Source: an uncultured Enterobacteriaceae bacterium (GTDB taxonomy: Bacteria; Myxococcota_A; UBA9042). Taken from it: a stretch of 64,000 nt of DNA. The DNA lies in contig CAZPHC010000004.1 in NCBI GenBank assembly GCA_964586155.1, forward strand, positions 130,527-194,526. Reading direction: 5' to 3'. This document shows positions 1 through 64,000 of the stretch, in pieces (positions within the stretch are counted from its first letter, which is position 1; the number at the start of each line of letters is the position of its first letter). The position numbers were made by a program, and so were the translations under genes. The notes beneath the pieces are model-generated. The model saw nothing but the letters and a program-made list of their open reading frames with translations. It made no database searches and was not told where the DNA came from.

Positions 1-3000
1 AGTCGAGCACCGCGGCGAAGACCTCACGCGCCGCGTCGTTGGCGCCTAGCTCCTGCTGCGCGCGGCCGAGGCCGGTGCGGGCGCGCGCCACGCTGTAGTC
101 GTCGCCGACGCCCTGGAAGAAGGTCGCAGCCGCCTGCAGCGCGGGCACGGCGGCCTTGGCGTTGTGGGCGGCGTCGAGCTGCGTGTAGCCCTCGAACAGC
201 TTCGCCATGGCCTGGATCGACGCGTCGCCCATGCGCTCGCCGACGCGCAGCACATCAGCGAAATAGGCGAGCGCGTTGGTCACGTCGCCGCGGCGCATCG
301 CGACGGCGCCGTGCAGCATCAACGCCAGTCGCTCGTTGATGGCGTCCTTCGAGGCACGCGCCGCGGTCAACAACTCTGCAGCCAGGGTCTGCACCTTCGG
401 CAGGTTGCCCTGGACCAGCGCGGTGTCCGCCAGCTGGAACAGCGCCTGCCGCCGCAGCGAGCTGAAGCCGCGCTCGCGGGCGAAGGCCAGGGCGGCGGCG
501 GCGTCGCGCTCGGCTTCGGCCAGGCGGCCTTCGCTGGCGAGCAATCCGGCGCGGCGGATGCGCATCTGTTCGACGCAGAGGTCGTTGTCCTCGGCCGTGC
601 AGAGCGCGATCGCGGCGCTGACGGCCTTGCTCGTCGCGTCCAGGCTGCCGCGCCACGAGAGCAGGCCAGCCTGGATCCAGTCGAGGTCGAGCCGGCCGAC
701 CGGGTCGAGGTAGCGGGCGAGGCGCTTCTGCAGCACCTCCATGGCCTTGAGCGCGTCCTCGACGCGGCCCTGGCTCGCCTGCATCACCGCGCGGTAGAAC
801 GCCGCGTTGGCCGCGAGCGTCCAGCACTCGATCGCCTCGAACTCGCCCAGGGCCTGGCTCATCAAGCCTTCGGCCTCGGCCAGCGCGCCACCGCGCTCGC
901 GCAGCGCGTTCGCCTTGTCGACCGTGGCCTGGGCCTGCAGACCGCGTCGGGCCGCCGCCGCCGCATCGGCCGCCTCGCGCTCGAGCTTGGGATCCTTGGT
1001 CTTCTGCGCCAGGCCGCCGACGGTCGCCAACGCCTCGTGGAAGCGGCCTTCGCGGACATAATGGCTCGCCACGCGGATCCGACCGCGCTCGGCCGCGCCG
1101 TCAGCGCCGGCCAACGCAGCCTCGGCGGCGATGCGATCGCGCAGCACGTGATCCCGCGGTCCTTCGGGCTGGGCGTCCTGGGCGGCGCGCTGGAGCAGGG
1201 CGATCGGCACGCCGCGGTCGGTGACCGACGCGACGGATTTGCAGCCGGCGTCGTAGCTCGGCGTGCCGCGCAGCCGTTGCAGGCTCGCCTGCGCCTGGGG
1301 CCAAAGCTCGAGCCAAAGCCAGCTGCGCAGGTTGCGCAGCTCGATCCGCGCGGCTTCGCTGCCCGCCGCCTTGGCTTGGTGACCGGCGCGCAGACGCAGC
1401 ACGTGATGCAGGTTCGTCTGGATCAGCGCCGATTCTGGCTCCAAGGCGACGGCCTTGCGCGCGAGCTCCTCGGCTTTGGCCCAATCACCACGGCTCGCTG
1501 CGATGCGCGAGAGCGCCAGGCGTGGCCAGGGGTAGTGTGCGGCCTCTGCCGCCTTGGTCTCGGCGGCCTCGGCCTCGTCGAGGTTGCCGAGGGCGATCTG
1601 CACCGTGCCCAGGACGTGCCAGGCGTAGTGCGAGCTGGGATCGAGCTCCGTGGCGCGCGTGATGACCTTGCGCGCGGCCTCGAGGTCTTTGAACATCCAC
1701 AGGTTCCAGCCGGCCTCGCGGTGGATCTTGGCGCTCTGGGGCTGCAGCTCGACCGCCATCATCGACAGCCGCGCCGAGTGCGCGTACTCGCTCACGCCGC
1801 GGGCCGCGTCGGCCGCCTCGATCAGGCACGCAGCCACCGCAGCCTCGGCCTTGAACTGGCCGGCCAGCGACCGCAGGGTCAACGAGCGCTCGTGCATCCG
1901 CCCGTCCTCGTGGCTCTCGACGTCGCGCTTGAGCGAGGCGCATTGCGAGCGGACCGCCCGCTGCGACTCGAGACGCGCCGTCGCCGCGCCCACCTCCGCG
2001 AACTCGGCCGCGGTCGTCGCCGCGCGGCGGGCCGACAGCAGCTTGGTCTGGGCCTCCTCGACCTGGCCTGCGGCCTCGAGCGAGGCGACCTCGCGCATCC
2101 AGTCGGCGAACGAGTAGGCCGAGACCTGCTTGCCGCCCGAGGCCTTGCGGGCGCGCAGCATCGCCAGGCGCTTGGTCATCTGGGTGCGCCACAGGCCCTC
2201 GCCTTCGGTCTTGAGCTGGGTCTCGATCAGCGCGATCGCCTCGTCGATGCGGCCGAGCTCGCCCATGGCGACCGCGCGCCAGAACGTGCAGCTCGAGACC
2301 TTGAACGACGCGGCGATCAGGGTCTCGGCCTCGGGCAGCACCAAGGACCATGCGCCGAGCCCGGCGAGCGCGACCATCATGCCGTGGCGAACCGCGTGAT
2401 CGTCGGGCTTGAGCCGCAGATCGCGGCGGGCCGCCTCGATCTTGTCGATGCTGTCGAGCGAGGTCTTGGCCTTGGTCAGGTCCGGCCATTGCCGAAGCGC
2501 CTCGCGCAGTTTGGCCTCGCAGCCACCGAGATCGCCCTTGCCGCAGAGCGCGAGCGCGCGGTCCACCAGCGGCGTCAGGCGCCGCGTCATCCGCTCGTTC
2601 TCGCCGCTCGGCGTGCGGTTGATGATCCAGGTGGCGTAGACCTCGACCAGCCGCCAGTCCTGGCCGATGTACTTGCCCGGGAAGCCGTCGATGAAGACCA
2701 GGAAGTCTTCGATGTCCTTGACCGTCGTCTTGCGGAAGGCGTCCGACAGCGACATGCCATGGAAGCGACCCTCGGGGATCGAGGTCTTGCCGTAGGCCTT
2801 GTCGGCGAGGTCGATGCGGGCTTTGACCTCCGCGAGGAGACGCTCGTAGATCGGCGCGGCGCTCTCGGCGGTCGGCTGGGCCAGACGCTCGGCCATCGTG
2901 TAGATGGCCTCCTTGGGCTCCAGGCGCATCAGGCGTGCGTCGCGCGCTGCGACCCGGAACAGGGGGTCGTCGTCGAGCGCCGCCGGGACCTGGATGTTGT

Positions 3001-3427
3001 ACGAGATGACGTCGCCGACCTCGACCTCGCCCGAGGCCTGCACCAACGTCAGGGTGGCGCTCTCTGGCCGCAACGCCTGCACCTTGCAGCCAGCGAGCAC
3101 GACATAGGCGTCGATGGCGCGCGACGTCTCGCCGGCTCTCTTGCGCAGCGGGTGGACGATGACGTCGGCGGCGTCCGCGCGCAGGCCATCGAGCGAGCCG
3201 CGGTCCACCTCGATCGTGGTCCCCGAGCGCGAGAGGACACGGCCCAGCACGTTGACGCGCACGCTGGTGGGCGCGGCGTCGGCGGCGTCCGGGCCGGCAC
3301 CGACGGCGCTGCCGGCGGATGGCCGTGGCGCCTTGCGCACGCCGGGCAAGGCAGGCGACGAGCTCGCGAGGATCCAGACGGCAGCGCCAAGGCACGCGAG
3401 CCGTCTCGTCACCGTCGATCCCGCCAT
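1..3427 (-). CDS. Secreted TPR-repeat protein, partial; C-terminus lies beyond the window start
   Basis: Hand translation of the minus frame (codon high coordinate = 1 mod 3) gives an ATG at 3427 and an open frame to position 1. The N-terminus MAGSTVTRRLACLGAAVWILASSS looks like a signal peptide and is followed by >1100 aa of TPR-like Ala/Leu-rich repeats. The frame is absent from the ORF track because it has no in-window stop. The 1120-aa + ORF 164..3526 is its antisense shadow. Confidence 0.7.
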   Translation of the reverse strand, partial: MAGSTVTRRLACLGAAVWILASSSPALPGVRKAPRPSAGSAVGAGPDAADAAPTSVRVNVLGRVLSRSGTTIEVDRGSLDGLRADAADVIVHPLRKRAGETSRAIDAYVVLAGCKVQALRPESATLTLVQASGEVEVGDVISYNIQVPAALDDDPLFRVAARDARLMRLEPKEAIYTMAERLAQPTAESAAPIYERLLAEVKARIDLADKAYGKTSIPEGRFHGMSLSDAFRKTTVKDIEDFLVFIDGFPGKYIGQDWRLVEVYATWIINRTPSGENERMTRRLTPLVDRALALCGKGDLGGCEAKLREALRQWPDLTKAKTSLDSIDKIEAARRDLRLKPDDHAVRHGMMVALAGLGAWSLVLPEAETLIAASFKVSSCTFWRAVAMGELGRIDEAIALIETQLKTEGEGLWRTQMTKRLAMLRARKASGGKQVSAYSFADWMREVASLEAAGQVEEAQTKLLSARRAATTAAEFAEVGAATARLESQRAVRSQCASLKRDVESHEDGRMHERSLTLRSLAGQFKAEAAVAACLIEAADAARGVSEYAHSARLSMMAVELQPQSAKIHREAGWNLWMFKDLEAARKVITRATELDPSSHYAWHVLGTVQIALGNLDEAEAAETKAAEAAHYPWPRLALSRIAASRGDWAKAEELARKAVALEPESALIQTNLHHVLRLRAGHQAKAAGSEAARIELRNLRSWLWLELWPQAQASLQRLRGTPSYDAGCKSVASVTDRGVPIALLQRAAQDAQPEGPRDHVLRDRIAAEAALAGADGAAERGRIRVASHYVREGRFHEALATVGGLAQKTKDPKLEREAADAAAAARRGLQAQATVDKANALRERGGALAEAEGLMSQALGEFEAIECWTLAANAAFYRAVMQASQGRVEDALKAMEVLQKRLARYLDPVGRLDLDWIQAGLLSWRGSLDATSKAVSAAIALCTAEDNDLCVEQMRIRRAGLLASEGRLAEAERDAAAALAFARERGFSSLRRQALFQLADTALVQGNLPKVQTLAAELLTAARASKDAINERLALMLHGAVAMRRGDVTNALAYFADVLRVGERMGDASIQAMAKLFEGYTQLDAAHNAKAAVPALQAAATFFQGVGDDYSVARARTGLGRAQQELGANDAAREVFAAVLD

Positions 3428-3434
3428 GGTCACC

Positions 3435-3782
3435 TCACCGTTCGCGCTCGCTCGCGCAGTCGACGCACCACGGCGTCTCGGGCACCGTCCGCAGGCGCGG
3501 CGCCGCAATCGCGGCATCACAGCTGACACATCGCCCGTACGAGCCATCGTGCATCCGACCCAGCGCGGCGCGCAACAGCGCCACGCGGCGACGCCCGCCT
3601 TCGTCGAGGTTCTCGAGCACCTCGTCATTCTCGCGCTCGGTCGCGGCCTCTTCCCAGTCCTGGCTGGCCGCCTTGCGCAGGTGTTGGCTGATGCGATCGA
3701 CCCGTGCGCCCAGGGTGTCGAGCTCGGTCTCCATGGCGGCGCGGATGGCGTCGAATTCGGTCGTCGCGAGTGCTTCGGTCAT
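3435..3782 (-). CDS. DksA/TraR-family C4-type zinc-finger protein (115 aa)
   Basis: Internal ATG (M24 of ORF 3435..3851) is preceded by AGGAG about 6 nt upstream. The C-terminus has CxxC-x17-CxxC (GRCVSCDAAIAAPRLRTVPETPWCVDCASE) after an acidic coiled-coil N-terminal part, as in DksA/TraR. Confidence 0.75.
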   Translation of the reverse strand: MTEALATTEFDAIRAAMETELDTLGARVDRISQHLRKAASQDWEEAATERENDEVLENLDEGGRRRVALLRAALGRMHDGSYGRCVSCDAAIAAPRLRTVPETPWCVDCASERER

Positions 3783-3893
3783 GATCGTCTCCTGCGCTCG
3801 TGCGGCGCGGCATGGGGACCCACAAGGTAGGCGGCTACGGCGGCCCGACAAGCGGCAACGGCGTTTGACGCGGGCGCGGCAGCCGATCGGGCG

Positions 3894-4970
3894 TCAGAAA
3901 CCCACCGTCACCGCAAGGCCGCGGCCCACCAGGCCGAGCTGCGGGCCGTCGGCGCCGGCGCGTCGTGAGCGACCCGCGCCGTCAAAGCGGCGCCAATACG
4001 AGAACGCCGCGAACGAGACGCCCAGGCCCGCGCCGGTGACGATGTCGGTCAGGTTGTGGCGGCCATCATCGAAGCGGCTCGTGGCGATGAACCCCGCCGC
4101 GCTCAGCAGCAGCCCGCTGGAGAGCAGGGCGATCGAGCGGCTCGTGTCCGTCGCCTCGGCGCCCCAGATGTAGCGGCCGCCGAGGTAGCTCGCAGCATAC
4201 GTCGCGGCGAAGAACGACGCTGCGCTGTGGCCCGACGGGAAGGACTTGCGTCCATCGTCGAGCAGGCGCCTCGCCTCCGCGTCGGTGGCGGCCAGGCGCG
4301 GCACGCCCGTGCAGTCGACGCCGTCGATCGGCGCGACCTGGCAGTGGTAGCGCAAGGCCCGATCCTGGAAGTCCGGGCGCAGGCGGCCGACGATCGGCTT
4401 GAGCATCTCGGTCAGACCCAGGGTCAGCGCCGCACCCTCTGCGAAGCCGACCAGCGCGTCGTGGGTGGTGCGGCCGCCGCCGGTGCCTCCGCTCGCTTGA
4501 TGGATGACGGCGTCGATGCCCACCGCGACGAAGACCGCGCCGACCGCGACCGTGGCCGCGCTGACCGGTACAAGCTCGCCGTCCCCCTCTTCGCGGTAGC
4601 CCTTGCCGATGCGGTCGGCCAGGGCGGGGGCGAAGATCGCTGCGGGCTGCTTCGGATCGTAGACCGGCCCGAGCCTGGCCGGCAGCGGGTGCTCGAACAG
4701 GCGCGCCGCGCCGACCATCGCCAGCCCGCCCAGGATCAGCCCATAGTCGACGAAATCGGCCGTCTGCCCCCACGCGGGGCGGGCCGCTGGTGCCGCCCCG
4801 TCGGCCGCGTGCGCCTGGCCGGCAGGCAACAGGAGCCACGTCAGGGCGATCGCCACGGCCCGGCGTCCTGCCCTCCCGGTCGTCGCCGTCGCGCGGATCG
4901 GCTCCCGCCTTGCAGGTGGGACCGCCGCGTCGTCGTTCGACGCACCCGCCATCCACTGCCGTATCGTCAT
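3894..4970 (-). CDS. PAP2-family phosphatase, membrane protein with signal peptide
   Basis: PAP2 motifs are present: KPIVGRLRP, PSGHS and SRFDDGRHNLTDIV. Start chosen at M49 (MTIRQWMAG), with GGAGGG 7 nt upstream and signal-like RRAVAIALTWLLLPAGQAHA. The antisense + ORF (N-terminal part of 4056..6914) is rejected. Confidence 0.75.
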   Translation of the reverse strand: MTIRQWMAGASNDDAAVPPARREPIRATATTGRAGRRAVAIALTWLLLPAGQAHAADGAAPAARPAWGQTADFVDYGLILGGLAMVGAARLFEHPLPARLGPVYDPKQPAAIFAPALADRIGKGYREEGDGELVPVSAATVAVGAVFVAVGIDAVIHQASGGTGGGRTTHDALVGFAEGAALTLGLTEMLKPIVGRLRPDFQDRALRYHCQVAPIDGVDCTGVPRLAATDAEARRLLDDGRKSFPSGHSAASFFAATYAASYLGGRYIWGAEATDTSRSIALLSSGLLLSAAGFIATSRFDDGRHNLTDIVTGAGLGVSFAAFSYWRRFDGAGRSRRAGADGPQLGLVGRGLAVTVGF

Positions 4971-5339
4971 GGTCGCGCCCTCCGCGGTCGACGTCTCTTC
5001 TGCAAGCATCTGCGCCTCGCGTTCCGGCGTCCAGCCCGCGGCGCGCCCGCGATCATCGCGGCGCCACGAGGTCGGCGATCTGGCCCCGACGCCCGGAAAT
5101 CCGACACCATGCAAAGGAATCCGGGCTGTTGTCGTCCGCGGTCGACCAGGTCGCTTTGCCGCTGTGTCGCGAGAATGTTTCGGTTGTGTTTCGTCTTTGG
5201 CCGCGCGACCGCGACGATTGTCTCCGAATTTGATCGGACGGCGCGGGCTCCGTCACCTTCGACAACGCGCTGCGTCAGTGGCGCCCGCGCCGCGCCGCCC
5301 GCGCTGCGCTGGAGCCGCCCCTTCGCCGAGGATCTGCTG

Positions 5340-6914
5340 ATGCCGACACCCGCCCTCAACGCTGCCGACACGACGTGGATGCTGATCTCGACCGCGCTCG
5401 TGTTGCTGATGGTCCCCGGACTCGCCCTCTTCTACAGCGGCATGGTCCGGGCCAAGAACATCCTCGCCACGATGATGCAGACGATGGCGTCGCTCGCGTT
5501 GGGCGGCATGGTCTGGGCCCTGGTCGGCTACGCGATCGCCTTTGGCGACGACGTCGGCGGCCTCGGCGTCATCGGCTGGTCGCCCTCGTTCGTGGCGCTG
5601 CACGGCGTGAAGTCCGGCGATCTCTGGCCCGGTACCGGGGTGCCGGTCTACGTCCATGCGATGTTCCAGGGCATGTTCGCGAGCCTGACGCCCGCGCTCA
5701 TCTCCGGCGCGCTGGCCGAACGGCTGCGCTTCTCGCGCTGGTGCATCTTCGTCGTCGTCTGGAGCCTGGTCGTCTACGCCCCCCTTGCGCACATGGTCTG
5801 GCACCCCCAGGGCTGGCTCTTCGAACTCGGCGCGCTCGACTTCGCGGGCGGCACCGTCGTCCACATCGCGGCCGGCATCTCGGCCCTGGTCGCGGCCAAG
5901 ATGGTGCGTGTGCGCAACGGCTGGCCCGAGCGGCCGATCCACCCCTCGAGCGCCGCCAACACGCTGCTGGGCGCCGGTCTGCTCTGGGTCGGCTGGTTCG
6001 GCTTCAACGGCGGCAGCGCTCTCGCCGCCTCGCCGGCCGCGGGCCTCGCCCTGACCGTGACGCACATCGCCGCGTGTGCCGGCGCGGTGGCCTGGATCGC
6101 GATGGAGTGGCGCTCGGTCGGCAAGCCGAGCGCGATCGGGTTCGCCTCGGGCGCGGTCGCGGGCCTGGTCGGCATCACGCCCGCTGCGGGCTTCGTCGGC
6201 CCGGCGGCTGCCATGGCGATCGGCTGCGTCGCCGCGTTGGGCTGCTTCGCCGTCGTCACGCGCAAGGCGCGATGGGGCCTCGACGACGCCCTCGACGCCT
6301 TCGGCGTGCACGGCGTTGGTGGCGCGATCGGCGCCGTCCTGACGGGTGTGCTCGCCGACAAGGGCTTCTATGACGGCCCGGGCGGCTGGCTCGCCGACGG
6401 CAACCTCGGCCAGGTCGGCGTGCAGGCGCTCTCGGTCCTGGCGACCGTGGCCTACGCGGCGCCGTGGACGGCGTTGCTCGTCGTCCTGCTCGGGCGCGAC
6501 GGCGTGGTGGTCTCGCTGCGGGACGAGGAATTCGGCCTCGACGGCGCGCTGCACGGCGAGCGCGCCTGGGATCTGGCCGAGGACGCGGTCACGGCGCTGC
6601 ACGTCACGCCCCGCGCAGCCAGCCGACCGCCGCAGATCGTCGCGCTGCAGGTGGCGCTGCACGGCGTCGAACCTGCGGCCGTCGATCGGCGTTGGGCCGA
6701 GCTTTGCGCGCTGCCCGCTGGCTCCGCGCCGGAGGCGTTGCTCGCGTTGCTGCCCAAGGTCACGCGCGTCCGGGATGGCCACGTCCGCCTGGTCGACGCC
6801 GACGCGACCTGGGCCGCCGACCAGCTCCAGGCGCTGTTCCCCGACGCGCGCCCGTCGCTCGCCGGCGAGCCTTCGATCCATCGCTCGCCCCTGCAGGTGG
6901 CGCAGCCGGCGTAG
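5340..6914 (+). CDS. amt: Ammonium transporter (Amt family) with ~95-aa C-terminal extension
   Basis: Real start is at M429 of the 952-aa ORF (MPTPALNAADTTWMLISTALV), with GAGGA 8 nt upstream. Amt signatures DFAGGTVVHI and GFNGGSALAA are present across 11 predicted TMs. The C-terminus continues about 95 aa past the usual end of Amt proteins. Confidence 0.9.
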   Translation: MPTPALNAADTTWMLISTALVLLMVPGLALFYSGMVRAKNILATMMQTMASLALGGMVWALVGYAIAFGDDVGGLGVIGWSPSFVALHGVKSGDLWPGTGVPVYVHAMFQGMFASLTPALISGALAERLRFSRWCIFVVVWSLVVYAPLAHMVWHPQGWLFELGALDFAGGTVVHIAAGISALVAAKMVRVRNGWPERPIHPSSAANTLLGAGLLWVGWFGFNGGSALAASPAAGLALTVTHIAACAGAVAWIAMEWRSVGKPSAIGFASGAVAGLVGITPAAGFVGPAAAMAIGCVAALGCFAVVTRKARWGLDDALDAFGVHGVGGAIGAVLTGVLADKGFYDGPGGWLADGNLGQVGVQALSVLATVAYAAPWTALLVVLLGRDGVVVSLRDEEFGLDGALHGERAWDLAEDAVTALHVTPRAASRPPQIVALQVALHGVEPAAVDRRWAELCALPAGSAPEALLALLPKVTRVRDGHVRLVDADATWAADQLQALFPDARPSLAGEPSIHRSPLQVAQPA

Positions 6915-6992
6915 GGGCGCGACCCGGACGGCGTGCCACGCGGCGCGCTGGCGTCGATATATCAGTCAGAGCAGGGCGATGCTGGAGGTTTC

Positions 6993-7334
6993 ATGAAGTA
7001 TATCATCGCGATGATTCGGCCTGATCGCCTTGACGAGGTGCAACGCGCCCTGGTCGAGCGCGACATCTACCTGATGACGATCTCCGACGTGCGCGGCTGT
7101 GGGCGGCAGAAGGGGTTTGTCGAGCAGGTCCGCGGCCGTGAGATGCTGCGCATGGTGGAGAAGGTGAAGATCGAGATGGCGGTCAACGACGAGTTCGTCG
7201 ACGCAGCGATCGACGCGATCACCCTGGGCGGTCGCACCGGCGAGACGGGCGACGGCAAGGTCTTCGTGCTCTCGTTGGAAGACTGCATCCACATCCGCAC
7301 CGGCGCGGCCGGGCCGAGCGCCATCGGTCCGTGA
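6993..7334 (+). CDS. glnK: PII nitrogen-regulatory protein (GlnK/GlnB family), 113 aa
   Basis: MKYIIAMIRPDRLDEV...GCGRQKGF...TGETGDGKVFV matches PII throughout, including the B-loop TGxxGDGK. GGAGG lies 4 nt upstream of the ATG at 6993 and the gene immediately follows amt. The T-loop reads RGREM where canonical PII has RGAEY (Tyr51). Confidence 0.85.
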   Translation: MKYIIAMIRPDRLDEVQRALVERDIYLMTISDVRGCGRQKGFVEQVRGREMLRMVEKVKIEMAVNDEFVDAAIDAITLGGRTGETGDGKVFVLSLEDCIHIRTGAAGPSAIGP

Positions 7335-7426
7335 CCGCCGCGGGCACCGATCACGGCGACGGCGAATTCGCTTGCCGCGCCTTCTCGGGTGCCTAGCTTC
7401 GTGGAGCGGTCGGCGCTGACATCGAA

Positions 7427-7445
7427 GTTGAAATCCGATTTCAAC
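7427..7445. promoter_or_regulatory. Perfect 19-bp palindrome GTTGAAATC-C-GATTTCAAC in the intergenic region upstream of the TonB-like gene
   Basis: Seen directly in the sequence. Located about 175 nt upstream of the start at 7620 and about 95 nt downstream of the glnK stop. Confidence 0.4.
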
Positions 7446-7619
7446 CGTGTACCATGTCGGCCGACGCCACCCGCCCACTCGAGGGCGGCCGCGACGCGAG
7501 GACGCACCGTGCTGCAGACCGTTCGCCCATCGACGCTGCCCTACGCCAGCCCGGCGCGCCCGGTCGCGCCGCGCGCCGCCGCTCGGGACGCTTCGCGTGG
7601 CACGGTCAGCGCCCCGACG

Positions 7620-8483
7620 ATGGACGCCGCGACGAGCCGGGAGGCCGCTGCGACGATCACCAGCCCGGTCGCCGCCGGCAGCGACCGCGGCAGCTGGATC
7701 CTGACGTCGGCCGTCGTGGCTTCGCTCGGGATCCACGTCGGCCTGTTGCTGTGGGCCAGCCTGCGGCCACCGGCCACGACCCGGCTGGTGCCGGAGCCCG
7801 CCGATTCGCTGGTCGCTGCCGTCGCGTTCGACGTCCAGCTGCCGAAGCCTGCGCCCGTCGAAGAGGCCAGGATCGTGGAGGCGCCGACGCCCGCCCCCGC
7901 GCCAGCGGCCACGCCCGCCCCGGCGCCGCGTCCGGTCGCGCGCAAGCCCAAGCCCGCGACCACGACGGCCAAGGCGGCGCCCGCGCCGACGCAAGCCCCG
8001 GTCGCCAGCCCGGACGTCGCGGTGGCGACCGCCGGACCCGGCACGGTCGAGGTCGCGGCCGAAGCCGGCGCGCAGCAGGGCGAAGAGACCGCGCCAGCCG
8101 TGCCCGCGGCCGTCCTGCCGCTGCCCGCTGGCTCCGGTCGTGCGACGCCGCACGCGGGCGCTTCTGGCGATGGCTTCGATCTCGGCGACTATGTGCGCGC
8201 CATGGGATCTCGCGTCGCGCGCCAGCAACGCTACCCGGACGAGGCCAGCGACCGTGGTTGGCAGGGCACGGTCGAGGTCCGTGTGATCGTCGGCCGCGAC
8301 GGTCAGCTCGTCGGCGAGCCCGAGATCGTGCGCAGCAGCGGCCACGGCGCGCTGGATCGCGAGGCGCTGCGCATGGTCCGCGCCGCAGCGCCGTTCCGCG
8401 CGATGCCCGCCTCGGCGGGCGACGAGACGGTCCAGGTCGTGTTGCCGATCGAATTCGTGCTCGAAGACGCCGGCGACTTCTGA
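7620..8483 (+). CDS. TonB-family C-terminal-domain protein (energy-transducer-like)
   Basis: An N-terminal TM (WILTSAVVASLGIHVGLLLWA) is followed by a Pro/Ala-rich linker (PAPVEEARIVEAPTPAPAPAATPAPAPRP) and a C-terminal TonB fold signature (YPDEASDRGWQGTVEVRVIVGRDGQLV...ALDREALRMV). Start is set at M78; the GTG at 7509 is an alternative. Confidence 0.6.
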   Translation: MDAATSREAAATITSPVAAGSDRGSWILTSAVVASLGIHVGLLLWASLRPPATTRLVPEPADSLVAAVAFDVQLPKPAPVEEARIVEAPTPAPAPAATPAPAPRPVARKPKPATTTAKAAPAPTQAPVASPDVAVATAGPGTVEVAAEAGAQQGEETAPAVPAAVLPLPAGSGRATPHAGASGDGFDLGDYVRAMGSRVARQQRYPDEASDRGWQGTVEVRVIVGRDGQLVGEPEIVRSSGHGALDREALRMVRAAAPFRAMPASAGDETVQVVLPIEFVLEDAGDF

Positions 8484-8529
8484 TCGGCTCGGGGCCGGCG
8501 TCCGCGACGCCCGGGGATCGCGTCCAACC

Positions 8530-9867
8530 ATGACGAGGCATCGCTCCGAAGGCTTTGGCGTCCGCGACCTCACCCTGCACGTCCGGACCGGCAGCCACCT
8601 GTTGGCGGGCAGCGAAGCCCGGGTCTGGATGCGGCTCGGCAACGACAGCGACCGGACGCAATGGTTCCGCACCATCCCGACCAGCGGCTCGTTCCGCCGC
8701 GGCGAGGTCGACACCGTCGAGCTACGGCTCGGTCCGGCCGTCGATCCGGGCCGGATCGATCGCATCGACGTGCTGCACGACGGCAGCGGGTCGATGGCGG
8801 GTTGGTACCTGGAGTCGATCGAGGTCGACGGCCAGACCCTGCACTACGGCTGCTGGCTGGCCAAGGACGAACCGCCGTTCCGTCGCGACGCGACCTCGCT
8901 CTACGACGAGGAGCTGCGCGCCTATGACGTGGTGGTCCGGACCTCCGAGGCGCTGTTCGCCGGGACCGACGCCGACGTGACGATCCAGCTCATCGGCACC
9001 CGGGCGACGACCGCGCCGATCCGCCTGTTCGCGCCGGGCAGACGGCTGTTCGAGAGTGGTCAGGTCGATGAGTTCCGGCTCTTCGCCGAGGATGTCGGCG
9101 CGCTGCTCGGCGTCCGGCTGCGCGTCGACGGCGGTGGACTGCTCGACGGTTGGCGCGTCGATTGGGTCGAAGTCGATCGCCGGCGGCTGGCCTTCGATCG
9201 CTGGCTGGCGCGTCGGTCCGGCGACGGCCGTCTCGACGCCTTCCACCGCGTGCGGCCCTGGGTCGTCGCCGAGCACCCGATCGACGTCAGCCTGTGCACC
9301 TTCGCCGACCAGCTCGACGAGGCGAACGCCGCCCTGGCGCAGGATCTCGACACGCTCAACGGCGTGCTGAACCGATTCGGGGTCGCGGTCCGGCGTGCCG
9401 CGCCGCGCTTCGACGTCGTGCTGCCGCGGTCATGGCCGCAGTGGCTGGTCGACGCCTCCGACGCCAACGAGGCCGTCGCCCGGGTCAGCGACGCGCGGCG
9501 CCTGGCGCAGCCCGTGACGCCGCGTCGCCACCTGACAGCGACCTACATCGGCGCGTTGCCCTATGTGATCGGGGTCCATCCAAGTCTGTCGACCGAGGCC
9601 ACGGGGCTGGTGATCTCGCTGCCGGCCCGGGTCGAGAGCAGCGTCGTCCATGCCTTCGGTCGCTGCTTCGGCCTCGCGCCCACCTACGGCTGCGAAGAGG
9701 CCGACGGCGCGACCTCGCGCTTGCGCCACCTGCGCAACCCGAGCGATGTCGTCGATGGCGATGCCGAGAACGCGATGAGCCAGGTCGACGTGCCCGGTCG
9801 GATCTGCACCTTCACCAGCGGCCAGGTCGACGCGATGGTGCTGCGGATGCTGCGCTACCTGGCCTGA
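8530..9867 (+). CDS. Tandem PLAT/LH2-domain protein with C-terminal domain of unknown function
   Basis: Two ~100-aa segments have the PLAT/LH2 pattern: LTLHVRTGSHLLAGSEARVWMRLGND...WYLESIEVDG and YDVVVRTSEALFAGTDADVTIQLIGT...WRVDWVEVD. No signal peptide is present. The C-terminal ~230 aa matches no family I recognise. Confidence 0.55.
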   Translation: MTRHRSEGFGVRDLTLHVRTGSHLLAGSEARVWMRLGNDSDRTQWFRTIPTSGSFRRGEVDTVELRLGPAVDPGRIDRIDVLHDGSGSMAGWYLESIEVDGQTLHYGCWLAKDEPPFRRDATSLYDEELRAYDVVVRTSEALFAGTDADVTIQLIGTRATTAPIRLFAPGRRLFESGQVDEFRLFAEDVGALLGVRLRVDGGGLLDGWRVDWVEVDRRRLAFDRWLARRSGDGRLDAFHRVRPWVVAEHPIDVSLCTFADQLDEANAALAQDLDTLNGVLNRFGVAVRRAAPRFDVVLPRSWPQWLVDASDANEAVARVSDARRLAQPVTPRRHLTATYIGALPYVIGVHPSLSTEATGLVISLPARVESSVVHAFGRCFGLAPTYGCEEADGATSRLRHLRNPSDVVDGDAENAMSQVDVPGRICTFTSGQVDAMVLRMLRYLA

Positions 9868-9916
9868 GCCCGAAGCCGCGCTCCGCAGCACCATCGTCGC
9901 CACGACCGTCGGAAAC

Positions 9917-10402
9917 CTAGGCCTGGCCGGCCTGCCAGCCCTGCGTGCTGCGGCGCAGCATGTCGAGGCCCTGGGCGGTGGTCTTGGCCGCCATCTCGGT
10001 CTGCCACGTCAGGCTGGCCTTGCCGAGGCGCGCCATCTCGTCGATCAGGTGGCTGGCGTGCTCGAGGCCTTGCTTCTGCGCGCTCTGCATCTCGGCCATC
10101 CAGACGTCCACGCCCTCGATGCTGCCGCTGGCAGCCTTGGTCCACAGCTCGACGCCGGGGACGCGCACGCCCTCCGGCAGCTGGAAGCCCTGGCCCTGCC
10201 AGCCCTTGGTCGCCGCCTGCTGCATCGTCTGGAACGCCTGCTGCGCCGCGTCGAACATCGGGCCCGAGGCGAAAGGCATCGAGGACCAGGGGTTGGCGGC
10301 CGGTGCCGGCTCGCTCGCCGCGGCGTTGCCGGCGCTGGTCGGACGATCGGCGGCGTCGGCGGTGTCGTGGGCGGTGGAGGTCTGGGTCTTGGTGGTAGCC
10401 AT
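9917..10402 (-). CDS. Hypothetical protein, phasin-like (Q/A/W-rich), 162 aa
   Basis: Strong GC3 bias in this frame. ATG at 10402 (M22 of the ORF) gives MATTKTQTSTAHD... The repeated WQ/AQ-rich helical composition (AQQAFQTMQQAATKGWQGQGFQ) resembles phasin-family proteins. The family assignment is tentative. Confidence 0.45.
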   Translation of the reverse strand: MATTKTQTSTAHDTADAADRPTSAGNAAASEPAPAANPWSSMPFASGPMFDAAQQAFQTMQQAATKGWQGQGFQLPEGVRVPGVELWTKAASGSIEGVDVWMAEMQSAQKQGLEHASHLIDEMARLGKASLTWQTEMAAKTTAQGLDMLRRSTQGWQAGQA

Positions 10403-10684
10403 GTCGGTCTCGTTCGCGCGGCGTGGCGCATTGCGGGTGGTGCCAGCGACGTCCGTGCTGGCCACAGGCTGCGCTCCGGCCGCCTGCTGACCTCAACGCT
10501 AGGGCGCGCGCGGGGTGCTGTCAAGGGTTGCGTTGTGCGGTGCAGCAAATGAATACTATCAGAAGCTTGTGATGTTCATTTGGCGTGTATTTCGTGCGGC
10601 GCAGCGTTGCTTGACAAGGGCGCGTGGTGACGCGATGGTGCTGATGTTGCGGGCATCTGCTTGCCGGCACGCGCGAGGATCCGG

Positions 10685-11830
10685 ATGAGACTGCAACCTT
10701 CCTGCTGCGATGCAGCAACACGGACCGCGACTCCTGGCCCCGCGGCCGACGCCGGCGCGTCCGCTGGCGCCCGGTCGTGGCGTCGCGCGTGGCTGCTGTC
10801 CGCCCTGATCACCTCGATCGTCGCCGGTTGCGCCGATGGCTCGGTGGCCACCTGCCGCGTCGATGGCGATTGTGCATCGCGACGCTGCGGCCCCGATGGC
10901 CTGTGCCTGGACCACTCGCTCGCCGACCCGGACGCTGCCGACGCTTCGCCGCGCTTCGGCGACGCCGCCGGGGGGGACGGCGTCGGCCAAGGCGACGGGG
11001 CGCAGATCGACGCCGGCGGGGCGAGCGACACCGGCGGTGCCGGCCAGGACGCGCTGACGCCGCCGGACACCGCCGGAGGCGCGGGCGACGCTGGCGCCAG
11101 CGACGGGGGCGTGCCGCCGTGGACCTGCGCGCCCAACCACGACGGCCGCGTCGATCGGATCGAGATCCACTTCGCACCCAACCTCAGCGCGCCGTTCCGG
11201 GTCGCGACCGAAGCCACCTTCCAACCCCAAGGCAGCAGCGGCGCCGACGGCAAGCCGGTCTGGGACCTCGCCAAGCCGCTCGCGAGCGACAAGGACGTGC
11301 AGGTCGGCACCGAGCCCGTCGCCGGGCGCTGGTTCTCGGCGGACTTCGCCGGCGCGACCTACGCAGCCCGCCTCGCGGTCGACAGCCCATTGCTCGGCGT
11401 GTTCGAGGCCACAGGCGACGCCTTGCTGCTGCGCGGCGTCGTCTCGCCCGACGATGGCCTGCTCGCGACCAAGCTCGTCTACGACCCGCCGGCCAAGGTG
11501 CTCGGGTTTCCGCTGCAGGAGGGCACGAGCTTCTCGTCCGCGTCGATCGTCACGGGCAAGAAGGACGGGGTCTATGCGCTCTGGAACGAGTCGTGGACGT
11601 CCGTCGCCGACCATCGCGGCATCGTCCAGACTCCCTACGGCAACTTCCCCTCGTTGCGCGTGCGCACGACGCTGACGCGCAAGGTCGGCATCCTCGAGTA
11701 CGTGACGCGTTCGTTCGCCTGGGTCGCCGAGTGTTACGGCACCGTGGCGTCGGCGCGGAGCAAGCTCGACGAGCCGGCGCTCGAGTTCACGACCGCTGCG
11801 GAGCTTCGTCGCCTGGCGGTGCCGAAGTAG
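10685..11830 (+). CDS. Lipoprotein, hypothetical
   Basis: Lipobox ITSIVAGC after an RR-containing n-region. Start at M9 with GAGGA 7 nt upstream. GC3-biased, Gly/Asp-rich linker. No recognised domain. Confidence 0.55.
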   Translation: MRLQPSCCDAATRTATPGPAADAGASAGARSWRRAWLLSALITSIVAGCADGSVATCRVDGDCASRRCGPDGLCLDHSLADPDAADASPRFGDAAGGDGVGQGDGAQIDAGGASDTGGAGQDALTPPDTAGGAGDAGASDGGVPPWTCAPNHDGRVDRIEIHFAPNLSAPFRVATEATFQPQGSSGADGKPVWDLAKPLASDKDVQVGTEPVAGRWFSADFAGATYAARLAVDSPLLGVFEATGDALLLRGVVSPDDGLLATKLVYDPPAKVLGFPLQEGTSFSSASIVTGKKDGVYALWNESWTSVADHRGIVQTPYGNFPSLRVRTTLTRKVGILEYVTRSFAWVAECYGTVASARSKLDEPALEFTTAAELRRLAVPK

Positions 11831-12614
11831 TGCCCGCGGCGCCGTCCTCGGGGCCTGCGCGCAGGCCGTGCGCCATCTCCTCGTCGATCCAGGCCGACGC
11901 GCCGGACAGGTGGAAGTCGACGATCAACGGCAGGTGATCGGAGGCGTCCTTGGTCTTGCCACCGTGGCCGACGCGCGCGGCGCGCACGACGATGCCGCCC
12001 CGGACGTAGGCCTTGTCGAGCGATCCGACGGGCAACGCCGCAGGAAAGCTCCGGAACCTGGACGGGGGCGTCGTGACGTGGGCGAAGCCGGCCGGCTCGA
12101 AACAGGCCTTGTGCAGCTGGTTGCGCCAGTCGTTGCTGTCGCCGGCGATGATGGTCGGCAGCTCTGCGTGACGAGCGATGGCAGGGTGCTGCAGCAGCGT
12201 CTTGATCTGCCATTGGCGTTCAAACTCGGCCAGGCCCAGATGCCAGTTGACGACGAAGAGATGGCCCTCTGGGGCCTCGATCCGCGCCAGCTGCGCGCCG
12301 CGCGGCTTCTTGAACTGCCAGCGCAGGCTGATCTGTTCGTGCCAGGCGATCGGCCAGCGGCTCAGCATCAGGTTGCCGTAGCCGCCCTGGCTGAGCTCGA
12401 CGTTGAGCTGGAACAGGCCGTGGCGCATGGCGAGGCGCTCGTGCAGGAGCACCGGCTGGTCGTGGAAGCGCGAACGCGGCACGCCCGAGTCGACCTCCTG
12501 CAGCAGCACGATGTCCGGGTTCTCGGCCTCGAGGACGTCGAAGATCCGGTCCATCGCGTAGCGCCGGTCGCGCCCGCCGATGCCCTTGTGGATGTTCCAG
12601 GTCAGCAATCGCAT
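11787..12614 (-). CDS. Endonuclease/exonuclease/phosphatase (EEP) family protein
   Basis: MRLLTWNIHKG...DIVLLQEVD...NWHLG...GDSNDW...DHLPLIVDF are canonical EEP motifs. Overlaps the convergent lipoprotein gene by 44 nt. Confidence 0.75.
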   Translation of the reverse strand: MRLLTWNIHKGIGGRDRRYAMDRIFDVLEAENPDIVLLQEVDSGVPRSRFHDQPVLLHERLAMRHGLFQLNVELSQGGYGNLMLSRWPIAWHEQISLRWQFKKPRGAQLARIEAPEGHLFVVNWHLGLAEFERQWQIKTLLQHPAIARHAELPTIIAGDSNDWRNQLHKACFEPAGFAHVTTPPSRFRSFPAALPVGSLDKAYVRGGIVVRAARVGHGGKTKDASDHLPLIVDFHLSGASAWIDEEMAHGLRAGPEDGAAGTTSAPPGDEAPQRS

Positions 12615-12720
12615 CGTGTCCTCGTCTGCACAGGCAACCAGTCCGGATGTTGGCGCGCCCCGGCTCCATCGGGCAAGCTAGCCCGCAGCGACGCGTCGTC
12701 CAGGCGGGCAGGAGGGACCC

Positions 12721-13605
12721 ATGTGTCGATTGTTCGGCTTCCGTTCGGTGATCCAGTCGGCGGTCCACCGCAGCCTGGTCGAGGCCGACAACGCGCTGGC
12801 CGTGCAGAGCCAGGAGCATCGCGACGGCTGGGGCGTCGCCTGGTACATGGCCGACGTCCCGCACCTGATCAAGGGGCAGTCCCCAGCGGTCGAGGACGCG
12901 ATCTTCAGCCGCGTCAGCGGCATCGTCGCCTCCGAGACCGTGCTCGCGCACCTGCGCCTGGCGACGGCGGGCGAGATCAACGTGCTCAACACCCACCCGT
13001 TCCAGTTCGGTCGCTGGGTGTTCGCGCACAACGGCAAGGTCACGGACTTCCCGAGGCATCGCAAGGCGTTGCGGGCAGAGATCGCGCCCGCGTTGCAGCG
13101 CTTCGTCCTGGGCGACACCGACTCCGAGCTGCTGTTCTACATCTTCCTCAGCGAGCTCGGCCGGCGCGCCGATCCCCACCGCCGGGGCACCTCCATCGAC
13201 GACATCGCCGCGTCGCTCTCGCACGTGGTCGACGTGGTCCGCGGCATCGCCGACATCGACGGCGCCGAGCCGAGCCTGATGACGTTCCTGGTCACGGATG
13301 GCCGCGCGATGGTGGCCCTGCGCCAGGGCAAGCCGCTGTTGTTCTCGACCCACAAGCGCTCGTGCCCGGATCGCGACGACTGCCCGTTCCTCGCGGCGTC
13401 GTGCGAGGCCCCGACCGAGGATGGCTTCGTCAACCACCTCATCATCTCGAGCGAACAGCTGCAGGGCAACAACGCCTGGATCGCGCTGCAAGACGGCGAG
13501 CTCGTGGGCGTCGACTGGCGCATGGTGCTGCACCGGGGGCGGCTGGGCGGGCCGATGGAGCGGGTGCGTCGCGTCGGCGAGGCGACGGTCGAGACCGCGG
13601 GCTGA
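12721..13605 (+). CDS. Class II (Ntn) glutamine amidotransferase, YafJ-type
   Basis: N-terminal nucleophile MCRLFGF, plus DGWGVAWY and NTHPFQFGRWVFAHNG, as in YafJ/GATase_6. GGAGGGA RBS upstream. Confidence 0.8.
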   Translation: MCRLFGFRSVIQSAVHRSLVEADNALAVQSQEHRDGWGVAWYMADVPHLIKGQSPAVEDAIFSRVSGIVASETVLAHLRLATAGEINVLNTHPFQFGRWVFAHNGKVTDFPRHRKALRAEIAPALQRFVLGDTDSELLFYIFLSELGRRADPHRRGTSIDDIAASLSHVVDVVRGIADIDGAEPSLMTFLVTDGRAMVALRQGKPLLFSTHKRSCPDRDDCPFLAASCEAPTEDGFVNHLIISSEQLQGNNAWIALQDGELVGVDWRMVLHRGRLGGPMERVRRVGEATVETAG

Positions 13606-13648
13606 CCGATCGGCTCTGCAGCCCACGCCGAAGGCGCCACGCCGGTCC

Positions 13649-14503
13649 TCAGCGTCCAACGAAGGCCGGCGTCCGCTTCTCGAGCAGCGCCGCCATGCCC
13701 TCGCGTGCGTCTTGGGTCGCGACCGTCTCGGCTTGGGCGTACGCCTCACGTCGCGCCGCCGCGCGCGGATCCCAGCCCAAGCCCTCGGCGATCATGCGTC
13801 GCGTCGCGCGCACGGCGAGTGGGGCGTTGCCTGCGATCGTGGCCGCGAGCTCCATCGTTCGAGGCAAGACCTCGGCGGCGGGCAGGGCTTCGAGCAGCAA
13901 CCCGGCCTGGATGGCCTCCGCGCCCAGCAGCAGGCGACCGGTCAGCAGCATCTCGGTCGCCCTTTGGGCGCCGACGACGCGCGGCAGCAGGTACGAGATG
14001 GCCATGCCGGGGCTCAGGCCGATGCGGACGAAGTTGGCGCCGTAACGCGCCGCCTCCGAGCCGATCCGCAGGTCGCAGAGCAGGGCGAGGCCGAAGCCGC
14101 CGCCGACCGCGTGGCCGTTCAGCGCGCCCAGGATCGGGACCTCGAGATCGAGCAGCTGCAGGAAGGGCCGGTACATCGCGAACGACTGCTCGTGCGGCAA
14201 CCTGGCAGAGGCGTCGTCGCGCTGGATCTGGCTGCGGAAGTCGGCGCCGGCCGAGAAGCAGCTGCCTGTGCCGGTCACGACCAGCACGCGCAGGTCGGCG
14301 TCGTGACGGGCCATCTCGGCCGCGGCGCTGAACGCGTCGAGCAGCTCCGGCGTCATGCTGTTGCGGTTGTCCGGGCGCTGGAGCGTGATCACGCCGATCG
14401 CACCGTCGCGGCGGTAGCTCACCGCTGGCGGGGGGCTGCCTCCGTGGGCGTGGAGGCCATCGACCGGGTGGGCCGTGTCCGTGGGTGGCTTGTGCGATGC
14501 CAT
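13649..14503 (-). CDS. Enoyl-CoA hydratase/isomerase (crotonase family), 284 aa
   Basis: Only the C-terminal 284 aa of the 1232-aa ORF 13649..17347 are real. MASHKPPTD... carries crotonase motifs VVTGTGSCFSAGADF and GHAVGGGFGLALLCD. GGAGGA lies 4 nt upstream of the ATG at 14503. Confidence 0.85.
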   Translation of the reverse strand: MASHKPPTDTAHPVDGLHAHGGSPPPAVSYRRDGAIGVITLQRPDNRNSMTPELLDAFSAAAEMARHDADLRVLVVTGTGSCFSAGADFRSQIQRDDASARLPHEQSFAMYRPFLQLLDLEVPILGALNGHAVGGGFGLALLCDLRIGSEAARYGANFVRIGLSPGMAISYLLPRVVGAQRATEMLLTGRLLLGAEAIQAGLLLEALPAAEVLPRTMELAATIAGNAPLAVRATRRMIAEGLGWDPRAAARREAYAQAETVATQDAREGMAALLEKRTPAFVGR

Positions 14504-14570
14504 GGGATCCTCCGAAGGTTGCCGTCCGCTCGGCTCTCGTTTAGCGTGCGCGTCGGTTAGATACCAGATC

Positions 14571-14590
14571 GAGGCGACGTGTCTCGCCTC
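14571..14590. promoter_or_regulatory. Palindrome GAGGCGA-CGTGTC-TCGCCTC immediately upstream of the RBS of the 14603 lipoprotein gene, in a divergent promoter region
   Basis: A 7-bp inverted repeat around an ACGTGT core, 3 nt before GGAGGG. Confidence 0.35.
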
Positions 14591-14602
14591 TCGGAGGGAA
14601 CG

Positions 14603-15538
14603 ATGGGGATCCTTGCAATCAACGCGCTGCGAACTTCGGCGTTGCGTCCCATGATGACGGTGGGCGCGGCATGCATCGCGATGACGCTGCTCCCGGCTTG
14701 CGGCACCAAGCGCCAGGTGGGCATCTGCGCCGACCTCGACACCGCGACCGAGAAGGGTGACGCCGATGCGCTCGTCGCGACGGGCGACGCCGCCTGGGAA
14801 CAGCGCAAGGACGAAGCGCAGCTGCGCGCCGCCATCGCCGCGTGGGACAAGGCCCTGCGCGTCGACCCCAAGCGGACGGATGTCCGGGTCAAGATCTCGC
14901 GCGCCCGCTACTTCCTGGCTGACGGCTACGTCCGTGCCGACGAAGAGAAGGAAGAGGAGATGCTCGCGCTCTTCGACCAGGGCGTTCGTGACGCCGACAC
15001 CGCGATGGCGCAGATCTCGTCGGGCTACCGTGACGGCATCTGCACCGAGAAGCCCTTCACCGAGGCGATCACCAAGGCCGACAAGTCCGCCGTGCCGGCG
15101 ATGTACTGGTACGCGAGCAACCTGGGCAAGTGGGGCCTGGCCAAGGGAATCTTCACGATCCTCAAGTACAAGGACAACATCAAGGCGATGATGGACCGGA
15201 TCGTCGAGCTCGACGACACGTTCTTCTACCACGCGCCGTACCGCTACTTCGGCGCCTACTACACCAAGGTGCCGTTCCCGGGCGGCGACATGCCCAAGAG
15301 CAAGGAGAACTTCGAGAAGTCGATCGCCGGCTCGCCGCAGTACCTCGCGACCAAGGTGCTGATGGCCGAGCAGTACTGCACCAAGGCCAAGGATCGCGCG
15401 ACGTTCAAGCGCCTGCTCGACGAGGTGATCGCGTTCGACCTGACGACCGCCCCTGAGCTCGCGCCCGAGAACGCCATCGAGCAGAAGAAGGCCAAGGATC
15501 TGCTCGACGACATCGACACCTACTTCGGCGAAGAGTAG
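14603..15538 (+). CDS. Lipoprotein, hypothetical (helical, Lys/Glu-rich)
   Basis: Lipobox MTLLPAC. Start at M9 with GGAGGG 5 nt upstream. GC is slightly lower than in neighbouring genes. No recognised catalytic motif. Confidence 0.6.
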   Translation: MGILAINALRTSALRPMMTVGAACIAMTLLPACGTKRQVGICADLDTATEKGDADALVATGDAAWEQRKDEAQLRAAIAAWDKALRVDPKRTDVRVKISRARYFLADGYVRADEEKEEEMLALFDQGVRDADTAMAQISSGYRDGICTEKPFTEAITKADKSAVPAMYWYASNLGKWGLAKGIFTILKYKDNIKAMMDRIVELDDTFFYHAPYRYFGAYYTKVPFPGGDMPKSKENFEKSIAGSPQYLATKVLMAEQYCTKAKDRATFKRLLDEVIAFDLTTAPELAPENAIEQKKAKDLLDDIDTYFGEE

Positions 15539-15565
15539 CCGCGTCGCCTCGCGGCGAAACGGTCG

Positions 15566-15613
15566 GCAAACCCCCGGGGTGGCGCGAGCTGCCTCGGGGG
15601 TTTGCGTTTCTTC
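15566..15613 (+). terminator. Intrinsic terminator-like hairpin downstream of the 14603..15538 lipoprotein gene
   Basis: GCAAACCCCCGGGG-(12-nt loop)-CCTCGGGGGTTTGC followed by GTTTCTTC. The stem is 13/14 paired and GC-rich. Confidence 0.45.
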
Positions 15614-15688
15614 ACGCATGCTCGCTTTCGAGAGTCGGCGGATTCCGCTACACTTTTGAGGATCTGTGAGGGCAGGTCGGAGGTGGAC

Positions 15689-18427
15689 ATGCGTGATTGT
15701 CAGAACTTGTGCGCGACGGACGGGCAGGGGACGCGACGCATGCGCTGGCTGGCGCTGGTCGTCGTCCTGGGCTGGTCGACTGCGTGCGGCACAAGCGACG
15801 TGACGGTCGACGGGCCCAGCCTCGGCGGACCGGACGGGGCCAACCCGGGTGATGTCGTGGCCGGCGACGTCGCGGGCGGCGACGCCGGGGTCGATGGCGG
15901 CAAGGCGGACGTCGGCGACGCGAGCCCCTCCGACAGCACCAGCGACACCGGGACCCCCGGCGACACCGGCGGCGGCAAGCCCTGCCAGAGCGACATCGGC
16001 TGCATCGGCATGGCCGGCGAGTCGGCCTGCTCGAAGCCCCGCTGCCTCGGCGGGGTCTGCATGCTGGCCTCCGAGCCCAAAGGCGCGGCCTGTGATCTCG
16101 ACGGCCTGGAGCCGGGCCCCTGCCAGGTCGCGATCTGTGACGGCCTCGGCAAGTGCAACTTCGCGCCAGGCCCGAACGGCACGCCTTGCGCCGGCGACAG
16201 CTCGAGCGCGTGCGCCTCGGCTTGCCAGAACGGCAGCTGCCAGGCCGCCGGCGCGGCCGATGACGGCAATCCGTGTACCCAGGACGTCTGCGGCCCCGAC
16301 GGGACGATCCAGCACATCCCCCTGACCGACGCCAAGATCCCCTGCGATGACGGCGATCCGTGCACCGCCAACGAAGGTTGTGTCGCGGGCAGCTGCAAGG
16401 GCAAGTCCTCGACCTGCGACGACGGTATCGCCTGCACCATCGACTTCTGCGCTGCAGGCAAGGGCTGCGACCACCTGCCCGCGAGCGGCTTGTGCGACGA
16501 CGGCAACCCGTGCACGACGGCCGAGTGCGGTCCGCAAGGCTGCGTGTCCAAGGCGCTGGCCGGCGCCCCCTGCGATGATGGCAACACCTGCACCAAGGGC
16601 GAGACCTGCGGCGCAGACGGCGGCTGTGGCGCCGGCAAGAGCGTCTGCGACTGCAAGACCGCCCAGGATTGCAATGGCGGCAACCTCTGCCTGCAGTTCG
16701 CCTGCGTCGACGGCGCCTGCCTGGCCACGCCCGGCATCGACCCGTGCGCCGGCAAGCAGGGCAGCGAGTGCGGCGCGTACCTCTGCGATCCTGCGACCGG
16801 TGGCTGCGCGTTCAAGCCGCTCAAGGAGGGCAAGCCTTGCGACGACGGCAACGTCTGCACCGCCAACAGCGCGTGCAAGGGCGGCGCGTGCGTGGGCGGC
16901 GGCAGCATCCCCTGCGACGACGGCAACGCCTGCACCGCTGACGCCTGCGACGCCAAGGCAGGCTGCGTGAGCAAGCCGACGACCGGCGCTTGCAACGACG
17001 GCAGCCCGTGCACCGTCAACGACGTCTGCTCGGCCGCCGGCTGCTACGGCAAGATCAAGGATTGCGCCGACGATCAGCCGTGCACCGCAGACAGCTGCGA
17101 CGGCAACACCGGCGCCTGCGTGCACAGCCCGGATCCGAGCTGCCCGACCGACCAATGCAAGACCAACGCCGACTGTCCGCAGCCCGGCGCGCTCTGCAGC
17201 GAGGCGGTGTGCAAGGCCGGGACCTGCGTGGTCCAGGCCGTCCCGGGCTGCATCTCGGGCTGCAAGGACAACGCCTCCTGCGCCGACAACGATCCCTGCA
17301 CGGTCGATACCTGCAGCATCACGGGCACCACCGGGGTGTGCAAGCACGCCAAGGATCCGAACTGCGCCGTCGGCTGCCAGAGCGACGCGGCTTGCGACGA
17401 CAAGAACGCCTGCACCAAGGACGCCTGCCAGGTCTCAGCCGACGGCACGCAGAGCTGCATCCACGTCCAGATTCCGGGGTGTGGCACCACCGGATGTGGC
17501 CCCGACGGCGGCTGCGACGACAACGACCCCTGCACGACCGACGCCTGCAGCAACGGCCAATGCGTCCACAAGCCCAAGGCCTGTGACGATGGCAACGCCT
17601 GCACCAACGACGGATGCACCGGCGGCAAGTGCAGCTACGGCAGCAAGGTCTGCAACGACAACAACGTCTGCACCTACGACGCCTGCGACGTGCTCAGCGG
17701 CAAGTGCGTGTTCGCGCCGATCTTCGGCTGCGGTGGCGCGTGCAAGTCGACGTCGGATTGCGTCGACAACAACAGCTGCACCAACTCGTACTGCGCAGGC
17801 GGCAGCTGCACCAGCACGCCCAAGGTCTGCAACGACAACAACGCCTGCACCTACGACCAATGCAACCCCCTGACGGGGGCCTGCGTCTTCGCGCCGATCC
17901 CGGGGTGCAACAACGGCTGCAAGGTCAAGGCCGACTGCGACGACGGCGATCCCTGCACCTACGACAACTGCTCGACCTTCAATGGCACTTGCACCAACTC
18001 GAAGATCGGCAACTGCGATCCGACGGCGCCCAAGTGCAAGGTCACGGCCGATTGCAACGACAACAACCCGTGCACCACCGACAATTGCTCGTCGCTGACT
18101 GGCTTGTGCAGCTTCTACAAGGTGCCGAACTGTCTGATCGACGCGCCGTGCAAGTCCGACGGCGACTGCAACGACAAGAACGCCTGCAGCACCGACAAGT
18201 GCATCTCGGGCAAGTGCAAGATCACGCCGATCACGTGCGAGGACTTCAACCCTTGCACCAACGACTACTGCCAGAGCAGCAACGGCGCCTGCATCCATAC
18301 GCAGAAGCCCGGCTGCTTCAACGAGACCTGCACGACCGACGCCAACTGCGACGACCAGAACAAGTGCACCAAGGACCTGTGCCTGTTCGGCTCGTGCCAG
18401 CACATCCAGGAACCGGGCTGCAAGTAG
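15689..18427 (+). CDS. Secreted cysteine-rich repeat protein (~20 x DDGNxCTxDxC-type repeats), 912 aa
   Basis: Start at M30 with GGAGG 5 nt upstream. RR-containing signal (TRRMRWLALVVVLGWSTAC). The CxDDGNPCT / CDDGDPCT / CNDNNACTYDxC unit repeats about 20 times. Strong GC3 bias. Confidence 0.7.
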   Translation: MRDCQNLCATDGQGTRRMRWLALVVVLGWSTACGTSDVTVDGPSLGGPDGANPGDVVAGDVAGGDAGVDGGKADVGDASPSDSTSDTGTPGDTGGGKPCQSDIGCIGMAGESACSKPRCLGGVCMLASEPKGAACDLDGLEPGPCQVAICDGLGKCNFAPGPNGTPCAGDSSSACASACQNGSCQAAGAADDGNPCTQDVCGPDGTIQHIPLTDAKIPCDDGDPCTANEGCVAGSCKGKSSTCDDGIACTIDFCAAGKGCDHLPASGLCDDGNPCTTAECGPQGCVSKALAGAPCDDGNTCTKGETCGADGGCGAGKSVCDCKTAQDCNGGNLCLQFACVDGACLATPGIDPCAGKQGSECGAYLCDPATGGCAFKPLKEGKPCDDGNVCTANSACKGGACVGGGSIPCDDGNACTADACDAKAGCVSKPTTGACNDGSPCTVNDVCSAAGCYGKIKDCADDQPCTADSCDGNTGACVHSPDPSCPTDQCKTNADCPQPGALCSEAVCKAGTCVVQAVPGCISGCKDNASCADNDPCTVDTCSITGTTGVCKHAKDPNCAVGCQSDAACDDKNACTKDACQVSADGTQSCIHVQIPGCGTTGCGPDGGCDDNDPCTTDACSNGQCVHKPKACDDGNACTNDGCTGGKCSYGSKVCNDNNVCTYDACDVLSGKCVFAPIFGCGGACKSTSDCVDNNSCTNSYCAGGSCTSTPKVCNDNNACTYDQCNPLTGACVFAPIPGCNNGCKVKADCDDGDPCTYDNCSTFNGTCTNSKIGNCDPTAPKCKVTADCNDNNPCTTDNCSSLTGLCSFYKVPNCLIDAPCKSDGDCNDKNACSTDKCISGKCKITPITCEDFNPCTNDYCQSSNGACIHTQKPGCFNETCTTDANCDDQNKCTKDLCLFGSCQHIQEPGCK

Positions 18428-18529
18428 CGTGACATCGCATCCCCGGGGGCAGCCGGGCGCGGCGGCGACGTCGCAGGCGCCGGGCTGTCGAGGTCGGGAT
18501 CAGCGAGGCGAGGCGAGGGCGCGTCGCGA

Positions 18530-20926
18530 CTAGAGCGCGGTGCCGCCCGGGTAGCCGTAGCTGACGTAGTTGTCGTAGCCGTAGATGACGGTGCCGACGG
18601 GCTCGCTGGACTCGATGGTGTGGGTGCCGGGCGCGACGGCGATGCGCGCCGCCTTCCACTGGCCGCTGCCGAAGATCGAGAAGGCGCTCGGCGCCACGGG
18701 CTGGCCGTCGAGCAAGATCGCCGCGCCCTTGGGGCCCATGACGTTGACGTAGTTCTCCTTGTACTTGTCCGGCACCAGGAAGACGTACTGGCTCAGGTAG
18801 CGGTTGGTCGACACCGCGAGCATGAACGCAGGGTCGCCGATCTTGGCGTCGTCGATCTGCTTGATGTTCGGGCAGTCGGCGTTCTTCTGGCAGGTGATGG
18901 GCTCGCCGAGCGACGTGAAGTACTGCTCGCAGACCTTGCTGCCCGAGAACTTGGCGGTGCACGTGTCGTTGTTCGCGTCCGGCGCGTTGGCGCTGGCCAT
19001 GAACTGGCCGACCATCACCGGCTTGTTGGCGATGAGCACGAAGTCGCTGCTCGACTCGAACTCCACCCACTCGCCGCGGTTGAGCTTCGGCAGCACGCCC
19101 TGGGGCGGGTCGGTGCTCATGACGGTGTTGTCCTCGGACGCAAGCACGCGCCAGACGTCCTTCTCGGCGCCGCGGGCCTTGAGCTTGGTCGCCAGGTACG
19201 ACGTGCCCCAGGTGTTGATCGGGAAGAGCTGCTCCTCGAGGTGGTCGGCGCAGCAGGTCACCGGGCAGTCGGCGTTGCTGGTGCACGGCCAGCCCTGGAC
19301 GACGCAGGCGCCCTGGGTCGCGCCCGGCTGGATCAGGCAGGTGTTGGTGTCCGGGACGTTGCTGCCCTCGGAGCCGCCGAAGACCGCGATGGGCTTGCTG
19401 CCCTTGATCCAGGTGCCCGTCAGGTCGGCGCCGAGCTCGTTGGTCTCGAGGTTGAGGACCTCGCCCTGCTTGAGCGAGAGCTTGATGACCTCGCCCTTGG
19501 ACAGGCTCGGGATCCCCTTGCCGGCCAGGGTCTTGCAGCTGGCCTTGAGCTCGATGTCGGTCGTGCCCTCGTTGACCGCGACGACCGTCAGGGCGCCGCG
19601 CAGGTTGTTGAAGTTCTGCTGCCGCGACATCACGAAGTACTCGTTGCCGAGGCCATTGGCGGGCAGCAGCAGGCTCGCGTCGTTGGAGAACACGCCGACA
19701 TTGCCGAGCGGGTTGAACTGGTAGGCGACGATCGGCACGTTCGACTTGATGCGGTAGGCGTTCGGGCCGATGCCGGTGCCGTCGACCTGGATCGGCGCAG
19801 GAAGGCCCCAGGCCACGTCCGGCAGGTCGAGCACCTTGAGCGCCTTGGGCGGGATGATGAAGCTCGTCGACTTGCCGGTGCTGGTGACGACCGTGACCGT
19901 CGCGGCCTTGGGCCGGGTGTTCGAGATGATCACGCTGTACTGCTGGTTCTGCGCGTCGCAGAGCTTCGGCCCGCACGGCACCTGGGCGTTGTCGAGGTCG
20001 ACGGCCCAGTAGTCACAGCCGACGTTGGTGTTGCTCTTGACGTCGGCGCCGCACGGGTCGACGCAGAGGCCGCCGAGGCAGCCCAGGTCCTTGGCCGCGC
20101 AGTCGTTGACGACGTCCCAGCCGGAGCCATCGGGGCGGCAGGCCATCGCCTTGCCGTTCTCGCAGACCTTGAGGCCGCCGGTGCAGATCTGGCACTGGCC
20201 CTCCTGGCACACGGTCTCACCGCCGCACGAGAGCACGAAGTCGGCGTCGGTGCCGCTGCTGTTGCACTTCAGCACCGCCTTGCTGTCTTTCTTGCCGGCC
20301 GCCGGCGGCGCGCAGAACGTGGTGTCGGGCTTGCAGAGCGCACAGGTACCGCCGACGCAGAAGGGCGCGCCGTCGGGGCAGGCGGCGAGGTCCCAGCCCT
20401 TGCCGTCGGCCTTGCAGGTGGCGAGGAAGGCGCCCTGGCATTCGGTGCTGCCGGCCTTGCACGAGACGTCGACGCATTGGTAGCCCTTGCAGATCGTGCC
20501 GCCCTTGCAGTGGCTGTCGACGATGCACGGCACGCACTGGCCATCGAGGATGTTGCAGTACGGCGTGGCCGGGTGCGGGTTGCAATCCGACGGCTTGCCA
20601 CAGATCGGCGCGGGCTTGCCGGTGTCCTGCGGCGTGGTGTCCTCGGCGCTGGCGGTGTCAGCCGCCGCCGTGTCGGCCGCCGCGGTGTCCTCGGCGCCAG
20701 CCGTGTCGACGAGCGAGGCGTCGTCGCCGCCAGCGCTGTCCTGGGTGCCGCTGGCCGAGTCGGCGAGATCGGCGGTGTCTGCCGTCGTGGCGGTGTCGAC
20801 CTGACCGGCGCCGCTGTCGCTGATGACGAAGCCGCCGCCGGTGTCGGCCGCGCCGTTGTTGGTGGGCTGGCTGCACGCCGCCAAGGCGAGGATGGCGCAC
20901 CAGACCCAGGGTTCCCGTCGCAGCAT
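18530..20926 (-). CDS. Large lipoprotein with Cys-rich N-terminal region and conserved beta-rich C-terminal region; paralog of 53845..55896
   Basis: Lipobox ILALAAC (start M15). A D/T/A-rich linker is followed by EGF-like Cys pairs, then blocks shared with the paralog: NVGCDYWAVDLDNA, VAYQFNPLGN, CCADHLEEQLFPINTWGTSYLA, C-terminal YGYPGGTAL. Confidence 0.7.
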   Translation of the reverse strand: MLRREPWVWCAILALAACSQPTNNGAADTGGGFVISDSGAGQVDTATTADTADLADSASGTQDSAGGDDASLVDTAGAEDTAAADTAAADTASAEDTTPQDTGKPAPICGKPSDCNPHPATPYCNILDGQCVPCIVDSHCKGGTICKGYQCVDVSCKAGSTECQGAFLATCKADGKGWDLAACPDGAPFCVGGTCALCKPDTTFCAPPAAGKKDSKAVLKCNSSGTDADFVLSCGGETVCQEGQCQICTGGLKVCENGKAMACRPDGSGWDVVNDCAAKDLGCLGGLCVDPCGADVKSNTNVGCDYWAVDLDNAQVPCGPKLCDAQNQQYSVIISNTRPKAATVTVVTSTGKSTSFIIPPKALKVLDLPDVAWGLPAPIQVDGTGIGPNAYRIKSNVPIVAYQFNPLGNVGVFSNDASLLLPANGLGNEYFVMSRQQNFNNLRGALTVVAVNEGTTDIELKASCKTLAGKGIPSLSKGEVIKLSLKQGEVLNLETNELGADLTGTWIKGSKPIAVFGGSEGSNVPDTNTCLIQPGATQGACVVQGWPCTSNADCPVTCCADHLEEQLFPINTWGTSYLATKLKARGAEKDVWRVLASEDNTVMSTDPPQGVLPKLNRGEWVEFESSSDFVLIANKPVMVGQFMASANAPDANNDTCTAKFSGSKVCEQYFTSLGEPITCQKNADCPNIKQIDDAKIGDPAFMLAVSTNRYLSQYVFLVPDKYKENYVNVMGPKGAAILLDGQPVAPSAFSIFGSGQWKAARIAVAPGTHTIESSEPVGTVIYGYDNYVSYGYPGGTAL

Positions 20927-21020
20927 GGCCCGCACTCCTGTCGATTCGCGGCCGGTCTGACCGTGCAATCGCGGAAGCGTAGCGTTTTGGCAGCCGTCTC
21001 GCCAGCGTCAGTGCGAACGG

Positions 21021-24000
21021 TCAACTGCGCATGGTTTCGGCGACGGTGACGGCCGAGATGTCGTCGCCGATCGCGCCCTCGACCTCGTCGAGCGTGGCGC
21101 TGGCGGACTCCTCCATGCGCGCGTTGCCGGTCTCGCGCGCGATCGCGACGGCCTCGCTCGCGGCCGAGAGCGCCCCGGCCAGGTTGCCCCGGCGCAGGCG
21201 ACACAGCGCCAGCAGGCGCAGCGTCTCGGGCAACAGGTCGAGCGCCGCCATCTTGCGCATCGCGACCTCGGCGGCGGCCAGCTCGACCTGGGCCGCCTCG
21301 ATCTGGTTGCGATCGAGCAGGACGTTGCCCAGGTTGGTGCGCGCCGCCGTCAGGCCCTGGACGTAGGCGATCGCCTCGCAGGCCTCGACCGCGCTGCGGT
21401 AGTGCCGCTCGGCTGCGCCGAGGTCCTTGCCGACGTAGGCCGCGTTGCCGAGCGAGACCAAGGCCATCGCCGCGCCGATCCGGTCACCGCCGCGGGCGAA
21501 GCGTGACGACGCCGCGGCGTAGCGGGCCGACGCGGCGGCCAGATCCCCGGCCCTGGTCGCGAGGTGCCCGAGCACCGTCTCGATGCGGCCGATGCTGTTC
21601 TCGATGTCCGGGGTCGCCGGCGCGGTGGCGAAGCGCCGCAGCGCTTCGGTGGCGAGCAGCTCGGCGGCCTTGGCGTCGCCGCTGCGCAGCAGGACCATCG
21701 CGTGCCGCGCGGTGGCCAGCGCGGCGAGGCCCGCGCCGATGATGCCGCGGCCATGGACGCTCTGCGCGCGTCGGAAGGAGCTGATGGCGCTGTCGTACTC
21801 GCCGCGGCGCATCGCCACGTCGCCACGGACGATCTGGGCGCGGGCGCGGGCGTACTCGCCGGTCGTGCTGGGCACGGCGTCCGCGAGCTGTTCTGCAGCG
21901 CTGCCAGCGGTCGCCGCGTCGTCGAGCGCTCCGATCTGGGCGCCGAGCTCGCCGCGCAGCAGCAGGGCCTCGAGCAGGACGCCTCGCGCTTCTTCGACGG
22001 CCTCGGCGCCGAGCCAATCGCGTGACGTCTCGATCGCCGTGCCGAGGGCCTCGAATGCCTCGCGGTTGGCGAGCGCGCGCATCGACTCCTGGGCGCTCTT
22101 GAGCAAGAAACGGCTGGCCTGGGCCAGGTCGCCAGCGCCGAGGTAGTGCCGCGCCAGCAGCGTGCCGAAGCCGGGCGGCCGCTGGCCCTTCCAGGCCAGG
22201 AGCCATTGGCCGGCGCGCTCGTGCATCTCGCGGCGGCGCGCCTCGGGCAATGCAGCGGCGACGACCTCAGCGACCATGCCTTGGCGCAGGGCGACCTCAC
22301 GCTGACCAGCGAAGCGCGCCGGCGCGACGACCCGGAGCTGGCCCGCCAGCACCAGGGCTTCGAGTTCCTCGGTCGCGATCGAGCGGTCGAGGATGGCGCT
22401 GACGAGGTCCTGGGGCGTCGCGTCGCCGACCAGCGCGACGGCCTCGACGATGCTGCGCTCGGCGGGCGGCAGCCGGCCGATGCGCTCGAGGACCAGCGCG
22501 ATCAGGCCGCGTTCCAGGGCGCTGTCCACCGCGGCCAGCGAGTGGACGTCGAAGCCGTCGCCGTCGGCGCGCAGGGCCCCGGCGCCGATCAGCGCCTCGA
22601 CGGCCTCCTCGAGCATCGCCGGACGGCCTCCGGCGAACTCGTGCAGTCGTGACGCCATCGCCGCAGGGACGGCGACACCGCCGAGCAGCTCGGCGACCAG
22701 GTCCCGGCTGGCGGTCGCGTCCAGAGCCGCCACGTCGACGACGCTGAGCCGACTGCCCGACACCGGCAGGGCGTCGAGCAGCGACGAGGAGCCCGCGGTG
22801 GTCATCGTCAGGGCGATCAGCACCGGCTCTGCGCTGAGCTCGCGCATCAGGTGGGCCAGCAGGGCGAGACTCTGCGGCCGGGCAAGGTCGGCGTCGTCGA
22901 TGGCGATGACCAGGGGGCCGTCCGCCATCGCGCCGCGCACGAACGCCGTATAGGCGTCGAACGCCGCGGTCTCCTCGGCGTCGGTGGCGGGCCGCACCGC
23001 GCGCAGCTCGACCGTGCGATCGGCGCCGGCGCCGTGCAGGCGCAGCAGCGAGTCGACGTGGCGTCGGGCGCGCTCGGGCCCCTCGGCCTGCAGCGCCGGC
23101 AGGTTGCCCAGCAGCGACGCGAGCGGCGTGCGCGGCGGCGCGGCGGGCAACTCGGCCCGCATCAAGTCGACGAAGGGCTGCCAGGGCGAGGCCGCCAGCG
23201 CGCCGCAGCTCGTCGCGAGGATCCGCCACGATTGGCCCTTGAGCTGGTCGATCGCTTCGGCCAGCACCCGGCTGCGGCCGCTGCCGCGCTCGCCGACCAG
23301 GGCCGCCACGGCGAGGCCACGGCGGCGGGTGCAGTTGCGCGCGGCGCCCAGGATCTCGTCGAGGACGTCGTGGCGGCCGACCAGGGGCACGCGGTCCCGC
23401 GACGATTCGCCCCGCGCCGCCAGGCTGTCGCGCTTGCGGCCGACGCGGACGAAGGGCTCGGCCGGGTCGCCGTGGAAGCGACGTCGCAGCTCGCGCCACG
23501 CCGTCGCGTCGCAGAGGATCTGGCCGGCGCTGGCGGCCGCCGCGGCGCGGGCGGCGTCGATCGGCGTGCCGAGCAACGCCACCTGGCCCCAGGCCGACGC
23601 CTGGCCGCGGGTCGCCAACGGGCCGAGGCCCAGGCCCACGCCGAAGTCCAACAGCTCGTCGCCCGACGCAGCGTGGCGGTCTTCGGCGTCGCGCAGCCAG
23701 GCGCGCGCAGCGTCGACCGCCGCCTCGACCTCGCCGTCGCGCATGCCCCCGAGGCCAAACGCCGCGACGCATTCGCGGCCGACCGTCGCCAGCGTGCGGC
23801 CGCCCTCGCGCTCGACCAGCGAGGCGAAGCGACCGGCGAGCTGCACCGCGTCGGCTGCAGGCAACCGGGCGACGAGCACGGCCGCCACCATCGAGCGCGG
23901 CCCTGCGTCCGCGTCGTCGAGCAGCCAGCGCCCCGGCGCGCGCAGGCTGGTGCCGCAGGCGGCGCAGAACCAGCGTTCACCGTTGCGCCGCGTGTTGCAG

Positions 24001-24986
24001 GCCGGGCACGACAGCAGCGGCAACGGCGCGCCGCAGGCGTTGCAGAAGCCAGCGTCGCCGGGGTTGCGATGGTCGCAGACCGGGCAGCTGCAGCCTGCGC
24101 CCGACGAGGACGCCAGGCCGCCGACGGCCTCCAGCAGCGCGTCGGCGAACTCGGTCACGGTGGCGTAGCGGTCGTCGGCGCTCTTCTGCAGCGCCTTCTG
24201 CAGCACGGCGTCGAGCGCAGCCCGCACGCCGGATTCGACGCCATCGAGCGACGGCAGGTGCGCCGGAGCGTCGACCAGGTGCGCGATCAGCAGCGCCTGG
24301 GTGCCCTGGCGCCAGATCGGCATCGCGCCGGTGAGCATGCGGTAGACCAGGACGGCGAGGGCGTATTGGTCGGCGCGACCGTCGATGGCTCCACCCTGGA
24401 TCTGCTCGGGCGGCATATACGCTGGGGTGCCGAGCAGCCTGGCCTTGGCGCTGACCTCGCTGTCGCGCGCGGACTCGGCGAAGACCCGCGCGAGGCCGAA
24501 ATCTGCGACCTTTGCGATCATGCCGCCCGAGGCCAACCGGCGCAGCAGCACGTTGCCGGGCTTGATGTCGCGATGGATGATGCCCAACGCGTGTGCCTCG
24601 GCGAGCGCCGACGCGATCTGGCGGCCGATGTGGATCGCCTCGTCCACGGCGAGTCGACCACGGCGGACCAGCAGCTCGTCGAGGTTCTCGCCCTCGACGA
24701 ACTCCATCGCCAGGTACCAGCTCTCGTCGAGGCGACCGAAGCCGAGGATGCCGACCACGTTGGGGTGCGCGATGCGCCCGAGCAGGCGGGCTTCGCGCTG
24801 GAACCGCGCGCCGGCTTCGGCGTCGCCGACCATGTCGCCGTGCAGGACCTTGACCGCCACCCGCCGCTCGAGCCGGATGTCGCGGGCGACGTAGACGCGC
24901 CCCATGCCGCCATGCGCGAGGAAGCGCTCGATCTCGTAGGTATCCGCGACGCACGCGCCGTCGGGCAGGGTCTCGTCGCGCGTCAT
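21021..24986 (-). CDS. Ser/Thr protein kinase fused to double zinc-ribbon, degenerate cyclase-like domain, AAA/NTPase (STAND-like) and TPR repeats, 1321 aa
   Basis: Start at M276 of ORF 21021..25811 (MTRDETLPDG). Hanks kinase motifs HRDIKPGNVLL and DFG are present. Two CxxC pairs follow (CPVCDHR...CNACG, CPACNTR...CAACG). A Walker A-like GERGSGRSRVL and about 600 aa of TPR-like helices follow. The ATG overlaps the stop of the upstream gene (ATGA at 24983-24986). Confidence 0.85.
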   Translation of the reverse strand: MTRDETLPDGACVADTYEIERFLAHGGMGRVYVARDIRLERRVAVKVLHGDMVGDAEAGARFQREARLLGRIAHPNVVGILGFGRLDESWYLAMEFVEGENLDELLVRRGRLAVDEAIHIGRQIASALAEAHALGIIHRDIKPGNVLLRRLASGGMIAKVADFGLARVFAESARDSEVSAKARLLGTPAYMPPEQIQGGAIDGRADQYALAVLVYRMLTGAMPIWRQGTQALLIAHLVDAPAHLPSLDGVESGVRAALDAVLQKALQKSADDRYATVTEFADALLEAVGGLASSSGAGCSCPVCDHRNPGDAGFCNACGAPLPLLSCPACNTRRNGERWFCAACGTSLRAPGRWLLDDADAGPRSMVAAVLVARLPAADAVQLAGRFASLVEREGGRTLATVGRECVAAFGLGGMRDGEVEAAVDAARAWLRDAEDRHAASGDELLDFGVGLGLGPLATRGQASAWGQVALLGTPIDAARAAAAASAGQILCDATAWRELRRRFHGDPAEPFVRVGRKRDSLAARGESSRDRVPLVGRHDVLDEILGAARNCTRRRGLAVAALVGERGSGRSRVLAEAIDQLKGQSWRILATSCGALAASPWQPFVDLMRAELPAAPPRTPLASLLGNLPALQAEGPERARRHVDSLLRLHGAGADRTVELRAVRPATDAEETAAFDAYTAFVRGAMADGPLVIAIDDADLARPQSLALLAHLMRELSAEPVLIALTMTTAGSSSLLDALPVSGSRLSVVDVAALDATASRDLVAELLGGVAVPAAMASRLHEFAGGRPAMLEEAVEALIGAGALRADGDGFDVHSLAAVDSALERGLIALVLERIGRLPPAERSIVEAVALVGDATPQDLVSAILDRSIATEELEALVLAGQLRVVAPARFAGQREVALRQGMVAEVVAAALPEARRREMHERAGQWLLAWKGQRPPGFGTLLARHYLGAGDLAQASRFLLKSAQESMRALANREAFEALGTAIETSRDWLGAEAVEEARGVLLEALLLRGELGAQIGALDDAATAGSAAEQLADAVPSTTGEYARARAQIVRGDVAMRRGEYDSAISSFRRAQSVHGRGIIGAGLAALATARHAMVLLRSGDAKAAELLATEALRRFATAPATPDIENSIGRIETVLGHLATRAGDLAAASARYAAASSRFARGGDRIGAAMALVSLGNAAYVGKDLGAAERHYRSAVEACEAIAYVQGLTAARTNLGNVLLDRNQIEAAQVELAAAEVAMRKMAALDLLPETLRLLALCRLRRGNLAGALSAASEAVAIARETGNARMEESASATLDEVEGAIGDDISAVTVAETMRS

Positions 24987-26284
24987 GGCGTTGCGTCCTT
25001 CGGTGGGACGATCTCCAGCGTGGTCGTGCCTTGATCGGTCGAGGCCGCAGGGGGCGGCGCCGGGTTGCGCGGCGTTCCGTCCGGATCGCAGCCCATGCGC
25101 GCGAGGATCCAGTCGCCGGGCACGGCGAGGTCCAGGCCGACGCGGCCGCCCTTCGGGTCGAGGATCCGGGCTTGGTCGAGCAGGGCGTCGAGTTCGCTGC
25201 GGCCCTCGGATCGCGCGAACTGGCGCAGCATCGCCACGCCGCCGCGCAGCGCCGCGCCGATCTCCTCGGCGTCCTTGCCCGAGTCGGTGTCGATGTCGAA
25301 GCTCATCGCCGCTCGGTCGTCGACGTCGACGCGCATGCCGACCTTGCGCACCAGGCGACGGATCACCTCCAGCTGTGGCGTCTCGCTGCCCGGCGGTGGT
25401 TGGGTCCCGGGATCTCCCCCGGCACCGAGCATCTCGGCCAGGTCGTCGCCCAGCATCTGGCCCTCGATGTCGGCCTTGGCCACGCGGCTCGTCTCGGCCG
25501 GCGCGCGACCCTCGAAGCGATCGACGGCCTGCTGCAGCTCGAGCTTGGAGTCCGCCATCAGGACGCTGTGATCGCCGAGGACGGCGACGTGGTTGCGGCC
25601 ACCGTCGTCGTCGCCGAGTTCGTAGATCCGGGCCCCGTCGCCGTAGGCCACGCCCGTCCCGGCGGACGCGGGCAGCTTGAACGCCCCGAGGCGACCACCG
25701 AACGCCAGCACGTTGGTCCCGGTGCCGATGGTCTCGAGGTCGCGGTCGACGGCGATGCCGAATTCGTCGCGCATCCGCGCCAACGCAGCGTCGACGCGTT
25801 CGCCCCGGCACTTCATCATCTTGCGGGCCAGCGGGCTGCGGCCGATCGTCGCGAAGTCGATCAGCAGGTGGCCGTGCCCCGGCGCTGCCAGCGCCCGGCG
25901 CATCGCCTCGCGGCCGCTGCGGGTGCCGTCCGCGAGAGGCGGCAGCGCGCCGGGCAGCCGCAGCCGGGCCTGATCGTCGGGCGCGTCGGCGGCCTGCTCG
26001 GACTCCGGCCGCACCACGGGGGGCGCCTGGTCCGCGGCCGACTCGGCGGCGCTGCTCTCACGATCGCGGGGGTAGGCGATGTGCAGGTCGGGATCGCTGC
26101 GGTCCAGCAGGCCGACGACGATCGCCAGCGTCAGCAGCATCAAGGCGACGAGCGCGAAGGCCCAGACGCGGCTGCCACGTCGGCCACGGCCCGCGTTGGC
26201 GCGCGCCGCCGGTGGTTCCCGCTGGGGCGACGACCCGTCTGTCGTGCGCGATCCGCCCGTCGGATCGCGGCCCATGCTGCCCAT
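24983..26284 (-). CDS. Membrane-anchored hypothetical protein (single N-terminal TM, ~380-aa extracytoplasmic domain), coupled to the kinase
   Basis: GC3-biased. TM is VWAFALVALMLLTLAIVVGLL. No recognised domain. Stop overlaps the kinase start. Confidence 0.6.
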   Translation of the reverse strand: MGSMGRDPTGGSRTTDGSSPQREPPAARANAGRGRRGSRVWAFALVALMLLTLAIVVGLLDRSDPDLHIAYPRDRESSAAESAADQAPPVVRPESEQAADAPDDQARLRLPGALPPLADGTRSGREAMRRALAAPGHGHLLIDFATIGRSPLARKMMKCRGERVDAALARMRDEFGIAVDRDLETIGTGTNVLAFGGRLGAFKLPASAGTGVAYGDGARIYELGDDDGGRNHVAVLGDHSVLMADSKLELQQAVDRFEGRAPAETSRVAKADIEGQMLGDDLAEMLGAGGDPGTQPPPGSETPQLEVIRRLVRKVGMRVDVDDRAAMSFDIDTDSGKDAEEIGAALRGGVAMLRQFARSEGRSELDALLDQARILDPKGGRVGLDLAVPGDWILARMGCDPDGTPRNPAPPPAASTDQGTTTLEIVPPKDATP

Positions 26285-26377
26285 GCCGTCCCCCCAGCCG
26301 ACCCGCCCGTTCGATCGCGGGCGACCTGGCTGTCTCGTCCCGCGCGCGTCGAGCGGCGCGCGCCAGCTGCCAACGAC

Positions 26378-27283
26378 TCACCAATCCCGACGTTGCACCA
26401 CCCAAGCCGCCGCGGCTAGAGCCGAGGCTGCAAAGAGCAGCGTCGTGCCCAACGCGATCCCCGACGCCGCCCAGTCCACCTCTGCGCTGCTCGCCAACCT
26501 TGCACCGAGGTCGGCCACACCACGCAGGCGCGGCAGCGGCGCCATCAGCACCGCGGCGACGTCGCGGACCCAGCCGCGTTCGAAGAACTGCAGCACGTCC
26601 TCGCGCTCGGAGGTCGCCACCGAGACGATGTAGAGCAGCAGCCCGGTTCCCGCAGCCAGCGCCGACGACCGGGCGATCGTGGTCGCCAGCAACATGCCCG
26701 CGTAGATCGCCCCGAACGCGACCGACGCCGCGATCGCGCCGGCGAGGGGCGCGACGGTCGCGATGCCGGCCTTCCATGCCAGCACCGCCGAGAAGCCGCC
26801 GACGGCGAAGGCCGTGCACGCCAGGGCGACGAGGCCGACCCCGACGTAGGTGCCGAGCACCAGGTCCAGCCGCCGCACCGGCAGCGAGAGCAGCAGCTCG
26901 ATCCGCCCCGGCGACAGCGCGTGGACGGCGATGTCCGCGGTCGCGACGACACCGAACAGGATGCCGAGGTGGAACACCGTCAGCCCCAGGGCGCGGAAGA
27001 TCGGCCGCATCGCCTCGCCGGCGTCCGTGCCCGCAGCGCCGAGGCCGAGGACGTCACCAAAGAGCCGCGACGAGACGATGACGCCCTCGACCACGTCGAT
27101 GTCGAGCGCCAGGGCCAGCGCGACCTGCGCCACGGCCAGCAGGGCCACGATCCCGGCGATGGTCTTGCGCGCGAACGCCTCGCGCACGACGTCCGCCGCG
27201 ATGTGGCCGACGTTGCGCCACAAGCTGTTGGGCGCGACGGCCGGCGGTCGCGGCTCTGGCGCGTGGCTCGGCGTCTGGCTCAT
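26378..27283 (-). CDS. ABC-2-type transporter permease
   Basis: Start at M187 of the ORF (MSQTPSHAPEP...), overlapping the ATPase stop (ATGA). Six predicted TMs with an ABC-2/GldF-like architecture. Confidence 0.7.
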   Translation of the reverse strand: MSQTPSHAPEPRPPAVAPNSLWRNVGHIAADVVREAFARKTIAGIVALLAVAQVALALALDIDVVEGVIVSSRLFGDVLGLGAAGTDAGEAMRPIFRALGLTVFHLGILFGVVATADIAVHALSPGRIELLLSLPVRRLDLVLGTYVGVGLVALACTAFAVGGFSAVLAWKAGIATVAPLAGAIAASVAFGAIYAGMLLATTIARSSALAAGTGLLLYIVSVATSEREDVLQFFERGWVRDVAAVLMAPLPRLRGVADLGARLASSAEVDWAASGIALGTTLLFAASALAAAAWVVQRRDW

Positions 27284-28254
27284 GCGTCGCGCTCCACGAC
27301 GCTCGCCATGATCTCCTCGAGCGTCCGGTTCGGGCGGCTGATCTCGGCGATCGCGATGTCGGCGTCCAGGATCCGCCGCAGCATCGGCGCCAGCTGGCCG
27401 GGCAGGGCGCTGGCGTCTGCGCCCTGGACCACGAAACCGAGCAAGCCCGGCTGGTCGAGCGCCGGATCGCGCACCAAGCCGGCGTCCGTGGCGACCGCGG
27501 CGACCTGCGCCGGCTCGGCGCCCGCGACCAGGCGGACCAGGGTCCGGTGCTGCGTCCGCAGCTCGGCGAGGTCGCCCTCGAGCACCACGCGGCCACGGGC
27601 GACGATCGCGACCCGGTCGCAGATCAGCTCCGACTCGGCGAGCAGATGGCTGTTGAGGAAGATCGTCGTGCCCTGCGCGGCGACTTCGCGGATCACGTCG
27701 CGGATCGCGGCGCGCCCGAGCGGATCGATGCCGTCGGTCGGCTCGTCGAGCACCAGCAGCTCTGGCGCGCCGAGCAGCGCCGACGCCAGGCCGGCGCGTT
27801 GGCGCATCCCCTTGGACCAGCCGCCCGCGCTCCGTCGCCACGCCGCCCGCTCGAGGCCGACACGCTGCAGCGTCGCCTCGATGTGCTGGTCGAGCGCCTC
27901 GCCGCGCAGCGCCTCGCGCGTCAGGCCACGCAGGCGCGCGACGCTGCGCAACAGGCCGAAGGCATCGAGATGCCGCGGGATCTGCAGGTTCTCGGGCAGG
28001 TAGCCGATCCGCGCCCGGACCGCGACCTCGTCCGGCGAGCCGCCCAGCACCGTGACCTCACCGTCGTCGGGCCGCGCGATGCCCAGCAAGGTCTTGATGA
28101 ACGTCGTCTTGCCCGCGCCGTTCGGGCCTACCAGGCCAAAAACGGCACCGTAGGGGACGACGACGGACAAGCCGTCCAGGGCGGCCACCGCGCCAAAGCG
28201 TTTGCGCAGCTCGCGCGCGTCGATGGCGGCGCCACGCGCCACGCTGGCGCTCAC
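27280..28254 (-). CDS. ABC transporter ATP-binding protein
   Basis: Walker A GPNGAGKTT, signature SGGWSKGMRQR and Walker B LLVLDEPT are present. The GTG start at 28254 overlaps the stop of the upstream metallophosphoesterase gene (GTGA). Confidence 0.85.
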   Translation of the reverse strand: MSASVARGAAIDARELRKRFGAVAALDGLSVVVPYGAVFGLVGPNGAGKTTFIKTLLGIARPDDGEVTVLGGSPDEVAVRARIGYLPENLQIPRHLDAFGLLRSVARLRGLTREALRGEALDQHIEATLQRVGLERAAWRRSAGGWSKGMRQRAGLASALLGAPELLVLDEPTDGIDPLGRAAIRDVIREVAAQGTTIFLNSHLLAESELICDRVAIVARGRVVLEGDLAELRTQHRTLVRLVAGAEPAQVAAVATDAGLVRDPALDQPGLLGFVVQGADASALPGQLAPMLRRILDADIAIAEISRPNRTLEEIMASVVERDA

Positions 28255-29462
28255 GCCGCGGCTGCCGGCTGCGCCGCGCGGCGACGCAACACCAACGAGG
28301 TGATCTCGTGCTGCGCAGCGAGGCGCATCGGCGGCCCCCACGAGCCCGTGCCGCGGCTGACGTAGATCCAGCTGCGGCCGCGGTGGCGGTGCAGGCCGGC
28401 GACGTAGGGCTGGACCAGCGCCACCAGGTAGCCGAAGGGCCAGATCTGTCCGCCGTGGGTGTGCCCGCTCAGGACGAGGTCGATGCCAAAGGCTGCGGCC
28501 TCGTCGATCTGCTTGGGTTGATGCGCCAACAACAGCGACGGCACCGTGGGATCGCGGTCCCTGGCGGCGCGCGGCAGATCCGGGCCGTGATCGCCGCCGA
28601 ACCGGCCTGCGGTCCAGTCGTCGACGCCGAGAACGTCGAGCCTGGCGCCGTCGTGGTCGAGCTGCAGACGCTCGTTGCGCAGCGGGCGGATACCCAGACC
28701 GCGGAAGTGGGCAAGCCACTCGTCCGCGCCCGAGTAGTACTCATGGTTGCCGGTGACCATGAAGCTGCCGTGGCGGCTGTGCAGGGTCGCCAGCGGCGCG
28801 ACGTCGTGCGCCAGGTTGGCGACCGAGCCGTCGAGCAGGTCGCCGGTCAAGGCCACGAGATCGGCCTGTTCGGCGTTGGCCAGCGCCACGACCTGCTCGA
28901 CGTAGTCGCGCTGGATCAACGCCGAGACGTGCAGGTCCGAGATCTGGACGATGCGGAAGCCGTCGAGCGCCGCAGGAAGATCGTCGATCGGCACCTCGAC
29001 GCGCACCACGGCCGGCGCCGCCGCCGCGCTGCGCAGCGCGGCCGCGCCCGCGACCACGGCGCTCAGGCTCGCCCCGCCGCCCAGGACGCGGGCCATCATC
29101 ATCCGTCGCTCGGGATCGAAGGCGTCGGCCTCGCCTCCGGCGCCAAAACGCGCCCACAGCCCATGGGCCAGCCGCAGCAGCTCCGAGCCGCCGAGCGCGA
29201 GCATGGTGACGAAGACCAGCCCCATCCACACGAACGCACCCTGGCCGAGCGCACGCGCCAGCGCGCCGCCAAAAAGCCGCGTGCTGGCGACGCCCGTCAT
29301 CGTCAACACCGCCAGCGCCGCGATCGCCACCGTCAGCAGCGTCGACCAGGGCGCAGGGATCATTGGATCGCGGACGAGGCGGACCCAAAGCCAGCGGTGG
29401 GCGAGGCCGACGACCGCCGAGCCGACGAGCATGAACAGCGCGACCGACAGCCACCGACCCAT
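28251..29462 (-). CDS. Membrane-anchored metallophosphoesterase (calcineurin-like)
   Basis: Several N-terminal TMs, then QISDLHV, GDLLD, GNHEYY and GHTHGGQ motifs. GAGGGGG lies 4 nt upstream of the ATG. Confidence 0.8.
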   Translation of the reverse strand: MGRWLSVALFMLVGSAVVGLAHRWLWVRLVRDPMIPAPWSTLLTVAIAALAVLTMTGVASTRLFGGALARALGQGAFVWMGLVFVTMLALGGSELLRLAHGLWARFGAGGEADAFDPERRMMMARVLGGGASLSAVVAGAAALRSAAAAPAVVRVEVPIDDLPAALDGFRIVQISDLHVSALIQRDYVEQVVALANAEQADLVALTGDLLDGSVANLAHDVAPLATLHSRHGSFMVTGNHEYYSGADEWLAHFRGLGIRPLRNERLQLDHDGARLDVLGVDDWTAGRFGGDHGPDLPRAARDRDPTVPSLLLAHQPKQIDEAAAFGIDLVLSGHTHGGQIWPFGYLVALVQPYVAGLHRHRGRSWIYVSRGTGSWGPPMRLAAQHEITSLVLRRRAAQPAAAA

Positions 29463-29582
29463 GACGCCCCCTCATGCGGCCACGGCCGCGGTCGGAGCAC
29501 AACCCCGAGCAGCCACGCGCGATTCCCGGTGGATCCGGTCCGTCCACCTCCGCGCGGACGGGCCGCACCACGCGGGCTCGAC

Positions 29583-30008
29583 TCAGATGCGGCCGAGCCG
29601 GGTCATCGTCATCAGGCCGTAGATGGCGACCACCAGGGCCAGCTGCAGCCCGGTGCCGAGCAGGACCTCGCGGCGATGGCCCTGGCCGGCCTGGTCCCCA
29701 CGAACGAACGCCGTGACCTTGCGCTTGCCGAGCACCTCGATCGGTCCCCACAGCAGCAGGCCCGCCCAGAGGCCGGGGCGCAGCAGGCCGTAGCCCGCCT
29801 GCGCGTTCATCACCAGCAGCAGCGCGATGCCGAGCACCACGTTGATCCGGCCGACGTTGAGCAGGCCGATCCGGTGCACGCGGTCGAGGATGGCGGCGAG
29901 GTTGGGCTTGTCGCCGGCGCCGAGCAGGCCGAGCACGAAGCCGACCAGCGAGAGCGCGAAGATCAGGTAGCCGAGGCCCTGGTGGGCGTGTTGCAGGGGC
30001 GCGAGCAT
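29583..30008 (-). CDS. Small integral membrane protein, hypothetical (141 aa)
   Basis: Start at M28 with GGAG 7 nt upstream. Four predicted TMs. GC3-biased. Confidence 0.5.
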   Translation of the reverse strand: MLAPLQHAHQGLGYLIFALSLVGFVLGLLGAGDKPNLAAILDRVHRIGLLNVGRINVVLGIALLLVMNAQAGYGLLRPGLWAGLLLWGPIEVLGKRKVTAFVRGDQAGQGHRREVLLGTGLQLALVVAIYGLMTMTRLGRI

Positions 30009-30154
30009 GGTGGACTCCAGCGCGGCGTCGGGCCGCAGGGCGCGGACCATAGCCTCGCGGCGGCGCGGACGAAAGCCCGCGTCGCGCAAGCGGCCGGATG
30101 GCCGGCTGTCGCCTCGCGCTTGCCGCTCGCCGCGCCATCTGCCACAACCCGGCC

Positions 30155-30919
30155 ATGACCGACCGGCAGGCCAACAGCAAGGCGGGGTCGCGCGCCGACT
30201 TCGACGTCTACGTCGCGCGTCCGGTCGCCTGTCCGTACCTGCCCGATCGCGAGGAAGGCAAGCTCCTGGTGCCGCTCGACGGCGACGACCCGGCAGCCCG
30301 CTACGACATGCTGATCGCCAACGGGTTCCGCCGCAGCCATCGCTGGGCCTATCGACCTCGCTGCGTGGGCTGCACCGCCTGCGTGCCGGTCCGAATCGAC
30401 GCCAGCGCGTTCACGCCGAGCCGGACGCAGCGGCGGGTCGCCAAGCGCTCTGCCGCCCTGACGCTGACGTGCGAGCCCGCGCGCAGCGACGCCGAGGTCG
30501 AGTCGCTGTTGATCCGCTACGTCCAGGCTCGCCACGGCGACGGCTCGATGGCCGCCATGGGCCCCGAGGAGGTCGCGGCCATGATCGAGGAGACCACGGT
30601 CCGCACCGAGCTCTGGCGCCTGCGCGACAGCGACGGCGTGCTCGTCGCCTGGATGCTCGTGGACGCGGTTCAGGACGGGCTTTCGCTCGTGTATTCGGCA
30701 TTTGCGCCCGAGCGTGCCCGCGACAGCGTCGGCGTGGTCTGGGTGCTGCGCGCCGTCGACGAGGCGCGACGCCGGGGGCGACCGCACGTCTACCTCGGCT
30801 ACTGGGTGCAGGGCTGCCGCAAGATGGAGTACAAGGCCGGATTCTCGGCCCTGCAGGCGTTCGGCGCGTCTGGCTGGCGGCCGCTGGCTGCGGTGCCCGA
30901 GGCCAAGGAGCCCCATTGA
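30155..30919 (+). CDS. bpt: Arginyl-tRNA--protein transferase-like / bacterial leucyltransferase Bpt (ATE_N + ATE_C)
   Basis: CPYLPDRE...GFRRSHRWAYRPRCVGCTACVPVRI matches the ATE/Bpt Cys cluster. Start at M20. Confidence 0.8.
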   Translation: MTDRQANSKAGSRADFDVYVARPVACPYLPDREEGKLLVPLDGDDPAARYDMLIANGFRRSHRWAYRPRCVGCTACVPVRIDASAFTPSRTQRRVAKRSAALTLTCEPARSDAEVESLLIRYVQARHGDGSMAAMGPEEVAAMIEETTVRTELWRLRDSDGVLVAWMLVDAVQDGLSLVYSAFAPERARDSVGVVWVLRAVDEARRRGRPHVYLGYWVQGCRKMEYKAGFSALQAFGASGWRPLAAVPEAKEPH

Positions 30920-32130
30920 GTCCAGAGCCGCTGCTCGAGTCGACCCATGCGCCCGAAGTCGCCGCCAGGCAGACGCTCGCGGCGCTGATCGCGACCTACG
31001 GCGCCGGCGACGCCGCTTGGGATCGCGACTTCTGCCGGCGACTCGCCGCAGAGCTGCACGCGGTCTCGGACCGGCTCGTGTTCGAACCGCTCGAGCGCCT
31101 GGGCCTGGTCGACGTCGCCATCACGCTCCGCCTCGAACGTGACGTCGACGTCGTCGTCACCGGCCGCGTGCCCGACGTTCCCGGCGAGCTGACGCTGCGC
31201 TGGTCGAGCGCGGACCTCGACGAGATCATCGTCCGACTCGCGCCGTCGTCGCTGCCCGATCCCGCGCTGCTGTGCACGCTCGACGGCAGCTGGCGGGGCC
31301 GCAGTGGCCGGATCGTCGCCGCTGTCCACGGCACGCAGCTGGCGCCGGGCCAGGCCGTGCGGGCGCGCGCCCTCGCCACGATCGGCGACCGCACCGAGGT
31401 CCGCGTCGAGGCTGGCGGGCGCGGCTGGAGCGTGCCACCGGCAAGCGTCCGCTGGGACGACGAGCCGACCGCGCGTGCCAGCGCGGCGCTCGCGCTGCTG
31501 GCGCGCCATGTGCCCCTCGACGCCCAGGAACGCGGCCACGCCGACGCGATCGCGGCCCTGCTGCGGCGGGGCGAGGCCGGCGAGCTCGACCCCTTCGCCC
31601 GCACCACGTTCGCGCCGGGCCACATCACGGCCAGCGCCTTCTTGCTCTCGGCCGATCTGCGCTCGGTGCTGCTGGTCTGGCATACGACGCTGCGGCGCTG
31701 GTTGCAGCCCGGCGGTCACGTCGAGCCCGGCGATCCCGACGTGGTCGCGGCGGCGCTGCGCGAGGTCGAGGAAGAGACGGCCCTGCGCGGCTGCACGCCG
31801 CTCGGCGACGGCCTGTTCGACGTCGACGTCCACGCGATCCCGCCGCGCACCGGCAAGCGGGTCGAACCCGGCCACGAGCACTTCGACCTGCGCATCGCGT
31901 TGGTCGTGCCCGAGGACGCGACCGCCGTCGCTGGCGACGGCGTCTCGGAGGTCCGCTGGATCGCCCTCGACGCCTTCGACGCTCTGGTGGCCAGCGGTGA
32001 ACTCGAGACCGACGCGTCCGTCCTGCGCGCCGTCGAGCGATTGCGTCGCCATGTCGGCGCCGGGCACAGGCCTGGCGCCGACGACCGCCCCGGCGCGACG
32101 CCCACCACGACCACGAGGCCCCGACCATGA
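30916..32130 (+). CDS. Nudix hydrolase with ~200-aa N-terminal domain of unknown function
   Basis: TTG start with AAGGAG 5 nt upstream, overlapping the bpt stop (TTGA). Nudix box [25 protein letters not shown] is present. Confidence 0.7.
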
Positions 32131-33113
32131 CCGACCACGTCCAGCCCCCCGTCCGCATCGGCACCCGCGGGAGCCCGCTCGCGCTGGCCCAGGCGTACGA
32201 AGTGCGTGATCGCCTCGCTGCAGCGTGGCCCGCGCTGGCCCATGCCGGCGCGATCGAGATCGTCGTGCTCTCGACCCAAGGCGATCGCGTGCTCGATCGA
32301 CCCCTGGCCGAGATCGGCGGCAAGGGCCTGTTCACCGAGGAGATCGAGGCCGGCCTGCTCGATGGCTCGCTCGACATCGCCGTGCACTCGATGAAGGACA
32401 TGCCGACCGCGCTGCCGGACGGGTTGACGATCCCGTGCCTGCTGCCGCGTGAGGATCCGCGCGATGCGCTGCTGCTGCGCGAGGGCCTCGCCCTCGATCC
32501 GGCCGCGTCCGCGCGTGGCGACTGGCTCGCGGCGCTGCCGCGCGGCGCCCGCGTCGGCACCTCAAGCCTGCGGCGTGCGGCGCAGGTCCGGGCGTTGCGT
32601 CCGGATCTGGAGGTCGTCGGCTTTCGCGGCAACGTCCAGACCCGCCTGCGCAAGCTGGCCGAAGGCGTCGCCGACGCGACGCTGCTGGCGCGCGCCGGCC
32701 TGAACCGCCTCGGCCTCGAGCACGGCGTCTCGCTGGCGCCCGAGGCGTCACTGCCGGCGGTGGCCCAGGGTGCCATCGGCATCGAATGCCGCAGCGACGA
32801 CGACGCGATGGCCCGGCTGCTGGCGCCGCTCGCGTGCCGCGACACCATGCGCCGCGTCCACGCCGAGCGCGCCATGCTCGAGGCGCTCGACGGTAGCTGC
32901 CGCACGCCGATCGCCGGCCTCGCCGAGCTGGTGCCGGACGGCCACGGCGGCGTCGGGCTGCGCTTGCGCGGCCTGGTCGCCCGCGACGATGGCAGCCGCG
33001 TCTGGCGCGCCGAGCAGACCTGGTCAGCGGCGACCCTGGCCAGCGATGGTGGGCCCGAGGCCCTGGGCCGCGCCGTGGCGGCAGACTTGCTGCGGCTACG
33101 CGCCGAGGGCTGA
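32127..33113 (+). CDS. hemC: Hydroxymethylbilane synthase (porphobilinogen deaminase)
   Basis: [13 protein letters not shown]...[11 protein letters not shown]...AVHSMKD matches HemC throughout. The ATG overlaps the Nudix stop (ATGA). Confidence 0.9.
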
Positions 33114-33584
33114 GGCGCCGTCGCGCGAGGCGCGCTGCGCGCGTTGGTGCGCACGCAGCTCCTGCGGGCCCAGAAACAGGCCAAACGGCGCCGCATGATC
33201 GCGGTGATGGTGCGCGTGGTGGGCGTTGCGCACCCGCCGCAGGAACGCGCTGCGCGCCAGGAAGGCCACCGGCAGCCGACCGTGGATGAAGCCGTCGTGG
33301 ACGGTGAAGTACGCCGCGCCAAAGGCCGTCATGCCGAAGCCCCAACCCGCGAGCGGCGCTACCTGCCAGCGCAGCCCGGCGTAGACCATCGGCGCGGCGA
33401 TGAGCGCGTGCATCACGGCGAAGATGTCGTTGCGCTCCCACCAGCCGCTGCGCGGCGCATGGTGCGAAGCGTGGCTGCCCCAGAGCGGCCCATGCCACAG
33501 CGCGCGGTGGATCCAACGCGACCAGAACTCCATGCCGACGAAGGCGACCAGCAGGGGCAACCAGAACCAAAGGTCTCGAACCAT
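33096..33584 (-). CDS. crtZ: Beta-carotene hydroxylase (CrtZ)-like fatty-acid-hydroxylase-superfamily protein
   Basis: His boxes HRALWHG, HASHH and HHAHHH, with the spacing and context of CrtZ ([10 protein letters not shown]). Start at M11. The 3' end overlaps hemC by 18 nt, convergent. Confidence 0.75.
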
Positions 33585-33686
33585 CGACGTCCCCGCCTCG
33601 TGGCCTCGCGCCACGGCTTGCGCCGCGTTGGATGCGGCGAGGCCCGGCCGGGTGCGCGCGCGGATGGTCGGAGACGAGGGTCGAGG

Positions 33687-35324
<1,638 letters not shown>

Positions 35325-35475
35325 GTCGAAGGTCTGGATCCTCTCGTCGCGAGGGTGCGCACTGCCTGGAGGCCTTTGGCCCAAAGGTACGGCATCGGAT
35401 CGTCGGGAGCAAATCCCTTCGTCATGGCGCCGTGGGTTTGTCGCCCACCCGCCGATCCGGTCGTCGGGATCTCGC

Positions 35476-36966
35476 TCAGCGGGCCATGCCGGGCGGCAGC
35501 GCGGGCAGGACTGCCACATCGGCCTCGGTCGACGCCATCGGCCAAACGCAGTAGTCGACGCTGGTCCAGCCTGCGGGCCGGTGGTTGCCGCTGAAGCCGA
35601 TGCCGCCAAACGGCTGCGTCGACAGCGCGCCGTTGGTCGGGCGGTTGCGGTTGACGATGCCCGCGCGCACGCGGCTGCGGAAGGTGTCGAACTGCGCCTC
35701 GTCGCCGCCGATCAACGCCGCCGAGAGCCCGTAGCGCGTCGCTGCCGCCACGCGCAGCGCCTGCTCGAACGAGTCGACACGCAGCACGTGCAGCAGGGGA
35801 CCGAAGACCTCCTCGTCGGGCAGCGCGGGGCCGAGTGCCGTCACGTCCAGCACGCCGGGCGACAGCGCTGCGGGCGACCAGGGCAGCCGCTGCATCGGCA
35901 GCAGCACCTGCGCCCCCCCCGCGACCCGCTGCTGCCAGGCGGCCCAGACGCGGTCGGCCGCGCCCGGATCGACGAGCGGGCCGCAGAAAGGCGCCGGATC
36001 TGCGGTCGCCGCCGCGATGTGCACGTTCGCGGCCGCCTCGACCACCGCCGCGACGACCGCGTCGCCGTCCGCGCCGTGCGGCACGATCAGGCGACGCGCG
36101 CTGGTGCAACGCTGGCCCGTGGTCAGCATCGACGAGAGCACGACCAGGCGGCCCAACACATCAGGATCGAGCGGCGGCTGCACCACCATCGGGTTGTTGC
36201 CGCCCATCTCGAGCGCCAGCATCACTTCGGTGCGCCCGGCGAGGGCGCGGTGGATCGCGCGACCCGCCTGCGAACTGCCGGTGAACGCGACACCATCGAT
36301 GCCGGGGTGCGCCACCAGCGCCTCGCCCGTGCCGCGATCGCCGGGCAGCAGCTGGACCGCCTCGGCCGGCAGCCCGGCGTCGAGCAGCAGCGAGACCATC
36401 GCCATCGACGACTGCGGCGCGTATTCGCTGGCCTTGAGCACCACGGTGTTGCCGGCGAGCAGGGCCGGGACCAGGTGGCCGTTCGGCAGGTGCAGCGGCA
36501 GGTTGTAGGGCACGAAGATCGCGAACACGCCGTGTGCCTGGTGGCGCACGGCGCCGCGGAAGCCGGCCTGCTGGCTGCTGGCGTCGGCGGCGCGCTCGGC
36601 GAAGGCCCGCACCGTCAGCTCCACCTTGCCCGCGATGGCGCCCGCCTCTTCGAGGCACTCCCAGCGCGGCTTGCCGACCTCGGCGGCGAGGATGTCCGCC
36701 AGCGCGTCCTTGTACTCGTTGGCCAACGCCGCGTACCGGCGCAGGATCGCCAGTCGTTCGTCGAAGGGCGTCGACGCCCAGGCCGGGAACGCGGCCTTGG
36801 CGCTGCAGACGGCGTCGTCCACCTGCGCGACGGTCGCGGCGCGGAAGGGCGGGCGATCCTCGCCCAAGGGCCCCCGCATGCGCAGCCAGCTGCCGTCGCC
36901 GCTCAGGCGCTGGCCAGCGATCCAGGCGGCGGCGAGTTCGTGGGTGTCGGTCTGGAGGGCATGCAT
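35476..36966 (-). CDS. astD: Aldehyde dehydrogenase, N-succinylglutamate-5-semialdehyde dehydrogenase-like
   Basis: Start at M82 (MHALQTDTHE), about 496 aa. ALDH Cys/Glu active-site context (FTGS, EMGGNNP, GQRCTS). Lies immediately downstream of astA. Confidence 0.75.
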   Translation of the reverse strand: MHALQTDTHELAAAWIAGQRLSGDGSWLRMRGPLGEDRPPFRAATVAQVDDAVCSAKAAFPAWASTPFDERLAILRRYAALANEYKDALADILAAEVGKPRWECLEEAGAIAGKVELTVRAFAERAADASSQQAGFRGAVRHQAHGVFAIFVPYNLPLHLPNGHLVPALLAGNTVVLKASEYAPQSSMAMVSLLLDAGLPAEAVQLLPGDRGTGEALVAHPGIDGVAFTGSSQAGRAIHRALAGRTEVMLALEMGGNNPMVVQPPLDPDVLGRLVVLSSMLTTGQRCTSARRLIVPHGADGDAVVAAVVEAAANVHIAAATADPAPFCGPLVDPGAADRVWAAWQQRVAGGAQVLLPMQRLPWSPAALSPGVLDVTALGPALPDEEVFGPLLHVLRVDSFEQALRVAAATRYGLSAALIGGDEAQFDTFRSRVRAGIVNRNRPTNGALSTQPFGGIGFSGNHRPAGWTSVDYCVWPMASTEADVAVLPALPPGMAR

Positions 36967-37039
36967 CAGGGCTCCGATCCCAGGCGTCCTGCCGACGCGC
37001 TGGCGAGGTGTGGCGCTGGCTGGGCAATCGTGGCGTCGT

Positions 37040-38098
37040 CTAGCTGGCGGCGCCCGTCGCGCCGCGTCGGCTCGCTGGCAGCGGGCAGACCCGCACCTTG
37101 GCGCCGGTGTCGATCTGCAGCGCGCGCATCGTCGCTGCGTCGAGGCCCACCGAGCCGTCGCTGGCTTGCCAGGCGACGCTGAGCACGGCGCGGAAGTCGC
37201 GCAGGCCACGGTTGCTGACCATGACCTGGCGGCCCTGGTACCCCGCCGCCGCGCCCACCGGCGCCGGGATGGCCGTCAGCACCTCGCTGGTCGCGATCGT
37301 GCGTACGGCGCCGACGTCGGCGATCAGCACCGGGCCAGCCTCGAAGGGGTCAAGCCAATCGGTCAGGCTGAAGCCCTCGTCCTTGAGGATGTCCATCGCC
37401 GGCAGCGTCGCCGGGTGGACCGCGCCGATCACGGCCTGCGCCGCCTTGGGCAGCAGGTCGACGAAGATCCGCTCGCGCGGCAGCAGGTGCTGGACAAAGC
37501 CGCGCACCGTATGGGTGTGCAGGTCGGCCTCGGGCAGGTCCATGCGGAAGAAGTGGCGGCCGAGCGCGTCCCAGAACGCCGAGCCGCCGTCCTCTTCGAT
37601 CCAGCCGCGCAGCTCGGCGATGACGCGATGCTCGAAGCGCAGGCGCTGGTCGGCCATGAACAAGAAGCGCGCCAGCGACAGGAACCGGCCGACGCCGAGG
37701 CCGCGCGCCGATGGGTCGAGCAGCAACGAACCGACCATCGCCGGGCCGTGCGGCAGCTCCAGCACCTCGAGCACCCGCACATCGCGCGGCATGTCGATCG
37801 CCGCGCCGATCCGCAACGAGTCGAGCCGGTAGGCGAAGTAGGGCACGTCGCCGCCGACCTGGCCGTAGCAGCCGGAGCAGCCCGCCATGCCGCTGCGCTC
37901 GTCGTCGAACAGGCCAAAGAGGTAAGCCGACTCCCAGCGCGGCAGGTCGGTGCGCTCCATCGACTCGAGGCTGGTCAGCACCCGGCGTTCGAGGATGGCG
38001 CGATCCTTGGGCAGCGACGTCATGCCGTGGTCGGCGCGCGCCACGAGCGTCACGAACGCGGGCAGGTCGTCCGTCTCCAAAGGTCGATACACGAACAT
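37040..38098 (-). CDS. astA: Arginine N-succinyltransferase
   Basis: Alignable to AstA end to end (FVYRPLETDDLPAF..., LRFEHRVIAELRG, FWDALGRHFF). Confidence 0.85.
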   Translation of the reverse strand: MFVYRPLETDDLPAFVTLVARADHGMTSLPKDRAILERRVLTSLESMERTDLPRWESAYLFGLFDDERSGMAGCSGCYGQVGGDVPYFAYRLDSLRIGAAIDMPRDVRVLEVLELPHGPAMVGSLLLDPSARGLGVGRFLSLARFLFMADQRLRFEHRVIAELRGWIEEDGGSAFWDALGRHFFRMDLPEADLHTHTVRGFVQHLLPRERIFVDLLPKAAQAVIGAVHPATLPAMDILKDEGFSLTDWLDPFEAGPVLIADVGAVRTIATSEVLTAIPAPVGAAAGYQGRQVMVSNRGLRDFRAVLSVAWQASDGSVGLDAATMRALQIDTGAKVRVCPLPASRRGATGAAS

Positions 38099-38146
38099 GG
38101 CGTCCCCCCGATCCTGGTTGCGACGTGCCGCGCGGTCAGGCCGCGA

Positions 38147-39574
38147 TCAGCCCGGAATTCCGGCCTCGGCGGCGACCTGGGCCATCGTCGCCTCGAGGAT
38201 CGCCGCGGCGGCGTCGATCTCGGCGTCCGTCACCACGAGCAGCGGCGGCAGGAAGCGCAGGCGCGTCGGCTCGGCGCCGGCGTTGAAGCCGAGCAGGCCG
38301 TTGTCGTAGAGCTTCATCAGCAGCTTGTTCGCGAGCTTGCCGTCGCCGCCGAAGGGCGTGAACCCGACCATCGCGCCGACGCCGAACGGGCCCTCGACCC
38401 AGCCGGGGTGCCGCGCCGCGATCTGCTGCAGGTGCGAGACGAAACGGTCGTGGATCGCGCTGTTGCGGCCGTTCGGGCCGTAGAAGCCGCCGTCGCGCAG
38501 GCCGACGATCACCTCGAGGCCGACGCGGATCGCCGCCGACGAGCCGGTGAAGGTCTGGCTGAGCAGGCCGGCGCCGGGGTTGATCGCGGCGGTGTAGAGC
38601 GTGGCGCAGACCTGGCTCAGCTTGCCGATCGTCACGACGTCGACCAGGTCGTCGAGGCCGTAGTGCTGGAACGCGAACATCTGCGAGGTGCGGCCGAACG
38701 ATTGGATCTCGTCGACCAGCACGCCGACGCCGTGGGCGCGGCAGACCGTCAGCAGCTCGCGGAAGAATTCGCTGGTGCCGGTGTAGTAGCCGCCTTCGCC
38801 CTGGACCAGCTCGAGCAGGAACATCGCGTGCTGGCCCTTGTAGCGCTCGAGGTGGCGCTTGAGCACGGTGACGGCGTGGCGGGTGCTCGCCTCGGGCTTG
38901 CTCGGATCGAAGAACGGCACGTAGTCGACGTCGACGGTCTTGGGCACGCCGACGCGGTACGCCGCCTTGTCCGTGACCCAGCTCATTCCGAGGGTGCGGC
39001 CGGCGAAGCAGTGCGAGAACGCGAGGATGCGCGTCGCCGGGGCCTTGGCCTGGAACAGGATCTTGGCGCCGTTCTCGTTCGCCATCGCGCCCGTCGTCGA
39101 CAGGAAGCAATGGGCGAAGCGCGCCTTGCCGTCGACCGGGCTGGCGAAGCGGTTGGCCTCGGCCAGCAGCGTCTCGGACAGCGTCAGGCTCTCGGGGTTC
39201 TGCTGCAGGTTGCCCTGCATCACGGTGTCGCCGAGGGCGCTGTCGAGCCGGGCGTCGAGCATCTGCAGCGGGCTGTGGCCGAACGGATGCGCGCCGATGC
39301 CGCCGATGAAGTCGAGTTTGACCGAGCCGTCGGCCAGCTCGACCCAGGCGCCGTGACCCAGGCCGGAGCCGAGGTACGGGAAGAACAGGCCGCGACCGCG
39401 GGCCGCGGCGAAGCGATCGAGCATCGCTGCGTAGTCGCCGGCCAGGGCGGGATCCGCAGGCGTCGGCGTCGCCGGCAGCGCTTGGGTGTGGTCCTGCAGC
39501 GCCGCGTGCAGCAGGGCGCGGGCCTGGGCGACGCGCGGATCGTCGAGCAGCGCGGCAAATCGGGTCTGGTTCAT
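38147..39574 (-). CDS. Class-III PLP-dependent aminotransferase (astC-like position; longer than canonical AstC/ArgD)
   Basis: Start at M49 with AGGAG 6 nt upstream. Class-III aminotransferase motifs are present: DFIGGIGAHPFGHSP and VDEIQSFGRT. Confidence 0.75.
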   Translation of the reverse strand: MNQTRFAALLDDPRVAQARALLHAALQDHTQALPATPTPADPALAGDYAAMLDRFAAARGRGLFFPYLGSGLGHGAWVELADGSVKLDFIGGIGAHPFGHSPLQMLDARLDSALGDTVMQGNLQQNPESLTLSETLLAEANRFASPVDGKARFAHCFLSTTGAMANENGAKILFQAKAPATRILAFSHCFAGRTLGMSWVTDKAAYRVGVPKTVDVDYVPFFDPSKPEASTRHAVTVLKRHLERYKGQHAMFLLELVQGEGGYYTGTSEFFRELLTVCRAHGVGVLVDEIQSFGRTSQMFAFQHYGLDDLVDVVTIGKLSQVCATLYTAAINPGAGLLSQTFTGSSAAIRVGLEVIVGLRDGGFYGPNGRNSAIHDRFVSHLQQIAARHPGWVEGPFGVGAMVGFTPFGGDGKLANKLLMKLYDNGLLGFNAGAEPTRLRFLPPLLVVTDAEIDAAAAILEATMAQVAAEAGIPG

Positions 39575-39713
39575 GGGGCGCTCCTGAGGTGCCCGCCCCG
39601 GCCAAGCGCGGGGCGACTCTGGCGCTCTGCTACCGCATCGTGGCGTCGGACGCCAGACCAGAGTCATCGACCCGCGAAGCGTCAAAAATGGCCGCACCAT
39701 CTTGTCACGGAGT

Positions 39714-39731
39714 GTCATCTAGAGGCATGAC
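39714..39731. promoter_or_regulatory. Palindrome GTCAT-CTAGAGGC-ATGAC in the AT-richer divergent promoter between the astC-like gene and the acyl-CoA dehydrogenase gene
   Basis: Seen in the sequence. The flanking tract tgtcacggagtgtcat carries a TGTCA direct repeat. Confidence 0.35.
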
Positions 39732-39779
39732 GCAGGGGCCGCGCGCTGGCGGCACCCTCCACCACCCACCGGAGCCGCG

Positions 39780-41597
39780 ATGAGCAACGAGCACCATTAC
39801 AAAGCAAACCTCCGCGACATCTACTTCAACCTCTTTGAAGTGCTGAAGATTCAGGAGACGAGCCTCGGACATGGTCCCTTCGTGATGGAGGAGGACGACG
39901 TTCGCGGCGCGATCGACGCCATGGCCGAGATGGCCGAGGGCCCCTACGCCCAGGGCTTCGCCTCTGCCGATCGCGAGGGCCTGCAGTTCGATGGCAAGGG
40001 CAACGTCAAGGTTCCAAAGGGGGTTCGCGAGTCGCTGAAGGCGTATTTCGACGCCGATTGGCACCTGCTCGAGACCGCGCCCGAGCTCGGTGGCTATGGC
40101 GCGCCGCCGTCGGTCTCGTGGTCGGGCTTCGAGTTGCTCGCGGGTGCGCACGCCGCGGCGACCTTCTACCTGCTCGGCGCGGTCAACGCGCGCGTGATCG
40201 CGGCCAACGGCACGCCGAGCCAGGTCGATCGCTTCGCCCGCAACGCGATCAAGCGCAAGTGGACCGGCACCATGTGCCTGACCGAGCCCGACGCCGGCAG
40301 CGACGTCGGCGAGGCGCGCAGCAGCGCCGTGCACCACGAGGGCGACGTCTGGAAGCTCTCGGGCACCAAGCGCTTCATCACCAACGGCGACGCCGACAAC
40401 TTCGAAAACGTGCTGCACCTCGTGCTGGCGCGGCCCGAGGGCGCTGGCGTCGGCACCAAGGGCCTGAGCATGTTCATCGTGCCGAAGTTCCTGGTGAACG
40501 ACGACGGAACGCCGGGCGCGCGCAACGGCATGTGGGTCAGCAAGATCGAAGAGAAGATGGGCCTGCACGCCTCGGCGACCTGCGAGATGGTCATGGGCGA
40601 CGATCGCGGCCCTTGCTACGGCTGGCTCGTCGGCGAGAAGCACGACGGCATCCGCCAGATGTTCCAGGTCATCGAGTACGCGCGCATGGCCGTCGGCTAC
40701 AAGAGCTTCGCGACCTTGTCGACCGCGTACCTCAACGCCCGCCAGTATGCGAGTGAGCGCATCCAGGGCCCGGATCTGGCCCAGGCCACCGACAAGCACG
40801 CGCCGCGCGTCGCCATCCTGCGCCACCCGGACGTGCGCCGGATGCTGATGGCGCAGAAGGCGACCGCCGAGGGCCTGCGCGCGATGGCGATGTACACCGC
40901 CTGGGTCCAGGACCAGGTCGAGATCCTCGGTGGCCACGGCGAGGACGCCGCCGACGGCATGGATCGCCGCAACGACCTGCTGCTGCCGCTGGTCAAGGGC
41001 TACGGCTCCGAGAAGGCCTGGGAGATGCTGACGCTGAGCCTGCAGACCCTCGGCGGCTCCGGCTACGTCGCCGACTACCCGATGGAGCAGTACCTGCGCG
41101 ACCAGAAGATCGACACGCTCTACGAGGGCACGACGCACATCCAATCGCTCGATCTGCTCTTCCGCAAGATCGCCCGCGACGGCGGCCAGACGTTCGGTGC
41201 GCTGCTCGAGGAGATCAAGGCGACGGTCGATGCGGCCGGCGATCCCGCGCTCGCCGCGGCGCGGGCCCGCCTGGGGCGCGCGCTCGCCGACATGGAGGGC
41301 CTGTTCGGCGCGATGATGGCCAAGATGGAGGAGTCCATCTACCACGTGGGCCTGAACTCCAACCGCATCCTGTTCGCCGTGGCCGAGCTGATCATCGGCT
41401 GGCGCCTGGTGGTCGGCGCCGACGTCGCCGCCGCGGCGCTGGCCAACGCGGGCCGCAAGGACAAGGGCTTCTACCAGGGCAAGATCGCCGTGGCCGATTG
41501 GTGGGCGGCGCAGGTGCTGCCGAACCTGACGCTGACGCGCAAGCTGATGGAGGCGAGCGACCTCTCGCTGATGGAGTTGGCCGACGAGGCGTTCTGA
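39780..41597 (+). CDS. Acyl-CoA dehydrogenase (long form, ~600 aa)
   Basis: ACAD middle- and C-terminal-domain motifs (CLTEPDAGSD..., YEGTTHIQ). GGAG 6 nt upstream. Confidence 0.85.
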   Translation: MSNEHHYKANLRDIYFNLFEVLKIQETSLGHGPFVMEEDDVRGAIDAMAEMAEGPYAQGFASADREGLQFDGKGNVKVPKGVRESLKAYFDADWHLLETAPELGGYGAPPSVSWSGFELLAGAHAAATFYLLGAVNARVIAANGTPSQVDRFARNAIKRKWTGTMCLTEPDAGSDVGEARSSAVHHEGDVWKLSGTKRFITNGDADNFENVLHLVLARPEGAGVGTKGLSMFIVPKFLVNDDGTPGARNGMWVSKIEEKMGLHASATCEMVMGDDRGPCYGWLVGEKHDGIRQMFQVIEYARMAVGYKSFATLSTAYLNARQYASERIQGPDLAQATDKHAPRVAILRHPDVRRMLMAQKATAEGLRAMAMYTAWVQDQVEILGGHGEDAADGMDRRNDLLLPLVKGYGSEKAWEMLTLSLQTLGGSGYVADYPMEQYLRDQKIDTLYEGTTHIQSLDLLFRKIARDGGQTFGALLEEIKATVDAAGDPALAAARARLGRALADMEGLFGAMMAKMEESIYHVGLNSNRILFAVAELIIGWRLVVGADVAAAALANAGRKDKGFYQGKIAVADWWAAQVLPNLTLTRKLMEASDLSLMELADEAF

Positions 41598-41627
41598 GCC
41601 TCGCCGCGCGTGGGCCGTGATAGCCGC

Positions 41628-42974
41628 CTAGGCCCGCGTGTCGGCGTCTGCGGCGTCGTCTTCGGCGTCGTCTGCGGCGTCGTCTGCGGCGTCGTCCTCG
41701 TTCGCCCCGCGTGGCGTGGGCAAGAACGGCACGATGCCGAGCGGCAGCAGCGACAGCAGCAAGCCGGCCGCGATCACGGGCACATAGCCCGTGGCCTCCG
41801 CGACGGCGCCGGCGATCCAGGGCCCAGGTGCCTTGCCCAGCACCTCGATCGCCGCGAGCGCCGTGTAGTGGCTCGCGCCGATGCGCCGATCCACCGACGC
41901 CATCATCCAGGCGAAGATCGTCGTCGTCAGCGCGCCGCCGGCGGCGTGTTCGAGCGCGGTGACGACCGCGAGCGTCGATTCGTTGACGCCGAACACCGCG
42001 ATCGCCAACGTCATCCCCAGCGGCAGCGCGCGCAGCACCAGCGTCGTCGCCAACGCACGGCTGGCGCCCTGGCTAGCGAACAACCAGCCGCCGAACGCCG
42101 AGCCGAGCAGGCCCGCGCCCATGCCGACCGTGCCGACCCACATGCCGATGGCGCTGGCGCCGATGCCGGCGTCGACCAGCATCGGCTTGAACAGCATGTC
42201 GATCATCGACTCGCCGAGCTTGTAGCTGCCGATCAGCAACAGCAGGGGCCGCGCCGGCCTGGCCTTGACCACGCGCAGCAGCGTCGCCAGGACCTCGCGC
42301 ACCGCGACGCGTCGGCGGACAGAGCGGGCGTCGGCCGCGCCCGGGCCGTGGCCGCGTGGATCGCGATGTCGCTCGCCCGTCGCGGTCGCAGCGACGATCA
42401 GGCAGCCGAGCTGGATCACCGCCATGCCGACAAAGAGCGCGGCCCAGCCGGCGCGGCCGGCCAGCCAGACCAGCAGGCCACCGCCGGTCATCATGCCGAT
42501 CTTGTAGCCGACGACCTGCGCGCTGTTGCCCCAGCCCAACTCGTTCGGCCGCAGCAGGTCGACCGCGAAGCCGTCGGTGGCGATGTCCTGGGTGGCCGCC
42601 CAGATGTTCATCGCCAGCACGCAGCCGAGCAGGGCCGCGGTGTGCTGGCTCGGGTCCAGCTGCGACGCGACCAGGCAGGTGACGACCTGCAGCGCCTGCA
42701 TCGCGACCAGCCAGCTGCGTCGTCGACCGAGGCCGAGCAGGTCCACGGCGTCGACCCAGGGCGACCAGAGCGGTTTGAGCGCCCAGGGTAGGGCCAGCAA
42801 GCTCGCAAATCCCAACATCTGCAACGAGGCGCCAGCCTCGCGCAGCTGCACGGGCAGGGCGGTCGCCTGGAAGCCGAACGGGACGCCCTGGCCGATGTAG
42901 AGCGCGGCGAGAATTGCGATCTTCCGGGCGTTCGCGGCGGCACTGGCGCGTGCCGGGGTGTCTGCGTCCACCAT
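41628..42974 (-). CDS. ampG: MFS transporter, AmpG-like (muropeptide permease family), with acidic C-terminal tail
   Basis: Start at M37 with GGGAGGGG 3 nt upstream. LYIGQGVPFGF is AmpG-like and 12 TMs are predicted. The C-terminus is ANEDDAADDAADDAEDDAADADTRA. Confidence 0.7.
   Translation of the reverse strand: MVDADTPARASAAANARKIAILAALYIGQGVPFGFQATALPVQLREAGASLQMLGFASLLALPWALKPLWSPWVDAVDLLGLGRRRSWLVAMQALQVVTCLVASQLDPSQHTAALLGCVLAMNIWAATQDIATDGFAVDLLRPNELGWGNSAQVVGYKIGMMTGGGLLVWLAGRAGWAALFVGMAVIQLGCLIVAATATGERHRDPRGHGPGAADARSVRRRVAVREVLATLLRVVKARPARPLLLLIGSYKLGESMIDMLFKPMLVDAGIGASAIGMWVGTVGMGAGLLGSAFGGWLFASQGASRALATTLVLRALPLGMTLAIAVFGVNESTLAVVTALEHAAGGALTTTIFAWMMASVDRRIGASHYTALAAIEVLGKAPGPWIAGAVAEATGYVPVIAAGLLLSLLPLGIVPFLPTPRGANEDDAADDAADDAEDDAADADTRA
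41640..41700 (-). repeat. Tandem 15-bp repeat (GGCGTCGTCTGCGGC-like) encoding the acidic C-terminal tail of the AmpG-like transporter
   Basis: The sequence ggcgtctgcggcgtcgtcttcggcgtcgtctgcggcgtcgtctgcggcgtcgtcctcg contains about 3.5 copies. Confidence 0.7.
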
Positions 42975-43137
42975 CTTCCCCTCCCTTGGCTGGCCTCGGC
43001 ACCGCCCGCGCTGCTGCGCCCCTGGCGAGCGTGACTTTCGGACCGGAACGATGGTATTTTTGCGGACTGTGTTCGGCACCACGATGGTCCCGAGCGTGCG
43101 TTCCCCGACCGTGGACCGTCATGCCAGGAACACCGCC

Positions 43138-44652
<1,515 letters not shown>

Positions 44653-44755
44653 TCGCCGCGCGACGCCGGGCACGCCGGCCGGACGCTCTGGCTGGCCGAC
44701 GCCTGCCAACGCCTGCGCGGACCGCAGCAGGCACTCCCCGAACGAGGCGACGACG

Positions 44756-47700
44756 ATGCCACCCCCGCCCAACGAGACCGCGACAAGCCGCGCCGCGCTC
44801 GCCACGGGCGCTGCGTTGGGGGCGGGTCTGATCGTCGCCGGCTGCGCGTTCGTCGCGCCCGCGGCCGTGACCGCGGCGGTGGCCGTTGTCGCGTCCGTCG
44901 CGGCGTCGTGGGCCATCCGGCGCGCCGTGCAGCCGTCAGGTGGTGCTGTTGCTGCCCTGAAGCCCGAGATCGCCGCCGATGTGGCGCCGGCGGCGCCGGA
45001 CGAGCTGCGGCCGCGCAAGCTGGCCCTGCGCGACACCAACACCTTCGACCTGCCGGCGGCCTTGCGCTCGACGGCCCCGGCCACGGCGGCGGCGATGCCA
45101 GCCGCGTCGTCAGCCGTGTCGCCAGCCGTGCCGTCAGCCGCCTCGTCAGCCGCATCGCCGGCTGCAGCATCCGCCGCGTCGCCTGCGTCGCCTGCGACCG
45201 CTGCGACGGCTGTGGCGCTGCCGCCGCGCCCGACCGGGCTCTCGGGCGGCGTCGAAGTGCCGGCGCTCCGCATGTCCGCCCTGCCGCCGCGCAGCCCCTC
45301 GGGGGTCACCGCGGTCGAAGGCGGCAGCAGCGCGGCGCGCGAGGACGTCTCGAACGCCGCCCGCGCCGCCCTCGCCGCGCAGACCGAGTTCGTCGCGCGG
45401 ATGAGCCACGAGCTGCGCACGCCGATGCACGGCGTCATCGGCATGGCGGGGCTGCTGCTCGACACGCGGCTGGACGCCGAGCAGCGCGAATGGGTCGATA
45501 CGATCCGCACCTCGGCGAATGCGCTGCTGTTGGTGGTCAACGATATCCTGGACTTCTCGAAGGCAGACGCCGACCAGATCCTGCTCGACGCCGTCGACTT
45601 CGATCCGAACGCGCTCGCCGGCGACGTCGTGCGCCTGCTCGCGCCCCTGGCCCATGAGCGGCACCTCGATCTCGTGCTGCTGCGCGACGCCACGTTGCCC
45701 GGCCGCCTGGTCGGCGACCCCGGGCGGCTGCGCCAGGTGCTGATGAACCTCGTCGGCAACGCCATCAAGTTCACCGAGACCGGCCGTGTCGAGGTCGAGC
45801 TGCACCTGGTCGGCGGCGGCGTGGCGCCTGGCGAGCTCGTCGAGCTCCAGTTCACGATCCGCGACACGGGTATCGGCATCGCGCCCGACGCGCTCGAGCT
45901 GATCTTCCGGCCATTTGCCCAGGCCGACAGCTCGACCACGCGGCGCTTTGGCGGCACCGGTCTCGGGCTCGCGATCAGCCAGCAGATCGTGCGCAAGATG
46001 GGCGGGGAGATCACGGTCGACTCGACCCTGCACCGAGGCAGCACCTTCCGCTTCTGTGTCTCGCTGCCCGTTGCGCAGCCCGCACCCGCCTGGATCGCGC
46101 CCGAAGACGCCGCCGGCGCGGGCCTCAGCGGCCGCAGAGCCCTGCTGCTGGTCGAGGACGACCGGCCGTTCCGCGATGTGCTCGCGATGCTCGAAGCCCA
46201 CGGGGTCGACGTCACCATCGCGCGCGGCCGCGACAACCTGCACGCCACGCTCGCCGCGGGCATCCACGGCAGGCGGCCCTTCGAGCTGCTGGTCGTCGAC
46301 GCGGCGAGCGCCAACGAGCTGACCCTGGACGTCGCGCGCGGCCTCGCGACGGCCGCCCTCGAGCCCGCACCCGTGGTCGCGCTGCTCACCGACGAAGAGA
46401 CGCCGGGCGCCAGCAAGGCCGTCGAACTTGCGGGCTATACGCTCTGGTTGTCGCGACCTCTCGACCGCGAGCTGCTCGGCGATGGTCTCGTCGGGGCCTT
46501 CGCCAGCGCGGGCGCCAAGCGGCGCACGGGGCGCAAGGCGACGTTCATGGTCACGCGGCATCAGGTCGTCGAGGCGCGGGCGGCCAGCCGGCCCCGCGTG
46601 CTGCTGGCCGAGGACAACCGGGTCAACCAACTCATCGGCGTGCGGCTGCTCGAGCGCGCCGGGCTCGAGGTCGACGTCGTCAGCGACGGTGGCGCGGCGC
46701 TCGCGGCCGTCGACCGGCATCGCTATGACGCCGTCTTCCTCGACCTGCAGATGCCCGTGCTGGACGGCCTGCAGGTCGCGCGCAAGCTGCGCGCCGCCGA
46801 GCTGCCTGGCAGCCACCTGCCGATCATCGCCATGACGGCGAGCGCGCTCGAGCGCGACAAGATCGCCGCAGCCGAGGCTGGCATGGACGACCACCTCGGC
46901 AAGCCGGTCGAGCCGGCGGCCCTGCAGCGGGTGCTCCAGCGCTGGCTCGCGCCGCCGCGTCCGTCCGGGGGCGGCGCTCCGACGAGCCGGGCACCATCGC
47001 TGCCGTCGGGCAAGGGCACAGTGGTCACGCCGTTCCCGGACGCCCTGCGCGAGGCGCTGGATCCGACCAGCACGCCGCCGTTCAGCCCCGCCGCCACCGG
47101 CTCGGTGGCGTGGCGCGACGTCCGACCAGCGTCCGGGCTCTGGCAGGCCGCGACCGGCGACCTCAGCGCCCGCGTGCCGACGTTCTTCGGCCCCGACGAG
47201 GGCGTGCGCCATCAGCCGTCGTTGCGGCCGGTCCAGTTGACCGCCACGGCGCGCAACAGCACGCCGCTGCGGATCCCCATGTTCGGCCGCGAGAGCGAGG
47301 AGCCGCGGACGAGTGGACCGACAGGGGCGCCGCGGGGGGCACCGGCTGCTGCTGCACCGGCTGCTGCTGCACCGCCCGCTGCACCGCCCGCTGCACCGCA
47401 CGATCCATCGCCTCCGCGGTCCGATGCCTCGTTGCCCATCGACACCGTCGCCTTGGCGCAGCTGCGGCGCGCTGGCGGCCAGGACGTCGTGCGGGTCGCG
47501 ATCGACCTCTTCCTCGAGTCCGCCGACGAGGGCTTGATCGAGCTCCGTGCTGCGCGCGACGCGGCCGACACAGCCGGATTTGCTGCGCTCGCCCACCGGA
47601 TGCGCGGCGCCGCCGGCAGCGTCGGGGCGCAGCGCTTCGCCGCGGCGTTGACGGCCATCGAAGACGACCCGGCGACCGCCCTCGCCACGGCCAGCACGCT

Positions 47701-47863
47701 CGCCGACCTCAGCCGCGAGCTCGAGGCGGCGCGCACCGCGCTGACGGCGTACCGGCGCATGGACTCTGGCACCTACAGCCCGCTGCCCGTCACGCCGGCG
47801 CGGTCTCGCGCGGAATTCGGCGCCGAGCCGCCCGATCCCGGGCCGCTGGATGACGCTTGGTGA
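44756..47863 (+). CDS. Hybrid sensor histidine kinase (2 TM, Ala/Ser/Pro-rich linker, HisKA, HATPase, REC, REC, Hpt)
   Basis: H-box [13 protein letters not shown]-boxes GTGLGLAI, a D-poor first REC (LLVEDD), a second REC ([11 protein letters not shown]...[14 protein letters not shown]), and Hpt [15 protein letters not shown]. Confidence 0.8.
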
Positions 47864-47981
47864 GGATGCCGATTTCACGGACCCTGCGCGTGCGGCATCC
47901 AAGGACATGAGCTCGCGCACGCTGCCCATCGCCGCCTCGCTCCCACCGCAACGCCCCGCTGGCCGGGCGCGCGAGACCTCG

Positions 47982-48542
47982 ATGGACGTCGCCCCCGACC
48001 TGCACGACGAAGCCAGGTTGGTGCGCGGCGTGCTGGCTGGCGACGGCGAGGCGTTCGCTCGCCTCGTGCGGCCTCATCTGCCGATGTTGCTGCGTGTCGG
48101 GCATCGCGCGACGCGGGATCGCGCGCTGGGCGAGGACGCGGTGCAAGAGGCCCTGACCATCGCCGCCCGCGAGATGGGGCAGTACCAGGTCGGCACGTCG
48201 ATCCGGGCGTGGCTGGCGTCGATCGTCGCGACCCGTGGGTTCACGCTGGTGCGGAGCGAAGCGCGGCGTCGCAGCCGTGACGAGCGTTCCGAGGCACCCG
48301 GCCACGCCCTGTCGCCCCATGACGTCATCCAAGGCCGGCAGACCGCGGCCCGAATCGACGCCATCCTCGCCGAGATGCCCGAGAAGCGCAGGCTGGCGGC
48401 GATGTTGCGCCTCGATGCCGGCATGGACTACGCCGAGATCGCGACGGCGGTCGGCTCCACCGAGGAGTCTGCGCGCGCCCTGGTCTACCTGGCGGTCAAG
48501 ACGCTGCGCCGGGAGCTGCGAGACGAGGAGGTCCGACCATGA
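47982..48542 (+). CDS. ECF-type RNA polymerase sigma-70 factor
   Basis: Start at M45 gives 186 aa. Region 2 (GDGEAFARLVRPHLPMLLRV) and region 4 (MDYAEIATAVGSTEESARALVYLAVKTLRR) are present. M20 is an alternative start. Confidence 0.75.
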   Translation: MDVAPDLHDEARLVRGVLAGDGEAFARLVRPHLPMLLRVGHRATRDRALGEDAVQEALTIAAREMGQYQVGTSIRAWLASIVATRGFTLVRSEARRRSRDERSEAPGHALSPHDVIQGRQTAARIDAILAEMPEKRRLAAMLRLDAGMDYAEIATAVGSTEESARALVYLAVKTLRRELRDEEVRP

Positions 48543-49069
48543 CACGCCACCACGACGAGCAGGCGCCGGGACCCGGGACGTTCGAGGCCGACGGCCTTGG
48601 CGGCCACGGGGAACGCGTCGCGATCGAGGGCGCGGACCTGCGCGAGGCGGTCGCGGGGCTCGAGGAACAGGACGTGGCGGCGATGGCGGCGCTCTTTGAC
48701 GCGAGCGACGTGGCCGCGATCGACGAGGTCGCCGTCGCCCGGCTGGAGCGCTTCGCGCGGACGTCGGCCGTGGCGCCGCGGCCACAGCCGATGACGGCGC
48801 AGCAGCCCGGGCCGGCCCGCTCACGTTGGCGAGCATGGGCTGCGGTCGGAGCGTGCGCGCTGGCGGCCGCGATCGGCGCGTTGGTCCTGCGGCCGACGGC
48901 GCCGGCGCCAGAGACGTCCGCGGTCGCCCTGGCCGAGGCGCCAGCGGCCGCGGCGGGCAGCTGGTCGGCTGACGACCCGCTCGATTTCTTCGGCACCAGC
49001 GCGACCTATGCCCAGGCGGACCTGCTGCCGGATGAGTTCGACGAGGCCTGGGGCGACGACGGCCTGTAG
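48539..49069 (+). CDS. Putative anti-sigma factor (single TM)
   Basis: ATGA overlap with the sigma gene. Central TM WAAVGACALAAAIGALVL and an acidic C-terminus. Confidence 0.6.
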   Translation: MTRHHDEQAPGPGTFEADGLGGHGERVAIEGADLREAVAGLEEQDVAAMAALFDASDVAAIDEVAVARLERFARTSAVAPRPQPMTAQQPGPARSRWRAWAAVGACALAAAIGALVLRPTAPAPETSAVALAEAPAAAAGSWSADDPLDFFGTSATYAQADLLPDEFDEAWGDDGL

Positions 49070-49207
49070 CCGTGTGCGCGGCCATGGGAGTCCGCCTGCC
49101 GTCTTGATGCGGGCGGCACGCCGTGCGATCCTCTGGGCCCCTGGCGCGCGAGGCGTCGTCGGCGGCGCGCTCGCCGCGGCGCGGTGCCGTGAAGGACGGA
49201 GGCGGAC

Positions 49208-49720
49208 ATGGCGCGGAAGCATCCTCGAACGTTGGCGCGTGGCGTGCTGGCCCTGGCGATGGGCCTCGTCGGCCTCTTTGGCCTCGTGGCACCAGGCTGC
49301 GCGAGCGACGATGGCGGCAGCGGCGTGCCGCAGGGGCCTCGCGAAGTGCAGCTGGCGCTCAACCAGGGCGTCGTCCTGTCGACCGGCGAGGTCCTGTCCT
49401 CGGCCAGCTACCTCAAGGCCGACCTGATCCTCTACAAGAACCAGGGAGGCTTCGACCTGAAGCCGGGCAGCGAAGCCCCGGGCCAACAGATGGCCATGGG
49501 CGTCTTTGGCAACGGCGGCGTCGAGACGGTCTTCACCAGCCTCGACCAGGTCCCCGCCAGCAAGGCCAAGGCGAGCAACGTCACCTACATGAGCGACGTC
49601 GGGACCGGCTTTGGCGCCGTCGTCCAGCACAACATCGGTGACGGCTGGTCGAAGATCTGGGTCAAGCAGGCGATCGCGAGTTCGGGCATCGTCGTCATCC
49701 AATGGCAGGCGATCGACTGA
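49208..49720 (+). CDS. Small lipoprotein, hypothetical (170 aa)
   Basis: GGAGG 6 nt upstream. Lipobox LVAPGC. Lies downstream of the sigma/anti-sigma pair. Confidence 0.6.
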   Translation: MARKHPRTLARGVLALAMGLVGLFGLVAPGCASDDGGSGVPQGPREVQLALNQGVVLSTGEVLSSASYLKADLILYKNQGGFDLKPGSEAPGQQMAMGVFGNGGVETVFTSLDQVPASKAKASNVTYMSDVGTGFGAVVQHNIGDGWSKIWVKQAIASSGIVVIQWQAID

Positions 49721-49832
49721 CAGAGCCGATTCGTCGGGCCAGGCGACGGACCTGGGCGTCGCCACGAGCGAATCGACGAGGGTGGCAACCAACGGTGCAT
49801 GGCGACGTCGCGAACCGACGCGCGGAGGGTGG

Positions 49833-50852
49833 ATGCGCAAGCAGGTCGCGTTGATCACCGGGGCGAATGGCGAGATCGGGCACGGCTTGGTCGAGGCGCT
49901 CGTCGCGCGCGGCGAGCTCGGCATCGTCGCGTTGGACCTGAACCCGGTCTCGGAGTCGCTCGCCAGCCACCTCGAGGCAGCGCTGGTCGGCGACATCCTC
50001 GACCGCAACCTGATCGAGCGGCTGATCTCGGAGTACGACGTCCGCGAGATCTACCACCTCGCCGCGCTGCTCTCGACCCGCTCGGAGTTCACGCCCGACA
50101 CGGCCCATCGGGTCAATGTCGGCGGCACGCTCGACCTGCTGCGCCTAGCGGCGGACCAGGCGCGTCGCGGCGGGCATCCCGTGACGTTCCTGTTTCCGAG
50201 CTCGATCGCGATCTACGGCATCGAGAGCCGCGAAGCCAAGGCGCGCGCCGGTCGGGTCGCCGAAGGCAGCTACAACCAGCCGACGACGATGTACGGCTGC
50301 AACAAGCTCTACTGCGAGCACCTGGGCCGCTACTTCAGCGAGCACTACGGTCAGCTCGACGCGCATTTCCGCAAGAGTGGCGTTGACTTCCGGGCGCTGC
50401 GCTTCCCGGGGCTGATGAGCGCGCAGACCACGCCGTCCGGTGGCACCAGCGATTGGGGCCCCGAACTGCTGCACTCCGCCGCGAGCGGCAAGCGCTACGA
50501 ATGCTTCGTCGGCCCCGACGCGCGCTTGCCGTTCATGGCGATGCCGGATGCCGTCCGCGCTATCGTCGAGCTCGCCCATGCCCCTGCTGCGCAGCTGCAG
50601 CAGCGGATCTTCAACATCGGCGCGTTCAGCGCCTCGGCCGCCGAGATCGCTGAGCGGGCCGAGCGCGCGTTCCCGGGCGCCGACCTGGGCTGGGCCGAGC
50701 CCGGAGCGCGCGCCGCCATCGTCGACTCGTGGCCGGCCGACGTCGACGACTCTGCAGCGCGCAGCCAGTGGGGCTGGCAGCCGCACTACGACGCCGATCG
50801 CGCTTTCGACGACTACCTGATCCCCGAGCTTCGCCGGCGGTACCAACGATGA
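49833..50852 (+). CDS. NAD-dependent epimerase/dehydratase-family protein (L-threonine 3-dehydrogenase-like)
   Basis: Start at M75 with GGAGGG 4 nt upstream. Rossmann motif ITGANGEIG and catalytic YGCNK. Confidence 0.8.
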   Translation: MRKQVALITGANGEIGHGLVEALVARGELGIVALDLNPVSESLASHLEAALVGDILDRNLIERLISEYDVREIYHLAALLSTRSEFTPDTAHRVNVGGTLDLLRLAADQARRGGHPVTFLFPSSIAIYGIESREAKARAGRVAEGSYNQPTTMYGCNKLYCEHLGRYFSEHYGQLDAHFRKSGVDFRALRFPGLMSAQTTPSGGTSDWGPELLHSAASGKRYECFVGPDARLPFMAMPDAVRAIVELAHAPAAQLQQRIFNIGAFSASAAEIAERAERAFPGADLGWAEPGARAAIVDSWPADVDDSAARSQWGWQPHYDADRAFDDYLIPELRRRYQR

Positions 50853-51559
50853 CTCGAGTGCCGCTCGCCGCCGATCGTTGCTCCGTGCGGTGCCCCGCCG
50901 ACCGCAGCCGCCCTTGGCGTCGCGCCTGGTCGCCGCGCGGGTGGATCGCGCTCGGGCTGCCGCTGGCCGTGATCGCGGCGTGCGGCAGGGCACCCGAGGC
51001 CAGCGGCGCCGGCGCGGAGCCGGCGTCGTCTGCCACGCCGGCGGTCGATCCGCCAGCGCCCGCCGGCGCCGCAGCCGCGCCAGCCGCAGCCGCGCCAGCT
51101 GCAGCCGTCCCAGCCGACGCGACGGTGCAGGGCGACAAGGCCGCGCCGCCGATCGCCGAACACGACCCGCAGCTCGTGCGGCGCGTCGTCGAGGCCTACG
51201 AGCGCGTCCGATCCGACCTCTACGAAGGAGACTTCCGCGCGGCGAAGCTCCACGCCATCGACGTCGGCAGCATCGCGTCCGAGCGCCGGGACGAGGTCTA
51301 CGTCGAGCTGGCCGACGCGGCGCGGTCGGTGACGCAGCAGCGGTCGATCGACGGCTCGCGCACGGCCTTCCAGACGCTGAGCCGCACCCTCTGGGCCATC
51401 GTCGCTGACACGCCGGTCGTGGCCGGCGCGGCGCGCGGCTACGGCTGCACGGGCGTCGGTCACGAGCGCTGGCTGCAGATCGGCCCGTCATTGCCGGGCA
51501 ACCCGTACCGCGGTCGCACCGCCGACGCTTGCGCCGACGAGCTGCCGCTGCGCCGGTAG
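50849..51559 (+). CDS. Lipoprotein, hypothetical
   Basis: ATGA overlap with the upstream gene. Lipobox AVIAAC. Pro/Ala-rich linker. No recognised domain. Confidence 0.5.
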   Translation: MTRVPLAADRCSVRCPADRSRPWRRAWSPRGWIALGLPLAVIAACGRAPEASGAGAEPASSATPAVDPPAPAGAAAAPAAAAPAAAVPADATVQGDKAAPPIAEHDPQLVRRVVEAYERVRSDLYEGDFRAAKLHAIDVGSIASERRDEVYVELADAARSVTQQRSIDGSRTAFQTLSRTLWAIVADTPVVAGAARGYGCTGVGHERWLQIGPSLPGNPYRGRTADACADELPLRR

Positions 51560-51565
51560 GGCCGT

Positions 51566-52651
51566 CTACGGCACCGTCGCCCACCAGCTGCGGTGGATCT
51601 TGCGGTCGCGGAACTCGGGCGGCACGGTCTGTTCGCTCGTCTCGCTCCAGAACATGCCGTCAAAGACCCGCGGGTCGAGCTCGAACTCGCGGAAGTTCGT
51701 CGAGAACAGCAACGAGGCGCCTGGCCGCATCACCGACCGCAGGCGGGCGATCAAGCCCGGATGGTCGCGCTGGATGTCGAACGTCGAGCGCGTGCGTTTG
51801 CTGTTGCTGAAGCTCGGCGGATCGCAGATGACCAGGTCCCAGCCATCGCCGCGCTCGATCGCCTGGTCGAGGAAGCTGCGCACGTCGACGGGCAGGACGT
51901 GGTGCCGGCGCGGATCGTCGACGCCGTTGGCCCGCAGGTTCTCGACCGCCCAATCGCAGTAGGTGCGCGACAGGTCGACGCTGGTCGTGCTGGCGGCGCC
52001 GCCGACTGCCGCGTGGACGCTGAAGGCGGCCGTGTAGGCAAAGACGTTGAGCACGTGCTTGCCCTTGGCTTCGGCGCGGACGCGGGCTCGCGCGATCCGG
52101 TGGTCGAGGAACAGGCCCGTGTCGAGGTAGCGCTCGAGGTCGACGTGCAGCTTGACCGGGCCCTCGTGGACCAGCAGCGGTGCGTTCCGCTCCGGGCGCG
52201 GCTGGTATTGCTCGCTGCCTTTCTGGCGCGCCCGCTCCTTCCAATGCACCGCCGACTCGGGGATCTCCAGCGAGATCGCCAGTATTTCCACGGCCATCCG
52301 TAGCCGGGCTTCGCGTAGGACAGGCTGCTGCTCGAAGCCGCGGCTCCAGACCGAGACATGCAGGTGGTCCTGGTAGCGGTCGATCGTCAACGGCAGCTCG
52401 GGGATGTCGCGGTCGTACAGGCGCCAGCAATCGGTCTCGGCCGCCGCGCGCTGGCGCGCGGTCTTGCGCCACGATTTCTCGCAGCGATCGCGCAGCCAGG
52501 CGCCGTGCAGCTCGCCCTGGGCCAGCGCCGCCGTCAGCTCGACGTCGGTCGGAGGCGGCGGGGCGAAGCTCGGCGTCGCGCTCGGCAGCGCGCGGTTCGT
52601 GGGCGGTCGCATCGGCGGCTCGCGCCGGGGGCGTCCATGTCCTTGGTTCAT
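51566..52651 (-). CDS. Class-I SAM-dependent rRNA methyltransferase, RlmI/YccW-like
   Basis: Start at M118 of the ORF, overlapping the stop of the upstream GT2 gene (ATGA). Motifs LNVFAYTAAFSVHAA and DLVICDPPSF. The N-terminus is Pro-rich. Confidence 0.7.
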   Translation of the reverse strand: MNQGHGRPRREPPMRPPTNRALPSATPSFAPPPPTDVELTAALAQGELHGAWLRDRCEKSWRKTARQRAAAETDCWRLYDRDIPELPLTIDRYQDHLHVSVWSRGFEQQPVLREARLRMAVEILAISLEIPESAVHWKERARQKGSEQYQPRPERNAPLLVHEGPVKLHVDLERYLDTGLFLDHRIARARVRAEAKGKHVLNVFAYTAAFSVHAAVGGAASTTSVDLSRTYCDWAVENLRANGVDDPRRHHVLPVDVRSFLDQAIERGDGWDLVICDPPSFSNSKRTRSTFDIQRDHPGLIARLRSVMRPGASLLFSTNFREFELDPRVFDGMFWSETSEQTVPPEFRDRKIHRSWWATVP

Positions 52652-53382
52652 GCGCCGATCCCCAAGCGCAGCTCCAGGCCGAGCTTGATCAGCTCGCGGG
52701 CGACCCGGCTGATGGTCTTGAGGTTCTTGACCTTGGACTGGCCGGACATCCGCGGCCGCACCGCGATCGTCGTCTCGGCCGCGGCCACGCCGTCCCGGAG
52801 CAGGCGGATCGGCAGCTCGAAGTTGAAGAAGAAGCTCTCGCTCTTGCTTGCAACCGTCGAGAACAAAGCGGTTTGAAACAGATAGACGCCATCGAATCGC
52901 CGGCGCACGCCGGTGCTGGCCCACATCACCGCCTTGAGGCCTTCGCTGAGGATCTTGCGGTCCAACCCGTCGGCCTGCTCGAAGCGGTCGGGGAAGTGGC
53001 ACGTCACCAAGCCCACCGCCGGATCCCGCGCCGCCGCCCGCAGCAGATGGCTCAGCTCAGACGGCGCGATCTGGCCATCCGCCGGGATCATCGTCACCCA
53101 CTGCCGCGTCGCCGCGGCGAACCCGGTCTTGAGCGCGCCGCCGATGCCGCGATTGCGTGGGTAGGAGAGCACGCGCACGCGCTCCTCGTCGCCGGTGAAG
53201 CCCTCGGCCATCGCCGCCCTGGCCGCGTCGGCGGTGCCGTCGGACGATCCGTCGTCGACGACCAGCAGCTCCCAATCCTCGACGTGACCGCGCAGCCACG
53301 CCGCGGCTTCGTGCATCGTGGCGCCGACGTTCTCGGCTTCGTTGTAGGCGAACACGACGAGGGTGAGCGAGGGCCACATCAT
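52648..53382 (-). CDS. Family-2 glycosyltransferase (polyprenol-phosphate glycosyltransferase-like)
   Basis: VVFAYNEAENV...VVDDGSSDGT...PRNRGIGGA matches GT2 DPM1-like enzymes. Confidence 0.8.
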   Translation of the reverse strand: MMWPSLTLVVFAYNEAENVGATMHEAAAWLRGHVEDWELLVVDDGSSDGTADAARAAMAEGFTGDEERVRVLSYPRNRGIGGALKTGFAAATRQWVTMIPADGQIAPSELSHLLRAAARDPAVGLVTCHFPDRFEQADGLDRKILSEGLKAVMWASTGVRRRFDGVYLFQTALFSTVASKSESFFFNFELPIRLLRDGVAAAETTIAVRPRMSGQSKVKNLKTISRVARELIKLGLELRLGIGA

Positions 53383-53400
53383 CGCAGCAGCATGCGACGG

Positions 53401-53844
53401 CTATCGGTCATCAGCAAGCGGCAGCCGCCGCAGTGGGGGCGCTCCGCGGCTGACGCGCAGCCGGTCGAGCATCGCCATCAGCGCCTCGCGACGGGCGATG
53501 GCGTGGCGCAGGCGGCGCTTGCCCGGGATGTCCATCAGCAACAGGCCGGCGAAGATCGTCAGCAGGCCCTGGCCCGGCAGCACCAGCATCGCGATCCCAG
53601 CCACCACAAGCAACACGCCGATGGCGTTGCGCAGCACGCGGATGAGCAGGTGCATCAGCGGGTGCGCGTCGGGCGGCAGGTGCGAAGGATCGTCGTCACG
53701 GATGAGCCAATCGCTCGGCATCTTGACGATGAGGACGGGCAGGGCGACCAGGCTCGCCACGAGCATCAACGCCGACGCCAGCGCGAGCGCACCGAGCACC
53801 TCGGGCTGCAACAGCCACGCGATCACGGCGTCGACGCTCGCCAC
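53401..53844 (-). CDS. Small membrane protein, hypothetical (PGQG-motif TM protein)
   Basis: GTG start immediately after the stop of the upstream lipoprotein gene. Two or three TMs, with motif VLPGQGLLTIFAGL. Confidence 0.5.
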   Translation of the reverse strand: MASVDAVIAWLLQPEVLGALALASALMLVASLVALPVLIVKMPSDWLIRDDDPSHLPPDAHPLMHLLIRVLRNAIGVLLVVAGIAMLVLPGQGLLTIFAGLLLMDIPGKRRLRHAIARREALMAMLDRLRVSRGAPPLRRLPLADDR

Positions 53845-55896
53845 CTACTGCAGGTTCATGCCGCCGGGGTAGCCGTAGGCGGTCGCCGGGCCGTAGCCAT
53901 ACAGCGTCAGGCCGAACGCGGTCTCGGTGCTCTCGAAGCGGTGCACGCCCGGCTTGACCGCGACGTAGGCCAGCTCCCACTCGCCGCCGCCCAGGGGCGA
54001 GAAGTCGGTGTCCGGGATCTTGGTGCCGTCGACCGAGACCGCGACGCCCTTGGGTCGCACGACCGAGGCCCAGTTCTGCGTGTAGCCGATCGGCGTGAGG
54101 ATGAAGTAGTCCTTGCGCATCTGGTTGATCGGCGAGTGCACGATCATCGTCGGATCGCCGATGAAGTCGGACGTCTGTCCCTGGCTGACGATGAACTGGG
54201 CGATCTGGATCGGACCAGTTCCTTCGATGACGAAGGATTGGTCGGCCTCGACCTGGACCCATTGGCCCGGGCTGCCGAGGGTCTTGCCGTCCAGGCCGGG
54301 GATCGACGGCGTCGTCTTGAGCACGGTGCCGGGCAGCGACGCCATCACCAGCCAGAGGTCGGGCTCGTTGCCGCGCGGTTTGGTCTTGGGCGCGATGTAG
54401 GTCGTGCCCCAGGCGTTGACCGGCAGCAGCTGCTCCTCGACGTGCTCCGCGCAGCAGCTCTCTTCGCCGCCGTTCTTCCAGCCGAGCACGGCCTCCTCGT
54501 GGCCGCCGAACACGGCCACGGCCTTGGTCGCCACGATGTGGCTGCCCGTCAGATCGCCGATCTTGGTCAGCGAGCTCGTCGCTTCGAGGTTGAGCACATC
54601 GTATTGTTGCAGCTTGAAGCTCGCGGTCTGGCCGTTGGCGATGGGCAGCTTGGTGATCGGGTTCTGCTTGACGTAGCCCGTGCCCGACATCGTCACAGTG
54701 ACGGTCGTCTCGCCCGGCATCGCGGCGACGACGGTGAAGTAGCCGTTCTGGCTCGGCATCGCTGGCATGCCGGGGATCGCGAAGTCCGGGCGGCTGCCCA
54801 GCGAGACGGCGAAGTACTCCTTGCCGAGCGCGTTCTGCGGCAACAGCAACGAGCCGTCGTTGCTGAAGGCCTTGTCTGCGTTGAACGGGTTGAATTGGTA
54901 GGCCACGACCGGCTGCGTCGACTTGAAGTAGATGCCCTTCTGCGAGATCGAGTTTCCGTCGACGTTCATCACCGGCATCTTGATCTCGACCGACTTGCCG
55001 GCCGGCACGACGTTGTTCGGCACGACGATCTGCCACGGGGGCTGGACGAAGAAGGTCAGCTCCGCATCGTAGATGCCCGGGTTGCTGACGACGACGGAGT
55101 GCGGCACGTGCATCGGGTTGTTGCTCAGGCCGAGCAGTCCGTCGTCGGCGTTGTCGAGGTCGACGGTCCAGTAGTCGCAGCCGACGTTGCTCGCGACCTT
55201 GCTGTTGGCTTCGCACAGGCTGACGCAGGTGCCGCCCAGGCAGTAGGCGCCGCTCTTGCAGTCCTGCGCCTCCTCCCAGCCCGAGCCGTCGGCCTTGCAG
55301 ACGCGGACCGTGCTCTGGCTGGCGCATTCCTTGGTGCCCGGCACGCAGTCGACGACCTTGCACACGCCCTCGGCGACGCAGAGTTCGCCCTCGGCGCAGT
55401 CGACCGGCTTGTAGCCCTTGCCGTCGTCGGTGCAGACGTTGAGCGAGGTGTAGCCGTAGCAGCCCTCGATGGCGCCGGGCTTGCAGTCGGCGATGACCGC
55501 GCAGGCGCCGTCCTTGCAGACCTTGCCGCCCTGGCACTTCTCGAGCAGGTCCCATTTGCCTGCGACGCACCACTTCACCGCGCTGGCGCCGAGGCAGCCC
55601 TTCTCGCCGTCGACGCAGACGGCGCCGTCGGGGAGCTCGACCGTGTCCTGGTCGGCGTCGGCCTCTGCGTCGCTGGCCGCGCCGTCGCTGCTGGTGGCGC
55701 CATCGCCGGAGACGAAGCCATCGCCGAAGTTCTGCAACCCGTCAGCGCCGGCGCCGGCGCTGCCCGTGGGCGTCTGGCTGCAACCCGCGGCCGCCACGAG
55801 GGCCACGAGCAGGGCCGCAACCAGGGCGGCAGCGTGCGTCGGCCGTGCGGCCGTGCCGTCCCGGTGGGCGTTGGAGCCGTGGAGCGTCTCGATCAT
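53845..55896 (-). CDS. Large lipoprotein, paralog of 18530..20926
   Basis: Start at M20. Lipobox LVAAAGC. Shares ordered blocks with the paralog: NVGCDYWTVDLDNA, VAYQFNPFN, CCAEHVEEQLLPVNAWGTTYIA, C-terminal YGYPGGMNLQ. Confidence 0.7.
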   Translation of the reverse strand: MIETLHGSNAHRDGTAARPTHAAALVAALLVALVAAAGCSQTPTGSAGAGADGLQNFGDGFVSGDGATSSDGAASDAEADADQDTVELPDGAVCVDGEKGCLGASAVKWCVAGKWDLLEKCQGGKVCKDGACAVIADCKPGAIEGCYGYTSLNVCTDDGKGYKPVDCAEGELCVAEGVCKVVDCVPGTKECASQSTVRVCKADGSGWEEAQDCKSGAYCLGGTCVSLCEANSKVASNVGCDYWTVDLDNADDGLLGLSNNPMHVPHSVVVSNPGIYDAELTFFVQPPWQIVVPNNVVPAGKSVEIKMPVMNVDGNSISQKGIYFKSTQPVVAYQFNPFNADKAFSNDGSLLLPQNALGKEYFAVSLGSRPDFAIPGMPAMPSQNGYFTVVAAMPGETTVTVTMSGTGYVKQNPITKLPIANGQTASFKLQQYDVLNLEATSSLTKIGDLTGSHIVATKAVAVFGGHEEAVLGWKNGGEESCCAEHVEEQLLPVNAWGTTYIAPKTKPRGNEPDLWLVMASLPGTVLKTTPSIPGLDGKTLGSPGQWVQVEADQSFVIEGTGPIQIAQFIVSQGQTSDFIGDPTMIVHSPINQMRKDYFILTPIGYTQNWASVVRPKGVAVSVDGTKIPDTDFSPLGGGEWELAYVAVKPGVHRFESTETAFGLTLYGYGPATAYGYPGGMNLQ

Positions 55897-56101
55897 GGCA
55901 AGCCTCGTTGACCAGGGCGCGGCGGTGCGCGTGGCGGGCCGGGAGGGTGCCACAATCGTCGGCGCGTCAAAAGCTGCAATCGCCGCCCGGCCGTTGCCGA
56001 GCCGCCGGTCGCTGGTCCACGCCGGCTTCGCCCTGGCGTCATGCAGCGCACTCCACTACGCTGGCGGCGAGCGCGTCGGCGCGCGCCTCGGGGGAGCACT
56101 C

Positions 56102-56671
56102 ATGGCCGCTGTCCGCATCCGCCGCATGTGCGGCCTGAGCGCCTTGGCTGCGCTGGTCGTCGCCGCCCCCGTCGTCGCCGCCCCCGTCGTCGCCGCCGCC
56201 TCGCCCTCCGCGCGGTGCGCAGCCGTCGTCTGGTCGCCGGCGCAGACGCGGCAGGTGAGCCATGCCGTCGTGGACGTGGTGATCGAGGACCCCGCGGTGA
56301 CGCAGCGCGTGCTGGCCAGGACCGGCAGCCCTGCGTTCGTGCGCCAATCGTGGCGGCTGCGCGTGCGCTCGGTGGCGTGGCGGGCGCAGGCGCCGGTGCG
56401 CGATCCTGGGGCCAAGGCCGCGATCGCCGCGCTGGCAGCCGACGCGTCGCTGCTCGTCGACGAGGCCGACTGGCGCGGTGCGCTGGCCCATCACCGCCGC
56501 TGCCAGACCGGACGCTGCCCCGAGCGCTGTGCTCCAGCGATGCTGACCTCGCTTTCGCGCGAGCCCGTCGCGGGCGCCGTCGTCCGGGCCTACCTGCGCT
56601 GGACCCGCGACGGCTGGGCCCTGAGCGCAGACCGCGCGTTCGACGCCGTGGACGGTGGAGGCCCGCGATGA
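56102..56671 (+). CDS. Small secreted protein, hypothetical (189 aa), translationally coupled to the GH25 gene
   Basis: GGGGGAG 6 nt upstream. Signal peptide MAAVRIRRMCGLSALAALVVAAPVVAAPVVAAAS. Strong GC3 bias. Stop overlaps the GH25 ATG (ATGA). Confidence 0.55.
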   Translation: MAAVRIRRMCGLSALAALVVAAPVVAAPVVAAASPSARCAAVVWSPAQTRQVSHAVVDVVIEDPAVTQRVLARTGSPAFVRQSWRLRVRSVAWRAQAPVRDPGAKAAIAALAADASLLVDEADWRGALAHHRRCQTGRCPERCAPAMLTSLSREPVAGAVVRAYLRWTRDGWALSADRAFDAVDGGGPR

Positions 56672-58593
56672 GTCGCCGCACCTGGGGGCGGGTCGCCGGC
56701 GGGCTGCCGCTCGTCCTGATGGCGCTCGTCGCCGCCGCGCCGCGTGTCGGCCTGGCGAAGACCGTCGTCTGCCCGGGCCCGACCATCCTCGATGGCATCG
56801 ACGTCAGCTACTGGCAGCTCGACGTCGACTGGACCAAGGTCAAGGCCGCCGGCAAGAAGTACGCGATCATGCGCGCCGCGCACGCGCTCAAGGCCGACAC
56901 CAAGTTCGCGTACAACTGGAAGACCTGCCACGCCGTCGGCCTGCATTGCGGCGTCTACCAATACTTCGAGCCCGACATCGATCCGATCGCCCAGGCGGAC
57001 CTGATGATCTCGATGATGGGCAAGCTCGCGCCCGGCGATCTGCCGCCGGTGATCGACGTGGAGTCGAAGGGCTCCGCGACGCCGACGCAATTCGCCGCCG
57101 CCATCGGCAAGTGGATGGACCGCGTCGAGAAAGCGACCGGACGCAAGCCGATGATCTACACCGGGGCGTACTTCTGGGAGGACTACGTCAAGGCGTCGAC
57201 CTGGGTGGACCACCCGCTGTGGCACGCCCAATATTGCACGAGCTGTTGCCCGAATATTCCGAATCCATGGAAGAAGTGGGCGTTCTGGCAGCATAGCTCG
57301 ACCGGCAAGGTCTCGGGCATCAACGGCAACGTCGACCTGAACCGCTTCAACGGCGATGCCGCTGCGCTCGCCGCGCTGGCCAGCGTCAAGACCTGTACCC
57401 CCGGCTGCAAGGGCAACCTCATCGTCGACGCCAACTGCGGCGAGGGCGACTGCGGCGCGTACGGGGCGTATTGCTCGATGGTCTCGACGCCGGCGCCCAA
57501 ATGCGTCTCGGCGTTCTGCGCCGCCAGCGCGACCAGCAAGCCCAAGGCCGGCGATGTCTGCCTGCCCGACGGCAAGCGCTACACCTGCGACGCGGTCGGC
57601 GACATCAAGCTCAAGGCCTGCCCGGCGGACACCTCCTGCACCATGGTCGGCGGCGCCGCGGTCTGCGCGCCGACGAGCTGCAAGCCGACGTGTTCGGGCA
57701 ATTCGCTGATCGCCACCGACTGCAGCGCCAAGGATTGCGCCACGCTGGCAGGCTTCGACGCCGGCACCTGTGTCGACGACGCGCTCGGCCCACGCTGCGT
57801 GAGCAAACACTGTCCGGCGACCGGCGTGGCCGCGACCTGCCTGCCCGATCCCAAGCACCTGCTGATGGGTCTGTGCCAGGACGGCAAGGTGACGAGCTCG
57901 TCCTGTCTCGGCGAAGGTCAGGTCTGCGCGATGACACCGGCTGGCCCGGCGTCGCCACCGGTCGCTGCCTGCGCCAGCGTCGCCTGCGCCTCCGATCCGA
58001 CCAAGCCGCTCGTGGCGAGCAGCAGCTGCGTCGACGCTGCGACGCTGCAGGTCTGCGACGACTACGGCCAGCTCACGCTCGAAGCCTGCCCCGGTGGATC
58101 GCCATGCCAGCTCGTTGCGGGCGCGGCACAATGCGGCGGGGCTGTGGTCGAGCCCGACGCGGGGGGCGGCGCAGACGGAGCCGGCGGTAGCGACGCCGGC
58201 GAGGTGCCGGACACCACGGCGAGCGCAGACGCCGAGGGCGACATCGCGCAGCACGACGCCGCATCGGCCGCGGACGTCATCATCGCCCCAGGGGCCGATG
58301 GCGGCCCCGCCCAGGACAGCGCAGCCCCGGACAGCGCGGCCCAGGACAGCGCGGCGGCGACGGCGGACGGCAATGCCGCACCAGACGACGCCCGGTCCGA
58401 GGGTGGCGGTGACGGCGTGCAGGGCGGCGGCGACGTCGGTTCCGGCGCGGTCGGAGGCCTGGCGTCGAACGCGTCGACGAGCGGCTGCAGCGTCGGTGCT
58501 CGCGCGGCGCCTGGCGACCCTGCGCCGTGGTGGACGCTGGTCGGGCTGCTCACGTTCGCGCTGATCGGCCGCAGAAGGCGCGATGCGGCCTGA
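56668..58593 (+). CDS. GH25-family muramidase (lysozyme) with Cys-rich middle region and MYXO-CTERM-like sorting tail
   Basis: Signal peptide, then GH25 motifs GIDVSYWQLDVDW...AIMRAAH...GVYQYF. A Cys-rich about 300 aa and a D/A/G-rich linker follow. The C-terminus reads GCSVGARAAPGDPAPWWTLVGLLTFALIGRRRR. Confidence 0.8.
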   Translation: MSRRTWGRVAGGLPLVLMALVAAAPRVGLAKTVVCPGPTILDGIDVSYWQLDVDWTKVKAAGKKYAIMRAAHALKADTKFAYNWKTCHAVGLHCGVYQYFEPDIDPIAQADLMISMMGKLAPGDLPPVIDVESKGSATPTQFAAAIGKWMDRVEKATGRKPMIYTGAYFWEDYVKASTWVDHPLWHAQYCTSCCPNIPNPWKKWAFWQHSSTGKVSGINGNVDLNRFNGDAAALAALASVKTCTPGCKGNLIVDANCGEGDCGAYGAYCSMVSTPAPKCVSAFCAASATSKPKAGDVCLPDGKRYTCDAVGDIKLKACPADTSCTMVGGAAVCAPTSCKPTCSGNSLIATDCSAKDCATLAGFDAGTCVDDALGPRCVSKHCPATGVAATCLPDPKHLLMGLCQDGKVTSSSCLGEGQVCAMTPAGPASPPVAACASVACASDPTKPLVASSSCVDAATLQVCDDYGQLTLEACPGGSPCQLVAGAAQCGGAVVEPDAGGGADGAGGSDAGEVPDTTASADAEGDIAQHDAASAADVIIAPGADGGPAQDSAAPDSAAQDSAAATADGNAAPDDARSEGGGDGVQGGGDVGSGAVGGLASNASTSGCSVGARAAPGDPAPWWTLVGLLTFALIGRRRRDAA

Positions 58594-61500
58594 GCGAACC
58601 CCGCCGCCGTGTCGCGAGGATCGTCCGCCGGTCGGCGGCCGCGGCGCAGGCGTGCGGGCGAGCGACCGGCGGCTCCGCGGTGCGGCCTTGGTCGTTTGCG
58701 GCGCCGTGATCCTCGGCTGGACGGCGATCTGCGTCGCGCCGTCGTGGGCCGCGCCGTCCGCCGCGGCGGCGCTGGCAGCGCCGTCGCCGCACGCGGCGCC
58801 CCAATCCGGGCCGGCGTCGGTGGCGCGCGCATTGCCGCTGCCGTCGCCGCTTCCGTCGCCGCTGTCGATGCCGCTGCCGTTGGCGCACGCCGTGACCGGG
58901 GTGCAGGCCGGCACCGTGACGCTGGCGCAGGCCGCCACGCTCGCGACGGCCGCGACGCCGGTCGACGTGCCGGGGGACGGCGACGCCGGCGGTGTCCGGC
59001 AAGACGCGCTGGCGCTGGCCACGGCCGCCGAGTCGATCGCCCAACAGCTCTTGGCCGAGGCCCAGCAACAGTCGGCGTTGGCCGTCGCTGCCCAGGCCGA
59101 GGCGCTGCAGCGGGCCCAGACCGCGCGGACCGAGGCCGCGCGCGCGGTAGCGGCCGAACAGGCCCGGATCAACGGCCAGCGCGTGGCGATGGCCCATGCC
59201 AACGAGGCCGTCGCCCACGCTCGCGCCGTCGCGAGCGCGGACCTGCTGCAGCGCGTGGCCAACGAGAACCGCCTGGCCAAGAAGCTGCGCACCGCTGACC
59301 GGCGGCCCGACGAGGCGACGGTCCTGTTCCACGAGGTCATCGACGCGCTCGAGAGCGGCCGTGCGGCCTTCGCCGAGGCCCTCGATGCCCTGGGGCGAGG
59401 CGACGTCGGCTTGCCGGACGAGCTGCCTCCGCTCGATGTCTCTGCGCCCGGCTGGGCGGTGATGTCCGAGCAGGAGCGGCGGTCCCTCAGCATCGATCGC
59501 GACCGTCTGGCCGCAGAGCGCGCCGTCTGGGTGGCGTCGGCCCGCGAGTCGCTGCTCGCCAGCGCCGCCGGCCTCGCCGACCACCTCGACGCGTTGGTCG
59601 CGCTGCGCACGCTCGCCATCGATGCCTTGCCAGCCGAGGCCCGCGACGAGCTCTTTGGTTGGACCCAGGCGGGCTACCGCCAGCTCGTGCGCGAGCTGCG
59701 CCACCTCGAGCTGATGGCGCGTTGGTACCCGCAGTCGCGGCTGCGGGCGCTGCGCCTGCCCGACTCCGTCGAAGGCTGGGTGCTGCGGATCAGCGCGTTG
59801 CTCGGCTCGCTCGCGCGGTTGATGGTGCTCGCGCTGCTGTGGTGGATCTCGCGGCGCCATTGGCGACAGTGGCTGGATCTCGGGCTGGTCTGGCTGCGTG
59901 GCCGGACTGGCCACGGGTTCTGGGGCCAATCGCTCGTGCTGCTCGTGACCGGAGTTCGCGCCGTCGGTGGCGAGCTGATGACCGTCATCGTGTTGGCGCT
60001 CTTGTTCGGCTTCGCGCTGTCGGGGACGTTGGCGGGCGAGCTGGCCCTGGTCGCCGAGCTGCTGCGGATCTGGGCCTGGATCCGCTTGCTGCAGGCGGCG
60101 GCCTACGCGTTCTTGACCGGCGCGGCCTCGGACGCCGCACGGCGCGAGATCTCGCCCGAGATCGCGTCGCGCATCCTGCGGACGCTGCGCATCATCGCGC
60201 GCGCCGTCTGGGCTGTGCTCTCGGTGCTGGCCGTCGCGAGCCACCTGCTCGGCCGCGGCTACCTCTACCTGCTCGTGGTGCAGATCGCCTGGCTCGCCGT
60301 GCTGCCGATCCTGCTTTGGTTGGTGCGTGGCTGGCAGGGCTCCATCTGCGACGCGTACCTGCAGGCGTACCCGGGCGGCGCGCTGACCCGCGCGGTCGAG
60401 GCCGGTCGCGATCGCTGGTATGGCGTCGTCGTCGCGTTGCTCGCGTTCTCGGCCGTCGCGATGACCGGCATCGCGGTCTGGGCCGGCGAGATGGCGCTAC
60501 GCTTCGAACAGACGCGGCGGTTGCTGGCGTTCTTGTTCCGGCGTCGGCTCGAGAGCGCCGCGCTGGCCCTTCAGCCCCCGGTGCAGAGCGCCGCCGACTT
60601 GCCCGACCCGCTGCGCACGGCCCTGACGGATCATCCTGCTGACGCCGGCGAGCTCGTCGGGGGGCTGCCGCAGCTCCAGGAGATCGCAGACGAGATCTGC
60701 ACCGCGATGGGCGGTGGCCCTGCCATCGCCGGCGTGGCCGCCACGGATCCCGCGCCCGGCGCGACGCCTCGTCGCCGCGCTGGCGCCGACGTGCAGGTGG
60801 TCGCGCTGGTCGGTGCCTGGGGCGTCGGCAAGACGACCTGGCTGCAGGCGCTGCGGCGGCAGCTCGTCGCCGCGGGGCCTGACGGCCGCACGCTGGCGGA
60901 CCGTGGCGTCGAGGTCTCCTTGCTGCAGATGGAGCGCACGCAACGCGACGGCGTCGGCCTGATCGACGGCCTGGCGCGGGAACTCGGGCTGTCGGCGCCG
61001 CCCGATGGCCCGCTGCTGCTGCGTGCGGGTGTGCTCGGCGACGCGTTGGCCTTCGGGCCCGCGCGGGTCGTGCTGCTCGACGACGCCGGGCGCGTGCTGC
61101 TCGCGTCGATGGGCGGAAGCGCGGCCTGGGATGCGCTGGCCATGGTGATCCAGCGCAGCGCGGTCAACGTCGCCTGGGTCGTCGCGATCTCGGACCACGC
61201 CCAGCGCCGCATCGGCCAGCTGCGCCCTGGCGTCGACCTCTTCGCCCGTCGCGTCGAGCTGACCGCGTGGGACGAAAACCGCCTCGGCGACCTGATCGAG
61301 GCGCGCATGCGCCAGGCGGGGGCGACGGCCCACTTCGACGACCTCATCGATTCCGATCTGGACGCCGGCGACGCGCTGCTCGAGGGGGTGCGCGTCGGCG
61401 AGCGGTTCATCCGGCTGCTCTGGGATCAAGCAGATGGCAACCCTCGGGACGCGCTCAACTTCTGGGCCCGGTCCCTGGCGCCGGTCAGCGCGACGGACGT

Positions 61501-61780
61501 GCGGGTCCGGTTGTTCGAGGCCCCGTCCGCCGACGCGATCGAGCGACTTGGCGTCCCGGCGCGCTTCCTGCTCCACGCCCTGGTCGCCCACGACGGCCTG
61601 ACGCCGGCCGAGCTGGCGGCGGTCCTGTTCGAGCCCGAGGCCGTCATGATCGACCGCACCCGCTGGCTGTGCGGCGTCGGCATCATCGAGGAGGTCGACG
61701 GCTACCTCGTCGTCGCCGAGCGGTGGCATCGTGCCGTCGTGCGCTATCTGCAGCGCAAACACCTGCTGCTGCGGTCCTGA
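58583..61780 (+). CDS. Large membrane protein: signal/TM, Ala/Gln-rich coiled coil, MscK-like multi-TM region, C-terminal AAA+/P-loop NTPase with winged-helix-like end
   Basis: About 250 aa of AQ-rich helical segment, then about 8 TMs (WVLRISALLGSLARLMVLALLWW..., LYLLVVQIAWLAVLPILLWLV). Walker A VVALVGAWGVGKTTWL and Walker B VVLLDDAG follow. The start overlaps the GH25 stop by 11 nt. Confidence 0.65.
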   Translation: MRPERTPPPCREDRPPVGGRGAGVRASDRRLRGAALVVCGAVILGWTAICVAPSWAAPSAAAALAAPSPHAAPQSGPASVARALPLPSPLPSPLSMPLPLAHAVTGVQAGTVTLAQAATLATAATPVDVPGDGDAGGVRQDALALATAAESIAQQLLAEAQQQSALAVAAQAEALQRAQTARTEAARAVAAEQARINGQRVAMAHANEAVAHARAVASADLLQRVANENRLAKKLRTADRRPDEATVLFHEVIDALESGRAAFAEALDALGRGDVGLPDELPPLDVSAPGWAVMSEQERRSLSIDRDRLAAERAVWVASARESLLASAAGLADHLDALVALRTLAIDALPAEARDELFGWTQAGYRQLVRELRHLELMARWYPQSRLRALRLPDSVEGWVLRISALLGSLARLMVLALLWWISRRHWRQWLDLGLVWLRGRTGHGFWGQSLVLLVTGVRAVGGELMTVIVLALLFGFALSGTLAGELALVAELLRIWAWIRLLQAAAYAFLTGAASDAARREISPEIASRILRTLRIIARAVWAVLSVLAVASHLLGRGYLYLLVVQIAWLAVLPILLWLVRGWQGSICDAYLQAYPGGALTRAVEAGRDRWYGVVVALLAFSAVAMTGIAVWAGEMALRFEQTRRLLAFLFRRRLESAALALQPPVQSAADLPDPLRTALTDHPADAGELVGGLPQLQEIADEICTAMGGGPAIAGVAATDPAPGATPRRRAGADVQVVALVGAWGVGKTTWLQALRRQLVAAGPDGRTLADRGVEVSLLQMERTQRDGVGLIDGLARELGLSAPPDGPLLLRAGVLGDALAFGPARVVLLDDAGRVLLASMGGSAAWDALAMVIQRSAVNVAWVVAISDHAQRRIGQLRPGVDLFARRVELTAWDENRLGDLIEARMRQAGATAHFDDLIDSDLDAGDALLEGVRVGERFIRLLWDQADGNPRDALNFWARSLAPVSATDVRVRLFEAPSADAIERLGVPARFLLHALVAHDGLTPAELAAVLFEPEAVMIDRTRWLCGVGIIEEVDGYLVVAERWHRAVVRYLQRKHLLLRS

Positions 61781-62693
61781 TCCGCGCGCCGCGCTGGAGG
61801 CCCAACTGGGGAACGACACCATCAACATCCTGGAGTTCGTACGGGTCGCGGGCCTGCTCCCGGCGCTGCTCGTGCTCGTCGTCGCCTGGGCGGTCGCTGG
61901 CATCATCGGTCGCACCGTCGAGCAGCTCGGCCAGCGCTTCACGCAATGGCGCCTGCTGCTGCAGCAGATCGGCACGTCGCTGCGCTTTTCGCTCTACATC
62001 TTCGCCATCGTCGCGGCCGTGCCGCTGGCCTTCAACCTCTCGGACCAGGCGCTGCTCGCCCTGGGCGGCACCATCGCCGTCACCGCCGGCTTCGCGTTCA
62101 AGGACCTCGGCGCGTCGATCCTCGCCGGCATCACGATCCTCGCCGATCGGCCGTTCCAGGTCGGTGACCGCGTCAGTTTTGGTGGCTACTATGGGGAGAT
62201 CACGAGCATCGGCCTGCGTTCGGTCCGGCTCGTGACGCTCGACGACAACCTGGTCACGATCCCGAACAACAAGTTCCTGACCGAGGTCGTGGCCTGCGGC
62301 AACGCCGGCGCGCTCGACATGCTCGTGCAGATGGACTTCTACGTCGGCATCGACCAGGACGTGATCCAGGCCCGCGAGGTGGTGCAAGAGGCCCTGACGA
62401 CCACCCGCTACGCCTACCTCGACAAGCCCTGGGTGGTCCTGGTCAACGAGGTCGTCCACGAGGGCTACTTCGCCGTCCGATTGCGGGCCAAGGTCTATGT
62501 GGTCGACCTGCACTTCGAGAAGGCGCTCGAGAGCGACGTGACGCTTCGGGTGCTCGATGGGCTCCGCCGCGCCGGGATCGCGCCGCCGGCGATGCTGCAT
62601 CGCTCGCTCGACGCGGGCGTGAACGGCGCGACCGCCGCTCCGGCGCCGGTGCTGGCGCGCGCTGCCGCCGGCGAGGGGAGCCCACGACCGTGA
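61731..62693 (+). CDS. MscS-family mechanosensitive channel-like protein (3 TM + beta domain)
   Basis: GTG start in a different frame, overlapping the upstream gene by 50 nt. Pore-helix and beta-domain signature GGTIAVTAGFAFKDLGASILAGITILADRPFQVGDRVSFGGYYGEITSIGLRSVRLVTLDDNLVTIPNNKF. Confidence 0.75.
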   Translation: MPSCAICSANTCCCGPDPRAALEAQLGNDTINILEFVRVAGLLPALLVLVVAWAVAGIIGRTVEQLGQRFTQWRLLLQQIGTSLRFSLYIFAIVAAVPLAFNLSDQALLALGGTIAVTAGFAFKDLGASILAGITILADRPFQVGDRVSFGGYYGEITSIGLRSVRLVTLDDNLVTIPNNKFLTEVVACGNAGALDMLVQMDFYVGIDQDVIQAREVVQEALTTTRYAYLDKPWVVLVNEVVHEGYFAVRLRAKVYVVDLHFEKALESDVTLRVLDGLRRAGIAPPAMLHRSLDAGVNGATAAPAPVLARAAAGEGSPRP

Positions 62694-64000
62694 GCTGTGC
62701 CACCGGGGCCGCGCATGCGACCGTGACGCCGCGGCCACCGCATCCGCTCGACATGGCGGTGCAGTGGCGACCGTCGCAGGAGCTGGCCATCGCCAAGGTC
62801 CTGGCCGCCGCCGAGACCGGCAGCAGTCGCCTGCACCTCGTCGCGCCGCCCGGCGCGGGCAAGACCTGGATGGGCCTGTACATCGCGCTGGCCCTCGGCC
62901 GGCCGATCGTCGCGCTCGCCAACACCCGCGGCATCGCCGAGCAGTGGCGGGCTGCGTTGTTGCAGACCGCCGTCGCGCTCGAAGGCCGGATGTCCGGGCC
63001 CCTGGCCGATCGCGTCGTCACCGAGCTGCCGGGTGTGCACGACAAGCTGCCGCTGCTGCTGGCGACCACCTACCAGGCCTGGACCCGCCAACGGCCCGAG
63101 AAGCTGCAGCGAGGCGCGGACGTCCGCGAGCGCCTGGCCCCCAGCGTGCTCGCGCTGCACGAGCGCTACGCGCGCGCCGGCGCGCTGCTGATCCTCGACG
63201 AGTGCCACCACCTGCTCGCGTGGTGGGCCGAGGTCATCGAACACCAGCAGCGGACCTTCGAGGAGCTCGTCACCTTGGGGCTGACGGCGACGCCGCCGCA
63301 GGACGCACCCGCCGACCAGCGTCGCCGCTACAGCGCGATCGTCGGGCCGATCTGCGCCGAGATCCCGCTGGTCGCGGCGGTGCGCGAGCAGGCGCTTGCC
63401 CCGTTCCAGGACCTCGCGCTCTTCGTCCGCCCCGATCAGGCCGAGGAGGCCGCGATCGCCGGCGTCGACGCAGCCTGGTCGGCGTGGTTGGCCGGCGCGC
63501 GGCCGAGCTGGCACGGCGATGAGGATGACGCGGACGCGATGACCCTCTGGCTGCCGGGGCTCGACGCCCACGTCCAGGCCCGGACGACGGTCTGTCCGGG
63601 CCGGCGGCGGCTCGCAGCGAGCGACATGCTCGCCCTCTGCGAGCGCGATCCTGCGTTCGCCTCGGCCCTGGTGCGCTGGCTCATGGCCCACGACCTCGAG
63701 ATCCCCGCCGAGGTCTACCCCCTGGCCGAGATGTCCTTCCCGCCGACGCGGCAGGACGTGCTGGCGCTGGTCGACGACTACGTCGTGGCGGTCCTGGCCC
63801 CGCTGCTGGTCGCGGCGTCGGGCGCCGAGGACGCCGAGGAGGCCGAGGACGCCGAGGACGCCGAGGACGCCGAGGACGCCGAGGACGCCGAGGACGCCGC
63901 CGCAGACCCGGACGACGCGGACGCCGGCGACGGCGATGCCGGTCGCGCGCCTCCCCCGGCCGCCGCGATCGCCGCCGCCGGCGCGGGCACGGTGGACCCC
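62690..64000 (+). CDS. Superfamily-2 helicase (DEAH / ResIII-like), partial; continues past the window end
   Basis: Hand translation of a frame not in the ORF track. The GTG overlaps the MscS stop (GTGA). Walker A LHLVAPPGAGKTWMG and motif II LILDECHHL are present. Later residues are AEDAEEAEDAEDAEDAEDAEDAEDAA and the frame is still open at position 64000. Confidence 0.65.
   Translation, partial: MSCATGAAHATVTPRPPHPLDMAVQWRPSQELAIAKVLAAAETGSSRLHLVAPPGAGKTWMGLYIALALGRPIVALANTRGIAEQWRAALLQTAVALEGRMSGPLADRVVTELPGVHDKLPLLLATTYQAWTRQRPEKLQRGADVRERLAPSVLALHERYARAGALLILDECHHLLAWWAEVIEHQQRTFEELVTLGLTATPPQDAPADQRRRYSAIVGPICAEIPLVAAVREQALAPFQDLALFVRPDQAEEAAIAGVDAAWSAWLAGARPSWHGDEDDADAMTLWLPGLDAHVQARTTVCPGRRRLAASDMLALCERDPAFASALVRWLMAHDLEIPAEVYPLAEMSFPPTRQDVLALVDDYVVAVLAPLLVAASGAEDAEEAEDAEDAEDAEDAEDAEDAAADPDDADAGDGDAGRAPPPAAAIAAAGAGTVDP
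63826..63900 (+). repeat. Tandem 9-bp repeat (GAGGACGCC)n inside the helicase gene, encoding an (AED)n acidic tract
   Basis: About 7 consecutive in-frame copies are visible directly in the sequence. Confidence 0.8.

What the first reader, a model, noticed from the sequence alone, without database searches (positions are those of the whole stretch)
58583..64000. Overlapping three-gene operon: coiled-coil/multi-TM/AAA+ membrane protein, MscS-family channel, SF2 DEAH helicase
Three consecutive + strand genes are chained by overlaps: an 11-nt overlap with the upstream GH25 gene, a 50-nt out-of-frame overlap at 61731-61780, and a GTGA overlap at 62690-62693. Gene 1 (1065 aa) has an MscK-like architecture, a periplasmic Ala/Gln coiled coil followed by about 8 TMs, but ends in a cytoplasmic AAA+/P-loop NTPase (Walker A GAWGVGKTT, Walker B VLLDDAG) with a winged-helix-like tail instead of a channel domain. 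Gene 2 is a complete 3-TM MscS-like channel. Gene 3 is a DEAH-box SF2 helicase (ResIII-like) whose (AED)n acidic tract precedes the window end. I do not recognise a described operon pairing a small-conductance channel module with a P-loop NTPase and a nucleic-acid helicase. The logic, a nucleic-acid-sensing ATPase or helicase plus a membrane ion-conducting effector, resembles abortive-infection systems such as Zorya, where a MotAB-like channel is paired with a helicase/nuclease. This may therefore be an undescribed membrane-depolarising defence or stress-signalling module. Its position next to a secreted muramidase gene is also notable.
Basis: partly seen in the sequence, partly recalled or inferred. 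Interest (0 to 1): 0.8.

Follow-up and report, generated by a model that had tools for sequence, protein, structure and literature searches.

The report
MscS channel paired with membrane ATPase
Two of the three genes form a widespread but undescribed bacterial gene pair, an MscS-type membrane channel plus a large membrane protein carrying an ATP-driven switch domain, while the helicase is only a local neighbour and there is no sign of an anti-phage role.

Summary
The three ORFs exist as described, with one probable correction. Gene 2 most likely starts at CTG 61806, behind a GGAGG, so the 50-nt overlap is probably an ORF-calling artefact.

In 78 of 80 metagenome loci carrying a gene-1 homolog, a gene-2 ortholog lies directly downstream on the same strand. 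The other two contigs end too early to tell. Three further loci and three alphaproteobacterial plasmids show the same pairing. None of the 80 loci has the helicase or the GH25 gene. The helicase follows the pair only in two relatives, one of which (L094) shares at least 14 kb of general synteny with the window.

Neighbours of the pair are varied housekeeping and regulatory genes. PADLOC shows no enrichment, and no phage or viral copies were found.

My best reading is a two-subunit MscS-type channel whose accessory subunit is a nucleotide-dependent switch. The pairing is shown; the mechanism is inferred.

The parts
58583..61780 (+). Gene 1: accessory or regulatory subunit, 1065 aa. It belongs to a large unnamed family labelled 'AAA family ATPase'.
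   Evidence: ORF. The family has 1,117 representative clusters at E<=1e-30, aligned end to end. AF2 model: pLDDT 82, pTM 0.66.
58655..58732 (+). N-terminal hydrophobic helix (aa 25-50), either a membrane anchor or a signal peptide. It is preceded by an Arg-rich tail.
   Evidence: Hydropathy peak at aa 34-52 with 9 K/R upstream. AF2 helix H25-50.
58991..59752 (+). Periplasmic antiparallel helical-bundle (coiled-coil) domain, aa 137-390.
59768..60571 (+). Membrane domain, aa 396-663, with about five hydrophobic TM segments. It ends in the conserved cytoplasmic motif TRRxLAYLFRR.
   Evidence: Hydropathy, AF2 helices and conservation. This region has a median net charge of +17.
60788..61357 (+). 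AAA+ (AAA_22/AAA_16-type) P-loop domain, aa 736-925. Walker A is at 744-752 and Walker B at 829-835.
61358..61777 (+). Helical lid with the invariant G952-N-P954 motif, plus a C-terminal winged-helix domain, aa 926-1065.
61796..61800 (+). GGAGG Shine-Dalgarno-like motif, 5 nt upstream of the probable gene 2 start.
   Evidence: Sequence. The equivalent motif precedes the start in L009 and L094.
61806..62693 (+). Gene 2: dedicated MscS-family pore subunit. It is 295 aa from CTG 61806; the mechanical ORF call begins at GTG 61731.
   Evidence: PF00924 at 2.8e-18. It is 36-57% identical to the partners in 78 of 80 loci, but only 19-22% identical to another MscS-like gene or to E. coli MscS. The start is inferred.
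62690..64000 (+). Gene 3: SF2 DExH (ResIII) helicase, truncated by the window end. It is co-oriented and start/stop-overlapped here, but it is NOT part of the conserved module.
   Evidence: The full-length ortholog in L094 is 1004 aa and is followed by opposite-strand genes. The helicase is absent from all 80 loci.
56668..58593 (+). Upstream GH25 muramidase with a MYXO-CTERM-like tail. It is a lineage-specific neighbour and NOT part of the conserved module.
   Evidence: PF01183 at 7e-38. TIGR03901 at E 0.002. Absent from all 80 loci.

Best explanation
The functional unit is a two-gene module, not a trio.

Gene 2 encodes the pore-forming subunit, from a dedicated subfamily of MscS-type channels. 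Gene 1 encodes a large accessory subunit. It spans the inner membrane, puts a helical-bundle domain in the periplasm, and places an ORC/Cdc6- and STAND-like AAA+/lid/winged-helix module in the cytoplasm.

The most likely mechanism is as follows. The nucleotide state, and probably the oligomeric state, of the AAA+ module is set by a signal received through the periplasmic and membrane parts or by cellular ATP. Through the lid and winged-helix region, that state controls the gating or activity of the MscS-like channel. Solute or ion release then becomes a regulated event rather than a purely tension-driven one.

The helicase and the GH25 muramidase are syntenic neighbours of the module in this myxobacterial lineage only.

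Shown: the composition of the module, the strict adjacency and tight spacing of the two genes, the folds and conserved ATPase motifs, and the absence of the helicase elsewhere.

Inferred: physical association of the two proteins, the direction of signalling, and the physiological role (osmotic or envelope homeostasis).
For: Pairing:
- 78 of 80 metagenome loci have a gene 2 ortholog immediately downstream on the same strand. The other two loci end less than 200 nt after gene 1.
- The same arrangement occurs in L003, L004 and L005, in Novosphingobium pLA3 and in a Caulobacter plasmid.
- In most of the 81 loci examined a possible partner start lies between -4 and +20 nt of the gene 1 stop.
- From the gene 2 side, the only plasmid hits at 47% identity or more are the three records that also carry gene 1.
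- No other gene family recurs in more than 13 of 84 loci.

Dedicated channel subfamily:
- Partners share a mean 56% identity with each other, against 19-22% to other MscS proteins.

ATPase:
- AAA_22 hits 38 of 39 family members.
- The Walker A Lys, the Walker B Asp and R881, R908 and R944 are nearly invariant.
- The lid and winged helix are the most conserved parts of gene 1.

Minimal version:
- In a haloarchaeal plasmid an MscS-like gene (38% identity) is preceded, with a 4-nt overlap, by a soluble 331-aa protein. hhalign matches that protein to the AAA+/lid/WH region (probability 93.6%, E 2.2e-7). This points to a cytoplasmic link between the AAA+/WH module and the channel.

Helicase exclusion.
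Against: - There is no direct evidence that the two proteins touch. No multimer prediction could be run, and no gene 1-gene 2 fusion was seen among 150 representatives.
- ORC/Cdc6- and STAND-type ATPases usually act on DNA or in immunity, and none is known to regulate a channel.
- The neighbourhood gives only faint physiological hints: extra MscS genes in 7 of 142 neighbouring ORFs, and single cases of a Na+/H+ antiporter and a trehalose-6-P synthase.
- The archaeal minimal pair is a single example, and its Walker A looks degenerate.
- In this lineage the helicase start overlaps the gene 2 stop in three genomes, so a local functional tie cannot be excluded.
Confidence: 0.55

Rival explanations
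1. The pair is an abortive-infection or defence module. The STAND/ORC-like ATPase senses an invader, and the MscS-like pore is the effector that depolarises or empties the cell. This is a two-gene version of the first reader's idea.
For: - The ATPase fold is shared with defence NTPases: BrxC, Avs, RdrA and NLRs all appear in the fold-search lists.
- The presumed sensor subunit evolves faster (34-45% pairwise identity) than the pore subunit (56%).
- The module sits in variable neighbourhoods.
- It occurs on plasmids in Alphaproteobacteria and in a haloarchaeon.
Against: - PADLOC gives no meaningful hit for either protein.
- Of 142 neighbouring ORFs only a few hit defence models, with no enrichment. 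Pfam shows mostly regulators, transporters and metabolic enzymes.
- There are no copies in 50,697 phage records or in IMG/VR.
- The largest part of gene 1 is periplasmic and membrane-embedded, an odd place to sense intracellular phage components.
- The winged helix and ATPase domains are not basic.
Confidence: 0.15
2. Gene 1 is an assembly, insertion or quality-control factor for the channel rather than a gating regulator. The analogy is the AAA_22 membrane ATPase ExeA/GspA, which helps assemble the type II secretin.
For: - The ATPase is AAA_22 class and is membrane-anchored with a periplasmic domain.
- The genes are tightly spaced, with a 4-nt overlap or a gap of 20 nt or less available in most loci, which suits co-translation.
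- Initiator-clade AAA+ proteins act as loaders and assemblers (established knowledge, recalled from memory).
Against: - MscS-family channels assemble unaided in all studied cases (established knowledge, recalled from memory).
- The domain order is the reverse of ExeA, and no peptidoglycan-binding domain was detected.
- The archaeal soluble version lacks any membrane part.
Confidence: 0.15
3. In this particular lineage all three genes, perhaps with GH25, form one functional operon. The helicase would then have been recruited to the module, linking it to nucleic acids.
For: - The GTGA start/stop overlap between gene 2 and the helicase is kept in the window, L009 and L094, even though helicase identity is only 61% with L094.
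- An unrelated DEAD/DEAH helicase lies 1.5 kb upstream of the pair on the Caulobacter plasmid.
Against: - The window and L094 are collinear over at least 14 kb that includes unrelated genes, so adjacency there is explained by shared ancestry.
- None of the 80 other loci has the helicase.
- Helicase homologs elsewhere lack the pair.
- The Caulobacter helicase is not a specific relative of gene 3 (E 0.026, motif II only).
Confidence: 0.1

Closest known systems
MscK (KefA) and MscM, the large MscS paralogs of E. coli
   Same: The overall layout is the same: a signal or anchor helix, a long helical periplasmic domain, extra TM helices, and then an MscS pore core with its cytoplasmic vestibule. Gene 2 gives weak NCBIfam hits to the MscK and MscM pore regions.
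   Different: Here the pore core is a separate gene, and the N-terminal module ends in an AAA+/WH domain.

No homology of the gene 1 N-terminus to MscK was detected:
- No MscS_porin or MscS_TM hits in 39 family members.
- hhalign probability 0.3%.
- No MscK in the PDB profile search.
Archaeal Cdc6/Orc1 and the related initiator-clade and STAND switch ATPases (TnsC, MuB, BrxC, MalT, NLRs)
   Different: The module is fused to a periplasmic and membrane part and is paired with a channel. Sequence identity is only 10-18%. The winged helix and AAA+ domains are near neutral or acidic rather than basic. There is no sensor repeat domain C-terminal to the winged helix.
ExeA/GspA, the AAA_22 inner-membrane ATPase of type II secretion
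   Same: It is a membrane-anchored AAA_22-class ATPase with a periplasmic domain that works with a partner membrane protein (recalled from memory). Pfam gives AAA_22 for 38 of 39 family members.
   Different: The domain order is opposite. ExeA has its ATPase at the N-terminus and a single TM helix. No peptidoglycan-binding domain is present here, and the partner is a channel rather than GspB or the secretin.
   Same: Both combine a membrane ion-conducting complex with cytoplasmic NTPase or helicase components.
   Different: No ZorA, ZorB, ZorC or ZorD model matches any of the three proteins. The channel is MscS-type, not MotAB-type. The helicase is not conserved with the pair.
Ligand- or partner-regulated MscS-like channels (bCNG channels with a fused cNMP domain; PamA-PII in Synechocystis)
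   Same: These are precedents for an MscS-family pore being put under the control of a cytoplasmic signalling module (recalled from memory, not tested).
   Different: Here the regulator is a separate, membrane-integral AAA+ protein, not a fused cNMP domain or a PII protein.

Membership tests
MscS family (gene 2) | MscS beta-domain (PF00924) following the pore-lining TM3 helix | tested here: met
   PF00924 at E 2.8e-18. The alignment to E. coli MscS is ungapped through TM3 and the beta-domain.
MscS family (gene 2) | Three TM helices, a hydrophobic gate, and the C-terminal alpha/beta vestibule domain | tested here: met
   TM segments are at aa 41-59 and 86-104, followed by TM3. V and F occupy the positions of L105 and L109. 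The Novosphingobium ortholog also hits MS_channel_1st and MS_channel_3rd.
MscK/MscM-type large MscS paralogs (gene 1 N-terminal part) | MscS_porin or MscS_TM N-terminal domains homologous to MscK | tested here: not met
   - No such Pfam hit in 39 members at E<=0.01, nor at E<=10 in 4 members.
- hhalign against E. coli MscK gives probability 0.3%.
MscK/MscM-type large MscS paralogs (gene 1) | Pore core fused in the same polypeptide | tested here: not met
   Gene 1 ends in an AAA+/WH module. No MscS match was found in any of the 150 representatives.
AAA+ ATPases, ORC/Cdc6-like (AAA_22) (gene 1 C-terminal part) | Walker A GxxGxGK[ST] and Walker B hhhhD[DE], conserved across the family | tested here: met
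   G744, G747, G749, K750, D833 and D834 are invariant or conserved in at least 90% of sequences. AAA_22 hits 38 of 39 members.
AAA+ ATPases, ORC/Cdc6-like (AAA_22) (gene 1 C-terminal part) | AAA+ base, helical lid and C-terminal winged helix in that order | tested here: met
AAA+ ATPases, ORC/Cdc6-like (gene 1 C-terminal part) | DNA binding through the winged helix and the initiator-specific motif | not testable with these tools
   Only an indirect hint is available. The winged helix has a median net charge of +1 (window -1), and the AAA+ and lid regions are acidic.
SF2 DExH helicase, ResIII-type (gene 3) | RecA1 domain with motifs I, II (DExH) and III | tested here: met
   GAGKT, DECH and TATP are visible in the translation. 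ResIII at 3.5e-16.
SF2 DExH helicase, ResIII-type (gene 3) | Second RecA-like domain (Helicase_C) | tested here: inconclusive
   The window ends first. The full-length 1004-aa ortholog in L094 gives only ResIII and DEAD in Pfam and only N-terminal XPB and UvrB matches in the PDB.
Zorya or any catalogued anti-phage system | Match of the component proteins to the system's models (PADLOC-DB v2) | tested here: not met
   - Gene 1 gives only PifA at E 0.0075 over 30 residues.
- Gene 2 gives nothing.
- Gene 3 gives partial PbeA and DinG hits over the generic helicase motifs.
Zorya or any catalogued anti-phage system | Location in defence islands, or enrichment of defence genes nearby | tested here: not met
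   142 neighbouring ORFs from 59 loci show no enriched defence family. Their Pfam content is housekeeping or regulatory.
   The helicase is found with the pair only in the relatives L009 and L094, the latter collinear with the window. It is absent from all 80 metagenome loci.

The most novel reading that the evidence does not exclude
This would be the first MscS-family channel gated or controlled by a dedicated, membrane-integral ORC/Cdc6- and STAND-like AAA+ switch protein, in other words an ATP-dependent, signal-regulated 'mechanosensitive' channel complex. It is widespread in Myxococcota, has outliers in Alphaproteobacteria, and a minimal soluble-ATPase version exists in a haloarchaeon.
Probability: 0.4. 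Interest if true: 0.7.

Novelty: new variant of a known kind. Interest (0 to 1): 0.55.

Why it matters
MscS-type channels are the textbook case of gating by membrane tension alone. Known elaborations are fused domains, such as the MscK periplasmic domain or the cNMP domains of bCNG channels.

A strictly conserved operon partner that brings an AAA+ switch to the channel would add nucleotide-dependent control to this channel superfamily. It would also give a function to a family of more than 1,000 clusters currently labelled only 'AAA family ATPase'.

It would further be an unusual use of the ORC/Cdc6/STAND fold, away from DNA and immunity.

The negative result matters as well. Start/stop overlaps and a suggestive domain mix were not enough to define a system, and the helicase should not be annotated as part of it.

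Tried and rejected
1. Word-indexed homolog searches with gene 1 alone and with the 67-sequence alignment returned only 4-5 proteins, probably because low-complexity words swamped the candidate list. The exhaustive HMMER search showed the family is in fact large.
No per-genome presence/absence survey was therefore possible.
4. I tested the defence hypothesis with PADLOC on the three proteins and on 142 neighbours, with the phage collection and with IMG/VR. Nothing supports it.
5. I looked for a third conserved gene by all-vs-all clustering of flanking ORFs and found none.
6. I looked for gene 1-gene 2 fusions among 150 representatives and found none. The one over-long protein, P0151, is a merged GH25+gene 1 call in a relative.
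7. The promoter and terminator scan of 55.5-64 kb was uninformative at 72% GC.
8. Four literature searches combining MscS with AAA+, ORC, Myxococcus or defence terms found no description of the pair.
9. The Caulobacter plasmid helicase near the pair is not a specific relative of gene 3.
Full report
**Observation**

- Gene 1 is 58583-61780, 1065 aa.
- Gene 2 has its first canonical start at GTG 61731 and its stop at 62693.
- Gene 3 starts at GTG 62690 and runs off the window end.

The GTGA junction between genes 2 and 3 and the 11-nt overlap between GH25 and gene 1 are both in the sequence. An in-frame GTG at 58652 could also serve as the gene 1 start.

Pfam gives the following:

| Protein | Hit | E-value |
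|---|---|---|
| Gene 1 | AAA_22 (below threshold) | 2.3e-4 |
| Gene 2 | MS_channel_2nd | 2.8e-18 |
| Gene 3 | ResIII | 3.5e-16 |
| Gene 3 | DEAD | 3.8e-7 |
| Upstream gene | Glyco_hydro_25 | 7e-38 |

The 50-nt overlap between genes 1 and 2 is probably not real. In the syntenic relative L094 the channel gene starts with ATG 9 nt after the gene 1 stop, behind GGAGGAG. Its first residues, MGED, align with window LGND at CTG 61806. The L003 ortholog also starts there. GGAGG sits 5 nt upstream of that codon in both the window and L009.

**What is conserved**

A first word-indexed search made gene 1 look nearly unique, with 4 hits. An exhaustive HMMER search of 1.84 billion representatives with a four-sequence profile found:
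- 3,172 proteins at E<=1e-3;
- 1,117 proteins at E<=1e-30;
- a top 150 that are mostly 900-1,250 aa long and matched end to end.

Where a source names them, they are 'AAA family ATPase' or 'hypothetical', from Myxococcota, Myxococcales, Polyangiaceae, Archangium or 'Deltaproteobacteria' MAGs.

A metagenome scan with a 67-sequence alignment returned 80 loci.
- Local tblastn found a gene 2 ortholog (36-57% identity) directly downstream on the same strand in 78 of them.
- The remaining two contigs end 34 and 196 nt after gene 1.
- No locus contains a relative of the helicase or of GH25.

The same pair occurs in L003, L004 and L005. In most loci a possible channel start lies between -4 and +20 nt of the gene 1 stop. 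Clustering all flanking ORFs found no third family present in more than 13 of 84 loci.

The partner channels are much closer to each other (mean 56% identity) than to a second MscS-like gene in L005 or to E. coli MscS (19-22%). They therefore form a dedicated subfamily.

The pair also crosses phyla. It is annotated as 'AAA family ATPase' plus 'mechanosensitive ion channel family protein' on Novosphingobium pentaromativorans pLA3, and it occurs on a Caulobacter plasmid. Searching plasmids with gene 2, the only hits at 47% identity or more are the three records that also carry gene 1.

The next hit is a haloarchaeal plasmid, where an MscS-like gene (38% identity) overlaps by 4 nt a 331-aa soluble protein. 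hhalign matches that protein to the AAA+/lid/WH part of the gene 1 family (probability 93.6%, E 2.2e-7, 235 columns). It is a single example.

**The helicase**

Its relatives P0016 and P0017 sit in unrelated contexts. It follows the channel gene only in L009 (helicase 87% identical; a 2.2-kb contig that also holds the end of gene 1) and in L094 (61% identical). L094 is collinear with the window over at least 14 kb, including the epimerase, methyltransferase, GT2, IgGFc-binding and GH25 genes.

In L094 the helicase is 1004 aa and is followed by opposite-strand genes, so no nuclease or further partner follows it. Pfam sees only ResIII and DEAD in it. The PDB sequence search sees only N-terminal XPB/Rad25 and UvrB similarity.

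The adjacency is therefore explained by shared ancestry within one lineage. A local functional tie cannot be excluded, but the helicase is not a component of the conserved module.

**Anatomy of gene 1**

Hydropathy and AlphaFold2 (pLDDT 82 and pTM 0.66 for the full length; 85 and 0.77 for residues 130-706) give the following layout:

| Residues | Feature |
|---|---|
| Start of protein | Arg-rich N-terminus |
| 25-50 | Hydrophobic helix |
| 50-135 | Disordered Ala/Pro-rich stretch |
| 137-390 | Long antiparallel helices |
| 396-663 | Membrane domain, about five hydrophobic segments |
| 739-917 | AAA+ alpha/beta domain |
| 928-963 | Helical lid |
| 983-1058 | Winged helix |

With one N-terminal and five later TM segments, the helical bundle is periplasmic and the ATPase cytoplasmic. 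This topology is an inference.

Several features are invariant or nearly so: Walker A G744/G747/G749/K750, Walker B D833/D834, R881, R908, R944 and the G952-N-P954 lid motif. This argues for a working nucleotide switch. The lid and winged helix are the best-conserved parts of the protein. The winged helix is about neutral, which is weak evidence against a DNA-binding role.

**Defence or housekeeping**

- PADLOC gives nothing meaningful for the three proteins.
- Among 142 ORFs flanking the pair in 59 loci, the commonest Pfam families are response regulators (7) and additional MscS channels (7). The rest are singletons such as cytochrome bd, a Na+/H+ antiporter, trehalose-6-P synthase and pyruvate kinase.
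- PADLOC hits among those neighbours are sporadic.
- The family is absent from the phage collection and from IMG/VR.

This does not exclude a defence role, but nothing supports one.

**Most likely mechanism**

The pore is gene 2. Gene 1 is an obligate accessory subunit that couples a periplasmic and membrane module to a cytoplasmic AAA+/WH switch. The archaeal minimal pair and the high conservation of the lid and winged helix suggest that the essential contact is between that cytoplasmic module and the channel.

I therefore favour nucleotide-state-dependent control of an MscS-type channel (confidence about 0.55 for the whole statement, and about 0.9 for the two-gene composition). The rivals are a two-gene abortive-infection module (0.15), an assembly factor (0.15) and a lineage-specific three-gene function (0.1).

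**Novelty**

Four full-text searches found no description of such a pairing. I rate it a new variant of a known kind: an MscS-family channel with an unprecedented AAA+ partner. The three-gene defence interpretation is not supported.

Noticed in passing
L095 4913-6714 (Salinirubellus sp. SYNS196 plasmid NZ_CP147842.1): A haloarchaeal minimal version of the pair. A soluble 331-aa protein is homologous to the AAA+/lid/WH part of gene 1 (hhalign probability 93.6%). Its Walker A looks degenerate (GDPFSGRES). It overlaps a 269-aa MscS-like gene by 4 nt. Only this one example was found.
   Followed up: partly
window 56668-58593 (+); L094 10001-14869: The GH25 muramidase has Cys-rich repeats and a C-terminal MYXO-CTERM-like sorting signal (TIGR03901, E 0.002, just under the cut-off). 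In the relative L094 the gene caller merged GH25 and gene 1 into one 1622-aa protein (P0151).
   Followed up: partly
window 61796-61808: Gene 2 probably uses a CTG start codon behind a GGAGG. The relatives L094 and L003 have ATG at the homologous position.
   Followed up: yes
L093 7428-20301 (Caulobacter sp. NIBR2454 plasmid); L019 9661-11386: Two tandem copies of the partner MscS gene follow the ATPase gene on the Caulobacter plasmid and in metagenome locus L019. The Caulobacter plasmid also carries an unrelated 1104-aa DEAD/DEAH helicase 1.5 kb upstream and a ClpB-like ATPase.
   Followed up: partly
window 63820-63900; L094 15762-18776: The helicase's (AED)n acidic tract begins where the alignment to the 1004-aa L094 ortholog ends (residue ~371), so it looks like a lineage-specific insertion. 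No Helicase_C domain or nuclease is detectable by Pfam in the ortholog's C-terminal ~600 residues.
   Followed up: partly
window 53845-55953 (-): A 702-aa secreted, Cys-rich protein whose counterparts in L001 and L094 carry PF17517 (IgGFc_binding). It lies next to PGPGW, GT2 and SAM-methyltransferase genes, and the block is syntenic in L094.
   Followed up: no
L003 (CAZLMW010000052.1): The only genome contigs locus carrying the pair is titled 'uncultured Enterobacteriaceae bacterium'. Yet it is 65% G+C and holds the closest homologs outside the window's own lineage (gene 1 31-33%, channel 65-68% identity). The MAG label is probably wrong.
   Followed up: no
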